A stretch of DNA of 64,000 bases from the sequence record KY499642.1; one strand, given 5' to 3'. Both the position numbers and the translations under genes were made by a program. The notes under the pieces are model-generated. The model ran no database searches. It saw nothing but the letters and a program-made list of their open reading frames with translations, and was not told the origin of the DNA. Of this stretch, positions 1 through 64,000 are shown piece by piece. Numbering within the stretch: the first letter of the stretch is position 1; every line of letters starts with the position of its first letter.

Positions 1-1
1 T

Positions 2-1027
2 GATGGTCACTACGGTAATGAAGCGGCTGACCGCAATGCGACAATGGGCGTGGCTGGTTCTTGTAACTCTTGTGAGTTTACTGATTGGATTGAGACTGAC
101 GTTCATGATGTGGATTACTGGGAACCTGAGAAGCCACTACCTATTATGCTACAGCAGAAGTGGAACTACACCATGTCTGAGGCTGACCGTATGGCTACGT
201 CAGTTGACAGTGAGGTGTTCCATCATTACTTCATGGGTGATCACAATAAGTCTAAGGACGACATTGAGTTGCTTGGCAAGTACTTCTCAGATGCGGGTTT
301 CTCATTAGTTCTGCATAAAGAGCGTGCCGACATTCTCGACACATTGGTGAAGTATCATGTTGATAACATGTGGAAACACAGTTGTAACATGTACAAGTCT
401 GAACTGATGATGATGGTTAACTGTGCGAACTTAGTGAAACCAAAGAACACTTGGGAAGTCATGCGTGGTCGTCCTGAGTGTATGTTTATCAGCGGTAGTA
501 AGAACGATGTATCTGCGGCTAAGACAGAAGACCTGATTACTAAGGTTATCCGTCCGCCTAAGCTATCATTCCGTGTCTTAGACATCGAAGAGCAGTTCAA
601 AGAGATCATTTACTCTTACTTGGTAATGACAGGTCGTAAACTGGATGAGCAACCGAACTTCAAGCCGATGAACATTGTGCTAAACGAAGTAACGGATCAA
701 TTCTATGAAACATCTGTTAATGCTAAAGGTGTGGAGGGTGCAACTAAACTGACTAACTTCTATGACCAAATGGCTAAGTCATTAACCTTTGAAGTTAACC
801 ATCCTTACAATGATAAGAAAGCTAAAGTTATCTTCACACGCGGTGTTGATATCCCAAGCCGTACTATCATGAGTAAGGTCGCTCAGAAGAATCCAAAAGT
901 GTACGTAGTGACGTGGCAGTTCGATACTATCATGATTAACTTCGGTATGCTGTTGGAAACAGATGACGGCGTTGGTTTCTGGTCAGGTTACGCGAGCACT
1001 CGAATTCTTAACTCACAGGAACAGTAA
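2..1027 (+). CDS. rnhA: Ribonuclease HI with long C-terminal extension (phiKZ gp155-like), 5'-truncated by the window edge
   Basis: The frame of ORF 44..1027 is open back to base 2 and reads DGHYGNEAADRNATMG, matching the RNase HI C-terminal GHxGNExADxxA motif. It lies near UvsX as in phiKZ-like phages. Confidence 0.8.
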   Translation, partial: DGHYGNEAADRNATMGVAGSCNSCEFTDWIETDVHDVDYWEPEKPLPIMLQQKWNYTMSEADRMATSVDSEVFHHYFMGDHNKSKDDIELLGKYFSDAGFSLVLHKERADILDTLVKYHVDNMWKHSCNMYKSELMMMVNCANLVKPKNTWEVMRGRPECMFISGSKNDVSAAKTEDLITKVIRPPKLSFRVLDIEEQFKEIIYSYLVMTGRKLDEQPNFKPMNIVLNEVTDQFYETSVNAKGVEGATKLTNFYDQMAKSLTFEVNHPYNDKKAKVIFTRGVDIPSRTIMSKVAQKNPKVYVVTWQFDTIMINFGMLLETDDGVGFWSGYASTRILNSQEQ

Positions 1028-1045
1028 TTCGATAGGAGTGATGTA

Positions 1046-1414
1046 ATGCGATATCAGTATTCATCCCCACTAGCACTGGCTATGACATGCACGCTCTATG
1101 GGCGTGCTGTATATGGGCAGGATAATCATGTCTGGTATTATGAATGTGTTGGTGAATCACCACATATCCGTATCGGTATAAATGATGTTGTACCCTTTAT
1201 ACTCCGATTCTATCCAGGCGATTGCAATTTAGGTGAGAGTGGTTTCGTTATCTCTTTTGATAAAGAACAGTTTCGTGAACCACTTGACGTTGAATTAAAT
1301 TCCGCTGTACTAAGGAGTGGTATAGATCATGATAGCGAACAACACTACCGAAATGTCCGGACACGTAACTCTCTTCCCAAGGAAAATGTATTACATCTCG
1401 TTGAAAGGACCTAA
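1046..1414 (+). CDS. Hypothetical protein (122 aa)
   Basis: SD 'aggag' upstream of the ATG; follows the RNase H gene. Confidence 0.65.
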   Translation: MRYQYSSPLALAMTCTLYGRAVYGQDNHVWYYECVGESPHIRIGINDVVPFILRFYPGDCNLGESGFVISFDKEQFREPLDVELNSAVLRSGIDHDSEQHYRNVRTRNSLPKENVLHLVERT

Positions 1415-1793
1415 TGCAGGTTTACCTTTTGAGAATCCTGAAGGCGAGTCTATTGCAGCCATGGGTGGAAAGATATCACGTGAAGAGTATCCTGAAGCAT
1501 GTCGTGTATTAGAGCGTGCGTTAGGTCAACAACGATTCATTGTTAAGCAGCGCGGCAAAGTCCGTAGTTGGTTAGTAGACAAATGGAATGGTTTCCTAAC
1601 CAAGCATACTGCACAGCATCCATGGTTACTACATTTGTATCGTGACCGCATGATGCAAAATCCTGATTGGCATCCTGAATACCTCAGAGCACCAGACGCG
1701 GGTAAGCTAGACATCCTGACGTTATCGTTGAGGTTAGCCACACGTAAGTCGTTTGAGATTAACTTGGAACCACGTGGCATGGACTTTGATTAA
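1329..1793 (+). CDS. Hypothetical protein (up to 154 aa; start uncertain)
   Basis: ORF ends directly before a terminator and overlaps the previous ORF by 86 nt. Confidence 0.65.
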   Translation: MIANNTTEMSGHVTLFPRKMYYISLKGPNAGLPFENPEGESIAAMGGKISREEYPEACRVLERALGQQRFIVKQRGKVRSWLVDKWNGFLTKHTAQHPWLLHLYRDRMMQNPDWHPEYLRAPDAGKLDILTLSLRLATRKSFEINLEPRGMDFD

Positions 1794-1794
1794 T

Positions 1795-1824
1795 TGGAGG
1801 CTTCGGCCTCCTCTTATTTTTTTG
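1795..1824 (+). terminator. Rho-independent terminator
   Basis: ggaggc-ttcg-gcctcc hairpin followed by a T-rich tract. Confidence 0.85.
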
Positions 1825-1842
1825 TTCCGGTCAAAAATAATA

Positions 1843-1865
1843 CGGATATATATCATCTGAGTGTA
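1843..1865 (+). promoter_or_regulatory. Conserved phage promoter motif copy 1 (probable early promoter)
   Basis: cggatatatatcatctgagtgta; one of five copies of CRGNYATATWTCATYWNNGTGWW, located after a terminator and before a small-gene cluster. Confidence 0.7.
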
Positions 1866-1914
1866 ATGCGTACGATGTAGCACGCAGTGATATGACTATT
1901 AATTGGGAGTTAAT

Positions 1915-2211
1915 ATGAAATTCAAATTCACTTTTCTGGCGCGAATAAATGGCGACGTCCGAATCAAATTTAGTAATGAAGATGTTCCGGAAGGTCAGTG
2001 GGATTTAGTTTGTGATGCCGCGCACACTGCTGCGTCAGCCATCGCGCATGAGTTAGGTGTAGCTGAACGTCATAACTTATTGGTCACGGGCGAACTAGAT
2101 TCAGAAACTAGACGGTTCACTACTGTTAACGTTACACACGCGGCTGAGTATGCCGATATTGAAAGATTTGTGCCAGCTGGCGAAACACTTGAACAATTTT
2201 TAGGAGAATAA
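1915..2211 (+). CDS. Hypothetical protein (98 aa)
   Basis: SD gggag then ATG at 1915 (MKFKFTF); first gene after the promoter motif. Confidence 0.75.
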   Translation: MKFKFTFLARINGDVRIKFSNEDVPEGQWDLVCDAAHTAASAIAHELGVAERHNLLVTGELDSETRRFTTVNVTHAAEYADIERFVPAGETLEQFLGE

Positions 2212-2214
2212 TAA

Positions 2215-2499
2215 ATGCAATCTATGGCTTTTGACACGACACTGGAAAAACAATTTCAAGCTATCTTCGGAGAGTCTGTAATAGAAGATGGCATTCGTGT
2301 CAATTTCACCAAGTTTGCCGCAGGTGCGTCTAAAGAGAAATCACGGAAGTTTAGATCACCTGAGTTGGCGTTAAAATGGATTCAGTCCAATGTAGAAGAG
2401 TATGGTTCAATTCGGATTGATGAAGTGATTGACACCGGAAAGGTAGTAGCAGAATGTCGTAAGACTGCTATCAACTATTTGGAGACAATAAATGTTTAA
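2215..2499 (+). CDS. Hypothetical protein (94 aa)
   Basis: SD aggag; tightly packed operon. Confidence 0.75.
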   Translation: MQSMAFDTTLEKQFQAIFGESVIEDGIRVNFTKFAAGASKEKSRKFRSPELALKWIQSNVEEYGSIRIDEVIDTGKVVAECRKTAINYLETINV

Positions 2500-2779
2500 G
2501 TCATTATGGCGAGCTGCACGACTCTGGTTAGAGCACCGCAGACTGAACAAGATAGTTCGGAAGAAAGCCCGTACCAATAAAGAAGTCGTTCGTTTACATA
2601 ACACCGCAAATACCATCAGTGGCGTCAGCGTAGGCGGATGGGGTTATTCTGAAGAGGCTATCAAAAACACCTTGGACATCGGCGAAATTAAAGATGCGTT
2701 GCGAGAGTTGGCTGACTACAAGCAGCGTGAAATCGAAGAACAAATTAAATGGGAGAAAGAGAATGAGCGAGTTATCTAA
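2492..2779 (+). CDS. Hypothetical protein (95 aa)
   Basis: SD ggag; 8-nt overlap with the previous gene. Confidence 0.7.
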   Translation: MFKSLWRAARLWLEHRRLNKIVRKKARTNKEVVRLHNTANTISGVSVGGWGYSEEAIKNTLDIGEIKDALRELADYKQREIEEQIKWEKENERVI

Positions 2780-2948
2780 AGCCTTAATGCATAACTTGGA
2801 GCAGCGGCGTGAGTTTAAACGCAAAGTAGAGGCGGGAGAAGCGACCATGAAGCCTGCCATTCATCCACATCAGGCTTACATCAATGCGAGCAGCATGGGG
2901 AGTCACGATGGTAAGAACAGTTATTTTGCCGATACCGACAAGCGTTAG
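2763..2948 (+). CDS. Hypothetical protein (61 aa, MSELSKALM...)
   Basis: ATG at 2763 with purine-rich SD; fills the gap in the operon. Confidence 0.55.
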   Translation: MSELSKALMHNLEQRREFKRKVEAGEATMKPAIHPHQAYINASSMGSHDGKNSYFADTDKR

Positions 2949-3429
2949 GGAAGCCATTGACAATCTACACAGAGCATGTGTGATTGAACACGGCATCGAA
3001 CGTTTAGGGCGTAAGGTGGCTATCGTTTACAATGAGCTGTACATCCACAAACTGGAACATGCATTGGAACGTATCTTGATGTATGGGTACCCGTCGATTA
3101 ACTTCACAGACGTCTCGAACATTATGTATGAAGCATACGACCGAGCCGAACATGAACTTGATGATGAAGAGTTGAATAACAACATCGCCAACATCATTGA
3201 TATCGACGACCCCATTGGACGGTTTCTAGAAGAGAAAGGTCATGACTGGTTATTCACCCATCAGTTAATGGCCGAGTTCCTTGTAGATTCATTGCCATCT
3301 TACAGTGACTTTGGACATGTGCTTAGAGCATTCCACGATGAGTACCATGACTTGAAGTTGATTGAGAACATGGACGATGTCGTGAGTATCTCTCCGGCAC
3401 TCAATACAGTGACTGTGAAAGTAATATGA
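2908..3429 (+). CDS. Hypothetical acidic protein (173 aa)
   Basis: SD ggggag then ATG at 2908; ATGA overlap with the next gene. Confidence 0.75.
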   Translation: MVRTVILPIPTSVREAIDNLHRACVIEHGIERLGRKVAIVYNELYIHKLEHALERILMYGYPSINFTDVSNIMYEAYDRAEHELDDEELNNNIANIIDIDDPIGRFLEEKGHDWLFTHQLMAEFLVDSLPSYSDFGHVLRAFHDEYHDLKLIENMDDVVSISPALNTVTVKVI

Positions 3430-3998
3430 GTAATCACATCGTTGGCCTTTCTAAAAGGTCTAGACGCGCTGCTCAGGAACTGTGGAACAACATGTATGAC
3501 AACTACGGGTTTCAATACTTACCGCGTGAATTGGTCAATCGTTATGACGAGATATATCGTTCCATTCTTTCTGAAGTAGTGCATAACTTAGTTCAGCATG
3601 ACCTTGGACATTTCCGTAGTTACTTATCCTGTCTGGATTATGCAACTTGGATATATTGGCTTGAAAGCGCTAACCCTGCAACCTTAGAGCAGTTAGAGGT
3701 TGCTGCAAAGTACGGAAGCGATATCGCCGAGACAATTCGTGACGAAGTCCATGACGCGTTTGAGAACTCAGATGGGGAATGTGATGAGGAACAAGAGTTG
3801 GATTATGCGGTTGGGAATAGTGTGCTTCTAGTGATGCCTACCACAAATGAGTTCAATGAGTTTGAACGCTGTGTGTGGGATGACATCCAAGATTCAAATG
3901 TAATCGAGCCGTATTTCAATGGTGACTTACTTGTCTCGATACGTCCGGGTCTATCGCGACTCCTGCTAACTAGCAACTCAGGTATGTATGTAACATGA
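3426..3998 (+). CDS. Hypothetical acidic protein (190 aa)
   Basis: ORF translationally coupled to the previous gene. Confidence 0.75.
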   Translation: MSNHIVGLSKRSRRAAQELWNNMYDNYGFQYLPRELVNRYDEIYRSILSEVVHNLVQHDLGHFRSYLSCLDYATWIYWLESANPATLEQLEVAAKYGSDIAETIRDEVHDAFENSDGECDEEQELDYAVGNSVLLVMPTTNEFNEFERCVWDDIQDSNVIEPYFNGDLLVSIRPGLSRLLLTSNSGMYVT

Positions 3999-4063
3999 GC
4001 AAACTAAGTGAGGAGATGCTTCGGCGTCTCCGGCGAAAGTTCGTCAAACCAAATAAAAAGTAG
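3995..4063 (+). CDS. Small basic peptide MSKLSEEMLRRLRRKFVKPNKK (22 aa)
   Basis: ATGA overlap with the upstream stop; its stop abuts the terminator. Below the ORF-track cut-off. Confidence 0.4.
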   Translation: MSKLSEEMLRRLRRKFVKPNKK

Positions 4064-4064
4064 A

Positions 4065-4098
4065 GAAGTAGAGGGATTGCCCTCTACTTCTTTTTTTT
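4065..4098. terminator. Terminator between convergent genes
   Basis: gaagtagaggg-attg-ccctctacttc stem followed by T8. Confidence 0.85.
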
Positions 4099-4102
4099 GT
4101 CT

Positions 4103-4966
4103 TTAGCGAGACAGCTTCTTCAATTTTTTCTCTGTATCTGACATGGCTTCTGACAGAACAGTGACTTGGTATTGGAAGATTGAGAAGAACTCTACCCATT
4201 TCGCTGCATGGTACAGGATGTCTGATAGCTGCTGTGTAACGCGTTTAGATGCATCGTTGAAACGTACCTCTTCAAAGGTTTCGTCTTCATTCATTGCTTC
4301 TGAGAGCGCCTTAGCGTTATCAAACAGACCACGTACGCGACGTTCGATCGCTTTGTTGTCGATACGGTTGATGTTGTCTTGCAGTTGCAGTAGACGTTGA
4401 CCAGCATCATTGATTTCGCCATTACGACGGAATGCTTGTTTGTACTTGATCGTGTCTTCTTTCACCGTTGGGTCGAAACATGCAGTGATTGGCTTCGTTA
4501 CAACTTCAACATCAGTAGCTGACAACTTACCTGTCAGTTTGATGCCTGACTTAGACAGCAACGTCATTGGGTTGTTTAGGTATACACCCAACGCTTGAGA
4601 GGTTGGAACTAACAGTTCGTTTTCCAGTTCAAGCAAGTGAGGTAGTGCTTTTTCTAACGCGTCGATATATTCCATATAGGAAACTTTAAGACCGACTGGC
4701 GCAAACACCGTAACGTCCGCAATAGACAGGTACGATTCACGTTCTGCCCATTCAGTAATACGACGGTCAAAGTTAGACGTCATCTTAAACGCATGAACGT
4801 TTTTATTCCCTTTGAATAGCACATCAAAGCGCGTATTCAGTCTTGAGAACAAATCGTTGGAGAACACTCCAGCGAATAAGTTCTTAATTGACGACTCACC
4901 TAAATTTTCAACAGCAACGTTTCGTTGCGAGTTGCGAATCAGGAAGTCTAATGTTTGTGTGGTCAT
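4103..4966 (-). CDS. Putative virion head protein (phiKZ gp153-like position)
   Basis: 287-aa ORF divergent from UvsX. N-terminal AVE fits the S/A/G-X-E cleavage motif of the phiKZ prohead protease. Confidence 0.55.
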   Translation of the reverse strand: MTTQTLDFLIRNSQRNVAVENLGESSIKNLFAGVFSNDLFSRLNTRFDVLFKGNKNVHAFKMTSNFDRRITEWAERESYLSIADVTVFAPVGLKVSYMEYIDALEKALPHLLELENELLVPTSQALGVYLNNPMTLLSKSGIKLTGKLSATDVEVVTKPITACFDPTVKEDTIKYKQAFRRNGEINDAGQRLLQLQDNINRIDNKAIERRVRGLFDNAKALSEAMNEDETFEEVRFNDASKRVTQQLSDILYHAAKWVEFFSIFQYQVTVLSEAMSDTEKKLKKLSR

Positions 4967-5090
4967 GGTGATTCCTTTTAAACTATTTTTTTAAGTGGAT
5001 AGTCATACTTTGACCTTTTAAAGTGCGAATCAGTTAGTCAATAAAAAGTCTCTCAAATGATTAACTGCACTCGCTTTGTAAATTAACATA

Positions 5091-6569
5091 TTGTCAGGAG
5101 TTTTAACTGTGGCAGGACCATCTAATCGCGCACGTTCAAAGACAGTGCGTCCTAAATTCAATACCTTTAGCCTAGCCGACTTAATGATGGGTCGTTGTGT
5201 TAAGGGTAAACATGGTTTGTGGTATACCAACGGTGGTTATCCTCACATCATCGGTTTTGCAGGTCGTGGTAACACGTTTAAATCTGCACTGTCTGGCACC
5301 ATGGCTTCAATTATCTCACTGCGTTACCAATTCGAGTACACTGAGTTCTATGACACAGAGATGTCAATGCAGCCTACGCGTATTCAGGACTACATCAACT
5401 CTGTAGCTTCTCAGCATCACTGGGACGTTGTACCACAGATTGAAGACCTGATGGAAAATGAAGAAACCACTTGGAACTTTACTGCGTCTGATATGCAGTC
5501 TGGCGACCAATGGTGGAATGAGCACTGTCGTGCTGAGAAAGATAACCGTCGCAAGATTAAAGATAAAGACTTGCGCGTAACGCCGTTCATGAACATCGAC
5601 GGTACTCCGGTTAAACTACCAAACCCATGGTCGTTCACTATCGACTCACTGTCTGAACTGCATACTGCTTCTGTAGAGAAGAAGTTTGAGAAAGGTACAA
5701 TCGGTGAATCTGATCTGAACACCAGTGCAATGGACGATGCTCGTTCTAAAGCACAGCTTATCGCACAGATGCCTAACGTAGCAGCACAAGGCGGCTACTA
5801 CTTCGGTCTGATTGCACACGCCGATGACGAATTGAAGATGGACATGTACGCTCCATCAACTAAAAAGCTTGACGGTCTGAAAGGTAACCTTAAACTGAAA
5901 GGTGTTCCGGGTCGTGGCTTTACGTTCCTAACCAACTCATGTCTGTTGGCTATCGCAATCGACAACGGTCTGAACAAATCAGACAAGATGCCAGAATACC
6001 CGCATCCAGATGTAACTCCGACGGTAGGTGACACTGACCTACGTATCGTGAAGTACATGGAGCTTCGTGGTAAGTCAGGCCCAACGGGTTCAGTTCTTGA
6101 CCTTGCATTCTCTCAGCGCGAGGGTTTCTTGGTTGGCGTAACTGAGTTCCACTACTTGAACGCCATCCTTAAAGGTTGGGGTATGCAGTCATCTGGTTCA
6201 GGCGGCGCATTCAAATCTCTGGATATCTACCCAGACGTTTCGTTCACACGTAAGACGCTGCGTAAAACGCTGCGCGATGATCCAAAGTTCGCACGTGCTA
6301 TGAGCATTACTGCTTCACTAGCCTACATGTACCACAACTACTTCGATATCGAGCCAGAGAAGAAGATTGATCTGCCTGACCTATACAAAGCGGTTAGCGA
6401 TGCAGGCTTCGACTGGACGAAGATTCTGGAAAACACAGTTGAGTACTGGTACTTCGAAGACCAAGCTGATGACGTTGGTAAACCTACCGTTACTGCACGT
6501 ACCATTCTAGGTATGGGTACTGGTGAGTTTGATAAAGACCACGTTATCCTAAAACAGCTTGCTGCTTAA
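5091..6569 (+). CDS. uvsX: UvsX/RecA-like recombinase (phiKZ gp152-like)
   Basis: Walker A GFAGRGNTFKS, YDTEMS, Walker B FTIDSLS, RecA-like KLKG..G; 492 aa. Confidence 0.85.
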   Translation: MSGVLTVAGPSNRARSKTVRPKFNTFSLADLMMGRCVKGKHGLWYTNGGYPHIIGFAGRGNTFKSALSGTMASIISLRYQFEYTEFYDTEMSMQPTRIQDYINSVASQHHWDVVPQIEDLMENEETTWNFTASDMQSGDQWWNEHCRAEKDNRRKIKDKDLRVTPFMNIDGTPVKLPNPWSFTIDSLSELHTASVEKKFEKGTIGESDLNTSAMDDARSKAQLIAQMPNVAAQGGYYFGLIAHADDELKMDMYAPSTKKLDGLKGNLKLKGVPGRGFTFLTNSCLLAIAIDNGLNKSDKMPEYPHPDVTPTVGDTDLRIVKYMELRGKSGPTGSVLDLAFSQREGFLVGVTEFHYLNAILKGWGMQSSGSGGAFKSLDIYPDVSFTRKTLRKTLRDDPKFARAMSITASLAYMYHNYFDIEPEKKIDLPDLYKAVSDAGFDWTKILENTVEYWYFEDQADDVGKPTVTARTILGMGTGEFDKDHVILKQLAA

Positions 6570-6577
6570 TTCATTAA

Positions 6578-6602
6578 GGAGGGGTAGTTCCCCTCCATTT
6601 TA
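6578..6602 (+). terminator. Terminator after uvsX
   Basis: ggagggg-tagtt-cccctcc then atttt. Confidence 0.65.
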
Positions 6603-6620
6603 ATAAAGGGTAACTTTAAC

Positions 6621-6929
6621 ATGGGTGTAATCTCTAAAGTCATTGATGCAATTGATGATGATGACATTCGTAACTACATTAACCAAGACATCGACCGGGA
6701 GTACAACTACTGCGATGATTGGGAAGTTGAAATGAATCACGTCAACGTGTATCTAAACAAGCTCCTGATTTCCATGATGGAAAAGTCTAATGAACGAGTA
6801 ACACGCAGTGCTTCATCCGACGCACGTCGTGTCCTCCAACCTGTTAAGCGTGAACGTTACATCAGTTCATGGCTTGATGACCTGAAACAGTATTATTTTC
6901 CGGTGCTTGAGGAAGTGTGGGTTAACTGA
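6621..6929 (+). CDS. Hypothetical protein (102 aa)
   Basis: ORF with SD aaggg. Confidence 0.7.
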   Translation: MGVISKVIDAIDDDDIRNYINQDIDREYNYCDDWEVEMNHVNVYLNKLLISMMEKSNERVTRSASSDARRVLQPVKRERYISSWLDDLKQYYFPVLEEVWVN

Positions 6930-6930
6930 T

Positions 6931-7863
6931 ATGTCAAAAGTCGATTGCTATATACAAGAACTAGCGGATAAGTACAAGTACCGTCCGCTACCTAAAGCGG
7001 TAAAGGAAGAAGCTCATACACTTTATCGCGAGAACCTTAATGGTTTTGATAAGAAACGTGACACGTTAATTGACGGACGTCCTTTCTGTAAGGACTATGA
7101 GCGTGTAGTGGTCGGCGATTATGGCGCATATGTAGAAATCAAAGACGGCGACATCCTACAACCGCTTACTATTCCTGAGAAACAGAAATGGCGTTACGAT
7201 GCAGACTACTTGAAAGAGAAGAACATCACTATCAAGTATCACTGGTTGGAATGGAATGGTCACAAAGTGTACCATCAGGTGGCAGGAGTTAAGTACGCTG
7301 ATTACAAACCGGGTTTCTACTATATCAGTGTAACCGCTTTCGATGCACCGCGTCGAGAAACGAAAATGAATCCGATGTTTGAGAAGTTATCGGAATCTCT
7401 GGTGACTAACAGCATTTTTACACACACCGACACAGCTTCGGCTGAGGCTTTCCTATCTGAGATTGCAGAGATGCAACTGGATAAGGTTAACGTAGCCATT
7501 GTTGGTGATACAGACATCACGAACGGTAGGCAGGTAAGTCAATGTCTGAATATGCTACTGCGTATGTTTGAGCATCCTGATAATGTCCGTATTCTCACTG
7601 GCGAATTGTCAGGGACTGAACAAATCGTTCGTCGATGGGCAAGGCGTAACCACTTTGATTTGGATGTATATCCAATCATTGAGAAGCCTGATTGGATTGA
7701 GACGAGTTATTCAAACCGTCAAGATCGTGACCGCAGAATGCTGGCTGGAGCGCATTGCGTCATTGTAATTACTAAACCTAACTCAAAGTCCTCCGATTTT
7801 ATGTATCACGCTTCAATTGAAGCAGGCAGATTTGTATCACGTAGAATTGTTAGGAATGTGTAG
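6931..7863 (+). CDS. Two-domain protein: unknown N-terminal domain plus C-terminal YspA/DUF2493-like SLOG domain
   Basis: C-terminal half has VAIVG..., ILTGELSGTEQIVRRWA and RDRRMLAGAHCVIVI, which are SLOG-type motifs. Start set at ATG 6931. Confidence 0.65.
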   Translation: MSKVDCYIQELADKYKYRPLPKAVKEEAHTLYRENLNGFDKKRDTLIDGRPFCKDYERVVVGDYGAYVEIKDGDILQPLTIPEKQKWRYDADYLKEKNITIKYHWLEWNGHKVYHQVAGVKYADYKPGFYYISVTAFDAPRRETKMNPMFEKLSESLVTNSIFTHTDTASAEAFLSEIAEMQLDKVNVAIVGDTDITNGRQVSQCLNMLLRMFEHPDNVRILTGELSGTEQIVRRWARRNHFDLDVYPIIEKPDWIETSYSNRQDRDRRMLAGAHCVIVITKPNSKSSDFMYHASIEAGRFVSRRIVRNV

Positions 7864-7865
7864 TT

Positions 7866-8519
7866 ATGAAACCACAAGCGAGAAAGAAGATTGAAGCTTT
7901 CATCATGGAATATGTCCACAAGGTTGATCCATCGGGCATTAACCGTGATATGTACAAGCTTGTCTTTAAGAAGATGTCGGATAGAGATTTAGAGCACCTT
8001 ATCTCTAAGCCTATCCCTATTTATGCGCCAAACGGTAGTAAGGTTCAGATAGACCACATGCGTAATGTTGAAATCATGCGCGAGTTAGGTTACGACCCTG
8101 AACAGTACTGTTGGCTAACCGACCCTAAGACGGGTGCTTGTTCACGTACTCGTTACAAGCACTTGGTACTTAAACTACCAGTACGTCGTCAGACTCAGAT
8201 GATCGACAAAAAGATTTCGTTTGCTGAGCACAACCGTATTCTTGATAAGGCGACTGGACAGACAGTCGGTAGCTCCAAAGGCTCTTCTTTCTCGTTCCCG
8301 CAGATTTACGTTATGTACTCTAAGGGTTACGATAAAACCATTCGTGAGTTCATTAACATTCGTGGTGGTAACGTTAAGGCTGGTAAAGCTATCGACCGTG
8401 CAATCCGTCAAACGGGCAGCAGCGGTCAGTCTTTTGAAGGGCTTGCCAATACCCGCGTTAAGTCTACCGTAACACTAGGTATCATTTTCCGAGCTATGCA
8501 CTTGGCTAATAACCTTTAG
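7866..8519 (+). CDS. rpoB: Virion RNA polymerase beta subunit, C-terminal fragment (phiKZ gp149-like)
   Basis: RRQTQMIDKKIS...DKATGQTVGSSKGSSFSFPQ...EFINIRGG resembles the beta C-terminal T-x-QP..G..G region. Confidence 0.75.
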   Translation: MKPQARKKIEAFIMEYVHKVDPSGINRDMYKLVFKKMSDRDLEHLISKPIPIYAPNGSKVQIDHMRNVEIMRELGYDPEQYCWLTDPKTGACSRTRYKHLVLKLPVRRQTQMIDKKISFAEHNRILDKATGQTVGSSKGSSFSFPQIYVMYSKGYDKTIREFINIRGGNVKAGKAIDRAIRQTGSSGQSFEGLANTRVKSTVTLGIIFRAMHLANNL

Positions 8520-8527
8520 GATTTGAA

Positions 8528-9043
8528 ATGGATAACACCAGACCACCTATTAACTTACACCAAATGGTGCTCGACCGTGTGGAAGAGCACTTGGCTATCC
8601 AATTGGAGACAGCCGTTAACCAAACGCGTGGCGATGCAACGTCTAAAGAGATGAGTGCCATCTCTAACGTTTTGTCTTACCCACCGATTGCCTATCTGAC
8701 ACAATCACCTGAGTACATCTCAGACATTGAGAAGTTGGATGATGGTTCTCGTAACTGGATTGTCAACTTTGTCAACTACGTTACCATGGATTGGACTATG
8801 ATGATTCGCACCATTAACGGTGATGAGGATTACGTGGACAGTTTCATCAATGCGTTTGAGAAGTCGATTGATGCGGTAATCGGTACGAACATCACTATGG
8901 AAGGTTACAACGACCGACTTGACCGTTCGCATGTACAAGACCCTGTAGCGCTGACGTACTATATGTTGGCTACATCTTACCGTCGCATTGCTCTGAAATT
9001 AGGAATTGCAAATGGCAGAACTGCACCAAAACCTACTGATTGA
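8528..9043 (+). CDS. Hypothetical protein (171 aa)
   Basis: ORF in the conserved block. Confidence 0.75.
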   Translation: MDNTRPPINLHQMVLDRVEEHLAIQLETAVNQTRGDATSKEMSAISNVLSYPPIAYLTQSPEYISDIEKLDDGSRNWIVNFVNYVTMDWTMMIRTINGDEDYVDSFINAFEKSIDAVIGTNITMEGYNDRLDRSHVQDPVALTYYMLATSYRRIALKLGIANGRTAPKPTD

Positions 9044-9725
9044 TCTGGATACGTTGATTGATACACGTTTCGGGTTAATCTATCAGCGCTTTCCTAAAGC
9101 GTTTCGTAAACTGGACGTGTATGCTTTCTGTACTCGTGACCATAACCGCATTTGGGAATTGCTAGGTTGTGATGAGAAGACTTGGGCAGCTCAGTGGGAT
9201 AAGCGTGATATCGCTACCATTGAATCGTCTAAACCAACTGCGCTATTGTTGAACCTAAAAGAGATCATCGTTGCGCGTTATGCACAAGGCAAGACCAGTC
9301 CGGTTCATCACCCAATGACTATTTCGGTGAACACGTATCCTTACCGTTTAAGTAAGGAAGCGTTGGATGAAATCAAAGCATCAGTAAAGCATTGGACGTT
9401 CAGCGACATAGAAGTGCATACAGTACACCTAGCGCCAGCTATGCTGACGCCAGATGCAATTAAGACCAATTATCAGTCTTTATTTATTTATGATTGGGTT
9501 GAATGGATGACCATTCACAGGGATGCACTACAATCGTGCAAAATTCCTACAGTTACTTTTCATGTTCCTTCCTATATCTACGACAATAGTCCGGAATTGA
9601 TGGAAGCTGCAATGAGAAGCGACACCGACCCATTCGCACAGATGGCGCGTTATCTATCAGAGTACATGGCAGTAGAAATAGTTAAACCAGAGTTGTTTAC
9701 CTTACCTACTCCTCTCCCTTCCTGA
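9012..9725 (+). CDS. HAD-like DxD protein
   Basis: N-terminal LLIDLDTLIDTR motif; start at ATG 9012. Confidence 0.5.
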   Translation: MAELHQNLLIDLDTLIDTRFGLIYQRFPKAFRKLDVYAFCTRDHNRIWELLGCDEKTWAAQWDKRDIATIESSKPTALLLNLKEIIVARYAQGKTSPVHHPMTISVNTYPYRLSKEALDEIKASVKHWTFSDIEVHTVHLAPAMLTPDAIKTNYQSLFIYDWVEWMTIHRDALQSCKIPTVTFHVPSYIYDNSPELMEAAMRSDTDPFAQMARYLSEYMAVEIVKPELFTLPTPLPS

Positions 9726-10146
9726 TACGACGACCATCACGTTGTACTTGGTCAAGGTCTACTGCATCGCCTACCTGTGACATTGCACCCTCAGTGATGT
9801 CAAACTTAGGTAGCAGTGACTCGTCAACAACTGGGCCAGTAGCACGGTTATCAACTTCACCGTCTCGACCATTGCGTGACAATTGACCAAGTGCGGATTC
9901 GATAATGTCGGCTGCACGTTTGTCGTTCTCGACACCCGCTTCCTCAACCATTACACGACGTTTGTTAAATACGGAACTATCGCTGTCTTTTAGGAAGCCC
10001 TTCAAGACATTGAGGGATTCGCTATCTCCGGGAATGCGCTTGTCTCCCGATTCACTCGTCGTCAGGTGGACAACGACGTCATGACGAAGTTTTTGGTTAA
10101 ACTCCAAATAATCTTCATCTTTCATAGGCGCGCTTTGTTCTGCCAT
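9706..10146 (-). CDS. Hypothetical protein (146 aa)
   Basis: SD aaggag upstream on the minus strand. Confidence 0.75.
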   Translation of the reverse strand: MAEQSAPMKDEDYLEFNQKLRHDVVVHLTTSESGDKRIPGDSESLNVLKGFLKDSDSSVFNKRRVMVEEAGVENDKRAADIIESALGQLSRNGRDGEVDNRATGPVVDESLLPKFDITEGAMSQVGDAVDLDQVQRDGRRIRKGEE

Positions 10147-10163
10147 AAAAGGACTCCTTTAAA

Positions 10164-10676
10164 ATGATGCTAAAGTATATCAGATATATTTTATCTACAC
10201 GAAGAGCTGCTAAGAAATATCAGCAACACACTGAACGGTTACATAAGATGTCAACAGATGATGTCATAGGAATCGCTCTGTGGTACTGTGAGGACTGGTT
10301 GGAGTATCGTAATACGTTTACCCTAGAAGATAGGTTAAGCCTCAAGATACGCCATAAGGCTCCAAATGCAGGCGCTGTTTTAGACGCTGTTCAATCAGTG
10401 TATGATGTGGTCATCAATTCCGATGAACGTTACATCAAGATGTTACCCGCGTGGTGCGACAACCGACCTAATGTCAAAGTGGCAGACAGATGGTTGGTTG
10501 ACGAAGGCGGTTATTTTGTTAAGTTGGAAAATGTAATTAAACAATTACATGAACAGCTGTCAGCGATTCATTCCGCTGTAAACGACCCTAAGAATGAAGA
10601 CTACAAATATCATTACACTAAAAAACCAAAGGCGGTATACGAAAGTGTAACCGACCTATTAAAACATTTCCATTAA
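10164..10676 (+). CDS. Hypothetical protein (170 aa)
   Basis: ORF divergent from 9706..10146. Confidence 0.7.
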   Translation: MMLKYIRYILSTRRAAKKYQQHTERLHKMSTDDVIGIALWYCEDWLEYRNTFTLEDRLSLKIRHKAPNAGAVLDAVQSVYDVVINSDERYIKMLPAWCDNRPNVKVADRWLVDEGGYFVKLENVIKQLHEQLSAIHSAVNDPKNEDYKYHYTKKPKAVYESVTDLLKHFH

Positions 10677-10706
10677 CCTACACACTGTTAAGTGCGAGGC
10701 CATATC

Positions 10707-11126
10707 ATGTCAAAGAGACATCTACAACGTGCGGTTGAAGATCCAGATGAGCAGATTCGTAAATCAAGCAATAACTTGCTTGGTCGAGTCTACTGGTCAC
10801 TAATTAGTAAATTAGGGATTACAGCCGCTTCTTTCAATGCGTCTTTAAACAAGTACGTACGTGACCCGAAGAACGTTCCTGAACAGACGGCACACAAACG
10901 TAGTGAGAAAATGTCTAACCTTACGGCGGAGTTAACTAACTACCAGCGGATGAGTTGGAACAAATTCTTCGAAGGTTTAAAGGCAGCAGAGATTGTACGT
11001 ATTCGTATAACGTTCGAAGCTTGGCGTGGTAAACGTCAGTTGTATGCGAAGACAGTTGTCGATACAGAACTATCTGAAATCGATACTGTTATTCAACAAG
11101 ACCCTGACGATTCTACTAAGGAGTAA
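10707..11126 (+). CDS. Hypothetical protein (139 aa)
   Basis: SD gagg then ATG at 10707. Confidence 0.7.
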   Translation: MSKRHLQRAVEDPDEQIRKSSNNLLGRVYWSLISKLGITAASFNASLNKYVRDPKNVPEQTAHKRSEKMSNLTAELTNYQRMSWNKFFEGLKAAEIVRIRITFEAWRGKRQLYAKTVVDTELSEIDTVIQQDPDDSTKE

Positions 11127-11129
11127 ATA

Positions 11130-12143
11130 ATGTCAACCCCACCAATTAAACCTACGGTGCATGGTGTAGACCCCAAGCAGTCCCCTGTTATCAAAGACGT
11201 CTATCATGACAATGTCTTAGAAAGTGCAAACGAGATCACGCAGGAGTCGCCCGTTAAACAGGCGGCTGCTGAATATCTTGACAACACCAATCTGGGTACG
11301 GATGATATCATCCCTACTATCAACGATTCCATCGGTAGTGACTCCGATGGTTTAACGTTTGATTTTGGTGAAGCTAAGAAACGTGTCGAGCGTGCTTTCG
11401 GTGCCAATGGTTCTACTACGGGACTGAGTTCTAAACAAAAGCGTGATATCGGTAACGCTTTGCAATCATTAACCGGAACCAAAGACAGTAAGCTAGCCTT
11501 TAACGATGTTACACGAATCATTCAAGGCGGTACTGACAACTTGAGCGCAAGTTCCGTCATTGATACCATCAACAGCATCAGTGGGCGTGGTGATGTCTTT
11601 AAGATGCTCGACCTTGAAGCACAAGCTGGCTTCATTCGTGGCATCACTGACACCATCATGGACTGGGGCATTCCTGAGCTACTCGACACCTTGCTCGATA
11701 GTCTGGAAGATTCCAAGTTAAAGAACGAGATGCTGGAAGAGAACGCCATTCGTGCTTCTCGTAAAGGTGACTTACATCAGACTAAACACTTCAGTGAAAA
11801 GATGGGACAGCAACGTTCATATGCTATCCATCGTGACTTAATCATCAACCTGATGAAGAACTACAAGATTCCTGATGGTGAAACTCGGTCATACGCTACA
11901 CTAGGTAATGCGTTGTTGGATTTCTTCGTATGGCTTAACCCAGTTTGGGATAAAGATCCGTACGATACAGGACTCGATTGTTTAGAATTTTACACGTACG
12001 CCAATACTAATGCGGAAGCTGTGTTGCGACGTACTCGTGTAGCAACTGAAGCAGCTTTGGGATCAAAGGTAAAAATAGAAAAACCGCTACAAACCGCTGG
12101 TCGATTATTCCCACAAATGTTGGAATGGTCACACGTCCAGTAG
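11130..12143 (+). CDS. Conserved jumbo-phage protein, possibly virion structural (337 aa)
   Basis: SD aaggag; long ORF. Function inferred from context only. Confidence 0.6.
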   Translation: MSTPPIKPTVHGVDPKQSPVIKDVYHDNVLESANEITQESPVKQAAAEYLDNTNLGTDDIIPTINDSIGSDSDGLTFDFGEAKKRVERAFGANGSTTGLSSKQKRDIGNALQSLTGTKDSKLAFNDVTRIIQGGTDNLSASSVIDTINSISGRGDVFKMLDLEAQAGFIRGITDTIMDWGIPELLDTLLDSLEDSKLKNEMLEENAIRASRKGDLHQTKHFSEKMGQQRSYAIHRDLIINLMKNYKIPDGETRSYATLGNALLDFFVWLNPVWDKDPYDTGLDCLEFYTYANTNAEAVLRRTRVATEAALGSKVKIEKPLQTAGRLFPQMLEWSHVQ

Positions 12144-12175
12144 ATTAGTGAACAACGCTTAATGAGATAACAACA

Positions 12176-12865
12176 ATGGCACAAATGAACATTGAGAACA
12201 TCGTAGTTGAATACGATGCGGACACCCGACAAGTTATTAAGATGGAAGATGCAGCAGGAAGCATCGACTTTTCTGACGAGTCGAAGTTGCACCCAGTTAA
12301 GTTTTATGCGCACCAAAGTGGACTGCAAATCGTAAACACTTACGCTGTTGATCAGCAAGTGCAAGTAGGTTGGCAAGAAAACCTCTGCGGTATGCTAGTC
12401 GAGTATCTGAATGCTCCGGCTTTGGCATATCGTCAAATTCACAACATGGCATGTCAAGAGTCTATTGCGCGCATGCGTAAGATTCTGGCTACTTACGTGA
12501 CACACCTAAGTCGTACTGACTCAAAAGAAGCGGCACAATGGGTTACTAAATACCTACGTGTCCTGATTGTGATTGGCAACAAAGAAATCACTGATAAGTT
12601 GGAAGAGGCTATCAACTCTGAAGACCAGTTGAACAACTTTGTGGCTGCGTTGACTCCATACATGGATAAACCAGTTCTTGTTGCTAACTACATCAAGATG
12701 CTCGAAATCTACTTCGGTTACGTTAATCGTGACAAAGTGACTTACGAGCTACTGTTGAACATTCCTCTCAAAGAAGCTAACTCTCGTGAAGCGCCTGCAT
12801 CGATTCGTCACTGGGCACTTGAAAACGAACTGATTACTGAAGAACAAGCAGTAATTCACGGTTAA
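12176..12865 (+). CDS. Hypothetical helical protein (229 aa)
   Basis: ORF with codon usage typical of highly expressed genes. Confidence 0.75.
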   Translation: MAQMNIENIVVEYDADTRQVIKMEDAAGSIDFSDESKLHPVKFYAHQSGLQIVNTYAVDQQVQVGWQENLCGMLVEYLNAPALAYRQIHNMACQESIARMRKILATYVTHLSRTDSKEAAQWVTKYLRVLIVIGNKEITDKLEEAINSEDQLNNFVAALTPYMDKPVLVANYIKMLEIYFGYVNRDKVTYELLLNIPLKEANSREAPASIRHWALENELITEEQAVIHG

Positions 12866-12887
12866 CTATCGATGAGAGGGAACTTGC

Positions 12888-13817
12888 ATGGCGTATTTAC
12901 ACACAGCGCACTTAAGCACGGGAAAGGCTATTCCACGCAATGGTAATGTTATCTTTCTAGATACCACTGCCAAGTCTGGACGTTCTGATGTAGAGAAAGC
13001 GTTAGCTCCTACATGGGACTTAGTCTCGGGTTATAAGGCTGGTACGATTGATGAGAAACAATACACGAAGGAATACCTGATTCATTTGAATAAGGCTCCT
13101 CAGCATGTCATGAACTGGTTACATGAGTTGTCCAAGGACACTCGGTTCACTGATGTGATTGTTTCTTGTTACGATGGCGTAGGACGTTTCTGCCATCGCC
13201 ACATCTTACAACGTTGGCTTGTCAAAGTCTTTGGTTTCAAAGAAGGTTGGGAAGTCACTACGAAGGATGTGGAAATCATTACCAATCCTAACGGGTCTAT
13301 TCTTAGTCTTAGTAAATCAGATCACATCACACCAGATGCAGTCGCGAAGGAATTCGAAGACGAAATCAAATCCGGTGAGATTGCTTTGATTACGGAAGAC
13401 TATGTAGTTGACCTTTGTAAGAAACGTGGTAAATGTGTAGACATTAACACGGAATGTACGCTCGAACGAGCAATGTTGAATTGGATTGTGGTTTCTGAGA
13501 TAACCAAACCTCGGAAGGCAGAAGGAAAGCCAGTCACGTATATCGACACAACGCGTCTTATTGACACGATGTTCGAACCTGACGGGTTAAACCATAATCC
13601 ATCCTCTAACGTTGCAGAGTTAGTTCAAGGGTATGTTAATAATCGTGCAGTATGGAAACCACTGATTGTCACACCAGATCAATCACTGCGCCCGCTAGTT
13701 CAACGTTTCGGTTTCGAGTCGGTAGTAACTATCGGTAAGAGCTATGAGAATTTAGACCTTGCCGCTAGTATGGATACACTCTACGAAGAGGTAGTTCATC
13801 TGATATGCAATGCATAG
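12888..13817 (+). CDS. DUF488-like N-terminal domain plus unknown C-terminal domain
   Basis: LAPTWDLVSGYKAG...QYTKEY...VIVSCYDGVGRFCHRHIL matches the DUF488-type LAP..Y..Y..CY....CHR pattern. Confidence 0.7.
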   Translation: MAYLHTAHLSTGKAIPRNGNVIFLDTTAKSGRSDVEKALAPTWDLVSGYKAGTIDEKQYTKEYLIHLNKAPQHVMNWLHELSKDTRFTDVIVSCYDGVGRFCHRHILQRWLVKVFGFKEGWEVTTKDVEIITNPNGSILSLSKSDHITPDAVAKEFEDEIKSGEIALITEDYVVDLCKKRGKCVDINTECTLERAMLNWIVVSEITKPRKAEGKPVTYIDTTRLIDTMFEPDGLNHNPSSNVAELVQGYVNNRAVWKPLIVTPDQSLRPLVQRFGFESVVTIGKSYENLDLAASMDTLYEEVVHLICNA

Positions 13818-14356
13818 TTAGAGATGGGGTAGACTACAACCCCAACGATGATGGCATCACACACATCAATGTGTACAGTCAGGCTAACTCAGAGTTAGGT
13901 CGTTGGTTGTCTAACTTCACTGCGGTTGAAGTTGAATCTGAGATTGGCGGTACGTTCGCTTCTATGGAAGCGCTCTATCACTACTTGAAGATATTCCGCA
14001 CGTATACATTGAATCGCATGAATGCGCATCAAGATGTGGTTAAGAAGCTGGAAGAGTTGAAGACCAAAACTGGTCGTGACGCTCAAGTGTTAGGTCGAGA
14101 TATCAAACAAATGGTTCGTAAGAAAGGCGTATTCACATACGAAGTTCCTGACGAAGAGTTTGAACGTATTTTCACTAACGCTTTGGTCACTAAGTTAAAG
14201 TCGAATGAAGACATGCTTAGCCAATTGAAAGACGAAGTGAGTGACGGCAAGCCATTGCTACACTACTACGTGGTTGGCAAGAATACCTTGATTCACAAGA
14301 AGCACTTTGACTGGTTGCCTGACCGCATCATGGATGCGTTGGAGCAATGTTACTAA
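13805..14356 (+). CDS. NADAR-superfamily (ADP-ribose-processing) protein
   Basis: HINVYS...LGRWLSNF...TFASMEALYHYLK and AQVLGR match the NADAR SNF...E...K and GR motifs. Confidence 0.7.
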   Translation: MQCIVRDGVDYNPNDDGITHINVYSQANSELGRWLSNFTAVEVESEIGGTFASMEALYHYLKIFRTYTLNRMNAHQDVVKKLEELKTKTGRDAQVLGRDIKQMVRKKGVFTYEVPDEEFERIFTNALVTKLKSNEDMLSQLKDEVSDGKPLLHYYVVGKNTLIHKKHFDWLPDRIMDALEQCY

Positions 14357-14361
14357 AAGAA

Positions 14362-14394
14362 GAGAGGTGGTTCGCCACCTCTCCTTTTTTATTT
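14362..14394 (+). terminator. Rho-independent terminator
   Basis: gagaggtgg-ttcg-ccacctctc then a T tract. Confidence 0.85.
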
Positions 14395-14408
14395 GTTTGG
14401 AGATAATA

Positions 14409-14972
14409 ATGGATAGAATATACAACAAGTTTACATTCGTGTTTGGTTCGATGCTCGTACTGGCACTCAACCTAACATTCCCTAAACCAAGCATTGAGAT
14501 GATCACAATCAATCTCATTACCATGGGACTACTACTGCATGGTAGCTATTGGTTTGGTAAACACTTTGATGAACTGAGGTTCTTACGTAACCTTAAGTAC
14601 GACATGGTAAAGGCTGCCTTTTATCACGAGACAGGACAAGTCACATACCGCATGGAATTGAAAGGTCGCGGCGAATACTACTTTGTGTATGACCCACAAG
14701 CGAAAGTATACGCTGGTTTCAATTCACCACTTAAACACAGGAAATTCTTATATCCAAGGATGGCTAAAGTTATCCGCGATTTTGGATTACCTATACCTAA
14801 CATGGATATTCAAGATGGACATAACTACACTAGGCGCAATCACTGCCTTACTTGCTTCGACTCAATCGAAAAAGAACAAGGATGCCACTTCTTCAAAAAG
14901 AATGAGCGATTTCGAGAAGAGAAGGAAGCGGAAGGGTATAATTTCATCGATAATCAAAAAGTTGTCATCTGA
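14409..14972 (+). CDS. Membrane protein with two N-terminal TM segments (187 aa)
   Basis: SD ggag, ATG at 14409; hydrophobic FTFVFGSMLVLALNL and ITINLITMGLLL. Confidence 0.7.
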   Translation: MDRIYNKFTFVFGSMLVLALNLTFPKPSIEMITINLITMGLLLHGSYWFGKHFDELRFLRNLKYDMVKAAFYHETGQVTYRMELKGRGEYYFVYDPQAKVYAGFNSPLKHRKFLYPRMAKVIRDFGLPIPNMDIQDGHNYTRRNHCLTCFDSIEKEQGCHFFKKNERFREEKEAEGYNFIDNQKVVI

Positions 14973-15123
14973 TGGTGTGGGTCGTAATTCACCTTGTCCC
15001 TGTGGCTCAAATGTAAAGTATAAGAACTGTCACTTACGTCGCTTTGACGATGAGACGGTAGAGGCTGAGACAATCTTAGAGGAGCTTGGTCTAGTTATTG
15101 TGGAGAAAGATAATGAAGTTTAG
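14815..15123 (+). CDS. SEC-C (SecA zinc-binding) motif protein; start uncertain
   Basis: VGRNSPCPCGSNVKYKNCH matches the SEC-C consensus. The frame overlaps the 3' end of the upstream gene. Confidence 0.65.
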   Translation: MDITTLGAITALLASTQSKKNKDATSSKRMSDFEKRRKRKGIISSIIKKLSSDGVGRNSPCPCGSNVKYKNCHLRRFDDETVEAETILEELGLVIVEKDNEV

Positions 15124-15613
15124 AGCTAAACAATATGTGGAATACAATGCTGAATTCTTAGGCTGGTATTTCTTTAGCATGCTGACTTGCGGTTTAGTCG
15201 TTGGCGGACTATGGCATAGTCAGTGGGAGTATCGTCCGTATGCAATCATTGCATCACCTATCGTGTGGTTCTTCGTATTCTCAATTGTCTTCTGGGGTAA
15301 GTACCACACTGAGAAGCACGCTAGATACCTAGCATGTCATGCTAGACACTTTGCAATCATGACACCCATTACCGCACGTGACCATAAGTACACTTACTTC
15401 ATTGATGGTCCCGGCGGTAGGCAAATCGTCATGACGGAATGCGTCAACATGAAAGAGATTGAAATTATCAGGTCTGAGTACAAACCGCTATTTCCTAAGC
15501 TCTTTTATACGCAACTAATTCGTGACTTACGTTCCCACGGAACGCGTTACAAAATCGATATCAAAAACCTTAATCACATCACCCTTAGTCAAACTAAAGA
15601 AATCGTAGGATAA
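15113..15613 (+). CDS. Membrane protein with two TM segments (166 aa)
   Basis: SD ggag, ATG at 15113; two hydrophobic stretches. Confidence 0.7.
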   Translation: MKFRAKQYVEYNAEFLGWYFFSMLTCGLVVGGLWHSQWEYRPYAIIASPIVWFFVFSIVFWGKYHTEKHARYLACHARHFAIMTPITARDHKYTYFIDGPGGRQIVMTECVNMKEIEIIRSEYKPLFPKLFYTQLIRDLRSHGTRYKIDIKNLNHITLSQTKEIVG

Positions 15614-15618
15614 TAACC

Positions 15619-16143
15619 ATGTGCAGTCGTATTGTAGAAATGATTTACCTAGACGCAGTGAACGCATTAAAGTCGCCAATCAAATCGCCTAAGCTGATTA
15701 AGTTGGCACACGAAACCAAAGGTGTGGCTTACCGCGCTTTAAACACACCGGGCTCACACGACACCCGTGCATTACAAATCCATCGCCGTCTCTTAAATGA
15801 GATTCGTATTAACAACGTAGTTATCGATTTAGGTAACCGTGTATCGGCGATGCTTGACAATGTAGAAGAAGCACAGAAACTGGATGGTGCTAAAATCATG
15901 TGTCGCGATAATCGTTCCGCATTGATGATTGATAACCTACCGGGTTCTGGTGCACTACTCTCGGTTGAGATTGACGCGGATGTGTTACATGACCTGCCGT
16001 ACAACATTCAAAATGAGCGCGCATTGGCTAAGACCATTACGTCAGGATTCAGTCTGGCAAGTTGGCAACGTCGTGAATACCCAGACACAGTACGTGATAT
16101 TGCACATGCAGTTCTCTGCCGTGGTGGTATCACAAATCTATAA
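15619..16143 (+). CDS. Hypothetical protein (174 aa)
   Basis: SD agga; ends at a terminator. Confidence 0.7.
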   Translation: MCSRIVEMIYLDAVNALKSPIKSPKLIKLAHETKGVAYRALNTPGSHDTRALQIHRRLLNEIRINNVVIDLGNRVSAMLDNVEEAQKLDGAKIMCRDNRSALMIDNLPGSGALLSVEIDADVLHDLPYNIQNERALAKTITSGFSLASWQRREYPDTVRDIAHAVLCRGGITNL

Positions 16144-16149
16144 TGGCAC

Positions 16150-16188
16150 AAAAAAGAGGAGGGCTTTCGCCCTCCCTTTTATTTTTTT
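16150..16188. terminator. Bidirectional terminator
   Basis: A6, ggagggc-tttc-gccctcc, T tracts; between convergent genes. Confidence 0.85.
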
Positions 16189-16190
16189 GT

Positions 16191-18284
16191 CTAACGGGCA
16201 CTACCAGAGGTGAGTGCCGACAATGCCCTTGCAGGCATCGTATTCGCAATGGAGTTAGCGATCCTCCCTGACATAAACGCAGACTTCCACGACTGCTTCC
16301 ACTTATTCAAGTTAAAGACCATCTTCTCTAACGAGTAGGTCATTTGGTGAAGAGATGCACCGCCGATAGTCGCCATGTAGTCAGTGTACATGTTGTCATC
16401 ATCGAAGATGCCTGGGTCACGAATGATTGGCATGTGCATTACTTTTGATAAGTCTTTTACTGTGATTGTTACATCACATGCAAGCATCTTACCATCTGGA
16501 CGCCAACCCATGTTACCTACACCACGAGTAATCTGCACAGACTCAATCATGCCCAATCGGATGTTCTGACGACCACGTGAATACATTTCACACAGGAACG
16601 GTTGACCATACGTTTGTTTACCATTCGATAGCGGCAGACAACCTGCTAAGATGAACAGTAATGGCAGAGTGATGTCTTGGAAGATAGACAAGTCGTTACC
16701 ATAAGGTGTACGAAGTTGTAGAGTAAATGACTGTGAGCCCACTTCAGCGGTTGACGAGTCCCACACTTCTGGAATGTCAGTATAGGAACTGCCGTAGATG
16801 GCCGCTAAACCCGTGATATGCAAGGTATCAAGCATACCGCCCATGAAGTTCTTAACGCCCTTCATAGCGCTGTCTACGAAGTCAAAGCCAGTGTTACCAC
16901 CGGAGGTTGAAACTTCAAGAGAGCGAGCCTTAGATGACAAGCTGTTAAGCGTAGAGGAAATCTCTGGCTCTTTGAATGAGTTACTGAACGAGTCAGTCAT
17001 CTCAGACTTGTTATCTACACGGAATGTAATCCACTGACCACCGTCTTTCAATTCAGAGGCTAACTGCTCAGAGACGTTACCACCGAAGTCGAACAAACTA
17101 CCCCAGAACGTTTCGTTGGTTTGGTTCGGGTCTACTTTACCGTCTGTGGCTTTCTGCGCGTCGGACAAACGCGCTTGAAGTTGCTCATCGGTAATGCTGT
17201 CCGCAGACTGACCTTGACCAGACGCATAACGTTGTTTGATAGCTGACCATGCTTCGGAACGAGCCTTCTCATCTTTCTCATTGATTTGATACGCAGGGTT
17301 ATCTGCATACATCATCGCTAAGTTTTGGAGTGAGAGTGCTTGGTCGTTAATCTGCTCTTTCATGATAGCCGTACGTCGGGCATCATTCAGATACGTTTCC
17401 ATCATCTTCTGAAGTTCATCGTCGTCTTTTGCATTTGCATACAACTCTTCGATGGTCTTCGCCTGATAGTTGGCTAACGTTTGATAACGGTTTACTGCTT
17501 TATAGATGTCAAACTTACCGCTTGACTTCCAGATGTCAGGTAGTTGGCTATACACCTCTTCAATCGGGATCTTGTTTCCGTCTTCACCGACCTCTTGATA
17601 ACGGTCTGCGTTGAACGGTTCCCACATTGGCACCAACTGGTGATGCATAAGTTGTGTATCCGCCATTGCCTGCACAGCTTGCAGATACAAGTTCATCGTA
17701 GGCTTCATGTAATAGTAACGCGAAGGCTTCTTACCTAAAGCAAACTTCAAAACTTGTGCAGTTAGAATCAATGGGATAATTACACCCATCGGGATTGCGA
17801 TAAACATCGCTGCCAAACCTGTAGCGGTACCAAGGTCACGCATAACAGACGAATATTCGCCTGTCTTAGCTAACCGTGCGGCATCTCGGTCATACATGTT
17901 GGCAAAGAAAGCAATTGCACCCGTGTACTTAGGTACACCGAACCGGAAGTGGACGTATTGAGAGTTATCATCAATCACTTCTGAATAATGACGACCCATG
18001 CGATAACTACCAGCGTTGTTTTCATTCTCAAACATACTGGACTTGTCTTCGCTACTTGCACCTTCACGGAAATCAATGTTAGCCAATAGACCCGTGGCTT
18101 TGATATCGGCAAAACGGGTAAACTGCGGTGGTGGGTTAAGCGCTTGGTTACCGCCGAATGTCGTATCTCCGAACTTAAAGTTCGCAGAGGTTTTAGGAAC
18201 TGACAAGTTCCGGCGGTCGCGAGCCATTGGCGCTAGACCAAAGGCACCACGAATCCACTTGGCGTCATTAAGACGTTCCGCCAT
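16191..18284 (-). CDS. Virion structural (tail/baseplate) protein, phiKZ gp182-like
   Basis: 697 aa, directly downstream of the giant tail transglycosylase as in phiKZ synteny. Confidence 0.65.
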   Translation of the reverse strand: MAERLNDAKWIRGAFGLAPMARDRRNLSVPKTSANFKFGDTTFGGNQALNPPPQFTRFADIKATGLLANIDFREGASSEDKSSMFENENNAGSYRMGRHYSEVIDDNSQYVHFRFGVPKYTGAIAFFANMYDRDAARLAKTGEYSSVMRDLGTATGLAAMFIAIPMGVIIPLILTAQVLKFALGKKPSRYYYMKPTMNLYLQAVQAMADTQLMHHQLVPMWEPFNADRYQEVGEDGNKIPIEEVYSQLPDIWKSSGKFDIYKAVNRYQTLANYQAKTIEELYANAKDDDELQKMMETYLNDARRTAIMKEQINDQALSLQNLAMMYADNPAYQINEKDEKARSEAWSAIKQRYASGQGQSADSITDEQLQARLSDAQKATDGKVDPNQTNETFWGSLFDFGGNVSEQLASELKDGGQWITFRVDNKSEMTDSFSNSFKEPEISSTLNSLSSKARSLEVSTSGGNTGFDFVDSAMKGVKNFMGGMLDTLHITGLAAIYGSSYTDIPEVWDSSTAEVGSQSFTLQLRTPYGNDLSIFQDITLPLLFILAGCLPLSNGKQTYGQPFLCEMYSRGRQNIRLGMIESVQITRGVGNMGWRPDGKMLACDVTITVKDLSKVMHMPIIRDPGIFDDDNMYTDYMATIGGASLHQMTYSLEKMVFNLNKWKQSWKSAFMSGRIANSIANTMPARALSALTSGSAR

Positions 18285-18329
18285 GATAGCTCCTTATTTT
18301 TTTGTTGAAGATAAGGGGTGTTGCCACCC

Positions 18330-21300
18330 CTATGTACGTTGACGGGCCATGCTAATTGGACCACGGTCATGTGTGATGGTTTGCGCCATACGTTGACGTT
18401 CTTGCTGATGTGCACGAGCCTTTTGCTCCGCCTCTCTGCTCGAACCATTGAAACCAACTTTCTCATTCAACTGACGTAGTGACATTGCCATCTCTTCTAG
18501 GAAGGATAGTTGTTTCTCCATCAGTGTACGTGATTTCTCATTCTCTTCGACATTGTGTTTCGCCATTGACTCTTTCAAGTCTGACAGTTCACGTTCTTTG
18601 CTAGAGATACGTGCATCGAGTTCTTGACGAACCTGATCAACGTACTTGTTCGCATCGAAGTCTGGAGTCTGAGTTTCCATTTCTTTCACGCTTGTCTTAA
18701 CTACATCCGAGATAGCTGGAGTAGGGACAGCACTTGAACCAATGGAAGTTGGTGCAGCTTCTACAGCAGTGCGCTGCGTTACTGCTTTCTCAATATCCTT
18801 AGTCGCTTTCACCTTAGCAATTTGAGTACGACCTTCATCTGTACCCACTGCGTTCGGAGTGGCTTCTTTCACACTCTTGGCATCGTCGTTGGTTGCTGCC
18901 ATTGGTGCTTGTTTAAGGACAGGGTTTGAAGCGTATTTCGAGACGTAAGAGAATCGGTTTTCAGCACGACGTTGTAGCTTCTCGTGGATTGCACGATAGC
19001 TTAACGGACGTCCTTTATCTGTAAAGACGCTTGGGTTAGCTGCCGCAGGCTTCAAGAAGTCTTCTGCTGCAATTCTATCCGGTGTCTTGTACAGATTACG
19101 TAGGAAGCGTGATGCGCCGCCCGGACCTAAGAAGTGTGCCAAGTACAAATCAGCAGGGCCAGCTTTCACACCATCAGGCATCGCTTTCTCTACTGTCTTA
19201 GCACCAGAACGTAAATACTCCGCACCCAAGAGCGCGTTAGCTACGGGATCGAATGGACCAGCCGTTGCTGGAATACCATACTTGTTAGCGTGTTTCTTAA
19301 GTTCTGCTTTCCATGTACCGTTGATGAACTGGAATAGACCTTTCGCTGATGAGGTACGTGCACCCGCTTGCGGGTTAAGTGACGACTCCATCATAGCTAC
19401 AGTCAATAACAGGTTCTCATCCACACCACTGGCTTTTGATACTTCTTTAATCATGTTGGCGACTGACTCTTTATCATTACCACGCAGACGAATCTTAGCG
19501 TAAGCACTGTTAGGGTCAACACCTTCACCCATTTCCCCAATTGGAATACCGCCTGAATCAGGACGATATGTTCCACCTGCTGTCGTAGTGACTGAACCAC
19601 CACCTCCGGTATCCATTGACATCGTAGAACCATTACGCACACGGTCGATAATGCTTCGTGACATCGATGTACCCGATTGCTCGCTCTTCGGCTTAGTCGC
19701 ACGTTTAACCTCAGTAGAGTCCATGCGAATGCCATCACCCTCTTCAGCAGTTTGCTCCATCGCATTAGCACGACGTTGGTTCTCACGCAGGAACTGAATG
19801 TTGCCATCTACTGATGTTGGATCACTGTTCAACGACTGGATGTCTTTAAACGGCGAAACATTCACAGCCCAGATAGGTACTTCGTTATTCTCAAAGAGCG
19901 TACGTAGACCTACCAGCGCTAGCGCAACATCAAGCATGTAAGGCGTCGCAGGAGATACTACCGCCATCAATGGGTTAGCATTGGACGCGTGCTGCTTCAA
20001 CGAGCTTACGTAACGCATTAGGACAGGAATGAATCGAGACTCAAACCATGCCGTCCAGCGAGAACGATGTGCCACGTCTTCAGCATTTAATCCAAACTTC
20101 GCCATGAAGCGTTCCGCCAATATCGCAGAATCGATATTGATGGTTGCCGATTTAGCAGTTGCAGAGATGTAGACAATAACCGCTTCTTCCAACTCCCATA
20201 GCAGCTTAACTTTATCTACAGAAAGTTCATGCAGACCGTAGGCTCTCAGACGAACTGATTCTACTGCGTTAAGGTTACTAGGGTCACGCATTGATGTGAA
20301 GTCTTCATCAACATTCTGCGTTTTAGACAGATTGCTACGGGATTTCATTTCATCATTGCGACGGTATGCGTCACGAACTTTACGATAAGTCTTCATATCT
20401 CGGAAGTTCTTACCGCCAACTGTTACTGAACCATCGTCGTTCTTAACGACTTGGTCTTTAGACAAGTTGTACCATTCAGGGTCTACACCATCGCCACCTT
20501 TGCGGAGTTCGCTTTCAGCAGCTTCTTTGATACCGCCGGACTTAGACTTCTTGTCTTTGTCTTTCTTGGCTTCTTTCACCAAGTCGGCGATCTCTTCTGC
20601 GGATTCTGCTTCTACTTCTTTCACAGCCTCACCAGACATCATGTCATCGCCGCCGAACCAACCACCGACAGTATCTAACATACCACGTTCACCGAACGGC
20701 GAATGCATGACACGGAATACTGGGTGATCAACTGGCAACTTAACACCGTCTAGAATTTTAGCCATCGCTTCTGGTTCAACACTTGACTTATCGTCTAGGT
20801 TGTTAAGCGCAACACCCGCCGCATTTTGACGTGCACGGGTTGTCCAAAGTAGGAACACTGGAATGAAACGACCATGGAGCCAACGTTCAAACATTTCTAC
20901 GGCTTTAGGGTCTTCGGTTTTCACACCAAAGTGATTCGCCATTTCCATAGTTGCTTGTTCATTCACACCTTTCACGGTTGAGATACCTTCGTTGTTATAC
21001 GACGTATGCTTCAACAATGCGTCTTCCAGATACAGTAGCTTAGATACCTCATCGGACTTACCATCGCTGTAGTCCTCTGTACCGTACTGTGCCATGCGGA
21101 GTCTCATCAGTGGACCGTTTACTACACGAGTAGCTAACTTGTACGCACCATACCCCACAGCAGCCACAGCGGCTGCACCTAATACTACTGGAGCAGAAAC
21201 TGTACCAATCGCTGCCATTGCAGCAGCACCTGCCATTCTTGCCCCTTGCCACAAGACCTGACGACCTACAAAACCTCCCACAGACATCGCACCACGTCCA

Positions 21301-24300
21301 AGTGCTTTCGCACCTTTCCACAATCCGCCTGCGGCTCGTTTCATTAGACCCGGCTTCTTGCCTTTACCCGGACCGTCTGGTATATCAGGACCACCGAATG
21401 GATTAATCTTGTTAAAGATAGAACCCATACCGTCACCCAACATACTTAGCGCTTTACCAGCAAAGGAACCTGCAAGTACACCGCCCAATGAACCCATGAC
21501 GCCTTTAAGGGCACCACCTAAGCCATTGGCCATCCAACTAAAGAACCCGTCGCTCGGTTTCTTATCGCCTTTCTTGTCTTTGCGGTTACGTCGTGCTTCG
21601 GCACGTTCCGCTTTCTTCTTCTCCCTTGCTTCGCGTCGCTTCTCAAAGATGTCTTTGAAGCTACCATCGCGATCACCATCACCATCTTCATCCCCAAAGA
21701 TTGGCTCAGGCTTATCTGAGTCAATTGGGTCAAGAATGTCTTCTGGTTCAGAAGGCTTCTTAGATAAACGGTCATCCAGTAACTGGTAAATCTCGTCTAA
21801 CTTGTCGATGATTTTGTTGGTTGAACGTCGACCGACTTTCTCAGCACCATCACCACGGATTTTACCAAGCGCCCAGTCTTTTGCTTGTCCCAGTCTTTCA
21901 GCACCCGCGCTTGCAATGTCTTTCACAAGGTCTTTGGCTGCAATCGCTTTATCTACACCGAAGTTGACCACGCTCTTAATGCGTGACTTGACTCTCGACA
22001 TTAGCGATTCGAATGGGTTCCCATCTACGTCGACAAACTCAATATCAGGATTATCAAAGTCCTCTTGCGAGATGATAAGCTCTTTGTGTTTGTTGTACAC
22101 TGGGCCTGTAATGTCAGCGACACTACGAATAACCTTACCCGTATTACGGTCAACGTAGAACCCACGCAACATCAATTGATGCTGTAGTCGTGGTGTACTT
22201 TCCCCTTTGACGTAAATGTCTTTTGAGGTTCGTACTTTGTTGATTACTTTCTTACCGATGTCAGTTACTTGACTAATGACAGCTTGCGGAACACCAAAGG
22301 CATTACGAAGACCACCACCTGCTAAGCGACCAATCCCTTCCGAGAGTTTCTTCCAACCTTTTTGCGTGTAATACGTAAACTGGTCTTTCTTCTCTCGGAC
22401 TTCTTCTTCAGTAAGAACCACACCGTTTTTGTCATAAACAGCTCCAGTAATGTCCTTAATCGATTTAATGATGTTGCCATTCTCATCGAAGTACATACCA
22501 GCTTTGAGCTTACGGCCTAGAAGAACGATGTTACCATCTTCGTCACGAATATCCGCCACGCCTTGGAATGCATCAGCCATGCTGTTCATACCAGCCGAGA
22601 TACCTTTACGGGCTCCATTGAGTTTATCCCAAACAGAGAACGATGGCATCTTTTCACGGAACTTAGTAAAGCGATCACTAACAGCGTCTTTGAATCGACC
22701 TGCACCGCGTTTTACCTTACCAGCACCTGAACGGACATGCTGACCAAAGCGACCGAAGTAACCCGGCTTATCACCGTCTTCAGTTGCTTCCCCCGAAACC
22801 TCTACAACAGGAACACCGCGCTCCGACATGTCTTGTAGGACTTGAAGGATTGTGCCGACTTCTTCTGTTAGGTTGTTTGCTACCAGTTGATCACGTACTT
22901 GCTCAACTAGGCTATCTAACGTATTGCTCTTCTCACCTTTCTCTTTGTCTTGAGAAATCTTGCGAAGAGCCGTCATCAGGTTAGGTTCTTCTTCCCCGAA
23001 TAGTGCCTCACGCACACCACCCGTAATGCCCGATGCTAAGTTCGCCATATCAAACTGTGGCGTTGCCTGACGGTCTAACGCATCACTAAGCTTTGAGTAC
23101 ATCTCAAACTGAATCTCATTAGAGAACCATGAGTTATCACGTAACTCGCTTAGGTCTTCATGTCGAATGCTCTCAGCAACAGGGCGAGATGAACTAGAGC
23201 GTACTGCTTTCTTCAGTTCATCCATATCCACGTTTGCAGTTACAGTACGTTGGCTGTCTTGACGACTCAACGTATCTGCCAGTCCTTTAATCACCTCTTC
23301 GATATTGGACATACCACGAACATCAGACTTAGGCTGCTCGAAAGATGGTTTGAATTCACGATAAGAATCGTTGATACTTTCGTTTAGTTCTAATGAACCA
23401 TTCTTGCGTTCGAAGATGCCAGACTTCGCAACCATTGTACCGCCATACAGCTTGGACATTTCATCCACTGTATCTTGGACAGGTTGGATAGCATCACGCA
23501 AGCGACGAATTTCGTCAGACACCTCCACATTGACACGGTTCTCGCGTTTCTCACCCTCATCTCTTAGGTCGGAAAAGAACTGCTGTAGGTCAAACAAGTG
23601 TTGGCTTGTCCCTATACTACCGTATCCATCCATGTTATCTGCAAGGTCGGCTACATTGAAGCGACCCACAGTACGAATCTTCTCGTCGATCAGTTTACCA
23701 AGGTCTTCCTTAGCACCATCCGACAAATCACTGTCTTTCGATAACTTCTCAACGAGCTCGTCAATACCCTTACGGACATATTCACGAGTTTCGTTATCAC
23801 CTGCTTGTTTGGCAATACGTTCTTGGACTTCGGACTCATTCGCAAGGGAACGGGTTGCCCAGTCATACGTCTGCTTACCATTATCTACACCGCCTAAGCG
23901 ATTAATCGATTGGTCAATGGTGGATAGCCATTCAGGGATAACTTCATTTAAGGTAATGTCACTGCGAGTAGTCCAAGGGGATACTTTAGCCAGTTCCTCA
24001 GCAGTAACGTTTTGCATCTTCGCGGTATCGCCGCCGTATTGCGGTAAGATACTTGACAGCAAGTTACCCAACATGCTACTTGCGCCGCTAGCGCCATCGC
24101 GGTCTGGGTTCTTCGCTAAGTCATTAAGGTATTCAGGCAGAGTTGTCATGCCGTAACGGAGTTTAGCACCCGTACCTGCAACGAACTCACTCTCCTCACC
24201 TTTATCACGAAGGTACTTCTGCATCTTCTGAACTTGTGGTGCAATGTACTTGTTAGCGAACATCGAACCTGCAAGTCCCGCACCTGTCTGAGCCATCTGA

Positions 24301-25319
24301 GCCCGCTGTTGTGCGGGAGACAGTTCTACAGATTGGTCCATTCCATCGTCTTGAGGAATGACCATAGATGCCATGCCAATACCATCACGTACGGTAGAGC
24401 CGAACTCACCGATGGCACGTCGCATGTTTTGTCCCAACTGTTGTACGTATTCTTGAGCAAATCGACCAGGGGACAAGTTCTGAATCAATTCACGTTTCAT
24501 CATCGCTGCTGAGATTTCACTAAACTCTTCCTTAGCGTAATCAGGCAATGCGGTGTTCTTTACAATTGCGTCGGTATTGGGAATCAACTTCTCCATCGAC
24601 GTCTGAGTGGTTTGCAAGAGGTCAGTCAATACGTAGTACTGACGCCAATTGACTTCCAACATCTTACGACGATATTTATCACTGACTTGGTTGTAGGCAA
24701 CTATATTGGCGGTATCTTGGCGGATACCCGAGATGATTGAGTTTAGATCATCTTGGCGAATGGTGTTCGCTTGGTCTTTAATCTCTTGTTGAACTTTATC
24801 TTCAGCACGTTCTTGCTGAGACAGTTCCTGCTGTGCACCAAAGGTGTCAGACAACATAGCGGCAAGTGCACTCTCACGAGGGTCTTCACTTGCATAGCTT
24901 CCGGTAGTATCGTCATCAGCCGCCCATTTGCCAATCTTCTTGGTCATGGACTCAGGCAAGTAACGCTGAAGCATTGGCATTGCTTCACGCGTCGTACGTT
25001 GTAGGTCACGTTTAGTTTGCGTTAACTGACGTTTTGCCTCCTGATAAACTTCGCGACCCTCAGAAGCCACGGTATCATATGCATCCGCTGCAACCGTGTA
25101 ATCGCTAGGTAGACTATCGAGTATTAATTTGCGGCGCTTAGATTCGCCGATGATGGTTTCCGCTGCTTTTTTAGCAGCAGTTTTTGGAGCTTGCATGACC
25201 GCATCACGACCCTCAGGTAGAGCTGTGGGTTGCGGTTCAAAATCCATGTCCAAGTCGAGGTCATCATCGAGTCCCCAATCGTCATCTAGATCAAATTCTA
25301 GATCTTTACTACTGCTCAT
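18330..25319 (-). CDS. Tail tape-measure/lytic transglycosylase (phiKZ gp181-like), 2329 aa
   Basis: SLT domain AMMESSLNPQA...SSAKGLFQF...YLAHFLG near the C-terminus; charged and G/A-rich segments. Start set at MSSSKDLEF with SD ggag. Confidence 0.9.
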   Translation of the reverse strand: MSSSKDLEFDLDDDWGLDDDLDLDMDFEPQPTALPEGRDAVMQAPKTAAKKAAETIIGESKRRKLILDSLPSDYTVAADAYDTVASEGREVYQEAKRQLTQTKRDLQRTTREAMPMLQRYLPESMTKKIGKWAADDDTTGSYASEDPRESALAAMLSDTFGAQQELSQQERAEDKVQQEIKDQANTIRQDDLNSIISGIRQDTANIVAYNQVSDKYRRKMLEVNWRQYYVLTDLLQTTQTSMEKLIPNTDAIVKNTALPDYAKEEFSEISAAMMKRELIQNLSPGRFAQEYVQQLGQNMRRAIGEFGSTVRDGIGMASMVIPQDDGMDQSVELSPAQQRAQMAQTGAGLAGSMFANKYIAPQVQKMQKYLRDKGEESEFVAGTGAKLRYGMTTLPEYLNDLAKNPDRDGASGASSMLGNLLSSILPQYGGDTAKMQNVTAEELAKVSPWTTRSDITLNEVIPEWLSTIDQSINRLGGVDNGKQTYDWATRSLANESEVQERIAKQAGDNETREYVRKGIDELVEKLSKDSDLSDGAKEDLGKLIDEKIRTVGRFNVADLADNMDGYGSIGTSQHLFDLQQFFSDLRDEGEKRENRVNVEVSDEIRRLRDAIQPVQDTVDEMSKLYGGTMVAKSGIFERKNGSLELNESINDSYREFKPSFEQPKSDVRGMSNIEEVIKGLADTLSRQDSQRTVTANVDMDELKKAVRSSSSRPVAESIRHEDLSELRDNSWFSNEIQFEMYSKLSDALDRQATPQFDMANLASGITGGVREALFGEEEPNLMTALRKISQDKEKGEKSNTLDSLVEQVRDQLVANNLTEEVGTILQVLQDMSERGVPVVEVSGEATEDGDKPGYFGRFGQHVRSGAGKVKRGAGRFKDAVSDRFTKFREKMPSFSVWDKLNGARKGISAGMNSMADAFQGVADIRDEDGNIVLLGRKLKAGMYFDENGNIIKSIKDITGAVYDKNGVVLTEEEVREKKDQFTYYTQKGWKKLSEGIGRLAGGGLRNAFGVPQAVISQVTDIGKKVINKVRTSKDIYVKGESTPRLQHQLMLRGFYVDRNTGKVIRSVADITGPVYNKHKELIISQEDFDNPDIEFVDVDGNPFESLMSRVKSRIKSVVNFGVDKAIAAKDLVKDIASAGAERLGQAKDWALGKIRGDGAEKVGRRSTNKIIDKLDEIYQLLDDRLSKKPSEPEDILDPIDSDKPEPIFGDEDGDGDRDGSFKDIFEKRREAREKKKAERAEARRNRKDKKGDKKPSDGFFSWMANGLGGALKGVMGSLGGVLAGSFAGKALSMLGDGMGSIFNKINPFGGPDIPDGPGKGKKPGLMKRAAGGLWKGAKALGRGAMSVGGFVGRQVLWQGARMAGAAAMAAIGTVSAPVVLGAAAVAAVGYGAYKLATRVVNGPLMRLRMAQYGTEDYSDGKSDEVSKLLYLEDALLKHTSYNNEGISTVKGVNEQATMEMANHFGVKTEDPKAVEMFERWLHGRFIPVFLLWTTRARQNAAGVALNNLDDKSSVEPEAMAKILDGVKLPVDHPVFRVMHSPFGERGMLDTVGGWFGGDDMMSGEAVKEVEAESAEEIADLVKEAKKDKDKKSKSGGIKEAAESELRKGGDGVDPEWYNLSKDQVVKNDDGSVTVGGKNFRDMKTYRKVRDAYRRNDEMKSRSNLSKTQNVDEDFTSMRDPSNLNAVESVRLRAYGLHELSVDKVKLLWELEEAVIVYISATAKSATINIDSAILAERFMAKFGLNAEDVAHRSRWTAWFESRFIPVLMRYVSSLKQHASNANPLMAVVSPATPYMLDVALALVGLRTLFENNEVPIWAVNVSPFKDIQSLNSDPTSVDGNIQFLRENQRRANAMEQTAEEGDGIRMDSTEVKRATKPKSEQSGTSMSRSIIDRVRNGSTMSMDTGGGGSVTTTAGGTYRPDSGGIPIGEMGEGVDPNSAYAKIRLRGNDKESVANMIKEVSKASGVDENLLLTVAMMESSLNPQAGARTSSAKGLFQFINGTWKAELKKHANKYGIPATAGPFDPVANALLGAEYLRSGAKTVEKAMPDGVKAGPADLYLAHFLGPGGASRFLRNLYKTPDRIAAEDFLKPAAANPSVFTDKGRPLSYRAIHEKLQRRAENRFSYVSKYASNPVLKQAPMAATNDDAKSVKEATPNAVGTDEGRTQIAKVKATKDIEKAVTQRTAVEAAPTSIGSSAVPTPAISDVVKTSVKEMETQTPDFDANKYVDQVRQELDARISSKERELSDLKESMAKHNVEENEKSRTLMEKQLSFLEEMAMSLRQLNEKVGFNGSSREAEQKARAHQQERQRMAQTITHDRGPISMARQRT

Positions 25320-25338
25320 AACAGACTCCGGATTTATT

Positions 25339-26952
25339 ATGGATTGGATAACCTTCTCTTTGCTTAACGTTAACAAGCAGAGTCTGGCTAGAGTTAAGCC
25401 AGTCACTGTTTTGGATACGTATGAAGGGGCCACTAAGAACTTTCATGATGAGGGTTTATTCTCAACTACTATCTTTGGCCCCATTGGTAGCGAGCAACGT
25501 GATACGACGTTCGGTTATATCGACGTCAACGTTGAAATTCTTTCACCCTCAGTTGCATTAACGCTGTTTGAACTGAAGCGTCTATATAAAGACGTTATGT
25601 CAGGTAAGCGCCATGCAATTTGGAACGACAAAACAAAAGACTTTGAGCCTGCCGCACCAGGCGACGAAGGAGCGAACACAGGTTACAGCTTCTTCATCAA
25701 ACACTACCCTGAACTGAAACCGAAGGAAACCGAAAGTTTAATTCGACAACAGTCCATTGATGTAGTAAACAAATTCCGAGACATTGCGCTGAGTCGTTAC
25801 GTTCTTGTTATGCCTGCTGGACTTCGTGATTTAGAAGTCAAAGAGACAGGCCAAGAAAAAGAAGACGACATCAACCCGATGTATCGTAAACTAATCAGTA
25901 CTGCGAAGAACGTTCCCAATCTCGGTAACAAAAATAACCCGATGATTGATGCTGCGCGTTGGAAGCTTCAAGAAACATTCTGCGAAATTTACAAATACCT
26001 GTTCAACTACCTCGATGGTAAGAAAGGTTATATTCGTGGTAAGTGGACGAAGCGTAACTTATCTAACGGTACGCGTAACGTAATCTCTTCCATGGATGCG
26101 TCTAGTCCGGTTATGGACAGGGCAGATGAAATCAGACCAACAGACACCGTTATGGGTCTGTTCCAAGGTTTGAAGTCACTCTTGCCTGTGGCTATCCATG
26201 CGATTCGCACTTCGTATCTGCCGCCTGTTGATGCAGGTAACGGTTACATGTATTTGATTGATAAGAAAACTCTCAAGAAGGAAATGGTGGATGTCAGTCC
26301 AGAAGACTATGACAAGTTCACCACCGATGAGGGTATTGAAAAGCTTATCAACCTGTTCAGAACTCCTGAGTATCGTCATAAACCTATTACGGTCAATGGT
26401 AAGTATCTGGCACTCATCTACAATGATGGGAAGGAATTCAAAATCTTCTACGATATTGCAGACCTTCCTGAAGACAAGCAACGCAAACACGTTAGTCCAA
26501 TCACTTACACTGAGTTGTTGTATCTCAGTGGTTATGATCGTTGGAACGATTACTTCACAGTTGTCACACGTTATCCTGTCGCTGGCGATGGTAGTACATA
26601 CTCGTCAACTATAAGATTGACGACGACAACCCGCACTTCCATGGTCTATGAACTGGAAGAAGACTGGAGTACTCGCAAAACCAAACCAGCGATTGACTTC
26701 CCTGACCGTAACGTGGATGAGTTTGTTACATCCATGGCGTTGCACCCAACACGACTGAAAGGCTTGACCGCCGACTTCGATGGTGATACCTCATCTGGTG
26801 ACTCAGTGTACACTGACGATGCGCTGGAAGAGAACCGTCGAATGAAACGTAAAGTCTCGTTCTGGGTAGCCAACGATGGCAGTCTCACTGTGGATATCAA
26901 CGTGGACACCGTTGAACGCACCGTATTCAACCTGTTAGCAGATCCAGACTAA
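25339..26952 (+). CDS. rpoC: Virion RNA polymerase beta' subunit, catalytic fragment (phiKZ gp180-like)
   Basis: GLFSTTIFG, VLVMPAGLRD, KKGYIRG and catalytic TADFDGD. Start set at ATG 25339. Confidence 0.9.
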   Translation: MDWITFSLLNVNKQSLARVKPVTVLDTYEGATKNFHDEGLFSTTIFGPIGSEQRDTTFGYIDVNVEILSPSVALTLFELKRLYKDVMSGKRHAIWNDKTKDFEPAAPGDEGANTGYSFFIKHYPELKPKETESLIRQQSIDVVNKFRDIALSRYVLVMPAGLRDLEVKETGQEKEDDINPMYRKLISTAKNVPNLGNKNNPMIDAARWKLQETFCEIYKYLFNYLDGKKGYIRGKWTKRNLSNGTRNVISSMDASSPVMDRADEIRPTDTVMGLFQGLKSLLPVAIHAIRTSYLPPVDAGNGYMYLIDKKTLKKEMVDVSPEDYDKFTTDEGIEKLINLFRTPEYRHKPITVNGKYLALIYNDGKEFKIFYDIADLPEDKQRKHVSPITYTELLYLSGYDRWNDYFTVVTRYPVAGDGSTYSSTIRLTTTTRTSMVYELEEDWSTRKTKPAIDFPDRNVDEFVTSMALHPTRLKGLTADFDGDTSSGDSVYTDDALEENRRMKRKVSFWVANDGSLTVDINVDTVERTVFNLLADPD

Positions 26953-26956
26953 TTAA

Positions 26957-26985
26957 AGGTGTCCCTGTTAAGGGACACCTCTCTT
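26957..26985 (+). terminator. Hairpin, probable terminator
   Basis: aggtgtccct-gtta-agggacacct followed by a pyrimidine-rich tail. Confidence 0.6.
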
Positions 26986-27010
26986 ATACTTTTATTAGGG
27001 TAATTTCATC

Positions 27011-30000
27011 ATGATGCTATTACGTAATTTCAACCGCCAAGCAACTGTTATCCGTTTGGAACAGTTCGGCATGCCTAAGGTTGCTCCTTACAGTCGTCTA
27101 GAGCTACCGCGTGGCAGTATTCTGCATTACATCCCAACCTCAGGTATCTCTGAGATGGGACCACCGCAGACACTCCCTATGCTTGAGAATAGCGAGAAGC
27201 TAATTCAGGTAAACCACATCACACAGTTGAGCGACAACAACCTCATGGGTCGCCCTAAGCGCATTGAGAAAGCAATCAACCGTGAGATTATGCACTATCA
27301 CCGCATCAACAAGAAATTACGTCGCATGCACAATGAGACGATGATTGAGCGCGATGATAAAACCCTCTTAGTTGAGAACTATGCGCCAATCCGTAACTTG
27401 TACCGCTACCCACAGACTTTGATGTCTTGGTACGAGCGTTTCCATAACCTACTGTCAACTATGGTTGACCAACTAGGGCGTGACGCTGACAAGTACGAAC
27501 GTCAGAATTACCTGTTATTGACTATCCCTGACACGTTGCCTGCGAAAGCTAAGCTACGTCGTGCAGAGAAACGTCGTGACAACATCACTTTGGATGACAT
27601 GCGTGATGAAAACGCATTGTTCTTCCTTGAGCTATGGACTTGGTTAGGTATCAACCGTTCTAGTTCACTATTCGCTAGCCTGACTGAAGCACAGCTTCGT
27701 CGTATCAACATCATCCTCCAGTTTAACGGCAAGTTCGTTAACTTGAACTTGGGTGAATTGAACTTCTGGCGTAAAGGCGACAGTATGGGTGGTAAGGTTA
27801 CACCTGAGCAGATGCAAAAGCGTCTGTACAAAACTGTAATCAGTCTGGCACAAGCAGCTCTGGATACTCCAGTCGAAGCTACCGTTGAGTTGGAAGAAGA
27901 ACTAGAGAAAGATATGTCTGGTTCTGAAGTCATGGAACTGGTTGATCGCAGTGATGCGGATGAAGACGCTGGTGACCTTGACATTGATGATGAAATCGCT
28001 AAGTTCGATAAAGAAGAAGACATCGATGAAGATGAAGACTTCGAAATCATCAAGCAGGAAGAGTCTTCGTCTAATGACGTTACTCTGGAAGAACCTATCA
28101 CGGTAGACTCTGGCGTCGGTAAAGCTTGTGAGAAGTTTATTGAAGCGGGTACGTTATCCTCGAAAGAGTATCAACGTATCTTAGAAAAGTCTGAGACTTA
28201 CAAGTCGATTGACAACCCATTCGGCGAAGGTACTTTGGCAGACATGCTTGAAGTTAAGCCGGAAGAAGTTGCTATTGAAGAAGAAGTGTTGATGGATGAC
28301 CCAACCATTATCGATAAAGGTATGGCGAAGAACACCACTCGACAATTCAACCGTAAGTACATCGATAAGGTTCTGCCGAAAGACATCGTGAGTAACGTTG
28401 TCTCTGTACAGCGTGCTGGTGTCGTTGTTGAAGACTACCGCGTGGAGAAAGTGATTGATGCAGCTAACCGTTTGCAGGTTCACTCATTGAAATTAACTCC
28501 GGTTAAAGGTCGTACTACGACGATTCGTTTCACCACACCACTTCTTGATGAAGATGGTTACTGGACAGCAAACGACATTCGTTACACGATGCGTAAACAG
28601 CGTGTTGACTTACCTATTCGTAAGACAGCTCCTGATACCGTTGCCTTAACCACGTTCTACGGTAAGAACTTTGTACAACGAAGTCAAAACCAAACGGCTA
28701 ACTGGTCTGGCTGGCTAACTGATCAAATCGTAGCAAATGGCTTGAGTACTGATAACGCAACACTGCGTGACCTTAAGTTCTCCAACGTGTTTGACCCGTC
28801 GGTTAAGCTGCCACGTGACTACACGGTTATCGCTAAGCGTCTATCTGGCTTTACTGCGGGTAGTGTGGTTTACAACTTCGACGTGAGTAAGATTGATTCG
28901 TTCTTTGATGCTAATGAAATCAAAGACCTGAAGAAACAGTCACTAACACCTGTGGGTAAATCCAAAGGCGCTACGTATGGAATGGACCCGTACTCCGTCA
29001 TCTACAAGAAGACCGCAACTGGCATCGAGGAAATTGGTCGCATGACTGAAGTCCTTGGCATCGATACTGAGAAAGCGCCGAAAGAGTTTACTGAACTCTC
29101 GATGATGGGTAAGAGTATTCCTCTGGCCATTATCTTCGCGTACTACCTCGGCATTGAGAACATGCTGCGTGAGTTTAAAGTGTCGTACCGAACGGCTGAT
29201 GCAAGTGAACGTATCCCGAAAGATGAAGGCGATATGGTTCTAACGATGAAGGATAGTAAGTTAGTCCTCACGTTTGACAATAGCGAGCAAGAACTCATCT
29301 TCCAGGGCTTTAAGTCTTATCTGAAACTGATGCGTGATTACACACTCCACGACTTCAATCAGAAAGACGTATACCTTAACTTAATCCAGAAAGACGGTTT
29401 GTCCGTACGCTACTTGAACGAACTCGATCTTATGGAAGCAATGTTCGTTGACCCAACTTCCGAACGACTGCTTAAGAAAATGGGAGAGCCGACTCACTTT
29501 AAAGGTCTGCTTAAACGCGCTAACGAACTGGTTACTCTGGACAACCATAAACCAGAGACTGACATGGACGAAATGCATATCTACGGTTACCAACGTATTG
29601 CAGGTGCAGTTTACACTGGCTTGGTTCGCGGTATTCGTGATTACAACAACCGTCCGGGTAGCAATAAGAAGATTGATATCCCGTCTTCAGAGATTTGGTC
29701 AAGCATTGCGCAAGACCCGGCGGTTATGCCAGCCTCTGACGCTAACCCAATTCAGTCAGTAAAAGAAGCGGACGTTGTTACCTTTGGCGGTAATGGCGGA
29801 CGTAGTCGTCGCTCAATGGTTAAGCGTACTCGTCAGTTCCTTGAGTCTGACTTGGGCGTTATCTCAGGCGATACCGTGGATAGTGGTGATGTAGGTATTA
29901 CATCATACATGTCTGCTAACCCAATCTTTGATACGTTAGACGGTACTGTAAAGGACGTCCCACGTACTGGATTAGAAACAGCGCAATACATCAGTTCGAC

Positions 30001-31165
30001 AGTAGCGCTTGCACCGGGCACATTGTACGATGACGATAAACGTGCAAACTTTATCGGTATCCAGCATGGTTCTGGTATGGCGGCTAACGGTTACGAAGCA
30101 CCATGTTTCCGTACAGGTTACGAGAAGCTGGTTGCACACCGTACGGGTTCTACTCAAGCGGTTGTTGCCGATTACGACGGTAAGGTACTGTCTGTTGATG
30201 AGTTTGGTATTACAGTTGAATACGACGGTAAACCAAAAGTTGTTAAATCATACCCGATTGGTAAAACATTCGGTAAACACGAGGGTGCTGTATTCCCTCA
30301 TGAATTGGTGGCTAACGTTAAGAAAGGACAGAAGTTCCCGAAAGGCGCTGTTCTGACTTACAACAAGAAGTTCTTTGAACCTGACATTTTCAACCCTGAG
30401 CAAGTGAACTGGAAGTTAGGTGTGTATGCAAACGTAGTATTGTTGGAGGGCGTAGATACATTGGAAGACTCCAGTGCAATCTCTCCATGGCTATCTGAAA
30501 AGCTGCGCGCACAAACAACCAAAGTGAAGAACATCTCTGTACGATTCGACCAAGCCGTGCACAGTTTGGTTAATCTAGGTGATGAACTTAACCCTGACGA
30601 TCACCTCTGTCTAATCGAGGATGGTCTAACCGCAGGTAACCAAGGTTTCAGCTCTGACTCTATTGAGACACTGAAGCGTTTGGCATCACAAGCCCCTCAG
30701 GCGAAAGTACAAGGTCGTGTTGACCGTATTGAAGTATTCTACAACGGCGACTTCGAAGACATGTCTGAATCTGTTCTAGACATTGTTAAGAAAGCCGACC
30801 GTCGACGTAAGAAAGAAGCGAAAGCATCCCCAATCGAGCTAGCCGAGACGGGTCGCGTCGACTCAACCTTGCGTATCGATGGTAATCCTGTAGAACTTGA
30901 CACTATGGTCATTCGCGTATATCTGACTCAAGATGTTGCAGCCGTAGGTGGTGACAAAGCGGTATTCGCTAACCAGATGAAGACGACATTCCGTCGTGTG
31001 ATGGTTGGTCGTAATGAAACAGCTTCTGGTCTACCTCTACATGCAATCTTCGGTAAGAAATCTATCGATGACCGTATCGTACTCTCAGTGTATCAAATCG
31101 GCACAACCGTAATGATTTGTGACTTGATGCATCAGAAGTGTCAGGAAATCTTAAAAGCCGCATAA
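27011..31165 (+). CDS. rpoB: Virion RNA polymerase beta subunit, large fragment (phiKZ gp178-like)
   Basis: 1384 aa; GGRS, DDDKRANFIGIQH, LEDSSAIS and GGDKAVFANQMK are beta-type motifs. Confidence 0.9.
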   Translation: MMLLRNFNRQATVIRLEQFGMPKVAPYSRLELPRGSILHYIPTSGISEMGPPQTLPMLENSEKLIQVNHITQLSDNNLMGRPKRIEKAINREIMHYHRINKKLRRMHNETMIERDDKTLLVENYAPIRNLYRYPQTLMSWYERFHNLLSTMVDQLGRDADKYERQNYLLLTIPDTLPAKAKLRRAEKRRDNITLDDMRDENALFFLELWTWLGINRSSSLFASLTEAQLRRINIILQFNGKFVNLNLGELNFWRKGDSMGGKVTPEQMQKRLYKTVISLAQAALDTPVEATVELEEELEKDMSGSEVMELVDRSDADEDAGDLDIDDEIAKFDKEEDIDEDEDFEIIKQEESSSNDVTLEEPITVDSGVGKACEKFIEAGTLSSKEYQRILEKSETYKSIDNPFGEGTLADMLEVKPEEVAIEEEVLMDDPTIIDKGMAKNTTRQFNRKYIDKVLPKDIVSNVVSVQRAGVVVEDYRVEKVIDAANRLQVHSLKLTPVKGRTTTIRFTTPLLDEDGYWTANDIRYTMRKQRVDLPIRKTAPDTVALTTFYGKNFVQRSQNQTANWSGWLTDQIVANGLSTDNATLRDLKFSNVFDPSVKLPRDYTVIAKRLSGFTAGSVVYNFDVSKIDSFFDANEIKDLKKQSLTPVGKSKGATYGMDPYSVIYKKTATGIEEIGRMTEVLGIDTEKAPKEFTELSMMGKSIPLAIIFAYYLGIENMLREFKVSYRTADASERIPKDEGDMVLTMKDSKLVLTFDNSEQELIFQGFKSYLKLMRDYTLHDFNQKDVYLNLIQKDGLSVRYLNELDLMEAMFVDPTSERLLKKMGEPTHFKGLLKRANELVTLDNHKPETDMDEMHIYGYQRIAGAVYTGLVRGIRDYNNRPGSNKKIDIPSSEIWSSIAQDPAVMPASDANPIQSVKEADVVTFGGNGGRSRRSMVKRTRQFLESDLGVISGDTVDSGDVGITSYMSANPIFDTLDGTVKDVPRTGLETAQYISSTVALAPGTLYDDDKRANFIGIQHGSGMAANGYEAPCFRTGYEKLVAHRTGSTQAVVADYDGKVLSVDEFGITVEYDGKPKVVKSYPIGKTFGKHEGAVFPHELVANVKKGQKFPKGAVLTYNKKFFEPDIFNPEQVNWKLGVYANVVLLEGVDTLEDSSAISPWLSEKLRAQTTKVKNISVRFDQAVHSLVNLGDELNPDDHLCLIEDGLTAGNQGFSSDSIETLKRLASQAPQAKVQGRVDRIEVFYNGDFEDMSESVLDIVKKADRRRKKEAKASPIELAETGRVDSTLRIDGNPVELDTMVIRVYLTQDVAAVGGDKAVFANQMKTTFRRVMVGRNETASGLPLHAIFGKKSIDDRIVLSVYQIGTTVMICDLMHQKCQEILKAA

Positions 31166-31211
31166 CTCAGGTGAGGGTCGCTCCCTCACCTAACTAACTC
31201 CGGAGTTTACA

Positions 31212-31406
31212 ATGGAAAAATCACAATCACGTCGTAACTTGGTTACGGCTGCTAACGCAACTGAGTTAGCGACTCGCACCATCATGAAAGTCATGGGTCA
31301 CGACTGTGCCAAGACAATGGGTGGTCAGAAAATCACACGTCAGCTTGTTGCAGACAGCGTTGCTGCTAAGCTTGGTTCACACGTTAACGATAGCGTTCGA
31401 GGTTAA
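31212..31406 (+). CDS. Hypothetical protein (64 aa)
   Basis: SD ggag; fills the gap between beta and the next gene. Confidence 0.65.
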   Translation: MEKSQSRRNLVTAANATELATRTIMKVMGHDCAKTMGGQKITRQLVADSVAAKLGSHVNDSVRG

Positions 31407-31408
31407 TC

Positions 31409-32866
31409 ATGATCAGCAGAGAAACACTTAATGCGATTTATCCAATCGTAGAGAAACTGGACGCAACGTCACACTTGCTTATCCCAAGTGAAGTGTCTCC
31501 GGTATTTGCACTAAACGAAGCGGCGATTACACCAATCGTTGACATGCATGAAGGTGAGACTGGATTCGAAGAAGCGTGGCTTGAGTCACTTCAACGCTCT
31601 CCAGTTCTTGGCGCTATTGGTGCTAACGAAACAGAAACGGATGCAGGCACTCAGGTTACTATCAACCTGTCTGTCTACTCACGCACTCTTGATGAAGGTG
31701 CTGAGATGTTGGCCATGTCTGTACGTAATGCGATGAAGCACGCACGTACGGTAGCATCACCAACAGTAGGTAATGTCATCGACATGATGAACGAGTACAT
31801 GGAAGACGTCACCGTCGTCCCTGAACCGTATGAAATCGTTGACGTCGCGTTGGCTCCAGTATGGGACAACCCTGTTGTACAATCGGCGTTGGATAAACAC
31901 GTGACTAAGATTCGTTCTATGGATCGTGCCTCTATCCGTCGTATCGAAGCGCCTGAAGACTTGGACAATCACTTGATTACAGGTGCTGCGGCATTTGACC
32001 AAGCGTTCCAAGAATCGCTACGTGATGCAGGTCTAACTGCACGTGAAGTATTCGACTACCTATTCAATGACAGCAAAGCGTTGTCAGGTGTTGAGTACCC
32101 GTTCTACAAAACACGTAACAAAACCATCATTGCTTACTTAATGGCAAGCATCCTACTGGACAAGCCTGTGGCTAACTCCGGTATGGACGGACTTCAGTGG
32201 GAAACTACGCTACAGTCCATGGTGAACGTTCTTGGTGAAGGCTGTAACTTCATCTACCAAGCACACCAGTCTGACATTGACGCGAACGTGTTGCATTACG
32301 ACACAGACATCGTTAACGGTAAGGTTTACCTGAACTCTGCCATTTACGAAAAGTGGTTGAATGCAGGTGGTACGCCTGAAGTTATCTTCGGCGCTGTGAT
32401 GAACCAACAGAACAACCCATCGGAAATGCTGTCTTACTCTTCTACTCTGGAGCGTAAAGACATCCTGATGAACGTGTGGAATAACTACCACTCATCGAAA
32501 CGTATCTTGGAAGACAACAAACGTCTAGACAAGATCAAGAACGGCCTGTTCGCATGTCTTGTTAAAACCGTCGACGAGATGGATAAAGAAGACCTGCCTG
32601 AGCTGGCGGTTAAAGAGAACTTGATTAGTCGTGCTAAAGAGCACGTCGCTCAAGTAAACAACCACCACATCAACGACATGGGCAAACTGTGTATGGACAT
32701 TACGTGTGACGTACTGTTCTACCACACACCTGCTAAGTACCTTCTAAACCGCATCTCTGACCGCTGTGAAGAAGGCATGTCTACAGACGAAGCTGCAACT
32801 GCCGTCATGATGGAATACGTCACTGACTGGATTGCGCTAGGTCTGGGCGTTGTAAAACAAGGGTAA
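31409..32866 (+). CDS. Conserved virion-associated protein (phiKZ gp177-like position), 485 aa
   Basis: Synteny between vRNAP beta and the protease; SD gagg. Confidence 0.6.
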   Translation: MISRETLNAIYPIVEKLDATSHLLIPSEVSPVFALNEAAITPIVDMHEGETGFEEAWLESLQRSPVLGAIGANETETDAGTQVTINLSVYSRTLDEGAEMLAMSVRNAMKHARTVASPTVGNVIDMMNEYMEDVTVVPEPYEIVDVALAPVWDNPVVQSALDKHVTKIRSMDRASIRRIEAPEDLDNHLITGAAAFDQAFQESLRDAGLTAREVFDYLFNDSKALSGVEYPFYKTRNKTIIAYLMASILLDKPVANSGMDGLQWETTLQSMVNVLGEGCNFIYQAHQSDIDANVLHYDTDIVNGKVYLNSAIYEKWLNAGGTPEVIFGAVMNQQNNPSEMLSYSSTLERKDILMNVWNNYHSSKRILEDNKRLDKIKNGLFACLVKTVDEMDKEDLPELAVKENLISRAKEHVAQVNNHHINDMGKLCMDITCDVLFYHTPAKYLLNRISDRCEEGMSTDEAATAVMMEYVTDWIALGLGVVKQG

Positions 32867-32872
32867 TAAACA

Positions 32873-33595
32873 ATGGACATCTCTAAACTAAAACGAAACC
32901 CGACCAAGGTTCACGATACGCTGTTCGAAAATAAAGAACATCAGCTTATCACTAAAACTGGCTGTAAGATTGTTATTCCAGCATCTTACACAAGTAAAGG
33001 GCTGGCGGTCATTTCCAGTGAGGTGTCCATCCTTGGGATATTCGCGATGATTATAGACGGAGGCTTTTACTCCGTCTCTCGTTCAACTTCAATGATGACT
33101 ATCGTACCAACTCAAATTGACAACGAGAACATTAATGACGTTGAACATCTCGTATTTACCTTTGCTCCCGGCAGTGTAGTAATTAAAAACACCATGCTGG
33201 TGAAAAACAAGAAGCTGGTAAACAACATCATGGACTACTTCGTCGACTACGGTCACAGTCCTTGGTTTATCAGTTACGTTGACCACGCCGAGTTGTTTGC
33301 ACATTCGAAGTATTTCAATGACATTAAACTTGGCCAATCGCAAGCGGTACTGGATGTAATCACTGCCCACGTTTCACGTAATCCCAAGAAATTCGATGAA
33401 TATTACCGTCACGGCATTAAAGAGTCTTCAGAGATTTGGCGACAGCCTACCTTTATTGCTACGCGAGATATCGCGAACAACACCACTTCCAACTTAGCAC
33501 GTATTAACGGTTCGGAACTACAGCGCGCATTGAAAGCATCGCTATTGTCACAGCCGTCACGTGCAGAGCCACTAGAACAACACTTCATTGAATAG
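32873..33595 (+). CDS. Conserved protein (phiKZ gp176-like position), 240 aa
   Basis: Synteny immediately upstream of the prohead protease. Confidence 0.6.
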   Translation: MDISKLKRNPTKVHDTLFENKEHQLITKTGCKIVIPASYTSKGLAVISSEVSILGIFAMIIDGGFYSVSRSTSMMTIVPTQIDNENINDVEHLVFTFAPGSVVIKNTMLVKNKKLVNNIMDYFVDYGHSPWFISYVDHAELFAHSKYFNDIKLGQSQAVLDVITAHVSRNPKKFDEYYRHGIKESSEIWRQPTFIATRDIANNTTSNLARINGSELQRALKASLLSQPSRAEPLEQHFIE

Positions 33596-33605
33596 CAGGT
33601 AACTC

Positions 33606-34391
33606 ATGAGCAGTTTAAAATACGCCTGTACAGCTCTTGTCGGTACCAACAAGGGTGGCGTACTCAAACCAGATGAGAACGGTTACTACCGAATGATCCT
33701 CGGTGCGTTCAACATCTACAACAGCGCTGGACTGTGGTACAACTACGAAACCAGTAAGCACATCTTTGACTCTTCTTCTTCATTCATGCGTCGTATGTCT
33801 GCGGGTAACCTTTACTCTGAAGAAGACCATCCGCAATGGAAAGATGGCCAACCTCTTGATATGTACGTAGCACGTATCAAGCGTATCGAACCTAAGAACA
33901 TCTGTGCACACATTCGTGACATTGAAGTTGTTCCGGGCGATATGAACAAAGACGGTTCACAAGTGATGCTGATTTACGGATCAGTTAAGCCTGACCGTGA
34001 ACGCGGTAAATTCCTGAAAGAAGCACTGGACAACCCTGACCAGAATGTTTGTTTCTCACTCCGTGCACTATGTGATGATAAATACATCAACGGACGTATT
34101 GAGCGTACCATCACCGAATTCATTACTTTCGACTGGGTTGTTGAGCCGGGCTTACATGTGGCACATAAATACAACGCACCGGGTCTTGAATCCTTTGCAT
34201 GTGAATCTCGCGAAGAGATGCCTATTCCTATTGAGGCGATTGAATCTCTGATTGCGAAGAAGGCACAAATGCAAGCTCAGGGTATCGGTCTAGAATCCGA
34301 TGAAGACTACACGCGTCTTCAAGAGATTGTTGATCAGCACAAAACTCCTAAGACTTCAATGATTGCTAAACCAGCCGCCATGAAGTGGTAA
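33606..34391 (+). CDS. Prohead (head maturation) serine protease, phiKZ gp175-like
   Basis: GAFNIYNSAG, LYSEEDHP, CFSLR and ITFDWVVEPG fit the HK97/phiKZ protease pattern; C-terminal GLES..E autocleavage-type sites. Confidence 0.85.
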   Translation: MSSLKYACTALVGTNKGGVLKPDENGYYRMILGAFNIYNSAGLWYNYETSKHIFDSSSSFMRRMSAGNLYSEEDHPQWKDGQPLDMYVARIKRIEPKNICAHIRDIEVVPGDMNKDGSQVMLIYGSVKPDRERGKFLKEALDNPDQNVCFSLRALCDDKYINGRIERTITEFITFDWVVEPGLHVAHKYNAPGLESFACESREEMPIPIEAIESLIAKKAQMQAQGIGLESDEDYTRLQEIVDQHKTPKTSMIAKPAAMKW

Positions 34392-34400
34392 GGAGTACAT

Positions 34401-35093
34401 GTGTCTAGATTAACGACTTGGATTGGAAACCAGAATCCAAAGGTTGCGAAGTCAATGACTCCAATCAAGGACGTGGACTTTCTCCATATCTCAACGAACG
34501 GTAATCTAAGAAACATGGTTCCCCGCATTGGTCATCGCCAATTGAAAGATGAAGACCGCACTATCCCACGTATCTGCGGATGTGAAAACATCAAAGGCTG
34601 TATCTTGGGTCACAGTGCGGTTTATCACATGATCACCAATGGTGAATCTTTCGATGGCAGTACATGGCACGATGGCGAAGTTCCCGTGTTCCATATTTAC
34701 CGTGCTAACGTAGATGAGTTTGTACGTCCAACGAAAAAGCTTGTCCCTGATGTAACTGTCACTAAGGAGATTTGGGTTGTACCCTTTGCTCCGGAAACAT
34801 GTAACCTTAAGCCTGAAAAGGTTGGGATGCTGTTACCTATTCGTACTGAAGAAGTGACTGAGATGGGTTCGAAGCGTATTGTCAATTCGTTCTATCTGTA
34901 TTGTCGAGTTGCTCTTCAATTAGATGACAGTTACTTAGAAGCGGGTTACTACTCGTTTAGTATGGATGGTGATTTAACACCGTATCCGTATCCGGGTAAG
35001 CCATACAACGTGCAATCCATCTCGAACGGTGAATGGAAAGCAAGGTATTCTGAACTTCAACGCGTTATTAAGGAACGCAAACAAAAAGCATAG
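34401..35093 (+). CDS. Putative ADP-ribosyltransferase-fold protein
   Basis: FLHIST...PRI...RIC...HIY...VPD...TKEIW gives an H-Y-E-like arrangement. The fold call is inference. Confidence 0.4.
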   Translation: MSRLTTWIGNQNPKVAKSMTPIKDVDFLHISTNGNLRNMVPRIGHRQLKDEDRTIPRICGCENIKGCILGHSAVYHMITNGESFDGSTWHDGEVPVFHIYRANVDEFVRPTKKLVPDVTVTKEIWVVPFAPETCNLKPEKVGMLLPIRTEEVTEMGSKRIVNSFYLYCRVALQLDDSYLEAGYYSFSMDGDLTPYPYPGKPYNVQSISNGEWKARYSELQRVIKERKQKA

Positions 35094-35154
35094 CACTCAT
35101 CTGTGTGAAATGTCACGATGCGCAAGTTGGCGGATTAACACAAGAGGTGCGGCT

Positions 35155-35469
35155 ATGACCGAAACACATAATTTTAAAATCCCCCCAACTTTACTTAGAC
35201 TGGGTACAGATGATGTCGAACAGCTGATCATGATTGGATTTGATCGAGAAGTAGTTCGTGATGATATCCAGCATCTAATGGACCTTAGATACCCAACGCG
35301 AAAGCGTGCGGCCAATTCAATGGTACGCTTGGTAATTCCGCATGACCTGCGGATGTTTAATCGAGAAATGGAAATCTTAAGGGACAAAGGTATTAAGAGT
35401 CATTACAAGATGTCTATTCAGTCGGAGTATAGTAGAGGGATCGTAACTATCCGAGTATTTGAGGATTAA
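35155..35469 (+). CDS. Hypothetical protein (104 aa)
   Basis: SD gagg, ATG at 35155. Confidence 0.7.
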   Translation: MTETHNFKIPPTLLRLGTDDVEQLIMIGFDREVVRDDIQHLMDLRYPTRKRAANSMVRLVIPHDLRMFNREMEILRDKGIKSHYKMSIQSEYSRGIVTIRVFED

Positions 35470-35472
35470 CTA

Positions 35473-36000
35473 GTGGAACCGTTGGAATTTTATATTGACC
35501 TTGACGGGTTAGGTACAAACTGGCAGGACTATGTGCTGCAAACACATTTTCCTGAGTTCAATGACATTGAGGACTTGAATCAACATCCTCAACGTGCTGA
35601 ACTGATTCGCGGTGTGTATGAGCGAGAACCACGTCTGTTCCGTAACTTGCCACCGTTGATGAAGTACCAACAGCTGCTTAGTCATTTGACTAAACGCAGA
35701 GTACGTTGGATGATTTTAACCGCTGCTGGTTCAGACCATCCATGCTACCACACTGCACGTGAAGACAAACTGACCTACATTCAACGTCACTTCGGTGTTG
35801 ACAGTAGTAAAGTAATCGTCTCGCGAGCTTCTGAAGATAAGTATCTCTACGCAGGGAAGGGTAAAGTGCTTGTCGACGATTTCGGAAGAAACTGCCGCGA
35901 ATGGGAACAGGCTGGAGGCTCAGCAATTCTTGTTGAGGCTAATGTCTATTGCATAGACGAGTTGATTAAACGTGTAGATAGTCTAATTGATAATGCGTAA
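35473..36000 (+). CDS. HAD-family 5'(3')-deoxyribonucleotidase-like phosphatase
   Basis: FYIDLDG, ILTA, K..Y, LVDDFGRNCREWEQAGG (NT5C-type motifs); GTG start. Confidence 0.8.
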   Translation: MEPLEFYIDLDGLGTNWQDYVLQTHFPEFNDIEDLNQHPQRAELIRGVYEREPRLFRNLPPLMKYQQLLSHLTKRRVRWMILTAAGSDHPCYHTAREDKLTYIQRHFGVDSSKVIVSRASEDKYLYAGKGKVLVDDFGRNCREWEQAGGSAILVEANVYCIDELIKRVDSLIDNA

Positions 36001-36015
36001 CGATATGTGTCAAAG

Positions 36016-36049
36016 GAGCTAGCGCCAAAAGCGCTAGTTCTTTTATTTG
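36016..36049 (+). terminator. Rho-independent terminator
   Basis: ctagcgc-caaaa-gcgctag then a T tract. Confidence 0.8.
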
Positions 36050-36101
36050 TTTTTTTAAACACTTAAGGAATGCTGTGTACAATTCAAATTAAGGAGCAGG
36101 T

Positions 36102-36488
36102 ATGTTCAAGCCGAAAATAGATAAGGCTTCTGTCATTCACCTGAAAGACAGTCAGCTGACATTTGGTAAGGAAAACAGAACTTCACGTTGGTGGGTTCGT
36201 TATGAGGGTCTAGAACAGCCTGTATGGTGTTCTACCGAACAGAAACAGTTAATTGGACTCATTGTACAGCTAACGACTTTAAATGGCTTACGTGCGCTTA
36301 GGCGCAATGTTAGTCCACATGAAAGATATCGTAAAGAAATCATCGAAGGGTTGAATCATGAAATCAATGCCTGCACTCGTCTGATTAACCGTTTAGTTTC
36401 CATCACGGATAATCGAATGGATCAGAAAGTTAAGTTCATCTTCGACTCCACTGACAACATCACCACATTAGACGGATGGGCGGCCTAG
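36102..36488 (+). CDS. Hypothetical protein (128 aa)
   Basis: SD aaggag. Confidence 0.75.
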   Translation: MFKPKIDKASVIHLKDSQLTFGKENRTSRWWVRYEGLEQPVWCSTEQKQLIGLIVQLTTLNGLRALRRNVSPHERYRKEIIEGLNHEINACTRLINRLVSITDNRMDQKVKFIFDSTDNITTLDGWAA

Positions 36489-36506
36489 CCCCATCCTAAG
36501 AATCTT

Positions 36507-36529
36507 CAGGTATATTTCATCTAGGTGAA
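36507..36529 (+). promoter_or_regulatory. Conserved phage promoter motif copy 2
   Basis: caggtatatttcatctaggtgaa. Confidence 0.7.
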
Positions 36530-36623
36530 GAACTGCTATAAAAATACATGGCAGTATATTGTTTGCTGAGAAGAATCAGTAGAACTCACGTTAACGTTAA
36601 AACATCATAAAGGAAAAACTACA

Positions 36624-37061
36624 ATGGCTAAACTAAATGAACAAGCACAAGCAATCTTTGAACGTCTTGGCGATGTTTCTTTCGACAGCAACCACATCCC
36701 ATCTGTGGCTACTCCAAACGCTGTGACTGAAACCATGAAAGAGAAGGCGAAGGTTACTGATGAACAGCTTGACATTCTAGCTAGTGTAATCAGCGACGGT
36801 TCGGCAGCCGTTACTGCGAAACTGGGTGACCCAATGATTCGTCGCATTCAAGACAACGAAGACTTGGCAAATCTGGATTTCGATTTGGACACTCCTATCG
36901 TACAACTAGGTCTGAGCGTATCTCGCCCAACCAAAGAAGACGGTAAAGAACTGACTCGTGAACAATACCGTGCAAACATTGGTGCGCGTGTTACTGTACG
37001 CGGCCTTGACTCAACTAACGCAGTTGCGGACGAACTCGCTAGCATGTGGGAAGGCTTGTAA
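36624..37061 (+). CDS. Hypothetical protein (145 aa), probably highly expressed early gene
   Basis: A-rich leader with SD aagga; strongly biased codon usage; own terminator. Confidence 0.8.
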   Translation: MAKLNEQAQAIFERLGDVSFDSNHIPSVATPNAVTETMKEKAKVTDEQLDILASVISDGSAAVTAKLGDPMIRRIQDNEDLANLDFDLDTPIVQLGLSVSRPTKEDGKELTREQYRANIGARVTVRGLDSTNAVADELASMWEGL

Positions 37062-37073
37062 GTAGCACAACCC

Positions 37074-37110
37074 GACGGCAGGATTACCTGCCGTCATCCA
37101 TTCCTTTTTA
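37074..37110 (+). terminator. Terminator
   Basis: gacggcagg-atta-cctgccgtc, with a T tract about 10 nt later. Confidence 0.7.
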
Positions 37111-37127
37111 TTTCTGGAGATACTCTA

Positions 37128-37406
37128 ATGGCAGAAACAAACGTAGGCGTCTCAGTAGACGTGGCATTCCTAGTACTGACTCTGGTAATGACTGAGAAGT
37201 CGTTAGGCGAGCGTGATGAAACCATGCGCTCAGATATCGTTGATGATATCCAAGAAGAGCTTCAGTGTGATGAAGAAACTGCAAAAGAAAAGTTCGATGA
37301 AGTACACGAACGTGCAGTAAACTCACTAAACGAATTCAGCGACATCTTCGAAGGCGATGTTGACTTTAACGAAATTGGCGAAGAAGGTGAAGAAGATGCC
37401 GAATAA
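37128..37406 (+). CDS. Very acidic small protein (92 aa)
   Basis: SD ggag; 30 D/E versus 6 K/R by count. Confidence 0.75.
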   Translation: MAETNVGVSVDVAFLVLTLVMTEKSLGERDETMRSDIVDDIQEELQCDEETAKEKFDEVHERAVNSLNEFSDIFEGDVDFNEIGEEGEEDAE

Positions 37407-37686
37407 AAATATTGCATTCCTACGTACATCACAGGTAGCGAAAGAAGACGTTTACCGTAAAGTGCCTGCTGAAGTTGAAGGCGAGAAACCAACTGAAGAG
37501 CTGGTCTGTCGCAAAGGTGAAGTGAATCCAGAAACTGCGGTATTCACTGGCCCATGGTACCGTGATGAGTTGGAGAAATGGATTGACCATTCTTACGACA
37601 TGAACGGTGGTGCTAACACTGAATGGAAACTGGTTGAAGAAGAAGATCTTCCTAAAGACTTCAAAGATACCAACATCCTTCAATAA
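37396..37686 (+). CDS. Hypothetical protein (96 aa)
   Basis: ATG at 37396 (MPNKNIAF), overlapping the upstream stop. Confidence 0.75.
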   Translation: MPNKNIAFLRTSQVAKEDVYRKVPAEVEGEKPTEELVCRKGEVNPETAVFTGPWYRDELEKWIDHSYDMNGGANTEWKLVEEEDLPKDFKDTNILQ

Positions 37687-37700
37687 TCAATTCTAAAATC

Positions 37701-37727
37701 GAGGTGGCTTAGGCTACCTCTTTTTTT
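37701..37727 (+). terminator. Rho-independent terminator
   Basis: gaggtggc-ttag-gctacctc then T7. Confidence 0.85.
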
Positions 37728-37740
37728 GTGGGAGTTCAGC

Positions 37741-37938
37741 ATGGAACACTTTTCTAAGATAGATACAACAGTTCTTTATAAATGGGGCGGTGGTCAATAT
37801 GGTTTAGCTGCTATTGGTAAACCTTTAAATGAGAAACGACTTAGCCGTTATCGCGAGAATTCAAAAGACCCTGCACTTAGTCGTTGTAGTAGTGGCGGCA
37901 GTAACGTGTATGCTCCGGGGTCAAAGCTATGGACGTAA
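37741..37938 (+). CDS. GQYG-family small protein A (65 aa)
   Basis: SD gggag, ATG at 37741; LYKWGGGQYGLAAIGKPL. Confidence 0.7.
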   Translation: MEHFSKIDTTVLYKWGGGQYGLAAIGKPLNEKRLSRYRENSKDPALSRCSSGGSNVYAPGSKLWT

Positions 37939-38138
37939 AACTAGATTCTGAAACTAACACAATCTACACCAATGGCCAATACGGTTGTTCAGTCAAAGGT
38001 AAAACAAAGACTGAAGCTGAGATGGATGAGTTCCGTCATTACGGTACAATACGTCCAGAACGTAAAACACATAAATCACATTACTCAAACGACTTTGTGA
38101 TTTTCAGACGGGAGAACCTAGATGGGAAATGCAACTAA
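37929..38138 (+). CDS. GQYG-family small protein B (69 aa)
   Basis: IYTNGQYGCSVKGK; overlaps A and C. Confidence 0.7.
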   Translation: MDVKLDSETNTIYTNGQYGCSVKGKTKTEAEMDEFRHYGTIRPERKTHKSHYSNDFVIFRRENLDGKCN

Positions 38139-38325
38139 GTCAGACATCGAGAAGTCCTTAGACGAAGGTTACCTTTATGCTGCTAAGGTAATTAAGGGTA
38201 ATGGGCAGTATGGTCTTGCGGCAGTAACTCGCGGTAAACCACTGTCGAAAGAATTCATAGATGACCTACGTGAAGAAGTGATCTCCAAACCTCAGCCCAT
38301 TAACTATGAGTTTGGACGTTTCTAA
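38122..38325 (+). CDS. GQYG-family small protein C (67 aa)
   Basis: SD gggag; VIKGNGQYGLAAVTRGKPL. Confidence 0.7.
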   Translation: MGNATKSDIEKSLDEGYLYAAKVIKGNGQYGLAAVTRGKPLSKEFIDDLREEVISKPQPINYEFGRF

Positions 38326-38337
38326 AAGTGGTATCTC

Positions 38338-38547
38338 ATGAATCTACTCGGAAGTACAAAGGTGATGGCGATTTACGTCAAGCATCATGGAGGGCAGTCA
38401 GGAATCTCTTGCTGCTCTAAGGTTCCTACTGGTCAAACAGGTAAGGATGAAATAAAAACAGCAAGAGCTATTCTCAATCGTGAGTTGAAAGGTAAACGTG
38501 GTGACAAGCACGTTGAATTCAACTACGGTGCGTGGAATGGCAGTTGA
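38338..38547 (+). CDS. GQ[S]G-family small protein D (69 aa)
   Basis: IYVKHHGGQSGISCCSK; ends before a terminator. Confidence 0.65.
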   Translation: MNLLGSTKVMAIYVKHHGGQSGISCCSKVPTGQTGKDEIKTARAILNRELKGKRGDKHVEFNYGAWNGS

Positions 38548-38550
38548 CAC

Positions 38551-38597
38551 AAAAAGACGAGGATGGCCGAAGCCATCCTCGCTCTTTATTTTTTTTG
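38551..38597. terminator. Bidirectional terminator
   Basis: A5, gaggatggc-cgaa-gccatcctc, T tract. Confidence 0.85.
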
Positions 38598-38599
38598 TC

Positions 38600-39451
38600 T
38601 TAAGAGACAACTTCTTTTGCAGCTGCATCAGCGTAATCGTGGTAACCAACTTTAGTTGCTTCCACGTCAGCGTCGATTTCAGATGCGAACGACTTACGAG
38701 TCATTGGGTTCAGACCAGAACGGTTTAGGCGGTCAAGGTCTTCTTGTGCAAACAGCTTAACGCCGTAAGAACATTGTTGTAGAGAAGTGAAGCCGATGCC
38801 CATCTCTACAGTTTCACCCGGAGCTTCAAGGTCTTTACGACCGTCGTCAGGACCGTTCAGACGTGGAGCCATGTTGGTACATAGCCATGCGTTTTGAACG
38901 TAACGGTGAAGCGGGTCTGGCTCGTAGTACAGTACAGTTGCACAGTACAAGTCAGGTAGAGCATCGCCAACTTCTTCACTTAGCAGTGAAACAAGTGGAA
39001 CCTGAGCAGCAGGGTCTTGCATACCGTAACGTAGCCAGAAATCCAGCAGCGTTTTGTATACTTGGCCGTACTTATCAGTCACAGTGTGAGTGATTTCAGA
39101 TTGCTCTTCAGAAACCTTAGTCAGGTCGAACTGGCGGTGGCCAGCTGCACCAATTGCAGTCTCTGCGAATTCAGCAGTAAGCGCTTTGTTCAAGCCGTCC
39201 ACTTTTGAGTGAACTTCGAAGAACGTTTTGATTGCGCGACGGAAGACATCTGGAGCTTCCATGTACTGAACCCAACGAGGAAATTCAACAACGCGTACGA
39301 TAACATTACGTTTAACGTAGTGGGCGTTCTGAATGTACTTCCCTTGGTTAACAAGCGGACCCATTTGTCCGCCTTCCAGTGCATTAACCATCGGGGCTGT
39401 AGATAGAGCGCTAAAGTTAGCGTCCATCATGCGGTCTTTCAAATCAGCCAT
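38600..39451 (-). CDS. Tail tube protein (phiKZ gp30-like)
   Basis: 283 aa directly downstream of the sheath gene; typical GGQxG and YEPDP...AWLCTNMAP segments. Confidence 0.85.
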   Translation of the reverse strand: MADLKDRMMDANFSALSTAPMVNALEGGQMGPLVNQGKYIQNAHYVKRNVIVRVVEFPRWVQYMEAPDVFRRAIKTFFEVHSKVDGLNKALTAEFAETAIGAAGHRQFDLTKVSEEQSEITHTVTDKYGQVYKTLLDFWLRYGMQDPAAQVPLVSLLSEEVGDALPDLYCATVLYYEPDPLHRYVQNAWLCTNMAPRLNGPDDGRKDLEAPGETVEMGIGFTSLQQCSYGVKLFAQEDLDRLNRSGLNPMTRKSFASEIDADVEATKVGYHDYADAAAKEVVS

Positions 39452-39455
39452 TTAC

Positions 39456-41498
39456 TTAGCCCTCTTGGAAACGGTGAGCCACGATAGTAGTCTTGAAGAC
39501 AGTCTTCATTACTGCACCGTAGACGTGGATTCGGATCGAGATAGAGTTGCCGTTTGACTTATCTTCGTCTGAGAAGTACGGTTCAAAGTCAAGGTTAACA
39601 ACGCCGTCGTAACGACCTTCGGTTTTCAGGATAAGCTTGTCGCGTACCATCTTAGCGATTTGGCTATCGGTCATGTCGGACACGCCAGACATTTCCGCCC
39701 ATACCTGCTCAGATAGGTACTCAAGGTTACCGATGATTGGTGCGATCAACCAGTTGTTCAGAATAGAACGGTCTTCGTCGTACACTGTGTACAGTGCAGG
39801 GAAGTGGTAACGCCATTGGTCGAACGAGCGCAAGCTGATCAAACCTGCTTCCCAGTCAGATACGTAAACAGGGAATGGCTTGTAATCCAAGTTGAAGTCG
39901 TAACCTTCGGTAATGACAGTCAACTCGCCGCGAGAGAACTTGTTGCGTGACAAGAACTTGCCTTGAGAAGAACCTGCGTATGCAGCGAACTTCGCAGCCA
40001 GTGAGTAAGACACTGGAACACGCTCTTTGTACTGGCTGTTGTTCAAGTACATGCTGTGACCCAATAGGTGACCGCGCATACAAGTTGTGCCGTACTTAGT
40101 CGATTCTGGCAACGCACGCAGCATCGCTGATAGAGCAATCTTCATTGCTTCTTCAGTTTGCATTGAGTTGATGCCTTGGTCGAATACGTGAGTACACAAC
40201 ACGAGGTTAGTGTTCTTCATGCGGCCAATGTAGTTGGTCAGTGCTTCTTTGGTATCAACCGAGAAGCCAGAATCCCACAGGAAGCTTGATGGGTACTTCA
40301 GCAGGTTCAGGTAGTTAACCGTACCAGTACCGAAGTTGATCATCTCTTTACGAACCAATTTGTCGAACGTTTCGTTCGTCATGGTACCGTCAGAACCGCC
40401 GATTAGGTAATGAGTGTGTGAATCAGTTAAGATTTCGCCACCTTCAGTGCCGTCGTCAACGTGCAGACCATTATATGGATTACCATACAGGTCTAGACCG
40501 GAGAAGATATCCACCATGTAAGGGTTTGTCAGTGTCTCGTCATCCTTGATGAACGTTTGTGCCTTAGTAAGCACAAGCTCCAAGTTTGAACGGTACACGT
40601 ACATGTCCTGTACAGGGCCAAGTTGTGGAATGTAACCCGGATCAGGGTTCATGTTGCGGTAAGCCGCAAGTGCCACATCTTCGAAATCCAACTCAGTACG
40701 CATTGGGCGGTAGTACGCTTCTGGTTTGAACGAGAAGAATACTGAAGTCTGACCTTTGACGGTACGAGTGATAGATGGTGACATGCCCGGTACAGTCTGG
40801 TCAACAAACTGTAGGGTCAGTAGACGACCACCTACTTCCATTGCGTAGTCAGCAGGAACAGGAGTCATAGACTTCTCGTTACCACAAGACAGACGCAGAC
40901 CGAAGTCATTTGGTTTCGCACCAGGGTATGGAGCAGGCATATCCAAGATTGGGTAAATCGTGGACTTGGTGCCAGCAGCATTAGTTAGCGTACCTTCAAA
41001 GATACGACCTTGCTTGAACTGGCCAGCTTCGTCAGAGAACGCGCCGAAGTGCCATGCGATTAGCAGGCCGTCGATTTGTCCTTTAACTTTTGGTGCGCCG
41101 TTTTCGTACAACACAGAACCATCTGCGTTGCGTTCATAGTCAGGAACCTTAGTTTCTAACACTTCTGCGTACAGACGTAGAGATGCTGTTTTAGCATCAT
41201 CTGGAACCAAACGTTGAACCATCATTTCATTCGCTTTGCGATTGAATAGTTCAAGGTAAGGAGTGTTGAAAGTTGTGTACTTGTTCTTAAGTCCAACGAC
41301 TTCGTCACCGTACATAGCTTTCAGATTGTCCCCAGAAACAACATAAGCGTTGTTAGGGTCACCCTTCGGGCTGAATGTAAACATCAGCGGAAGGTGAATA
41401 GGAACCCCTGCTTGTGTAAGTACTTTTTCTGGTACTGACTGATCGTCCGTACCGTACTTCACGTTCTGAGGAGTACCATTCTTGATGATTTCAGACAT
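39456..41498 (-). CDS. Tail sheath protein (phiKZ gp29-like)
   Basis: 680 aa; P.HLPL, LIGGSDGTM and WDSGFS sheath-type segments; synteny with tube and terminase. Confidence 0.85.
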   Translation of the reverse strand: MSEIIKNGTPQNVKYGTDDQSVPEKVLTQAGVPIHLPLMFTFSPKGDPNNAYVVSGDNLKAMYGDEVVGLKNKYTTFNTPYLELFNRKANEMMVQRLVPDDAKTASLRLYAEVLETKVPDYERNADGSVLYENGAPKVKGQIDGLLIAWHFGAFSDEAGQFKQGRIFEGTLTNAAGTKSTIYPILDMPAPYPGAKPNDFGLRLSCGNEKSMTPVPADYAMEVGGRLLTLQFVDQTVPGMSPSITRTVKGQTSVFFSFKPEAYYRPMRTELDFEDVALAAYRNMNPDPGYIPQLGPVQDMYVYRSNLELVLTKAQTFIKDDETLTNPYMVDIFSGLDLYGNPYNGLHVDDGTEGGEILTDSHTHYLIGGSDGTMTNETFDKLVRKEMINFGTGTVNYLNLLKYPSSFLWDSGFSVDTKEALTNYIGRMKNTNLVLCTHVFDQGINSMQTEEAMKIALSAMLRALPESTKYGTTCMRGHLLGHSMYLNNSQYKERVPVSYSLAAKFAAYAGSSQGKFLSRNKFSRGELTVITEGYDFNLDYKPFPVYVSDWEAGLISLRSFDQWRYHFPALYTVYDEDRSILNNWLIAPIIGNLEYLSEQVWAEMSGVSDMTDSQIAKMVRDKLILKTEGRYDGVVNLDFEPYFSDEDKSNGNSISIRIHVYGAVMKTVFKTTIVAHRFQEG

Positions 41499-41512
41499 GG
41501 GTAGTCTCCTGT

Positions 41513-41546
41513 CTACTGATAAAAAATTACGACATCACGTCATATG
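41513..41546 (+). promoter_or_regulatory. AAAAAATTAC...TATG element (middle/late-promoter-like)
   Basis: ctactgataaaaaattac...catatg upstream of the baseplate-type operon; related elements at 49135 and 55082. Confidence 0.4.
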
Positions 41547-41589
41547 TATTTACTTTAATTTCAATACTTATACTCAGAGGATAACTGCA

Positions 41590-42486
41590 ATGAGTCTACA
41601 AACTGCTTATGAAGCAAAAATCATTAAGGGATTTCCGACTGCTGAGATTAAACTTAGCATCGAAAAAGCATCCCTCAGTGACAAGTGTCATGAAGCTACA
41701 AACTCGGTTTCATACGTCACTGAAGCTCAGGACGTTCCTCCTTTCCCGTATCCGATTTACGATGTCGAAGCCAATAAAGCTTTTGTTGACTCACGACCAT
41801 ACAGCTCACTAGAACGTAACGGAGATATCAAAATCCGTAACATGCTAGATGAAAAACTAAATCTACTACTGGCGAAGTTGGAAATTTCATGGGTGCAAAA
41901 CGATCGTCCAGATAGTGCACAACGCGCTTTCGCGATGTCGTCTGAAGTCATGGTTCGTTGGTTAACCAACATCATCTCCCACAAATATGGGCTCGCACCT
42001 TACCAAAAGTCCCGCTTAACCGCCTTGGCAGCAATGTTTTCTGTCGGACAATTTTATAACAACATTGAAGATCAGCTCACTATCGAGCGACATCTCCAAA
42101 GTATTTCCCGCAATTTCCCAGTTCACTTCGATACCATTAAAGAAGTGGCAGAACGCGTAGATAATCATTTCCCTCGCGATGTGGAAGAATTCATTGAAGC
42201 AATGGGCAAGATGGACTTAGGTACTCGTCTTCGTAACTTCAATACCAAAGAACTGTACAACGCGTTAAACGGTTCTTGGTGGGCTAACGCTAACGCACCA
42301 ACCTTCGTCGCTATCGCTTTGGAATACCCACCTGCGATGGCAGCTCTTGTTCAAATGGCAATTGAGAACACGATGTACAAACGTACGCAAATCGGCTCAG
42401 TCGTTTACGACATGAATCGCGGTAGCAACTTTGCTAACCACACTCGTGCAATCAGCCTGTTTATTGATCAATTCAATCAGGAGTAA
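41590..42486 (+). CDS. Virion structural protein (phiKZ gp28-like position), 298 aa
   Basis: SD gagga, ATG at 41590; synteny. Confidence 0.65.
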   Translation: MSLQTAYEAKIIKGFPTAEIKLSIEKASLSDKCHEATNSVSYVTEAQDVPPFPYPIYDVEANKAFVDSRPYSSLERNGDIKIRNMLDEKLNLLLAKLEISWVQNDRPDSAQRAFAMSSEVMVRWLTNIISHKYGLAPYQKSRLTALAAMFSVGQFYNNIEDQLTIERHLQSISRNFPVHFDTIKEVAERVDNHFPRDVEEFIEAMGKMDLGTRLRNFNTKELYNALNGSWWANANAPTFVAIALEYPPAMAALVQMAIENTMYKRTQIGSVVYDMNRGSNFANHTRAISLFIDQFNQE

Positions 42487-42489
42487 ACA

Positions 42490-45021
42490 ATGAAAAACTG
42501 GCTTGTTAAACACGCCCACGATAACATCTGGTGTCAACCCGCCAACGACAGGCGTTGGATTGTCAAGCCAGAGCGTCTATCGATGCCGGAGGGCGAAACG
42601 TTTGGCATGCAAGTTCAAGGTTACTCGGTTCGTCTTCCTGAGAAATTGAAGTGGTTCCATGTGTTCCAACTTGGTGGTATGAACCATCGTGAGTTAGGCA
42701 TCACTGACCTCTTCGATTCTTGGGTACGTATGGATCGCATCGTATCGCATTATGGTACGATGGTTACGTTGTATAACGAACTCGGACGAACGCTTCCTTT
42801 GGAATACGTCTGGCTTCGTAAACAACCAAACGGTAACGTTATTCTTGCGGTCGAAATGGTAGAGAGTCAAGTCGACTTCTCAACCGACCCATTATACATC
42901 CGCTTTTATAATGGCGCATTCCGTTATACTGGCGATTACACCGAACAACACCACAGCAAAATCATCGGACGCATTATTCGTGACAACGCTGAGCGTTTTG
43001 ATGCGGTACGTAAGTTTGAAGAACTGCGTGCTATGCCGGGTGAACCTATCGCTTATGTTAACGGTTATGAGATTGACATCTTAACTGCCGATGACATTAA
43101 GTTGTGGGACTACGTTGAAATCGTTTACGACGGTTTGATTGAATCCATTCATTATTTCCCAATGTCTGAGTTGCAGTCTTTCCATAGTGTGGTTGACAAC
43201 AAGCGTAAGTTCTTGTTACACCCACCACGTCAGATGGATACGATTCACTTCATTAACGACATTGACCTGTCGGTACTGAAAGGCAACTTCGGTCTGTATT
43301 ACCACCAGAACCAGTCTGAGTCTTTCCGTCAAGTGACTCACAACGACTACAGTGTGTTGGTAAACCGTTTCAGTCAATACATCATTCAAATGGATGACTG
43401 GAATGACTTGAGTGAATTGAAAGTCAAGATGATTGTTCGTCGCTCTGGCATGGATAGACCGTTGACGTTTAACCACAACCGAATTCATGAACTGTACAAG
43501 ATGACGGACGATCAAATCGTCAGTGCTATGGCAGGTATGAACTCTAACGTTACAGAATGGAAAGCAGCAAACCTTGAGACGGCTTCTTACAACCGTATCA
43601 TGGCAGCGAAGTATTCAACCATCACTAACGAGTTATGTACTGATGCTTACGGATATAATGCCGTTGCACGTTATGCAGCAGACACCCCTACCAAGACACA
43701 TCTGGCAGGCGGTGAGGTAGTAGCGACACTACCACCTTTACTTGCTCGTAACTGTACGGTATACGAGTATGACGCTAACGGCATATTGCTTGGTTACTAC
43801 AACTACCTTAGCAATGTCGATGAAGATTACACGTGTAAGCATGCGGAAACCGCAATGGTGGAAGCCATCGAAGGTCAGGCAACAAAACAGCCGGACATCA
43901 CTTTCGATGCAAAGGACTACGTTTGTCAAGATGGGTTCAACTACCGCTTCTACACCAATCAGTTGAAGAGTGGTGTGCCGACGGACATCTTTGAAGACGT
44001 CACAGGCACAGACGCATACTCCATCGATGTTGATGGAACCGTGATTTGGAATATTGACCAATCGCGACGTATGCCAGTCATCTGGTGCGACCGCAACTTC
44101 CTCAGCTACGGCTTTGAAGAAGACATGTTTGATGGTCATGCTAAGTTCACTATTGATTACTGGGAGGATGACGACAACTACAAGCCTCTATTGCTCGAAC
44201 CTGAGACGTTAGAGATTTGGATGAATGGACATATCCTCGTACCGGGTATTGATTACTTCGTGAAGTGGCCTCAAGTTGTGGTTTGTAACAAGACCTACCT
44301 TGAAGACACGCCGGAACGTCACAAGCCTTGGTTTGATATCCGTTGTCGCGGTCTGGCTGAGAAGCTCCGTATGCCTAAGACAGGCTTCGTGGTGAATAAT
44401 CTTATCAGTAACAATGCGTACTTCGATGTGCGCGATGACAAGGTTGTCCAGATTGCCATTGGTGGTGGTGTTCGACACCGTAGTGATGTTGTCTTCCGTG
44501 AAGACACGGCATTAGGTGTGCCTGAGATGGTCAACGGTATGCCATTCATGGTGAACGACCCAACCGTGCCTCTACGTGAGCTTGTAAGTAAGAACACGTA
44601 TGAGATGCGTGATAGTTCTCGTGATTTGGACGGACGTATTGAAGCGTATCTAACAAACTTCATCCCTACGCCGGAGAACATCGAGCATAACCCAATCCCT
44701 CAAGTGTATGAACTGTTTAGTCCAATCCTGAATAAGGTTATCCATGACATGATCAATGGTGACCTGATGCCGGAAGCGGATGACCAACTGTATTACATCA
44801 GTACACGACAGTTCGACGAGTTGATGAAAGAGTACATGTATCTGCTTGACTATGAGCCAGTGCTGCAAGGCGTTGACTTACGTTACGTATCGGTGCATCC
44901 GCATGACGGGAACGATTACATCGAACTTGAGCCTATCCAGATGACTATGGTTGAACGAATCAACGACCGTTATTTGAACAACAAAGTCATTATCAATAAA
45001 CTGCTTCGTATTAAGGTTTAA
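42490..45021 (+). CDS. Virion structural/baseplate protein (phiKZ gp27-like), 843 aa
   Basis: N-terminal WC.P..D motif, size and synteny. Confidence 0.7.
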   Translation: MKNWLVKHAHDNIWCQPANDRRWIVKPERLSMPEGETFGMQVQGYSVRLPEKLKWFHVFQLGGMNHRELGITDLFDSWVRMDRIVSHYGTMVTLYNELGRTLPLEYVWLRKQPNGNVILAVEMVESQVDFSTDPLYIRFYNGAFRYTGDYTEQHHSKIIGRIIRDNAERFDAVRKFEELRAMPGEPIAYVNGYEIDILTADDIKLWDYVEIVYDGLIESIHYFPMSELQSFHSVVDNKRKFLLHPPRQMDTIHFINDIDLSVLKGNFGLYYHQNQSESFRQVTHNDYSVLVNRFSQYIIQMDDWNDLSELKVKMIVRRSGMDRPLTFNHNRIHELYKMTDDQIVSAMAGMNSNVTEWKAANLETASYNRIMAAKYSTITNELCTDAYGYNAVARYAADTPTKTHLAGGEVVATLPPLLARNCTVYEYDANGILLGYYNYLSNVDEDYTCKHAETAMVEAIEGQATKQPDITFDAKDYVCQDGFNYRFYTNQLKSGVPTDIFEDVTGTDAYSIDVDGTVIWNIDQSRRMPVIWCDRNFLSYGFEEDMFDGHAKFTIDYWEDDDNYKPLLLEPETLEIWMNGHILVPGIDYFVKWPQVVVCNKTYLEDTPERHKPWFDIRCRGLAEKLRMPKTGFVVNNLISNNAYFDVRDDKVVQIAIGGGVRHRSDVVFREDTALGVPEMVNGMPFMVNDPTVPLRELVSKNTYEMRDSSRDLDGRIEAYLTNFIPTPENIEHNPIPQVYELFSPILNKVIHDMINGDLMPEADDQLYYISTRQFDELMKEYMYLLDYEPVLQGVDLRYVSVHPHDGNDYIELEPIQMTMVERINDRYLNNKVIINKLLRIKV

Positions 45022-45023
45022 TT

Positions 45024-46697
45024 ATGTCGAATGATAACCATCTCGATGCAGGTAGTCAATACGGTGTTCCTAACCCGCAACCCAACCGCCGTTTTACGGT
45101 GTTTGACAAAGAGGAACTTTATACGGGGCCTACGGGCTCCGGACGTGAAGTGGCTAACCCGCGCGACCTTATTGTCGATTATGACAATAACTCATTCTGG
45201 CGTGTTAAGGCAACCGATTACACCAACTACACGTATGAACTAGAACCATTCCATCCGGTTCCTAAGTACAACGTGGAAATTGAGATCGGTGGTTGTGCGC
45301 CACATTTGTCAGACACATTCCGTATTTATGTCGACGACACAAAACACCCTGCATCATTGCGTATCGACGGACGCCTTACAGTTGCTGGTTCCGATTTGGA
45401 CAGCGTACGTATCTTCCGTGGTAAGCGTATTGATAGTAGCGGTGAAGTTATCTCTGGCAACTACAGCAATGGTCAGATTGTTTCCGATCGTATTCCGCTA
45501 GCACTAGCAGCGGTACAAGGCAACAAGACCATCAAGTCGGCTATTCCGGCTGTCTGTACTCGTTCTGTTGAAGACGGTGAACTGGTTACACTGGTTTACT
45601 ATAGCGAGAACTCAGAAGTCGCAGCAATCGCATACTGCTACGTTGTTAAGACTAGCCTTGTGATGGCAATGGAAGCACCTGTTAAGCAAGTGCTGGACGT
45701 GAAGTTGAAATCTCCATTCATGTCTAAGTCCGATGATAAACTGCTTGAACTGCCAATCAACATCCCACTGGATGATATTCCGCTACAAGCGGAAATCAAG
45801 TACACCGACGGTACACGCACTGTGACTATCGATGGTACTCGCGCTAACCTTGATGGTCTGCGCAACAGTGGTTCTCATGACACGTTCTACATCAGTAGCA
45901 ACGTTGGTCAGACATTGCCTCTAGTTCTGTCTTACCGTTTGGGTAAGAACGAAACCTACGTAGGTGATGACGTTGTTGAAGGTGTTATTAACAAACACTA
46001 CAAAGCAACAACATTGGAAATCGATGGCTCTTACAGTGTGAAGCTCTTCGTAGTTCCACGTTGGCTAGACGTTGACCGCGGTTACCGTCTGGACTACTAC
46101 CTGTACGACCTCGAACGTGGTAACGTGTTCTATGCAACGCCGTACGTTACAGCGGGTGAGAACAGCGAAGTCTTTGACCCTAAACTGTACAACTACAAAC
46201 AGCGTCTAATCGTTCGTGTAGACTTGTCTCAGGTTAGTCAGACGTACAACGCACACATCCACCCTCAGTCGTTCCATATCTCGCTACAAGCGCCGGGGAA
46301 CGAGAACCGTACGAACTTCCTATTGGATTACATCCATGATGGTGAGACGTATGGTGAGGACATCTCTGCACAATTCCACTACAGTAACACCAACTTCTGG
46401 TTGATGAATGTGTCCTGTGGTGCGACAAGTAAAGCAGAATGGCTGAAGCGTCTGTACTACAACACGTACCCATTGTACGACCGTCGCTCTGAAAGTGATG
46501 CGCCTGAACCAACGCACTTTGAAGTGCACATTGGTGAAGAAGTGTACACACTTCCGGTTGATGGCTGGATGAACGATTTCAACATTGACTTCCAAGTTGA
46601 TGAGGGTCAGTTAATCATGATCCGCTGGATTCGCCGTACGCCACAAGACGAGTTGCACCTTGCACTATCTCCAATGTTAGCGCATCAGAAGCAATAA
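45024..46697 (+). CDS. Virion structural protein (phiKZ gp26-like), 557 aa
   Basis: Beta-rich ORF upstream of terminase; synteny. Confidence 0.65.
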   Translation: MSNDNHLDAGSQYGVPNPQPNRRFTVFDKEELYTGPTGSGREVANPRDLIVDYDNNSFWRVKATDYTNYTYELEPFHPVPKYNVEIEIGGCAPHLSDTFRIYVDDTKHPASLRIDGRLTVAGSDLDSVRIFRGKRIDSSGEVISGNYSNGQIVSDRIPLALAAVQGNKTIKSAIPAVCTRSVEDGELVTLVYYSENSEVAAIAYCYVVKTSLVMAMEAPVKQVLDVKLKSPFMSKSDDKLLELPINIPLDDIPLQAEIKYTDGTRTVTIDGTRANLDGLRNSGSHDTFYISSNVGQTLPLVLSYRLGKNETYVGDDVVEGVINKHYKATTLEIDGSYSVKLFVVPRWLDVDRGYRLDYYLYDLERGNVFYATPYVTAGENSEVFDPKLYNYKQRLIVRVDLSQVSQTYNAHIHPQSFHISLQAPGNENRTNFLLDYIHDGETYGEDISAQFHYSNTNFWLMNVSCGATSKAEWLKRLYYNTYPLYDRRSESDAPEPTHFEVHIGEEVYTLPVDGWMNDFNIDFQVDEGQLIMIRWIRRTPQDELHLALSPMLAHQKQ

Positions 46698-46759
46698 TGT
46701 GAACTAGATATGTGGGAGCTATATGCTCCCACTTCTACTTTACATTGGAGACAACGATT

Positions 46760-48880
46760 ATGATCTTAAGGGAAAACGACTGGAAGCGTCCCGAATACCG
46801 GAATGCCATAGTCCACTTTAAAACGAAAAACAAATCGTTTCTGAAGCTTGCATACATTCAGAAGCAGATGGGCGTTAAGCACTGGTATTGTTGTTTAGCG
46901 TTAACACAACCTGATTTAGAAGATATCGATCCACACGATCCAAACCACGATATCGAAACCAAAACCAAAATCGCGTATGAGATGTTCATCAACCCGTGGT
47001 ACTACTTCCGCGAAATCTCACGGGTGCCTCAAGAAGGTGCAGACCCTGTGGCCTTCAAAATCCATCGTGGCTCATTCGCACTGATTTGGACTTTCTTTAA
47101 CAACATCGATATTGCTTTGCTACTTATCCGTCAGCAAGGTAAGACTGTTGTACTGGCTGCGTTGCTTGTTTACTTGAAACGTATCCTGAAAAACTCACGT
47201 ACTATCTTGATTACTAAAGATACTGGTCTACGCTCAGAAACCATCGATAAGATGAAGAAGATGCGGGATGCGCTCCCCAAATACTTGTGGTTGCATTCAC
47301 GGAGCGATGCGGATAACAGTGAAATCTTTACGTACATGAACCGCAACAACAAACTCATCACAGCTATCGCGCAATCTAACATGGCATCTGCACAGAACGC
47401 AGGTCGTGGTTTGACATCTGCTCGACTGTTCAGCGATGAGTGCGCGTTTACTCGTTACATCCGTGCTATGCTTCCGGCTGCCTTGGCATCTGGTACAACC
47501 GCACGTCGAATTGCAGAAGAAGAAGGCGTTCCTTACGGTAACGTGTTCACTACTACACCGGGTAAACGTGACGAACCAGACGGCAAGTACATCTATGACT
47601 TGTTCCACGACGGTTATTACTGGGACGACAAGTTAATCGACATTCCGACTCGTGAAGGTCTGATTGAAATGATTCGTGCTAACTCCAAAGGTGACCGTGT
47701 GTTGCTACACGCGCCATTTAACCACCGTCAGTTAGGTATGACTGACTTGGAGTTGTATGATGCGATGGCAAACGCCTCTGGTACGCGTGAAGAGAAACTG
47801 CGTGACTTCGGTCTACAATGGACAGCGGGTTCGTTGTCATCACCGTTGACCGTTGATGAATCGAAGATGATTCGTGAAAGCGTAGTTGACCCAATTCCGC
47901 ACCACGAGATCTTCCCGAACAACTACTGTCTGAAATGGTACTATCCTGAAGACCACATCAAAGAGAAGTTACAGAAAAAACACATCATCGGTTTGGATAC
48001 CTCCGATGCGGTTGGTCGAGATAACATCTCACTGGTTATGACCAACAGTGAAACATTGGAAACGGCATGTACTGCGGTTATCAATGAAAGTAACTTGATT
48101 GTCTTCGCAAACTGGGTGGCTGAAATCCTAGTTAAGTACCCGAATACTATTTTGGTTATCGAGCGCAAGTCTTCGGCTCCGACCATTATCGACTCATTGT
48201 TAATCACACTGCCTGCGAAAGGGATTGAACCTACTCGACGTATCTTTAACCAGATCGTTCAGAACCGCGACAGTGAAGACCCGGATTTAAAAGAGTTCAA
48301 AAAGAGTACCCGTCCACGAGACGAACGTTTTTACGAGATTTACCGTAAGTACTTCGGATTCGTGACAACTGGTGCATCCCGTAAGCTCCTCTACGGGGAA
48401 GTTCTCCAAACTGCTGTTCGTATGGCTGGCGACAAAGTCAAGGACAAGGAGTTGGCGAACGAGCTACTCGCTTTGGTCGTTAAAGATGGTCGTATTGACC
48501 ACAAAGCAAGTGGTAATGACGATACCGTAATTGCATGGCTATTAAGTTGTTGGTTTATGTTGTTCGGTAAGCGTCTAGACTACTATGGTGTATCTAACCG
48601 CGTTCTGATGAAGCGTCATCACGTGACTGAAGATGGTGAGGTATTCGATAGTGAGGAGTACGAACAAGAGCAGATTGCTCAAGAGCTTCTATCTGAAGAG
48701 ATTGACAATTTATGTTCTCGTATCGCGTCTAACCGCAACCCATTCACTAAAACCGTACTTGAACGTGAGCTCCGAGTTAAGCTGGCCAAACTACAACTCG
48801 ACACGTCCCAAGCTACGACTGTGGGTGAGCTGCAAGAACTTATCCGTAACGAAAAACTACAGTCGAGGTATCTGCGATGA
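46760..48880 (+). CDS. terL: Terminase large subunit (phiKZ gp25-like)
   Basis: Walker A IRQQGKT, GRG, Walker B LFSDECAF, coupling motif TTP, nuclease IGLDTSD and DDTVIAW; SD ggag, ATG at 46760. Confidence 0.9.
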   Translation: MILRENDWKRPEYRNAIVHFKTKNKSFLKLAYIQKQMGVKHWYCCLALTQPDLEDIDPHDPNHDIETKTKIAYEMFINPWYYFREISRVPQEGADPVAFKIHRGSFALIWTFFNNIDIALLLIRQQGKTVVLAALLVYLKRILKNSRTILITKDTGLRSETIDKMKKMRDALPKYLWLHSRSDADNSEIFTYMNRNNKLITAIAQSNMASAQNAGRGLTSARLFSDECAFTRYIRAMLPAALASGTTARRIAEEEGVPYGNVFTTTPGKRDEPDGKYIYDLFHDGYYWDDKLIDIPTREGLIEMIRANSKGDRVLLHAPFNHRQLGMTDLELYDAMANASGTREEKLRDFGLQWTAGSLSSPLTVDESKMIRESVVDPIPHHEIFPNNYCLKWYYPEDHIKEKLQKKHIIGLDTSDAVGRDNISLVMTNSETLETACTAVINESNLIVFANWVAEILVKYPNTILVIERKSSAPTIIDSLLITLPAKGIEPTRRIFNQIVQNRDSEDPDLKEFKKSTRPRDERFYEIYRKYFGFVTTGASRKLLYGEVLQTAVRMAGDKVKDKELANELLALVVKDGRIDHKASGNDDTVIAWLLSCWFMLFGKRLDYYGVSNRVLMKRHHVTEDGEVFDSEEYEQEQIAQELLSEEIDNLCSRIASNRNPFTKTVLERELRVKLAKLQLDTSQATTVGELQELIRNEKLQSRYLR

Positions 48881-49086
48881 CACAATTGTTCATCCTTGTT
48901 ATTAACTTACTTGTCCTCTGCATTAGCGGACATGTCTGGAAAGGCTTAAAGGCCATTTATAAAAGTAAAGGGATGCGTGCTTGCTTGCCCTATAGCTTTG
49001 GTTCTGTACTACTACTAGGTAGCGGTTCAGTTATGGCAAACACGTTCTTGCTTCAAGTGGCCGAGCTGTCACAGGCGGCACCATAA
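48877..49086 (+). CDS. Small membrane protein (69 aa, two hydrophobic segments)
   Basis: ATGA overlap with the terL stop. Confidence 0.55.
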   Translation: MTQLFILVINLLVLCISGHVWKGLKAIYKSKGMRACLPYSFGSVLLLGSGSVMANTFLLQVAELSQAAP

Positions 49087-49182
49087 ATACAAAGGGGAAA
49101 GTGGCGGCGTTGAATTCTTTTATTCTTCGCCGCACTACTGTAAAAAATTATTGTAAATCAATTGTTTATGCAGGAGGTATTC

Positions 49183-49335
49183 ATGCATGAACTACTACTT
49201 GCGCTTATCGTACTTCTCTTAATAGGGTGGGAAGTTCGAGTTATTGAACGAGCTGAGCGCAACGGCATATTGCGTATGCTGGTTGAGAGCCTATCCGGTT
49301 CTTCGAGGTTGACCCACAGCTTTGGACTGTGTTAG
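49183..49335 (+). CDS. Small single-TM protein MHELLLALIVLLLIGWEVR... (50 aa)
   Basis: Perfect SD aggagg; hydrophobic N-terminus; not in the ORF track. Confidence 0.55.
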   Translation: MHELLLALIVLLLIGWEVRVIERAERNGILRMLVESLSGSSRLTHSFGLC

Positions 49336-49469
49336 TCGCCTATAACCCTATTACTACAATTTGGAAAAAGCAAAACGCTTTAAGTAGCGCTTCAAACGAA
49401 GTCGGCAATGACGCCCACTGGTACCCGGACTGATGCTTCATTAACACTATGCTATAGATGTTAACAAGC

Positions 49470-49499
49470 GGATGTCCGGTACATCCCTTTTATTTTTTT
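49470..49499 (+). terminator. Terminator
   Basis: ggatgt-ccggt-acatcc then T tracts. Confidence 0.7.
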
Positions 49500-49521
49500 G
49501 TCTCCAGAGTAAAAAAATATT

Positions 49522-49544
49522 CAGATATATATCATTATGGTGAA
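49522..49544 (+). promoter_or_regulatory. Conserved phage promoter motif copy 3
   Basis: cagatatatatcattatggtgaa. Confidence 0.7.
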
Positions 49545-49577
49545 GAAATCATCTAAACCTTTTAATGGGAGCTTACC

Positions 49578-49931
49578 ATGGAACTATCTAAACTTGCAAA
49601 AGAACAACTTCTTAATTGGGATCACGATATCAACCCAACGCCACTAAAAGATATCGAGTACAACATTGCACACCACATCGCAGTTAATAAAGGATGGGGT
49701 CTAAGTAATGTTGCAGTGCAACTTACTGACAAGGTTCTGGATATCCGTGTTCAGAAATTTGCTACGTTCGGTAAAGGTGCATCATTCGGACAAACGTGCG
49801 ATGGGTTCTGGTCAATGGAAGTCTATGTAGACTTCGACGACATTATTCCACGTGAACATCTGGGTCGAGTTAGTAACTGGTTACCAACGGGTGTATACGC
49901 ATTGGCCGACCACGTTAAGACAATTCACTAA
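49578..49931 (+). CDS. Hypothetical protein (117 aa)
   Basis: SD gggag; first gene after the promoter motif. Confidence 0.75.
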   Translation: MELSKLAKEQLLNWDHDINPTPLKDIEYNIAHHIAVNKGWGLSNVAVQLTDKVLDIRVQKFATFGKGASFGQTCDGFWSMEVYVDFDDIIPREHLGRVSNWLPTGVYALADHVKTIH

Positions 49932-49939
49932 TTCACTTC

Positions 49940-49970
49940 GAGGAAGCTTCGGCTTCCTCACTACTTTTTA
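49940..49970 (+). terminator. Hairpin/terminator
   Basis: gaggaagc-ttcg-gcttcctc then a short spacer and T5. Confidence 0.65.
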
Positions 49971-49983
49971 TTTGGAGATAATC

Positions 49984-50544
49984 ATGAGCAAAGTAACTTT
50001 AGAAATCCGCGAAGGTAAACTACGTCCAATCTACAACGGTGAAATCGTTGACCAACGTCACAACCTACTATTCGAATTGGATATCGCGTTAGGCAACCTT
50101 CCGCCATCGCCATGTCGTGGTGATGATGGTACAATCAATATTGAAGATGCAGTTGGCTACGTATTCATCAACATTGAAGATCGTCGTCAACGTTGTATGG
50201 CACACCAAGCGGAGTACCGTGAGGTATTGCAGCAACTTAAAGCTGAAGTGCTGAAGTTCTATCACGAGTACAAAACTGACCCAACTGAGTACCACTTGGA
50301 TTACATGTTGGAAGCGGCTAAACGTAATGGCGTTAAGTCAGTCTACCTTGACATGTTCTACGAAGGTAAGATATCACGTAACGATTTGAAGACTTGCTTC
50401 CTACGTGGTTCTTGTTCAACAATCGACCCGTCAATCTTCAGCGACCCATCACCTAAAGGCTTTGCAGTCCCGCCTGCACCGGAAGCACCAGCTGAGCCTG
50501 AATGTCAAACCTCTCACGAAAACTACGGCAAGGAGTCTAAGTAA
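49984..50544 (+). CDS. Hypothetical protein (186 aa)
   Basis: SD ggag, ATG at 49984. Confidence 0.75.
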   Translation: MSKVTLEIREGKLRPIYNGEIVDQRHNLLFELDIALGNLPPSPCRGDDGTINIEDAVGYVFINIEDRRQRCMAHQAEYREVLQQLKAEVLKFYHEYKTDPTEYHLDYMLEAAKRNGVKSVYLDMFYEGKISRNDLKTCFLRGSCSTIDPSIFSDPSPKGFAVPPAPEAPAEPECQTSHENYGKESK

Positions 50545-50921
50545 TGAACTGGTTCGTACACGGTACAAATAAAACAATCACTGAAGAATGGGATCACTGT
50601 GAGCATTTGAAAGTGGGTCAGGTTGCACCTTACATGGTCGGCGAGCAAGACTCGTTCGGCCCTGTGGCTCGCATGGGGATGTGTAAGGAGTGTCACGATA
50701 AGTATAAAGCGGAGCAGGATGAAGAGCTAGAGTACTGTCATGACTGTGGGCAGGAAAAGCCTATGAAGGAAATGCGCGAATGGCGTTGGTACGACTTCTA
50801 TGCACCTCAGGGCGATGAACCACTGATGATTTGCGATGACTGTGCGGTCAAAGACAAACACAAAGAACGTGTGCGTAAAGACAATGAAGCGTACGAACGT
50901 GAAATGGGCGATGAGTATTAA
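50544..50921 (+). CDS. Zinc-finger-like protein (125 aa)
   Basis: Three CxxC pairs (CKEC, CHDC, CDDC) plus CEH. Confidence 0.7.
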   Translation: MNWFVHGTNKTITEEWDHCEHLKVGQVAPYMVGEQDSFGPVARMGMCKECHDKYKAEQDEELEYCHDCGQEKPMKEMREWRWYDFYAPQGDEPLMICDDCAVKDKHKERVRKDNEAYEREMGDEY

Positions 50922-50933
50922 TTGGGAGCTAAC

Positions 50934-51467
50934 ATGAAAGACAAAGTAGAAACAATCATTCAGGGTAAACGATACGTAGCCCGTGCAGTACAACAACCAG
51001 ATAACAAAGTTGCATTCCACATCTACGACTTTCCTGATATCAACGGTCTGCCAGAGTCACGCATTACTCAGCTGGCTAAAGAGTTCGGCTTAGAGAACAG
51101 CAAGAACTTCATCTGGTATGGACGTGACCACTTCGAGAAGCTGTATGGACAACAGCAGCAAGCACGTACTGGAATGTCTGGACGTTCGGTTATCACTGAA
51201 CTGACTAAGTGCACATCGCCATATGAACATCATGTTCCATTCGCACGCATTTCACACATACTGGGTGATCACTTCCGTGGTGTTAATCCATTGGAAGACG
51301 ATGTACTGAAACAAATCATCGAGCACACACAACAGCACGTAGAGCGTCGCGGTAAAGAAGTTGCACATCAAGGACATTCAATGTCTATCAATGAGCAGCG
51401 TTACTTACTGAGCATTCTGCGCAGTTTGTTGCCTGCACTGATACCAGTTCCGGCTGAAGAGAAATAA
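50934..51467 (+). CDS. Hypothetical protein (177 aa)
   Basis: SD gggag, ATG at 50934. Confidence 0.75.
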   Translation: MKDKVETIIQGKRYVARAVQQPDNKVAFHIYDFPDINGLPESRITQLAKEFGLENSKNFIWYGRDHFEKLYGQQQQARTGMSGRSVITELTKCTSPYEHHVPFARISHILGDHFRGVNPLEDDVLKQIIEHTQQHVERRGKEVAHQGHSMSINEQRYLLSILRSLLPALIPVPAEEK

Positions 51468-51500
51468 AAAGAGGAGGGCTAAGCCCTCCTTTCTTTTTTT
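51466..51500. terminator. Bidirectional terminator
   Basis: A5, aggagggc-taa-gccctcct, T tract. Confidence 0.85.
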
Positions 51501-51503
51501 GTC

Positions 51504-52811
51504 TTACGTGTAAACGTTAGCCGATAAGGCACGTAATAGGAAGTACAACATAAGTGCAGTACGGACTGAGGCAAGAGCAGAACTTGCACGCAGTGCGCTG
51601 TGACGCTTAGCATACTTCTCGATACGACTACGGAGACTTAATAGGCGCGGGTCAGTCGATTTAGATGACATGTACAAGGCACGCATCTTGTTCAAGATAA
51701 AACCAACATCATGGAAACGGATACGTTCGCGAGCGATATAATCGAAAGCGTGCATCAGTGTGTCTTCCATAATCTCTTCCACCTCATCGCGTTTCTTACC
51801 TGTTGGTGTTCGCGCAATAGAACGGAGGATATCTAACAGTGATTGTCTGGAGGTCGTTGACATCACATCCAATACCACATCAACGAGTTCTAACTTGATA
51901 AAGCTAGAGTCGTTACCTGCTACATCGAGAAGATAAGTCTTCGCATTGTTGTAGGCACTGACTTGGTCACGGATGATCTTGTCTCCGTCCAACACCACAG
52001 TGTTAGAAGTGGTTTCAATACGCAAGTTCCCCGAACGAACACGGTCAAGGATTTTGTATTGGTCTTTAATCGACTTACGGACACGTGTTGACATATCCGT
52101 TACAACGTACATGATGCGTTCATCATCATCGAACTTAACTAAGTCGCGATAGTGTTTGCCTTCTTTCGAAAGGAATGACTCAGCACGCCACTTTAACACC
52201 TCACCCCAACTACCTAGTCGCTTAATAGCAAACTTCATAGTCAGAGCACTGTAGACGGCTTCTGCTGCCTCATTGTCTACAGGTTTATCAAAGTAGTGTG
52301 TGTAGATTGATGATAGGAAACGGAACTGAAGCATGACTAATGCTTCGACCATTGCTTCGTAAACAATCTTGTCACGTGGGTTGAGTTCATCGATACACTT
52401 ATGAATGAACCAAACGACGGATAGGTTGAAAGCATCCCCTGCAACTTTCCAGTCTTTGTTCACTGCCTTAACCGAGTGAATACACTCTTGTAAGTAAGCT
52501 TCATCAATCTGGAGTACTTCATCAAACCAACGGTCGCGGTCATTATCGTACCAACGAATGCGGTCTACACCCATTAGGTTACCGCCAAAGAAAGACAGAT
52601 GCTCCCCGCGTGACGCAATAGACTTGCTATAATTTATCACACGCTTGCACATACTAATGGAGGGACTTGTTCCTTCCACGGCTTTTATGAACGCATCACG
52701 AATCGACGGAATTCTGCCGTCGTCAGAGTGAGCTTCTAAACCAACGATTGGCATTGTTCCAACTTCTTGGATCAAGTCAATCATGGCTAGAGTCGCTTTA
52801 TTGAATTCCAT
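51504..52811 (-). CDS. Conserved phiKZ-like virion protein (gp32-like position), 435 aa
   Basis: SD ggag, start MEFNK; helical; synteny near the tail/terminase block. Confidence 0.6.
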   Translation of the reverse strand: MEFNKATLAMIDLIQEVGTMPIVGLEAHSDDGRIPSIRDAFIKAVEGTSPSISMCKRVINYSKSIASRGEHLSFFGGNLMGVDRIRWYDNDRDRWFDEVLQIDEAYLQECIHSVKAVNKDWKVAGDAFNLSVVWFIHKCIDELNPRDKIVYEAMVEALVMLQFRFLSSIYTHYFDKPVDNEAAEAVYSALTMKFAIKRLGSWGEVLKWRAESFLSKEGKHYRDLVKFDDDERIMYVVTDMSTRVRKSIKDQYKILDRVRSGNLRIETTSNTVVLDGDKIIRDQVSAYNNAKTYLLDVAGNDSSFIKLELVDVVLDVMSTTSRQSLLDILRSIARTPTGKKRDEVEEIMEDTLMHAFDYIARERIRFHDVGFILNKMRALYMSSKSTDPRLLSLRSRIEKYAKRHSALRASSALASVRTALMLYFLLRALSANVYT

Positions 52812-52869
52812 AAGGACTCCCATATTTGTGATACACAGGATTTGCTGCCAGACGTATCCTAAATAGGTT

Positions 52870-52892
52870 CAGTTATATTTCATTAATGTGAT
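52870..52892 (+). promoter_or_regulatory. Conserved phage promoter motif copy 4
   Basis: cagttatatttcattaatgtgat. Confidence 0.7.
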
Positions 52893-52928
52893 ATATCAAC
52901 CACCCGTTCTATTATTAAGGAGATCACC

Positions 52929-53690
52929 ATGCAATTAGAAAGACGGGCAACGCTAAACAGGCACATCGAAACTAATCAGATTATTCTCGATGGTGGCAAG
53001 ATTAAAGCATTTGCTATGAAAACCGGGGCGCTATGCAGCATTAACAAAACTGGTAACATCATCAACATGAAGAACGGCAAGACCCGATTCTGTAATGATG
53101 ACTTAAGCAAGTTCTTATACGAACAAGGTGTTCGTGGTGAATTCTTAATCCACCATAAGACTCAAACATTCGGTGTACCGAAGTGGTTAACATTCAGCCA
53201 ATACAACAGACCATTTAATGAGTGGTCACAACAAATCGAGATATACACACTCGATGGATTGGAAAAGCCAGACGCTTTGATTCCAATCAAACCGCTGGAC
53301 TCGTTCCTAGTTGACCCGAACAACATCAAAGAAACTGTTGATAAGTTGTCGGAAGACACTAAGTTCGATGGCTTGATTTTAACAGCCGCCACATTCGATA
53401 ACCAAACCAACTGGTATCAAGTATTGCCTAACCGCTATTGCCAAGGTCGAATCGTTGACTACAACGCATCTACTGATGACAGCTACGTCATCGTAGAGAT
53501 TCACCACGACGGTGAAATGTATCGCACGAAGATTTGTAAGTTCACCAAGACCATGGCACGTGACCTAGATGAACTAGGTGACGACGTACTTAACCGTAAC
53601 CTCAAAATTCAATACAGCACGTTCATTCCAGGCGACCGCTTAGAGAACTTCTCTAGTCCATACGCGCTGTTTGTAATCAACCGCCCATAA
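52929..53690 (+). CDS. Degenerate ATP-dependent DNA-ligase-like protein (NTase plus OB fold)
   Basis: VRGEF (motif III-like), FDGLIL (motif IV-like), OB-like QGRIVDY...LKIQYSTF...SPY; no intact KxDGxR. Confidence 0.5.
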   Translation: MQLERRATLNRHIETNQIILDGGKIKAFAMKTGALCSINKTGNIINMKNGKTRFCNDDLSKFLYEQGVRGEFLIHHKTQTFGVPKWLTFSQYNRPFNEWSQQIEIYTLDGLEKPDALIPIKPLDSFLVDPNNIKETVDKLSEDTKFDGLILTAATFDNQTNWYQVLPNRYCQGRIVDYNASTDDSYVIVEIHHDGEMYRTKICKFTKTMARDLDELGDDVLNRNLKIQYSTFIPGDRLENFSSPYALFVINRP

Positions 53691-53699
53691 GGAGACATT

Positions 53700-54104
53700 A
53701 TGGATCTTTCATTAACGCGACTAAATCGTGGTCAAGTTCAAGTACAGGGTGAGTTCATCAATATCTCAATCTCAGACGAGGGATTCAACCAACGTCTAAT
53801 GGAATTGAAAGGCCGCCCTAAATCTGGTGACTACGTAATCCACTTACGCATTACCGATGGTGAGGGTAACGTCTCTGAACGTCTATACGCTATCGAATCA
53901 AAATTCACGTACAAGTTCCTCAACCGCATCACTCTACAAAAGTCATTACAAAACGCATTCAAGCGTTATGGTGTAGAAGTGTTGAACGCAGGTCTGTACT
54001 TCACCACATTCAATGCAGCGTATGTACACAAGACGTTAATCAGCATTGACAACCAAGCATCAAACGATAAAGAGCTGTACGTAAAGGAGCTTAGAGCAGC
54101 ATGA
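53700..54104 (+). CDS. Hypothetical protein (134 aa)
   Basis: SD aaggag. Confidence 0.75.
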   Translation: MDLSLTRLNRGQVQVQGEFINISISDEGFNQRLMELKGRPKSGDYVIHLRITDGEGNVSERLYAIESKFTYKFLNRITLQKSLQNAFKRYGVEVLNAGLYFTTFNAAYVHKTLISIDNQASNDKELYVKELRAA

Positions 54105-54364
54105 TCATGCACTACTTTGAACTGGCATTAATCTTTGTACTCACCCTAGTAGTTTACTGGGAACTGTTTGAACTTAAGGGTCACGAATACGGCCCTGTCT
54201 TGACAGCATTACGAGTGCTGCCAGTTCTAATGATGCCCGTACTCGCAATGGCATATCTTGGTTGGTATGCCAATTCGAAAACCGAACGTAAGAAGTTTAA
54301 GATGCCAATGAACGTTGGCTTCTTCATTGTTATTGCAGCGTACTTCCTGTACTACTTTTATTAG
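54101..54364 (+). CDS. Small membrane protein with three TM segments (87 aa)
   Basis: ATGA overlap; three hydrophobic segments. Confidence 0.7.
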   Translation: MIMHYFELALIFVLTLVVYWELFELKGHEYGPVLTALRVLPVLMMPVLAMAYLGWYANSKTERKKFKMPMNVGFFIVIAAYFLYYFY

Positions 54365-54373
54365 GAGCTCATC

Positions 54374-54661
54374 ATGAAATATTTCAACCTCACCAGCGTC
54401 CCTGTAAGCGGCTATGAGATGGTTGCAGGTTTACCTAATGAACTAGGTGACCGACTAACCCAATACCTCTCACGTGGCGTTGAGAAGGATGCTGTAGGTC
54501 TTTCAGCATTAATGGATAGTGCAGGTATCAAAGGTTTCATCATTGACCCAGTACACACACCAGATACAACCAAACATATCTTACGTAAAGTAAGTCAACT
54601 TCGCGGTAGCTGCGCAGCATTCTCAGTGAGTGCTGGTCAGTTAGTTCCTGCAAACCAGTAA
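54374..54661 (+). CDS. Hypothetical protein (95 aa)
   Basis: SD aggag. Confidence 0.75.
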   Translation: MKYFNLTSVPVSGYEMVAGLPNELGDRLTQYLSRGVEKDAVGLSALMDSAGIKGFIIDPVHTPDTTKHILRKVSQLRGSCAAFSVSAGQLVPANQ

Positions 54662-54678
54662 CGTGAGTAGTACCTTTT

Positions 54679-54704
54679 GAGAGTCTTCGGACTCTCTTTT
54701 TTTT
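54679..54704 (+). terminator. Rho-independent terminator
   Basis: gagagtc-ttcg-gactctc then T8. Confidence 0.9.
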
Positions 54705-54712
54705 GTGTCGGC

Positions 54713-54753
54713 AAATAAAACTACAGGCGATGCTAGGAATTAACCTAGCAACC
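54713..54753 (-). terminator. Second minus-strand terminator-like hairpin
   Basis: cagg..gctagg-aattaa-cctagc..cctg preceded on + by aaataaaa. Confidence 0.5.
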
Positions 54754-54781
54754 TGTCGGACATATAATACCCTACTAAGGC

Positions 54782-54819
54782 AAATAAAAAAGGGGGTGTC
54801 GGTAGGTTTCCCTACCGAC
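54782..54819 (-). terminator. Minus-strand terminator
   Basis: gtcggtagg-tttc-cctaccgac stem preceded on + by aaataaaaaa, which gives a U tract on the minus transcript. Confidence 0.75.
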
Positions 54820-55075
54820 GTATGCCAGACAACGAGTAAGCAACAACCTTCGGTGGAAAGTTGGGGTGGGGCAGACTGCTGTTCGGTCAGTCCACTCCTC
54901 CAATCAATCGCCAAGTCTACATCACGTTAGGACCCACGTTGAAACACATCCGGCTAACACAGGAGGTGCCGCCACGTTCACAGTTGGCTAAGTAACCGTA
55001 AGCAGCATTTGCCGGAGGGCGATAGTTGTAAGAAATCTTTGGCTGGTTCGAACAGTTCCTTACAGAAGATACTAC
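54782..55075 (-). ncRNA. Candidate structured non-coding RNA (~290 nt)
   Basis: No credible ORF; nested helices on the minus strand; ends in a minus-strand terminator with no minus-strand CDS upstream. No known family recognised. Confidence 0.4.
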
Positions 55076-55109
55076 AGTCAGTAAAAAATTACCATTTATA
55101 CGGTGACAA

Positions 55110-56160
55110 ATAAAAAGGCGATTTTGTTTTTCCCCCTTTAAGGTCCCCTCTTTCCTTTCCTTTTCTCTTTCCTTTTTCCCCTCTTTGGAAACACCCCTTT
55201 TACCTATCTCTTATCCTATCCTAACTCCCCCCTAAATCCCCCTTTTAGCGTCACTCCAGTCGCTTCGCTCCCAAGGAGTTCCTTGAATGCTGACATTAGA
55301 TTAATGTCTCTATATTTTTTTACTGTACAAAAAGTGAACAGTTTTAAATTGAGTATAAAGTTTAAGAAAAATTTAAGGTTTAATTAATCTAAATATAAAA
55401 AGTATGTTTAATAGAAATAGATCTATTGATCCAAGAGATTGACTTGTTTCTCCGAGAGATTGTATGAGGGCGCGCGCCGCCCGACCCGTATAAGGAGATA
55501 AGTGATGATACTGAAGTTTATATGCATGGATGAGATTAACGCCATCAGGATGGCTAAGAAGCTGCTCAAGCGCGGTAGACGAGTAGCGGTTTACAAACGG
55601 ATGGTGATATCAGAAATCGAAGGAGACGAATACGCGTTATTGCAATGTCAGTTCCGCGCGTACACGGACACGATCAATTCTTGGGATCTAAATTATCTTA
55701 AAGTGAATAACTTAATTTTTTGATCTAGATTAAGTGTTTTTCTTAGGTTAATGTATTTTTCTACGGAAGTATTCCTATTATATGTCTTCACTGGCTTCTG
55801 CTAGTGTGGATCTAAAGATCACAGGGCGGAGCCCTGGATCGCAGGAAGACGGACGGAGACCGACCGGGGGCGAGTAGACACCGGAGGTTGAAGGATTCGA
55901 GGGAGCCCCGAAGGCTCCCAGAGAAGTAGATAGATAAAGATAGATAAAAGAGAATAAAAAAAGAAAACATCCAGGATGGATGGAAAGAACTATGGAGCTT
56001 TAGAAAGTTTTAAACCTTTTTTTATTTGTTGAGACTAAGATATGAAATTAAATAAGATTTTGAAGAGTTTATTGATCGCATTTCCAGTTCTGTGTCCTGT
56101 GCCGCCCGCGCCACTGGTTACTTTTTATACAGAAGTGCATAGTGTACTAAAATAGTAAAA
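55110..56160. other. Large mostly non-coding, origin-like locus
   Basis: C/T tract 55120-55245, AT-rich core 55310-55430, A/G tract 55840-55990, several hairpins and 9 GATC sites. Confidence 0.45.
55502..55723 (+). CDS. Hypothetical protein (73 aa) embedded in the origin-like locus
   Basis: SD taaggag; GTG or ATG start. Confidence 0.55.
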   Translation: MMILKFICMDEINAIRMAKKLLKRGRRVAVYKRMVISEIEGDEYALLQCQFRAYTDTINSWDLNYLKVNNLIF

Positions 56161-56182
56161 TTTCTTTTTAAAAGGCCGTTAG

Positions 56183-56779
56183 ATGATTAAGACATTACTG
56201 GCACTGGATATAGATGAAACACTCAACTCATTGTTAGACCATAAGCTGCTGTGTGATGCTGATGATGACGGTAGAGATGAACAATTATATCCATCCGATT
56301 TTGAAGGCGTTCTTAAGTTTTGTAATATCACGAATGGTGGGAACTGTTCTGAGTTTAACTTAGGGATGTATGTGAATGTTGAACAGTTAAAAGCGTTCAA
56401 TGAACTACGTGAAGAGTTTGATGCAGATGTCCTCGGCACCTCCAGTTGGTTTTGTGGTGGTCGGGATGATAGAAAGGTGGCTGGCTTTCTTGATATACCC
56501 GATGAGAAGTTTATTGGGTCAGGTGATACGGGTGGTAGTGTAGGACGTTGTAAGTCCGTAGCTGAAGCGGTATTGGAAGGTGGTTACAACCGAGTGATTG
56601 TGTTGGATGACCAGTACTTTGGTTGGGAGTTGTTTGGTTTGGATGCTCATCGTCCTCCTATTACTGGGGCTGAAGGGTTCAATGCTGAGTGTCAACGAAT
56701 TGCCAGAGAGATACAAGGCATTGAAATAGACCATGAAAAGCTCCGAGGGCTGTTGGAGCAATACCGTACCAAGCGGTAA
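56183..56779 (+). CDS. HAD-superfamily phosphatase (RNA-repair SAK-type)
   Basis: LALDIDETLN, LGTSSW, VIVLDD motifs. Confidence 0.75.
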   Translation: MIKTLLALDIDETLNSLLDHKLLCDADDDGRDEQLYPSDFEGVLKFCNITNGGNCSEFNLGMYVNVEQLKAFNELREEFDADVLGTSSWFCGGRDDRKVAGFLDIPDEKFIGSGDTGGSVGRCKSVAEAVLEGGYNRVIVLDDQYFGWELFGLDAHRPPITGAEGFNAECQRIAREIQGIEIDHEKLRGLLEQYRTKR

Positions 56780-56824
56780 TTCTTTGTAGAGTGTATGTCA
56801 GACAACAATAACGGTGGAGCGTGA

Positions 56825-57250
56825 ATGGCACAGATAGTAACACTTACACCGAGTGAATTCATGTTAGCGGTGCATAACCAGAGCATTAGTCCAGCACAGT
56901 TGAGTAAGCGTGCAGGATTACCTACTCTGAAGATGCGTTCGTTTTATCAAGTTTCCGACGGTGAAGAAAACAAAGCAAATTTTGAAGTAGTGATTGGTGG
57001 TGTACGTCAGCCTAAGTTGACGATTATGCCAGAGGCGAGGATGTGGCATGAGCTGTTGAATATTTCAATAGCGGGACTTAACCGAGGGAAGACGTTTGAA
57101 CAGACCCTGAAGTTAATGCTGGATGCTCACTACGGTCGATTCATTGATATTGATGATGAGTCTACGGTGGGGATTAAATCCCTCTTTGACCAAGTCTACT
57201 ACTTCCTACTTTATTTCGAATGCAGTGAGCGTAATGTAAGTTCACATTAG
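56825..57250 (+). CDS. Hypothetical protein (141 aa)
   Basis: SD ggag. Confidence 0.75.
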   Translation: MAQIVTLTPSEFMLAVHNQSISPAQLSKRAGLPTLKMRSFYQVSDGEENKANFEVVIGGVRQPKLTIMPEARMWHELLNISIAGLNRGKTFEQTLKLMLDAHYGRFIDIDDESTVGIKSLFDQVYYFLLYFECSERNVSSH

Positions 57251-57263
57251 TGAGGGAGGAAAT

Positions 57264-57725
57264 ATGTCAGTTAGTTTAATTGCTATACTCGCGGCAGAAC
57301 AGCCTGGGTACTATAGCCAGATTATCAGTGACCTCGACACGAATGATCCGCGCACGCAAGCAGTTAAGCGAGCGCTGGCACATTATCATGAAGGGGTTGT
57401 CGCTAAATACGAAGATGTGAACTTCAGCCGCTTTGGCTATATCACTGGTAATCTAGAAATAGATTGGAGTAAGTCGTTTGGTGAGATACCTGCCTGTATG
57501 GTGGCGTTCTATTACGAGGCAGTACGTCGCTGTGTAGCAAATCGTGATAACTTCCAACATGCGGTGATGTTCTTGTTTGATAGACTGGGACATCGCATTA
57601 AGCTGTATCAGGAACATTGTACCGAGCAAGAAATCAATGAATGGATACGTCAAGTCATCCATGATTTGTACATTGAATATGAGCAACGTCCAGAACCCAT
57701 TAATTTAATACATATGGATCTATGA
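57264..57725 (+). CDS. Hypothetical protein (153 aa)
   Basis: SD ggagg. Confidence 0.75.
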   Translation: MSVSLIAILAAEQPGYYSQIISDLDTNDPRTQAVKRALAHYHEGVVAKYEDVNFSRFGYITGNLEIDWSKSFGEIPACMVAFYYEAVRRCVANRDNFQHAVMFLFDRLGHRIKLYQEHCTEQEINEWIRQVIHDLYIEYEQRPEPINLIHMDL

Positions 57726-57799
57726 TGTGTAGGAATCGGGCTTGCACGCGGTTTCTGGGAATGATTTTAATAGGGGCTCTGATTATTTGCTCTTGGTAG
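57722..57799 (+). CDS. Possible 25-aa membrane peptide MMCRNRACTRFLGMILIGALIICSW
   Basis: ATGA overlap with the upstream stop; hydrophobic C-terminal half. Confidence 0.3.
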   Translation: MMCRNRACTRFLGMILIGALIICSW

Positions 57800-57861
57800 G
57801 GTTGATAGGTTTTATACTTGTCTTCCCTACCTCTCTTTTTTTATTTGTTTAAGGAAATAGC

Positions 57862-58563
57862 ATGAAACATTTACTGGCAGCCTTAGCGCTGCTGTTTGCC
57901 ATGCAGGCAAACGCAATGGTGAAGTTATCGACCAGTGGTGGTATCTGCCACTCTGAAACCTCGCCCTACTATGACCGTATTGTGAACTACACGTCATACC
58001 TGAATATGGAAACCTGCTCAGCGGAGTTAGGGTTCATGTTCGTTAAGAACTGCATTGATGATGGGAAATGTTACGACCCAGAGCCTGCACCTGACGGTTA
58101 CGACCGTGAAAAGATGTTTGGTACATGGGATGACCCAGATGGCAACTGTTTGAATACACGCCATCAGCTACTGGCGATTACTTCTTACGATACGGTAGAG
58201 ATTGAAGACTGTCGTGTTGTGTCAGGTAACTGGATATCACATTTCACCAACCTGACGATTACTGACCCGACTAAAATGGATATCGACCACATTGTACCTC
58301 TGTATCATGCATGGGCGCATGGGGCTGATAAGTGGACACAAGAGAAACGCGAAGCCTTTGCTACAGACACCGACAATTTGTGGCCTGTAGAGCTCTCTCT
58401 GAACCGAACGAAGTCTGACCGAGGGTTAGACTGGCTTCCGCCTAAGAACCAGTGTCAGTACATTCTGAAGTTCTTAAACATGGTTGAGAAGTATGACTTA
58501 CTGTTCAGTGGGGAAGAACTCCAGTTCCATAAGAAGCAACGATTTGACTACTGTGGATTTTAA
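57862..58563 (+). CDS. Secreted DUF1524/GmrSD-C-type HNH endonuclease
   Basis: Sec signal peptide MKHLLAALALLFAMQANA; DIDHIVPL..AW..GA..W...R..FA.D..NL...N..KSD motif. Confidence 0.85.
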   Translation: MKHLLAALALLFAMQANAMVKLSTSGGICHSETSPYYDRIVNYTSYLNMETCSAELGFMFVKNCIDDGKCYDPEPAPDGYDREKMFGTWDDPDGNCLNTRHQLLAITSYDTVEIEDCRVVSGNWISHFTNLTITDPTKMDIDHIVPLYHAWAHGADKWTQEKREAFATDTDNLWPVELSLNRTKSDRGLDWLPPKNQCQYILKFLNMVEKYDLLFSGEELQFHKKQRFDYCGF

Positions 58564-58570
58564 GACACAT

Positions 58571-58605
58571 AAAGAGAGGAGGCGTAAGCCCCCTCTCTGA
58601 TTTAT
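58571..58605. terminator. Terminator between convergent genes
   Basis: agagagg.ggc-gtaa-gcc.cctctct hairpin. Confidence 0.65.
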
Positions 58606-58610
58606 GCGCT

Positions 58611-59426
58611 TTACACTTTAACTTTGCCAGCACGGAAGATATGCTTGTTCTTCCGAGCAGGGTCGTTGAGTAGTAAGATAGTGTGCCATTTCTGATCGAG
58701 TAGGTCTTGGTACATCTGATGATGATCACTCCATTGGTCTACAAACTCTTTGTATCGACCAAAGTCACGACCACCCTCTAGACGCGTTCTATCCAATCCT
58801 AACGACAGTTCACGGTACAGGTAAGCCTTACATGCCACATTCACCAATTCCGCAAAGTCTTGGTAGTATGGGCGTTTGATTTCAAGTAAGTCATCCGTGT
58901 AACCAACTCGACACTCTAACGTGATATCAACCGAGAAGTTTTGATAGTCATTGATTTTGACTACGTTATCTCCTAGCAGTTCAACTTCCGCGTTCGTAAT
59001 ATTTGGAATAGGACGATGGGAAGCATTAACTGACTGAATGCTACGTTCGAACGGGGACACAGTGAAAGCCTGTGTGGATTGTCCGGGTACACGTTCAGAG
59101 TAGTTTGACGTAACGTTAAGTGACACGCGGTTAACTTGGACGATTTCTCGACCCAGAGTCATATGACGTGGAATTACATAGATACGGCTGTAGTCTTCCA
59201 GCTTCTCATACGCAAGTCCTGACAACGGGATTTCAAGAGCAACGCCACCAATCGAGTCTAAGTCCGGCTTAATGAGATTCGCAATCAATTCATCACGAAT
59301 TTCACTGTCAACAGACTTACGACGACGACCCCAACGCTGTTCTTTTTTTCTGAATCCGTCTTCTAAAATCTCTTTCGGAATGTCCGAGAATTTGAGACGG
59401 TTCAGAGCATGCTCTATAGCGTTCAT
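58611..59426 (-). CDS. Conserved phiKZ-like protein, probably virion structural (271 aa)
   Basis: SD aaggagg, start MNAIEHAL. Function inferred only. Confidence 0.6.
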   Translation of the reverse strand: MNAIEHALNRLKFSDIPKEILEDGFRKKEQRWGRRRKSVDSEIRDELIANLIKPDLDSIGGVALEIPLSGLAYEKLEDYSRIYVIPRHMTLGREIVQVNRVSLNVTSNYSERVPGQSTQAFTVSPFERSIQSVNASHRPIPNITNAEVELLGDNVVKINDYQNFSVDITLECRVGYTDDLLEIKRPYYQDFAELVNVACKAYLYRELSLGLDRTRLEGGRDFGRYKEFVDQWSDHHQMYQDLLDQKWHTILLLNDPARKNKHIFRAGKVKV

Positions 59427-59528
59427 AGAACCCTCCTTCATCGCAGTCATAGCATGGCTTAAGCTTACGTAAATAATAACATAACAGCGATTCCTATAGG
59501 GGAGTTTGGCTATGAATAAAAGTATTGT

Positions 59529-59551
59529 CAGACATATTTCATCATAGTGAT
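59529..59551 (+). promoter_or_regulatory. Conserved phage promoter motif copy 5
   Basis: cagacatatttcatcatagtgat. Confidence 0.7.
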
Positions 59552-59570
59552 GAATCCTTGGAGATAATAA

Positions 59571-59924
59571 ATGCGACTTATAATTTTACAATTTGAAGTT
59601 GCACCTTTCTTAGACGAATATGAAAACAAATTTGGTGAATTACCAGATGGTTGCGAGATAAATGATTTTGCTGTAATGGTAATGCTTTCCATAATGCATA
59701 GACATTGTATCTTGATGTTAACTGATGATGCTTTTCACACCTACGAGAAACGTGGGGTTGGATTTCGCAACATGGTGGATGACATCGTAGAGAACTTAGT
59801 CTTTGAGCCTGAACACTCTGCATTGTACCACATATCAGAATACGCTCGCACCTTCAGAGGTATACTAGCCATATCTAAAGTTCGTTTAAGAAGAAAACGA
59901 ACGTTTGAGGTGTACTGTGAATAA
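59571..59924 (+). CDS. Hypothetical protein (117 aa)
   Basis: SD ggag; first of a coupled array. Confidence 0.75.
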   Translation: MRLIILQFEVAPFLDEYENKFGELPDGCEINDFAVMVMLSIMHRHCILMLTDDAFHTYEKRGVGFRNMVDDIVENLVFEPEHSALYHISEYARTFRGILAISKVRLRRKRTFEVYCE

Positions 59925-60591
59925 ATTTACATATAACATTGAACCATTCTACCAACAGGTTCGCGACTTTATCGCTAACCGTGCTGACCTGTTTACTGGT
60001 CTGGAAGAGATGTTTGATGATCCCGTCAACTTTGACCATGATCCGTCTAAACCACTATCGCTGTTTGAAGCGACAGAAAACCGCCGTGATATCACGGAGG
60101 AATATCTAGATAAGTTAGAGAGCTTCCAACGCGACCTGACTCAGGAACTCATTCATGCCGTTCTGTGTGAGTATTTCTACTCAATCCCAGAAGGGTACGA
60201 CAATCGTTTCTACATGCTAGGTAAACAGTCCATCAATCAGTGTCAGTATGCTGACGTGAAAACATGGTACAAGGTCTGTCGTGCGGCTGGACGACAAGAC
60301 GCGCATGTACTCCTGTTGGATGAAAACGAAAACGTTGAGGATAGCGTACCTATCGGAATCCGCAATGAAGACGTTCGCCGAATCTTCCACGAATTGTTTG
60401 TAGCATTCCTTTGTGAGCTACGACATGCCCTGCCTGATAACACATGGGCTACGGTAGATTTTAAGGTCAGTGGCAATACAATGACGCTAACCTTCGGTGA
60501 GGACTTAAGGCATGTTATCTTTGAACGTGAACACGGTACCGATAAATGGAAAGGGCCGTACTACCTTCCGACAGGAGAGATTATCGAATAG
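59917..60591 (+). CDS. Hypothetical acidic protein (224 aa)
   Basis: SD gagg, GTG at 59917. Confidence 0.75.
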   Translation: MNKFTYNIEPFYQQVRDFIANRADLFTGLEEMFDDPVNFDHDPSKPLSLFEATENRRDITEEYLDKLESFQRDLTQELIHAVLCEYFYSIPEGYDNRFYMLGKQSINQCQYADVKTWYKVCRAAGRQDAHVLLLDENENVEDSVPIGIRNEDVRRIFHELFVAFLCELRHALPDNTWATVDFKVSGNTMTLTFGEDLRHVIFEREHGTDKWKGPYYLPTGEIIE

Positions 60592-60973
60592 TCGCGTAAG
60601 GTTAACAATTAAGGACATTTATTGTGGGGTTGAAGGCAAACTTGACGAGTTCGATTATCGTTACGATAGTACGGATGTTGAAGAGTTTGTCGCCTCAGTT
60701 TTGGACATGTATCTAGACACGGCTGACCGTGGATTTGGTAGAGCAGCTGTCGATATGATAGCAGCACACGAAATCTTTCTAGCACTCATGGAATCAAAAG
60801 ACGCGAAGCGAGTATCGCGTACTCATTCACAACACGTAGTGCAGTTCATCTTGGCTGAATTGAACGACTACGTCAGAACGTTCGACATCGTTCGTGTGTA
60901 TGACTACACCATTTACGGGACACAGTTGGTAATGGATTGTCTCCGTAGAATGCAGATAAGAGCTGTCGCTTAA
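60512..60973 (+). CDS. Hypothetical protein (153 aa)
   Basis: SD gagga before ATG 60512; 80-nt overlap. Confidence 0.7.
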   Translation: MLSLNVNTVPINGKGRTTFRQERLSNSRVRLTIKDIYCGVEGKLDEFDYRYDSTDVEEFVASVLDMYLDTADRGFGRAAVDMIAAHEIFLALMESKDAKRVSRTHSQHVVQFILAELNDYVRTFDIVRVYDYTIYGTQLVMDCLRRMQIRAVA

Positions 60974-60987
60974 CACAGGAGCTAATA

Positions 60988-61359
60988 ATGCACAAACGTA
61001 AACGCAGTGCGTATGTGTTTAATTTGAGTGTCTTACAGGACCTTAGTGAAGACCTCATGGAGTACGACATCTATGAGTGTTTTGGTGAAAATATTGATAA
61101 CTATGATTTCATCCGTACACTAATTAAGGCATCTCTATCAACACGCAATGAGTTAGAAGCACATCTTAAAGCAAGTATGTTCTTCTTCCAATACATCGAC
61201 AAGTCTGAACAGGATCATTGTCGCCGTTTAGTAAACGAAATCATGCAACTACCAGATTACGAGTATCTCATTGATATCATTCGTAACTCGGTGGGTAGTC
61301 GTGCGTATCGGTACCCGTCGGTTGAAGTTAAAGGTGAGAGATTGGTGGTGAAGGTGTAA
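60988..61359 (+). CDS. Hypothetical protein (123 aa)
   Basis: SD aggag. Confidence 0.75.
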   Translation: MHKRKRSAYVFNLSVLQDLSEDLMEYDIYECFGENIDNYDFIRTLIKASLSTRNELEAHLKASMFFFQYIDKSEQDHCRRLVNEIMQLPDYEYLIDIIRNSVGSRAYRYPSVEVKGERLVVKV

Positions 61360-61766
61360 TGGATATTGTGGTTGGTATTGTGCCATATCACAGACGTCTA
61401 GCTTTAGCCATCGACGATTACTACGATGATATCGTTCAGGGTAATAGCACGACAACGGCTGTGAGGCGTGCAGATATATACACTATGTTAACGATCATTA
61501 TGAAAGTGTCAGTGGTTGACTATATGTCGGATATTGCATCAATGGCATCCGAGTCCATATACCAACACTTGAACCTTAAGTATGGGGCATCCATGCTTAT
61601 GATTTCACACATGGTCAATGAGATAATAGAATCTGACGAGTATAGGGAAATACGAAATCGGATTAACACTAGCGTTGCACAAACATCTGACCGACACTTA
61701 GGTGTCAATGATGTAACCCTTACTTGGAACATGAGTAAGGTTGTGATTAACGTTGCCAGACGATGA
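61359..61766 (+). CDS. Hypothetical protein (135 aa)
   Basis: TAATG overlap. Confidence 0.75.
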   Translation: MDIVVGIVPYHRRLALAIDDYYDDIVQGNSTTTAVRRADIYTMLTIIMKVSVVDYMSDIASMASESIYQHLNLKYGASMLMISHMVNEIIESDEYREIRNRINTSVAQTSDRHLGVNDVTLTWNMSKVVINVARR

Positions 61767-61773
61767 GGCGATT

Positions 61774-62253
61774 ATGAGAGTAACGGTTCGTATACATGAT
61801 TTTAATGACTACTTTATGGAGCTTATTCCATTCAGTCAAGCGTTGGACAACACGCGTATTGTCCAGTGTCTAATTGATGACCTAAACGGTCTACTTAATT
61901 TAAGTCAAGCGGTTGCCAGAGAGGAGCCTGTTGACTATCGAAAGATTTCAAATACGTTAGAGTACCTGACGAAAGACGCTGAGAATTTCATCAGTGAAGC
62001 TGGTATGGTTCACATGAAGAACGCTGTTGGTGACCTGATGAAAGTGTTCTTTGAAGAGCTTCGTGGGTACGCTCGTTGGACTAACATGCGTTTCCGCTAT
62101 GTTCGTCACCAAGAGTCAAGTTCTGGTTCGTGGACTATACGTATGGATGCTGAAGACCAATTTGATTACAATGATAGAGTTTGTGATCTTATGATGGAAT
62201 TGGCAGAACGATTACTGGAGCAATTCTGTGTTAAAGATGACCGTAGGTATTAG
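61774..62253 (+). CDS. Hypothetical protein (159 aa)
   Basis: SD gagg, ATG at 61774. Confidence 0.75.
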   Translation: MRVTVRIHDFNDYFMELIPFSQALDNTRIVQCLIDDLNGLLNLSQAVAREEPVDYRKISNTLEYLTKDAENFISEAGMVHMKNAVGDLMKVFFEELRGYARWTNMRFRYVRHQESSSGSWTIRMDAEDQFDYNDRVCDLMMELAERLLEQFCVKDDRRY

Positions 62254-62641
62254 CGGACTTCTAAGATTAATCGAACGCAAGCTGAAAAAGTTTCGCCTAC
62301 CTACAGGTGGGATTACCAGAAAAGAGGAGCAGCAGATAATGGAGCTGCTCATCTTGCGCTTTATTTGTCGTGACGATGCCCGCATTAGAAGACTGTCATC
62401 ACCAACTGTAATCCGTGTGTTTGATAAGCTTACCAAAGGCGATAATAACTCTTCAGGAGACTGGGAGTTGTTAGATGAGCTGCATTATTACGGTGAGTTG
62501 GTGGGTGATATGGTGATGAGATATTACGACTACGAAGGTGATGGAATTGGCTATAACTGTGAAGTACATTACAGCCTACGTAGACGAAGAATAAGCATAG
62601 AGGGAACATCCGAATGTCTAAGAAGAAAATTAGGCAGGTAA
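62237..62641 (+). CDS. Hypothetical protein (134 aa)
   Basis: ATG at 62237 overlapping the upstream end. Confidence 0.65.
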   Translation: MTVGISGLLRLIERKLKKFRLPTGGITRKEEQQIMELLILRFICRDDARIRRLSSPTVIRVFDKLTKGDNNSSGDWELLDELHYYGELVGDMVMRYYDYEGDGIGYNCEVHYSLRRRRISIEGTSECLRRKLGR

Positions 62642-63351
62642 GAGTTTGTCTGAAAGAACACATGCGTGATATTGAGGATATCGTTGCTAACATGTGTGAT
62701 AAACTGAGTGACTTGCCAGATAGCTTTAGACGCCCTATTGAAGAGGGCGTTGTGTACATGGCGTTGTTTGACTCTGGTTACAATGACGAAGATTTCTGGG
62801 AGAATGTCGCTGACTACCTAACCGAAGTGTTTAGCCATTACTTCGAGAGCCAGACCGACTTCACAGATACAATGCCAAGAAGTAAGTTGACACGTCTCGC
62901 ACCAACTAGACTTGATATTCTAGATGGAACGGATACTGACGATGATCTATTAATTTCTGACATTGATGATAATGATGGTGAAAGGATTGAGTACGTTGTC
63001 GGAGTTAGTGATGAGATTCCTCACCACTACCACTGGGATAGCCGTGAAGATATGGACTACACCGCTGAGATTGTTGCAGAACAAGTAGCGGAGATGTTCG
63101 CAGAGTACGACTTAGCATCTGATGATGACTTCGCTGAACTAGCGTGCGTGATTCGTGATGCTGCCCTTGGTGACCAATACACTGTCAAGAACGTTGACCG
63201 TTTCACTATTGATATGAACCGTAAGAAACTTATGGTGGGTATCGATACGGGTTCTCGGTTAGCCAATATGGATATGTCACTTTTTAATCGATTTGAGGTA
63301 GACGATGCGTTATCTGTTCGGAATGGATCGCGAAGTCGTCGAGCATCTTAG
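62614..63351 (+). CDS. Hypothetical very acidic protein (245 aa)
   Basis: SD gaggg; D/E-rich. Confidence 0.75.
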   Translation: MSKKKIRQVRVCLKEHMRDIEDIVANMCDKLSDLPDSFRRPIEEGVVYMALFDSGYNDEDFWENVADYLTEVFSHYFESQTDFTDTMPRSKLTRLAPTRLDILDGTDTDDDLLISDIDDNDGERIEYVVGVSDEIPHHYHWDSREDMDYTAEIVAEQVAEMFAEYDLASDDDFAELACVIRDAALGDQYTVKNVDRFTIDMNRKKLMVGIDTGSRLANMDMSLFNRFEVDDALSVRNGSRSRRAS

Positions 63352-63877
63352 AGAGGCTTGGGATTACCTTGATATGGAGTACAACTTAGATTTATGGCCT
63401 ACAGTAAAGCCTACGATTGAGTTGTGTCTCCATACCACCGTACATGAATTGATTTCATTGCACTATATACTAGACTACGATTTAGAAGAGTATCTTCACA
63501 ATTGTAACTGGCACCACGTTGATGATTACATCGGGGCTATCTTTGATTCAGGTAGACACGAGGAACTCTTCGACGATGTGATTGATGCTCTAGAGTCAAA
63601 CGTATACGCGGGTAACAAGCTTGCCGTATCTGTCAGCCGTAAAAGCCGATGTATACGTCATGCTAACATCCTAGATGAGCCTGTCGAATATGACTACGAT
63701 GATTTACAGCGATCGTTGGCTAATGCAGTCACTGATGCAATCATAGACGCACTTAGAACAGTAGAGATACTTGACTATTTGCCTAAGGTTGAAAATGAAC
63801 TAGCTCCAAGATATCGTATGCCGATACAGGATGTTGATATCAACTTCCGTAAACTAAAGCTTACAATACGACACTAG
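63305..63877 (+). CDS. Hypothetical acidic protein (190 aa)
   Basis: SD gagg. Confidence 0.75.
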   Translation: MRYLFGMDREVVEHLREAWDYLDMEYNLDLWPTVKPTIELCLHTTVHELISLHYILDYDLEEYLHNCNWHHVDDYIGAIFDSGRHEELFDDVIDALESNVYAGNKLAVSVSRKSRCIRHANILDEPVEYDYDDLQRSLANAVTDAIIDALRTVEILDYLPKVENELAPRYRMPIQDVDINFRKLKLTIRH

Positions 63878-63886
63878 GAGATAGCC

Positions 63887-64000
63887 ATGGCCGATATCAG
63901 TGGACTTAAAATGGGACAGGTTGTCTCGTTTAAGCTGCACACTAAACTGATCTCCGACATCTTTACTAACGTGAAGGTGCTCGGTATCGTTGGCTACGAT
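63887..64000 (+). CDS. Putative SH3-like beta-barrel phage protein, 3'-truncated
   Basis: SD aggag; MADISGLKMGQVVSFKLHT...VKVLGIVGYD runs off the window. Confidence 0.5.
   Translation, partial: MADISGLKMGQVVSFKLHTKLISDIFTNVKVLGIVGYD

What the first reader, a model, noticed from the sequence alone, without database searches (positions are those of the whole stretch)
37741..38547. Tandem array of four divergent micro-proteins sharing a GQ[Y/S]G loop, next to the tail-tube gene
Seen in sequence: four overlapping or adjacent 65-69 aa ORFs, bracketed by terminators at 37701 and 38559, align on strand-GQxG-strand-K-helix. The segments are A LYKWGGGQYGLAAIGKPLNEKRLSRYR, B IYTNGQYGCSVKGKTKTEAEMDEFR, C VIKGNGQYGLAAVTRGKPLSKEFIDDLR and D IYVKHHGGQSGISCCSKVPTGQTGKDEIKTAR. 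Each has a hydrophobic-x-x-hydrophobic-Arg helix 17, 17, 19 and 21 residues after the loop, while the flanks have diverged. This pattern suggests a duplicated, diversifying family, as expected in a host-phage arms race. Three resemblances, all inference: (i) the convergent tail-tube protein carries GGQMG at residues 27-31, so these could be tail-tube decoys for defence systems that sense or block tail tubes (DSR2 is activated by a tail-tube protein); (ii) GxGxYG followed by Lys and a helix is the protein-kinase glycine-rich ATP loop (ABL has LGGGQYG), suggesting mini nucleotide-binding sponges; (iii) GGQ is the release-factor catalytic loop (eRF1 has KHGRGGQS, D has KHHGGQS), suggesting ribosome or PrmC mimicry. 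I do not recognise a named family.
Basis: partly seen in the sequence, partly recalled or inferred. Interest (0 to 1): 0.82.

Follow-up and report, generated by a model that had tools for sequence, protein, structure and literature searches.

The report
Variable micro-protein gene cassette in jumbo phage

Summary
The window is Vibrio phage pVa-21 (KY499642.1), a phiKZ-like, nucleus-forming jumbo phage.

**Observation.** The four ORFs, both terminators and the tail-tube GGQMG are exactly as described.

**Homology.**
- A, B and C are homologous (hhalign 97.6%, E=2.7e-12).
- D shares only the GQxG hairpin (P about 0.004-0.016), a predicted beta-beta-alpha-beta topology and a C-terminal aromatic-Gly strand. 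It is probably, not provably, a divergent member.

**Coding evidence.** Every ortholog class is under purifying selection (dN/dS 0.03-0.35). ORF A is missing from the GenBank annotation.

**Variation between relatives.**
- Eighteen related loci show about nine arrangements. B-, C- and D-type genes are always present; A, J2, J3 and one unrelated OB-fold gene are optional.
- The cassette always sits between a covarying hairpin terminator and a bidirectional terminator facing the tail tube.
- An early-promoter-like motif lies 1.2 kb upstream.

**Known families.**
- The family occurs only in pVa-21-like phages.
- It has no Pfam, PHROG, NCBIfam, PDB or Foldseek match.
- The decoy, kinase-loop and release-factor readings fail: GGQ and GxGxxG are not conserved in the family, and the tube motif is not conserved among tube homologs.

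**Best reading (inference).** These are early accessory host-directed binder proteins. This is an ordinary kind of phage feature built from a new orphan family.

The parts
36499..36536 (+). Early-promoter-like AT-rich motif heading the transcription unit that runs into the cassette
   Evidence: A PWM built from 11 exact-core sites scores this site 26.5 bits, rank 13 of about 21 genome sites, all on the + strand and none in front of the capsid, sheath or tube genes. The core is invariant in 7 diverged loci. A review says such motifs mark vRNAP early promoters (PMC7598289).
36624..37686 (+). Three conserved acidic small genes (pVa21_174-176; 145, 92 and 96 aa) upstream of the cassette
   Evidence: Annotation. 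pI 4.0-4.6, and gp175 has net charge about -24. Present in every related locus that extends this far upstream. No family hit.
37701..37720 (+). Intrinsic-terminator hairpin followed by T7, then directly the Shine-Dalgarno GGGAG of ORF A
   Evidence: The stem is kept through base changes in relatives.
37741..37938 (+). ORF A, 65 aa, GQYG family. Not annotated in KY499642.1
   Evidence: Family HMM 4e-24. Orthologs in L004 and L011 with dN/dS 0.14-0.35. GGGAG lies 6 nt before the ATG.
37929..38138 (+). ORF B, 69 aa (pVa21_177), GQYG family. A B-type gene is present in every array seen whole
   Evidence: dN/dS 0.08-0.23.
38122..38325 (+). ORF C, 67 aa (pVa21_178), GQYG family. A C-type gene is present in every locus
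   Evidence: dN/dS 0.03-0.26. AF2 model pLDDT 72.6, helix then beta-hairpin, helix, strand.
38338..38547 (+). ORF D, 69 aa (pVa21_179, annotated from 38365). Probable divergent member; a D-type gene is present in every locus that reaches that end
   Evidence: dN/dS 0.09-0.20. AF2 model pLDDT 63.4 with the same beta-beta-alpha-beta order. Synonymous changes in the 9 codons upstream of the annotated start favour the longer form. Sequence link to A-C is not significant.
38558..38581 (.). Bidirectional terminator shared by the cassette and the convergent tail-tube gene
   Evidence: Conserved in all loci checked.
38600..39451 (-). Tail tube protein (context only, not part of the family)
   Evidence: PF23806 at 2.5e-86. 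GGQMG at residues 27-31 is not conserved in Derbicusvirus tubes.
39456..41498 (-). Tail sheath (context)
   Evidence: PF20961 and phrog_3242.

Best explanation
The four ORFs are genuine genes for soluble proteins of 62-72 aa. They form a lineage-specific family that I call GQ[YF]G, and it is confined to pVa-21-like Vibrio chimalliviruses.

Shown:
- A, B and C are paralogs too old to retain DNA similarity.
- Each ortholog class is under purifying selection.
- The genes are packed for coupled translation, in a cassette that starts right after a conserved hairpin terminator and ends at a bidirectional terminator facing the tail tube.
- Related phages keep a B-type, a C-type and a D-type gene but gain or lose A, J2 and J3 types, and in one case an unrelated OB-fold gene.

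Inferred:
- D is a divergent member with the same beta-hairpin, helix, strand fold.
- The cassette is transcribed by read-through from an early, virion-RNA-polymerase-type promoter 1.2 kb upstream, together with three very acidic small proteins.
- The proteins act in the infected cell as accessory binders of host or phage macromolecules. The invariant hairpin tip (G-Q-aromatic-G) and the helix Arg would form the common fold core or contact surface, and the divergent C-terminal parts would give each paralog its own specificity.
- The constant, translationally coupled B-C-D trio may work as a hetero-oligomer.
For: - Identity of the window.
- Homology of A, B and C.
- Purifying selection.
- Arrangements in 18 loci.
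- A mosaic member, P0023, joins a J3-like N-terminal half (50% identity to P0020) to a C-type C-terminal half.
- Terminators, their covariation and the ribosome-binding sites.
- Shared predicted topology of C and D.
- Early-promoter-like motif: about 21 sites, all on the + strand, in front of operons that hold RNA-polymerase-subunit and regulator genes and not in front of capsid, sheath or tube genes. Its meaning comes from PMC7598289.
- No other copy in the 232-kb genome.
- Family confined to this clade: 11 clusters among 1.84 billion representatives. There are no D-type relatives in IMG/VR, GTDB genomes or JGI metagenomes.
- No signal peptide or membrane segment is apparent; GRAVY is -0.6 to -1.2.
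Against: - There are no expression data of any kind.
- A credible terminator stands between the predicted promoter and the cassette, so early expression depends on unproven read-through. Middle and late promoters of such phages cannot be predicted.
- D's membership rests on a short motif and on models of only moderate confidence (pLDDT 63-73).
- No homolog of known function exists, so 'binder of host or phage macromolecules' is argued from context only.
- pI ranges from 4.7 to 10.7 across types, which argues against one shared charged ligand.
- The constant presence of B, C and D fits a lineage-core role as well as it fits an arms-race role.
Confidence: 0.45

Rival explanations
1. Small virion- or tail-assembly-associated proteins, such as chaperones or decoration of the tube or sheath, placed next to the tube and sheath genes because they work with them.
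For: The cassette abuts the tube gene in every locus. B, C and D types are constant there. The wider region holds the prohead protease and other virion genes.
Against: The orientation is convergent and the transcription unit is separate. The nearest cultured phages with homologous tube and sheath (Phobos, CR5) carry unrelated genes or nothing at this spot. The family is absent from the other 230 phage records that have a homologous tube. No PHROG structural family is hit. Copy number varies between near-identical tubes (97.5% identical in JHP1101).
Confidence: 0.15
2. Small nucleic-acid-binding proteins (regulators or RNA/DNA chaperones) that act on phage transcripts or DNA.
For: A and D types are strongly basic (pI 9.6-10.7). 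The proteins are small, with a beta-sheet plus a helix.
Against: J2, some C and some J3 types are acidic (pI 4.7-6.2). There is no match to any DNA- or RNA-binding family in Pfam, NCBIfam, PDB or Foldseek.
Confidence: 0.12
3. One reading: tail-tube decoys that mimic the tube's GGQMG segment to blunt defences that sense tube proteins.
For: A and D share GGQxG with residues 27-31 of the adjacent tube.
Against: Likeness does not extend past five residues, and the tube ORF is never hit by single sequences or profiles. B, C, B' and many others have N, D, K or S in place of the first Gly. Tube homologs at 44-46% identity lack the motif. GGQxG also occurs in the major capsid protein and another ORF.
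Confidence: 0.03
4. One reading: a nucleotide-binding Gly-loop sponge, or a release-factor/PrmC GGQ mimic.
For: A and C fit GxGxxG, and A and D contain GGQ.
Against: Neither pattern is conserved in the family; only G-Q-x-G and the helix Arg are invariant. No kinase, P-loop or release-factor hit appears at E up to 1-10 in Pfam, NCBIfam, the PDB sequence search or Foldseek. At 62-72 aa, the proteins are too small for a kinase N-lobe (established knowledge).
Confidence: 0.04
5. Spurious ORFs or decaying gene remnants without function.
For: They are short, ORF A is unannotated, and no database family exists.
Against: dN/dS is 0.03-0.35 at dS up to above 1 in all classes. Reading frames are intact in 18 loci. 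Ribosome-binding sites and coupled starts are conserved.
Confidence: 0.02

Closest known systems
Hyperplastic accessory regions of large lytic phages: clusters of small, fast-turning-over, often early genes of T4-like and phiKZ-like phages (established knowledge)
   Same: Tight arrays of ORFs of 60-70 aa without database matches. Gene content differs between close relatives. The site lies at the junction of two transcription units, downstream of an early-type promoter motif.
   Different: Here most cassette genes are paralogs of one family. Three of the types are never lost, which is unusual for purely dispensable accessory genes.
Small phage-encoded host-factor binders with a three-stranded sheet and one helix, for example T7 Gp2, the inhibitor of host RNA polymerase (recalled from memory as a lead only)
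   Same: About 64 aa, soluble, with a beta-beta-alpha-beta-like topology and made early.
   Different: No sequence or Foldseek match to any such PDB entry. Membership is not claimed.
Protein G/L B1-type beta-grasp mini-domains
   Same: A hairpin-helix-strand order. One family member gave a chance-level Pfam hit to PF02246 (E=0.077).
   Different: There is only one C-terminal strand instead of a second hairpin. No significant sequence or structure match.

Membership tests
Class-I release factor GGQ loop / PrmC substrate mimic | Strictly conserved Gly-Gly-Gln | tested here: not met
   The residue before GQ is N, S, D, K or A in B, C, B', J3 and several D-type members.
Class-I release factor GGQ loop / PrmC substrate mimic | Detectable likeness to the RF-1/eRF1 catalytic domain | tested here: not met
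   No hit in Pfam, NCBIfam or the PDB sequence search (E up to 10), nor in Foldseek against the PDB.
Protein-kinase glycine-rich loop / nucleotide-binding Gly loop | Conserved GxGxxG followed by the kinase N-lobe | tested here: not met
   The first Gly is absent in B, B', J2 and J3 types. No Pkinase or P-loop hit. The proteins are 62-72 aa.
Phage tail tube protein PF23806 (as mimic or fragment) | Similarity to the tube beyond a short motif, with the motif conserved in tubes | tested here: not met
   The tube ORF is not hit by family sequences or profiles. The motif is absent in Phobos and CR5 tubes.
GQ[YF]G micro-protein family (defined here) | Profile-level homology among members | tested here: met
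   For A, B, C, B', J2, J3 and the mosaic forms: hhalign 97.6%, E=2.7e-12, and HMM scores from 1e-12 to 1e-34.
GQ[YF]G micro-protein family (defined here) | D-type belongs to it | tested here: inconclusive
   hhalign P=0.004-0.016 with probability 3-9%. The predicted element order is the same and GQxG lies at the hairpin. A hydrophobic-x-aromatic-x-aromatic-Gly strand is shared with C.
Early (virion-RNAP) transcription unit of a phiKZ-like phage | Conserved AT-rich promoter motif upstream | tested here: met
   The site at 36499-36536 scores 26.5 bits and is conserved in 7 loci. The meaning of the motif comes from PMC7598289.
Early (virion-RNAP) transcription unit of a phiKZ-like phage | The transcript actually covers the cassette early in infection | not testable with these tools
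   The terminator at 37701-37720 intervenes, and there are no transcript data for this phage.
Known anti-defence protein families | Homology to a characterised anti-defence protein | tested here: not met
   Nothing in Pfam, PHROGs, NCBIfam, PDB or BFVD. No dedicated anti-defence library was available.

The most novel reading that the evidence does not exclude
The constant, translationally coupled B-C-D trio, with optional A, J2 and J3 subunits, forms a hetero-oligomeric early effector of nucleus-forming Vibrio phages. It would use the GQ[YF]G hairpins to bind a host target, making it a new family of host-takeover or counter-defence proteins with a swappable subunit set.
Probability: 0.15. Interest if true: 0.6.

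Novelty: new member of a known kind. Interest (0 to 1): 0.3.

Why it matters
If the family proves to be host-directed, it would add a compact new fold family to the accessory proteins of nucleus-forming jumbo phages, which are largely uncharacterised. It would also give a natural series of cassette variants (three to five genes) that could be correlated with host strains. As it stands, the result corrects the annotation: ORF A and a 128-aa gene are missing from the record, and D probably starts 27 nt earlier. It also gives a predicted early-promoter motif for this phage lineage and removes three attractive but unsupported mimicry ideas.

Tried and rejected
- **Family libraries.** Pfam, PHROGs and NCBIfam scans of A-D and of 24 family members gave no consistent hit.
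- **Solved structures by sequence.** PDB searches with both profiles gave only chance hits to butyrophilin at E above 1.
- **Fold comparison.** Foldseek of the C model against PDB and BFVD, and of the D model against BFVD, returned only the self entry A0A1S6L1Z8 for C. The D model found neither itself nor C, so Foldseek could not test the D-C likeness.
- **Searches in the phage collection.** tblastn of C and D found only pVa-21 and pVp-JHP1101.
- **Wider searches.** Searches of 5.8 billion and 1.84 billion proteins found only the same clade. IMG/VR, GTDB and JGI scans with the D-type found nothing, and L023 was a false lead. The broad alignment A8 was too diverse for locus scanning.
- **DNA and RNA level.** There are no DNA-level repeats between the copies and no Rfam family in the region.
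- **A false promoter lead.** An 8-mer shared by the sheath leader and the leader upstream of gp174 was not enriched and was dropped.
- **Literature.** Papers on pVa-21 and pVa-22 do not mention these genes and give no virion proteome or transcriptome.

Full report
**Origin of the window.** The region 36500-40000 is 100% identical to Vibrio phage pVa-21 (KY499642.1; record coordinate = window + 124000). It is 90% identical to Vibrio phage pVp-JHP1101. pVa-21 is a phiKZ-like jumbo phage with multisubunit RNA polymerases (PMC6472347) and is counted among the nucleus-forming chimalliviruses (bioRxiv 10.1101/2024.03.21.585822). The two convergent genes are the tail tube (PF23806, E=2.5e-86) and the tail sheath (PF20961; phrog_3242).

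**Check of the observation.**
- All four ORFs, their sizes and the quoted segments are correct.
- Both terminators are real by the pattern scan and by folding. The hairpin at 37701-37720 folds at -14.4 kcal/mol (z -4.1) and is followed by T7. The hairpin at 38558-38581 folds at -23 and -25 kcal/mol on the two strands.
- A/B and B/C overlap by 10 and 17 nt, and C/D are 12 nt apart. A and C are preceded by GGGAG.
- GenBank annotates B, C and a shorter D (pVa21_177-179) as hypothetical proteins and does not annotate A.

**Are the four homologous?**
- Within the 1007 stop-to-stop ORFs of the window, A finds C at E=1.5e-3. Copies from the sister phage link A and B at 7.5e-5 and 1.5e-4.
- With all relatives collected, a profile of A/B-like members matches a profile of C-like members at 97.6% probability, E=2.7e-12, over 38 columns that span the hairpin and the helix. 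A, B and C are therefore paralogs.
- D is different. hhalign gives only P=0.004-0.016 (probability 3-9%) over 16-22 columns. The ABC profile scores D at E=2.3 among the 3582 ORFs of the whole genome.
- Four things favour D as a divergent member:
  - It has the same size and sits next to C.
  - It carries the [GN]GQxG motif. The motif is rare, with about 1.3 expected and 8 found in the six-frame ORFs of the genome, 4 of them in the array.
  - AlphaFold2 gives the same element order in both. C (pLDDT 72.6) has H8-14, E19-26, E29-36, H43-55, E60-64. D (pLDDT 63.4) has E8-16, E21-29, H33-50, E57-64. In both, GQxG lies at the hairpin turn.
  - Its last strand has the same hydrophobic-x-aromatic-x-aromatic-Gly pattern as C.
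- I rate D's membership at roughly three in four. It is not shown.

**Are they genes?**
- For every ortholog class (A, B, B', J2, J3, J3', C, D), pairwise Nei-Gojobori estimates give dN/dS of 0.03-0.42. All but one low-divergence pair fall at or below 0.35. dS often exceeds 0.5-1.
- That is clear purifying selection. It also contradicts the idea that the orthologs themselves are diversifying.
- The nine codons upstream of D's annotated start change mostly synonymously or conservatively across loci.
- There is no DNA-level repeat between the copies and no Rfam family in the region. The duplications are old.

**Relatives and cassette dynamics.**
- Searches of 5.8 billion clustered proteins and of 1.84 billion representatives with full HMMER found only members from pVa-21-like phage contigs. 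All are unnamed.
- IMG/VR, GTDB genomes and JGI metagenomes gave nothing for the D-type.
- The phage collection holds the family only in pVa-21 and JHP1101. 232 records carry a homologous tube.
- Reading 18 loci gives about nine arrangements:

| Arrangement | Loci |
|---|---|
| A-B-C-D | pVa-21, L004-L006 |
| A-B-C*-D | L011; L013 (contig ends after C*) |
| B-C*-D (contig begins just before B) | L012 |
| B-C-D | L003 |
| OB-fold gene, then B-C-D | L007 |
| B'-J3-C-D | L008, L010 |
| B'-J2-C-D | L009 |
| B'-J2-J3-C-D | JHP1101 |
| B''-J3'-C-D or B''-J3'-C'-D | L014-L016 |
| B-J3''-gap-C*-D | L024, L025 |

- A B-type, a C-type and a D-type gene are always present. A, J2 and J3 types come and go.
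- C* (P0023) is a mosaic. Its first 40 residues are 50% identical to the J3-like P0020, and its C-terminal half is C-type. Recombination between paralogs therefore occurs.
- The whole pVa-21 genome, searched in five separate pieces, has no further copy.
- In the nearest cultured relatives outside the clade (Erwinia phage Phobos, Cronobacter phage CR5), the same convergent junction holds unrelated genes or an empty 600-bp stretch. The site is a general plasticity spot.

**Boundaries and transcription.**
- The upstream hairpin is conserved, with base changes that keep the stem. It is followed in every locus by a T-run and then immediately by the ribosome-binding site of whichever gene comes first, including the OB-fold gene of L007.
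- There is no room for a promoter between the terminator and ORF A.
- A k-mer enrichment over 109 upstream regions of the genome revealed an AT-rich motif (core AGATATATATCAT, then GTG four bases on).
- A PWM built from its 11 exact-core sites finds about 21 sites, all on the + strand. They stand in front of operons that include regulator and RNA-polymerase-subunit genes, and not in front of capsid, sheath or tube genes.
- The review PMC7598289 states that such conserved AT-rich motifs, found bioinformatically in each RNAP-encoding jumbo phage, are the early promoters read by the virion RNA polymerase. It adds that middle and late promoters cannot be predicted.
- One such site (26.5 bits, rank 13) lies at 36499-36536. 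Its core is invariant in seven loci whose coding regions differ at dS 0.4 to above 1.
- It heads three conserved, very acidic small genes (pI 4.0-4.6; gp175 has net charge about -24 in 92 aa), then the terminator, then the cassette.
- The cassette is therefore plausibly an early, read-through-dependent extension of this unit. This is inference, and no transcript data exist.

- (i) Tail-tube decoy. The tube's GGQMG is real. No family sequence or profile hits the tube ORF. Tube homologs at 44-46% identity read GSGMQG or DSGMQG there. GGQxG also occurs in the major capsid protein and another ORF.
- (ii) Kinase Gly loop. GxGxxG holds in A and C only, because the first Gly is T, I, S or M elsewhere.
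- (iii) Release-factor GGQ. GGQ is not conserved: NGQ, SGQ, DGQ, KGQ and AGQ all occur.
- No kinase, P-loop or release-factor match appears in Pfam, NCBIfam, the PDB sequence search or Foldseek. All three are rejected as family properties.

**What it most likely is.**
- Shown: a clade-restricted family of small soluble proteins under purifying selection, sitting in a variable, tightly coupled cassette.
- Inferred: early accessory proteins that bind host or phage macromolecules. The invariant G-Q-aromatic-G hairpin and the helix Arg would be the common core or contact, and the divergent C-terminal parts would be specificity elements. The constant B-C-D trio and its coupled translation hint at a hetero-oligomer.
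They are scored in their own sections.

**Novelty and interest.** The protein family is new in the sense that no library or paper describes it. A cassette of orphan micro-genes at a junction of transcription units is an ordinary feature of large lytic phages. Without any functional link, I score interest at 0.3.

Noticed in passing
window 36102-36488 (+): A 128-aa ORF, preceded by AAGGAG and flanked by hairpins, is not annotated in KY499642.1. It is annotated in pVp-JHP1101 (pVpJHP1101_180) and called in every related locus that extends that far upstream. It has no family hit.
   Followed up: partly
window 37128-37406 (+), pVa21_175: An extremely acidic 92-aa protein (pI 4.05, net charge about -24), flanked by two more acidic small proteins (pI 4.5 and 4.6) in the same predicted early unit. 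The composition is reminiscent of DNA-mimic proteins. No homolog was found.
   Followed up: partly
window 1835-1872, 10173-10210, 36499-36536, 49514-49551, 52862-52899, 59521-59558; further sites in L019-L022: An AT-rich motif (core AGATATATATCAT, then GTG four bases on) occurs at about 21 sites, all on the + strand, roughly 40-105 nt before gene starts. It is probably the early (virion RNA polymerase) promoter consensus of pVa-21-like phages, and the papers read here do not describe it.
   Followed up: partly
L007 2688-2990 (+): In one relative the variable slot just after the hairpin terminator carries a stand-alone 100-aa OB-fold gene that matches only the N-terminal domain of RecD2 helicase (TIGR01448 positions 1-72, E=2e-11; PF23139).
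   Followed up: partly
window 41485-41498: The annotated start of pVa21_182 (+) overlaps the start of the tail-sheath gene (-). Relatives call a shorter 298-aa product (PF25614 PhiKZ_VTX) that leaves a leader of about 90 nt, so the pVa-21 start is probably set too far upstream.
   Followed up: no
L024 3211-3433 and L025 1876-2098: A stretch of about 220 nt without a called gene lies inside the cassette, between the J3-like and C*-type genes. It is possibly a remnant of a lost paralog.
   Followed up: no
window 36525-36556 (+): A conserved hairpin (-10.5 kcal/mol, z -2.2) lies in the leader just downstream of the promoter-like motif. The whole 130-nt leader is more conserved (88% mean column identity) than synonymous sites of the neighbouring genes.
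   Followed up: no

Follow-up and report, generated by a model that had tools for sequence, protein, structure and literature searches.

The genome of Vibrio phage pVa-21 (KY499642.1), a phiKZ-like nucleus-forming jumbo phage, contains a 1.5-kb unannotated stretch flanked by the plus-strand genes gp194 and gp195. We analyzed a window of 64,000 nucleotides of this record (window coordinates, which are used throughout, are record coordinates minus 124000), in which the unannotated stretch spans positions 54662–56182. A sequence-only reading had proposed that the minus strand encodes a folded non-coding RNA of about 290 nt ending at an intrinsic terminator, that the nearest upstream minus-strand CDS ends at 58611 and that the region is GC-richer than its flanks. 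The position of the upstream CDS agrees with the gene table of pVa-21, and the G+C content is indeed 0.54 at 54800–54999 versus about 0.43 in the flanking sequence. The convergent gene gp194 ends with a strong plus-strand terminator of its own (54679–54704) which stops plus-strand transcription ahead of the element; the body of the element is therefore placed between convergent terminators, in a minus-strand transcription unit. As delimited by the alignment of its homologs, the whole conserved RNA element occupies 54781–55098 (minus strand), beginning with the stop codon left over from a lost gene (55098–55096) and ending in a terminator tail. It is single-copy in pVa-21 and in its sister phage pVp-JHP1101, since searches with BLAST and with a covariance model found no extra copies in either genome.

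The sister phage pVp-JHP1101 is the one sequenced close relative and could be aligned at about 88%. Further contigs from public assemblies and metagenomes were reached via homologs of gp194 and of a minus-strand gene of about 380 aa, which is described below. The resulting alignment comprises nine different element sequences, which represent about seven lineages, and the nucleotide identity of their flanks ranges from 97% (L022) down to about 74% (L019). No more relatives were found in IMG/VR with gp194, gp195, an alignment of the 380-aa protein and one DNA pattern as queries, nor in the JGI metagenomes or in the GTDB genome contigs. So far the RNA family appears to be restricted to a single lineage of Vibrio phages from marine and aquaculture settings.

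The element does not belong to the RNA classes for which we searched. ARAGORN found no tRNA or tmRNA genes in the window, and no Rfam 15 family reached its gathering threshold anywhere in the window, the models for tmRNA, RNase P, SRP, 6S, group I and group II introns, pRNA, ROOL and GOLLD included. When the E value was relaxed to 10 there was nothing on the minus strand of the element and one weak overlap on the plus strand far below threshold, and at six homologous loci nothing was found at E values up to 1. The earlier remark that the hallmarks of tRNA, tmRNA, RNase P and SRP RNA are missing is thus borne out.

We therefore turn to the comparison of the homologs, which carries the evidence for a fold, the single-sequence folding energy being unremarkable (z = −1.2 for the minus strand and −0.7 for the plus strand). 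The consensus fold of the nine sequences comprises 44 pairs, and 96% of the cells are standard pairs; when the partners are slid by 1–3 columns only 34–48% are still paired. Seventeen pairs show double-sided changes as compared with 8.5 ± 2.2 in column shuffles, and none of 500 shuffles reached 17, in a small sample of about seven lineages whose relatedness inflates such shuffle statistics. The structural conservation in relatives which the sequence-only reading had wanted to see checked is thus present as compensatory changes across these lineages, and all four complementarities that it had listed correspond to helices with covariation support (C, D, E and B in the nomenclature used below). 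Read as minus-strand RNA, the helices have 44 G:U cells and 7 A.C cells, and these counts are reversed on the plus strand. This asymmetry places the RNA on the minus strand. As judged from this comparison, 55064–54786 is a compactly folded non-coding RNA domain of about 280 nt encoded on the minus strand, and the core of the original proposal is upheld.

Following the minus strand from its 5′ side, the stop codon is succeeded by a U-rich spacer (55081–55092) of six to nine U and then AC, which is kept in every lineage and may be a candidate processing site. Hairpin C (55027–55064) has a stem of 9 bp (55064–55056/55035–55027), in which four pairs have undergone compensatory changes on both sides. 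The following three-way-junction domain (54907–55023) is closed by helix D (55023–55018/54912–54907). Its first arm consists of helix E (55016–55011/54954–54949), leading into Fo (55007–55001/54973–54967) and then Fi (55000–54994/54985–54979) with a conserved loop, and its second arm I/G (54945–54936/54927–54915) lies within a near-invariant block of 32 nt (54946–54915). MAFFT misaligns helices E and Fo, and we therefore judged these two by independent folds rather than by pair counts: the three-way junction recurs when each homolog is folded alone, despite quite different sequences. Re-alignment of the junction domain by the covariance model (11 copies) gave 95% paired cells versus 26–49% with slid partners, and 7 double-changed pairs versus 2.9 in shuffles. 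The junction strand 54961–54968 carries an anti-Shine-Dalgarno-like motif and is unpaired in the independent folds. In pVa-21 and JHP1101 these 8 nt match what we take to be the usual 3′ tail of 16S rRNA; the CUCCU core is present in seven of the nine homologs, reads UUCCU in L022 and is missing in L019.

Downstream of the junction lies the long irregular hairpin B (54865–54901), with a core stem 54895–54888/54878–54871 and a conserved loop that includes 54885–54879. Several of its pairs change on one or both sides yet stay paired, and its U:G wobbles fit the minus sense only. Hairpin H (54844–54863) is variable, having an 8-bp stem in pVa-21 and being represented by different hairpins in other lineages, and in contig X4 the segment 54820–54905 is replaced by 87 other letters. 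A conserved and mostly unpaired 14-mer (54823–54836) then precedes the proximal terminator directly on its 5′ side.

With the fold at hand, the coding potential can be weighed. The sequence-only reading had seen no credible ORF, and the comparison agrees: neither strand has a conserved frame, start or stop or an excess of third-position changes. The mismatches between pVa-21 and JHP1101 are clustered and distributed 18/22/18 over the three frames, and the indels measure 1, 2, 3 and 7 nt. A small plus-strand protein of 43–69 aa, annotated as pVpJHP1101_208 in the sister phage and corresponding to 54861–54995 of the window, might nevertheless be what is encoded here, as an open frame with a common peptide core is found on this strand in several lineages. 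The common core, however, follows from the invariance of the 32-nt block, which is invariant at third positions as well. Start, stop and frame vary, the pVa-21 version being frameshifted after the core and the L018 version split in two; the variable columns are spread evenly over the codon positions (21/18/22), the ORF start in JHP1101 is not preceded by a ribosome-binding site, and the 44 to 7 ratio of G:U to A.C cells fits a minus-sense RNA. We therefore rejected this ORF on account of its unconserved start, stop and frame and its flat codon-position variation, and regard a protein as an extremely improbable explanation of the conservation.

Two other plus-strand ORFs in the neighborhood deserve mention in their own right. 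An unannotated ORF of 73 aa at 55502–55723 has 72-aa counterparts that are called or annotated in JHP1101, L003, L004 and L022, and probably represents a genuine small gene that the pVa-21 annotation overlooked. At 57264–57725 there is an ORF of 153 aa for which the pVa-21 record has only a shorter CDS of 75 aa (pVa21_197), while the full 153 aa are called in relatives.

The hairpins C and B are also connected with each other. The first seven nucleotides of the C loop (55055–55049) are complementary to 54885–54879 in the B loop over 7 bp, and leaving the very divergent L019 aside this pairing is kept in all eight full-length homologs. A double change from G:C to A:U has occurred in L015 and L018, and a change from A to G, giving G:U, arose independently in L004 and in L022. 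Among trials with shuffled loops, 0.06% attained 7 bp. The covarying complementarity points to either a compact tertiary fold or a pairing between molecules.

Pairing between molecules is known from the pRNA of phage phi29, a phage-encoded non-coding RNA with a three-way junction and two complementary loops whose 4-bp pairing was first deduced from covariation. The pVa-21 element likewise has a three-way junction and two mutually complementary loops, and the C and B loops might accordingly join molecules hand in hand into dimers or rings around the junction. The resemblance is one of architecture only. The pairing comprises 7 bp, the element follows a head-protein-like gene instead of lying at the end of the genome, and it has no match to an Rfam model on its own strand at E values up to 10; moreover, we know of no phiKZ-like phage that needs a packaging RNA. 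We consider oligomers of this kind distinctly unlikely. If they did form, the element would be an oligomeric structural or scaffolding RNA for a nucleus-forming jumbo phage, made late together with the head-protein gene.

The 3′ end of the domain is formed by an intrinsic terminator. Two tandem terminators dedicated to the RNA had been proposed, and both hairpins are present where they had been placed, the proximal one at 54798–54819 and the distal one at 54724–54755. The proximal terminator (54786–54819, minus strand) is found in every lineage. It has a G+C-rich 9-bp stem (54798–54806/54811–54819) with a GAAA loop, which is followed on the transcribed strand by a spacer of 6 nt, six U (54791–54786) and AUUUG; because of the spacer it is overlooked by a simple scanner. 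Eight of the nine pairs vary while remaining paired, six of them on both sides, and two G:U wobbles identified by eye (JHP1101, L012) would read A.C on the plus strand. The distal hairpin is followed by just four U and occurs in some lineages only, so that the two hairpins are not an ancestral pair.

Both the proximal and the distal hairpin have the tail TTTTATTTG. This 9-mer is found 10 times in the window with 0.93 occurrences expected, and 21 times in the whole pVa-21 genome with 3.6 expected, in 18 of the 21 cases directly after a G+C-rich hairpin. From this enrichment and placement it follows that TTTTATTTG is a terminator signature of pVa-21's own, namely a hairpin, a U-run and ATTTG. 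It should be useful as a marker for terminator annotation in this group of phages.

The distal hairpin and the second TTTTATTTG tail are part of a 69-nt insert (54721–54789), which together with its 11-nt direct repeats (54710–54720 and 54779–54789) covers 54710–54789. Four of eight lineage groups carry the insert (pVa-21, L022, the JHP1101 group and L018), and L006, L012/13, L015 and L019 lack it; the distribution is patchy, as the sister lineages L018 and L015 differ in this respect. Between pVa-21 and the JHP1101-like contig L003 the insert is 100% identical. It resembles a small terminator cassette that is mobile or arose by duplication. The plus strand of the insert also contains a partial early-promoter-like box; this box and a sigma-70-like box were considered as promoters and rejected, their scores being under the matrix cut-off.

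The sequence-only reading had taken the RNA for a free-standing gene with terminators of its own. By origin it is not: wherever the sequence of a relative extends far enough, the element starts exactly at the end of a minus-strand gene of 379–381 aa, and it is therefore ancestrally a 3′ UTR. In these relatives a same-strand stop codon precedes the element, and gene and element have the terminator of the mRNA in common; in pVa-21 the gene is gone. The arrangement of gene and element was also found in four further metagenome runs, none of which shares the deletion. pVa-21 alone is without the gene, and a junction of about 45 nt specific to this phage (55099–55143, minus strand) stands in for 1196 nt of its closest relative L022, comprising the gene and its ribosome-binding site. 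The deletion extends from 53 nt ahead of the start codon through the gene and spares the stop codon, which is kept at 55098–55096. Every helix of the RNA is intact in pVa-21 after the removal of the gene.

The protein of about 380 aa is 51–58% identical between lineages whose RNA blocks stay invariant. It has no significant match in Pfam or PHROGs, and a Foldseek comparison of its structural model (mean pLDDT 70) with the PDB gave no match. The model does match predicted phiKZ-like internal head and other virion structural proteins with E values of 4e-11 to 1e-6, all of these matches coming from a viral library of predicted structures. The product of the lost gene is thus predicted to have a phiKZ-type fold like that of virion or internal head proteins. 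A distant paralog, pVa21_241, is kept in pVa-21.

Upstream of the deletion the 5′ leader of the lost gene is conserved (55144–55324, minus strand), and in pVa-21 it is directly fused to the RNA element. It contains a purine-rich tract (about 55260–55130), two small hairpins and a weak promoter-like box. In the minus sense 55129–55480 is 95–100% identical between pVa-21 and the JHP1101-like contig L003, in contrast to 60–90% for the neighboring genes and flanks. We also note that 55129–55480 is the best-conserved part of the locus, that many SD-like motifs are found in the purine tract and that the two small hairpins are perfect. The promoter-like box (55324–55287, minus strand) scores 7.4 with an early-promoter matrix whose consensus we derived from ten pVa-21 sites and for which the 99.99th percentile score is 5.3, but true early promoters score 24–44. 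The early-promoter consensus of pVa-21 reads as an A-rich tract, then a box like CAGATATATATCAT and then AGTGA, and plus-strand matches with scores of 24–44 are located at positions 1829, 10167, 36493, 49508, 52856 and 59515 of the window.

A hypervariable and deletable gene between two highly conserved non-coding flanks is what recombination anchors predict, and the constraint on the locus could accordingly act on the DNA, be it as an anchor for swapping the variable gene, as a replication origin or as a packaging site. Yet the compensatory changes with their strong excess of G:U over A.C indicate selection on a single-stranded minus-sense RNA, and the long-range covariation of the C and B loops has no explanation at the level of DNA. 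A role at the DNA level is therefore in our judgment very unlikely.

In the relatives, then, the domain constitutes the 3′ UTR of a rapidly diverging gene whose predicted product resembles virion or internal head proteins. The fold is complex, better conserved than the upstream coding sequence and intact after the precise loss of the gene, and for these reasons we propose a role beyond the protection of an mRNA 3′ end. We lean, a little beyond even chances, towards the domain being a discrete stable RNA which acts via its invariant loops. In the relatives, cleavage of the mRNA at the conserved U-rich spacer would release it, whereas pVa-21 would produce it fused to the leader, as an RNA of about 500 nt. 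The domain would then accumulate as a discrete stable species and be independent of the upstream protein, with its invariant loops and unpaired strands offering a platform to which a protein or a second RNA would bind. The roles named in the sequence-only reading (RNA sponge, anti-defence RNA, replication primer) are neither favored nor disfavored by these results. The weakness of the upstream promoter-like box speaks against this proposal, and as only pVa-21 has the deletion, which may be recent, the element could have been retained without selection.

The main rival to a discrete RNA is a 3′ UTR that acts purely in cis on the stability, processing or translation of the virion-protein mRNA and that has become a functionless relic in pVa-21 after a recent deletion. 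That the element always adjoins one gene, being directly 3′ of it wherever the gene is found, would fit such a role as well, and the deletion has been seen in pVa-21 only. A possible route would be a pairing of the CUCCU strand with the Shine-Dalgarno site of the upstream gene: the anti-SD-like motif is unpaired in the junction, and the ribosome-binding sites of the gene are strong GGAGG types. A precedent is the icaR mRNA of Staphylococcus aureus, in which an anti-SD motif in the 3′ UTR pairs with the 5′ UTR of the same mRNA. As in icaR, the element exposes a C/U-rich anti-SD-like motif in a 3′ UTR, on a transcript with a purine-rich leader and a strong ribosome-binding site. However, the motif forms part of a far larger conserved fold, the energy of a duplex between leader and element is no better than that of shuffled sequence, and the CUCCU motif does not covary with the ribosome-binding site. 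Besides this, the architecture is much more complex than that of known 3′ stabilizers, conservation is higher in the RNA core than in the coding sequence on which it would act, and the helices have all survived in pVa-21. We consider a purely cis-acting element possible but rather unlikely.

The unpaired 14-mer provides one lead to a possible function. In both pVa-21 and JHP1101 its minus-strand sequence (54836–54823) is the perfect complement of a stretch within the leader of the gene pVa21_051, outside the window, and it has the location typical of sRNA seeds, just 5′ of the terminator. The RNA might thus act in trans as an antisense RNA, the 14-mer pairing with the loop and the 3′ strand of the inner hairpin in the gp051 leader and thereby altering termination or processing. 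A contig with a gp051 of just 62% identity has the target site unaltered, and the site lies inside a structured leader with a compensatory change of its own. On the other hand, a 14-nt match to some part of the genome is also obtained with 36% of shuffled elements, so that the match to the gp051 leader is by itself not significant and the antisense argument is post hoc. Nothing covaries between the 14-mer and its site because both partners are invariant, and in the lineages L015, L018 and L006 the 14-mer is changed. An antisense action on gp051 appears unlikely to us.

The gp051 leader itself (record positions 43990–44135; about 1400–1550 in contig L028) is a conserved non-coding stretch of about 130 nt with a promoter-like box. 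It contains a 14-bp terminator stem around the inner hairpin, with at least one compensatory change between phages, and it is nearly unchanged in the contig with the 62%-identical gp051. This leader is a candidate attenuator or sRNA.

How does the element compare with known RNAs? The enterobacterial 3′ UTR-derived sRNAs of the CpxQ, SroC, DapZ and MicL type are structurally simple RNAs of 50–100 nt which have the mRNA terminator in common, carry a conserved unpaired stretch before it, are cleaved in an A/U-rich spacer and are better conserved than the neighboring coding sequence. The element resembles them in using the terminator of the upstream gene, in the conserved unpaired stretch before this terminator and in being better conserved than the neighboring coding sequence. 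It differs from them by its length of about 280 nt, its three-way junction, its covarying loop–loop contact, its occurrence in a lytic jumbo phage and its processing, which is so far a prediction. ROOL and GOLLD are large phage-associated structured RNAs of 450–1300 nt, often multi-copy, with promoters of their own and of unknown function. With these the element has in common an elaborate fold in a phage genome supported by covariation, but at about 280 nt it is shorter, it is single-copy and adjoins a gene at the 3′ end, and it is similar to them neither in sequence nor at the level of models. Judged by these comparisons the element is best classed as a new RNA family, a structured 3′ UTR-derived RNA that would be unusual in its complexity and in its natural orphaning.

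The literature consulted here says little on the non-coding RNAs of nucleus-forming jumbo phages (PMC13282480; PMC8244752), and differential RNA-seq of phiKZ could not confirm the one sRNA predicted there (PMC8244752). Because the family is limited to one lineage of Vibrio phages and its function is as yet conjectural, the immediate reach of the finding is limited. The non-coding RNAs of nucleus-forming jumbo phages are, however, almost uncharted. A complex fold with a probable tertiary contact, which has outlasted the precise loss of its gene, would offer a target that can be mutated in order to study the roles of RNA in phages which separate transcription from translation, and pVa-21 provides for this purpose a natural construct in which the RNA domain is present without the upstream protein.
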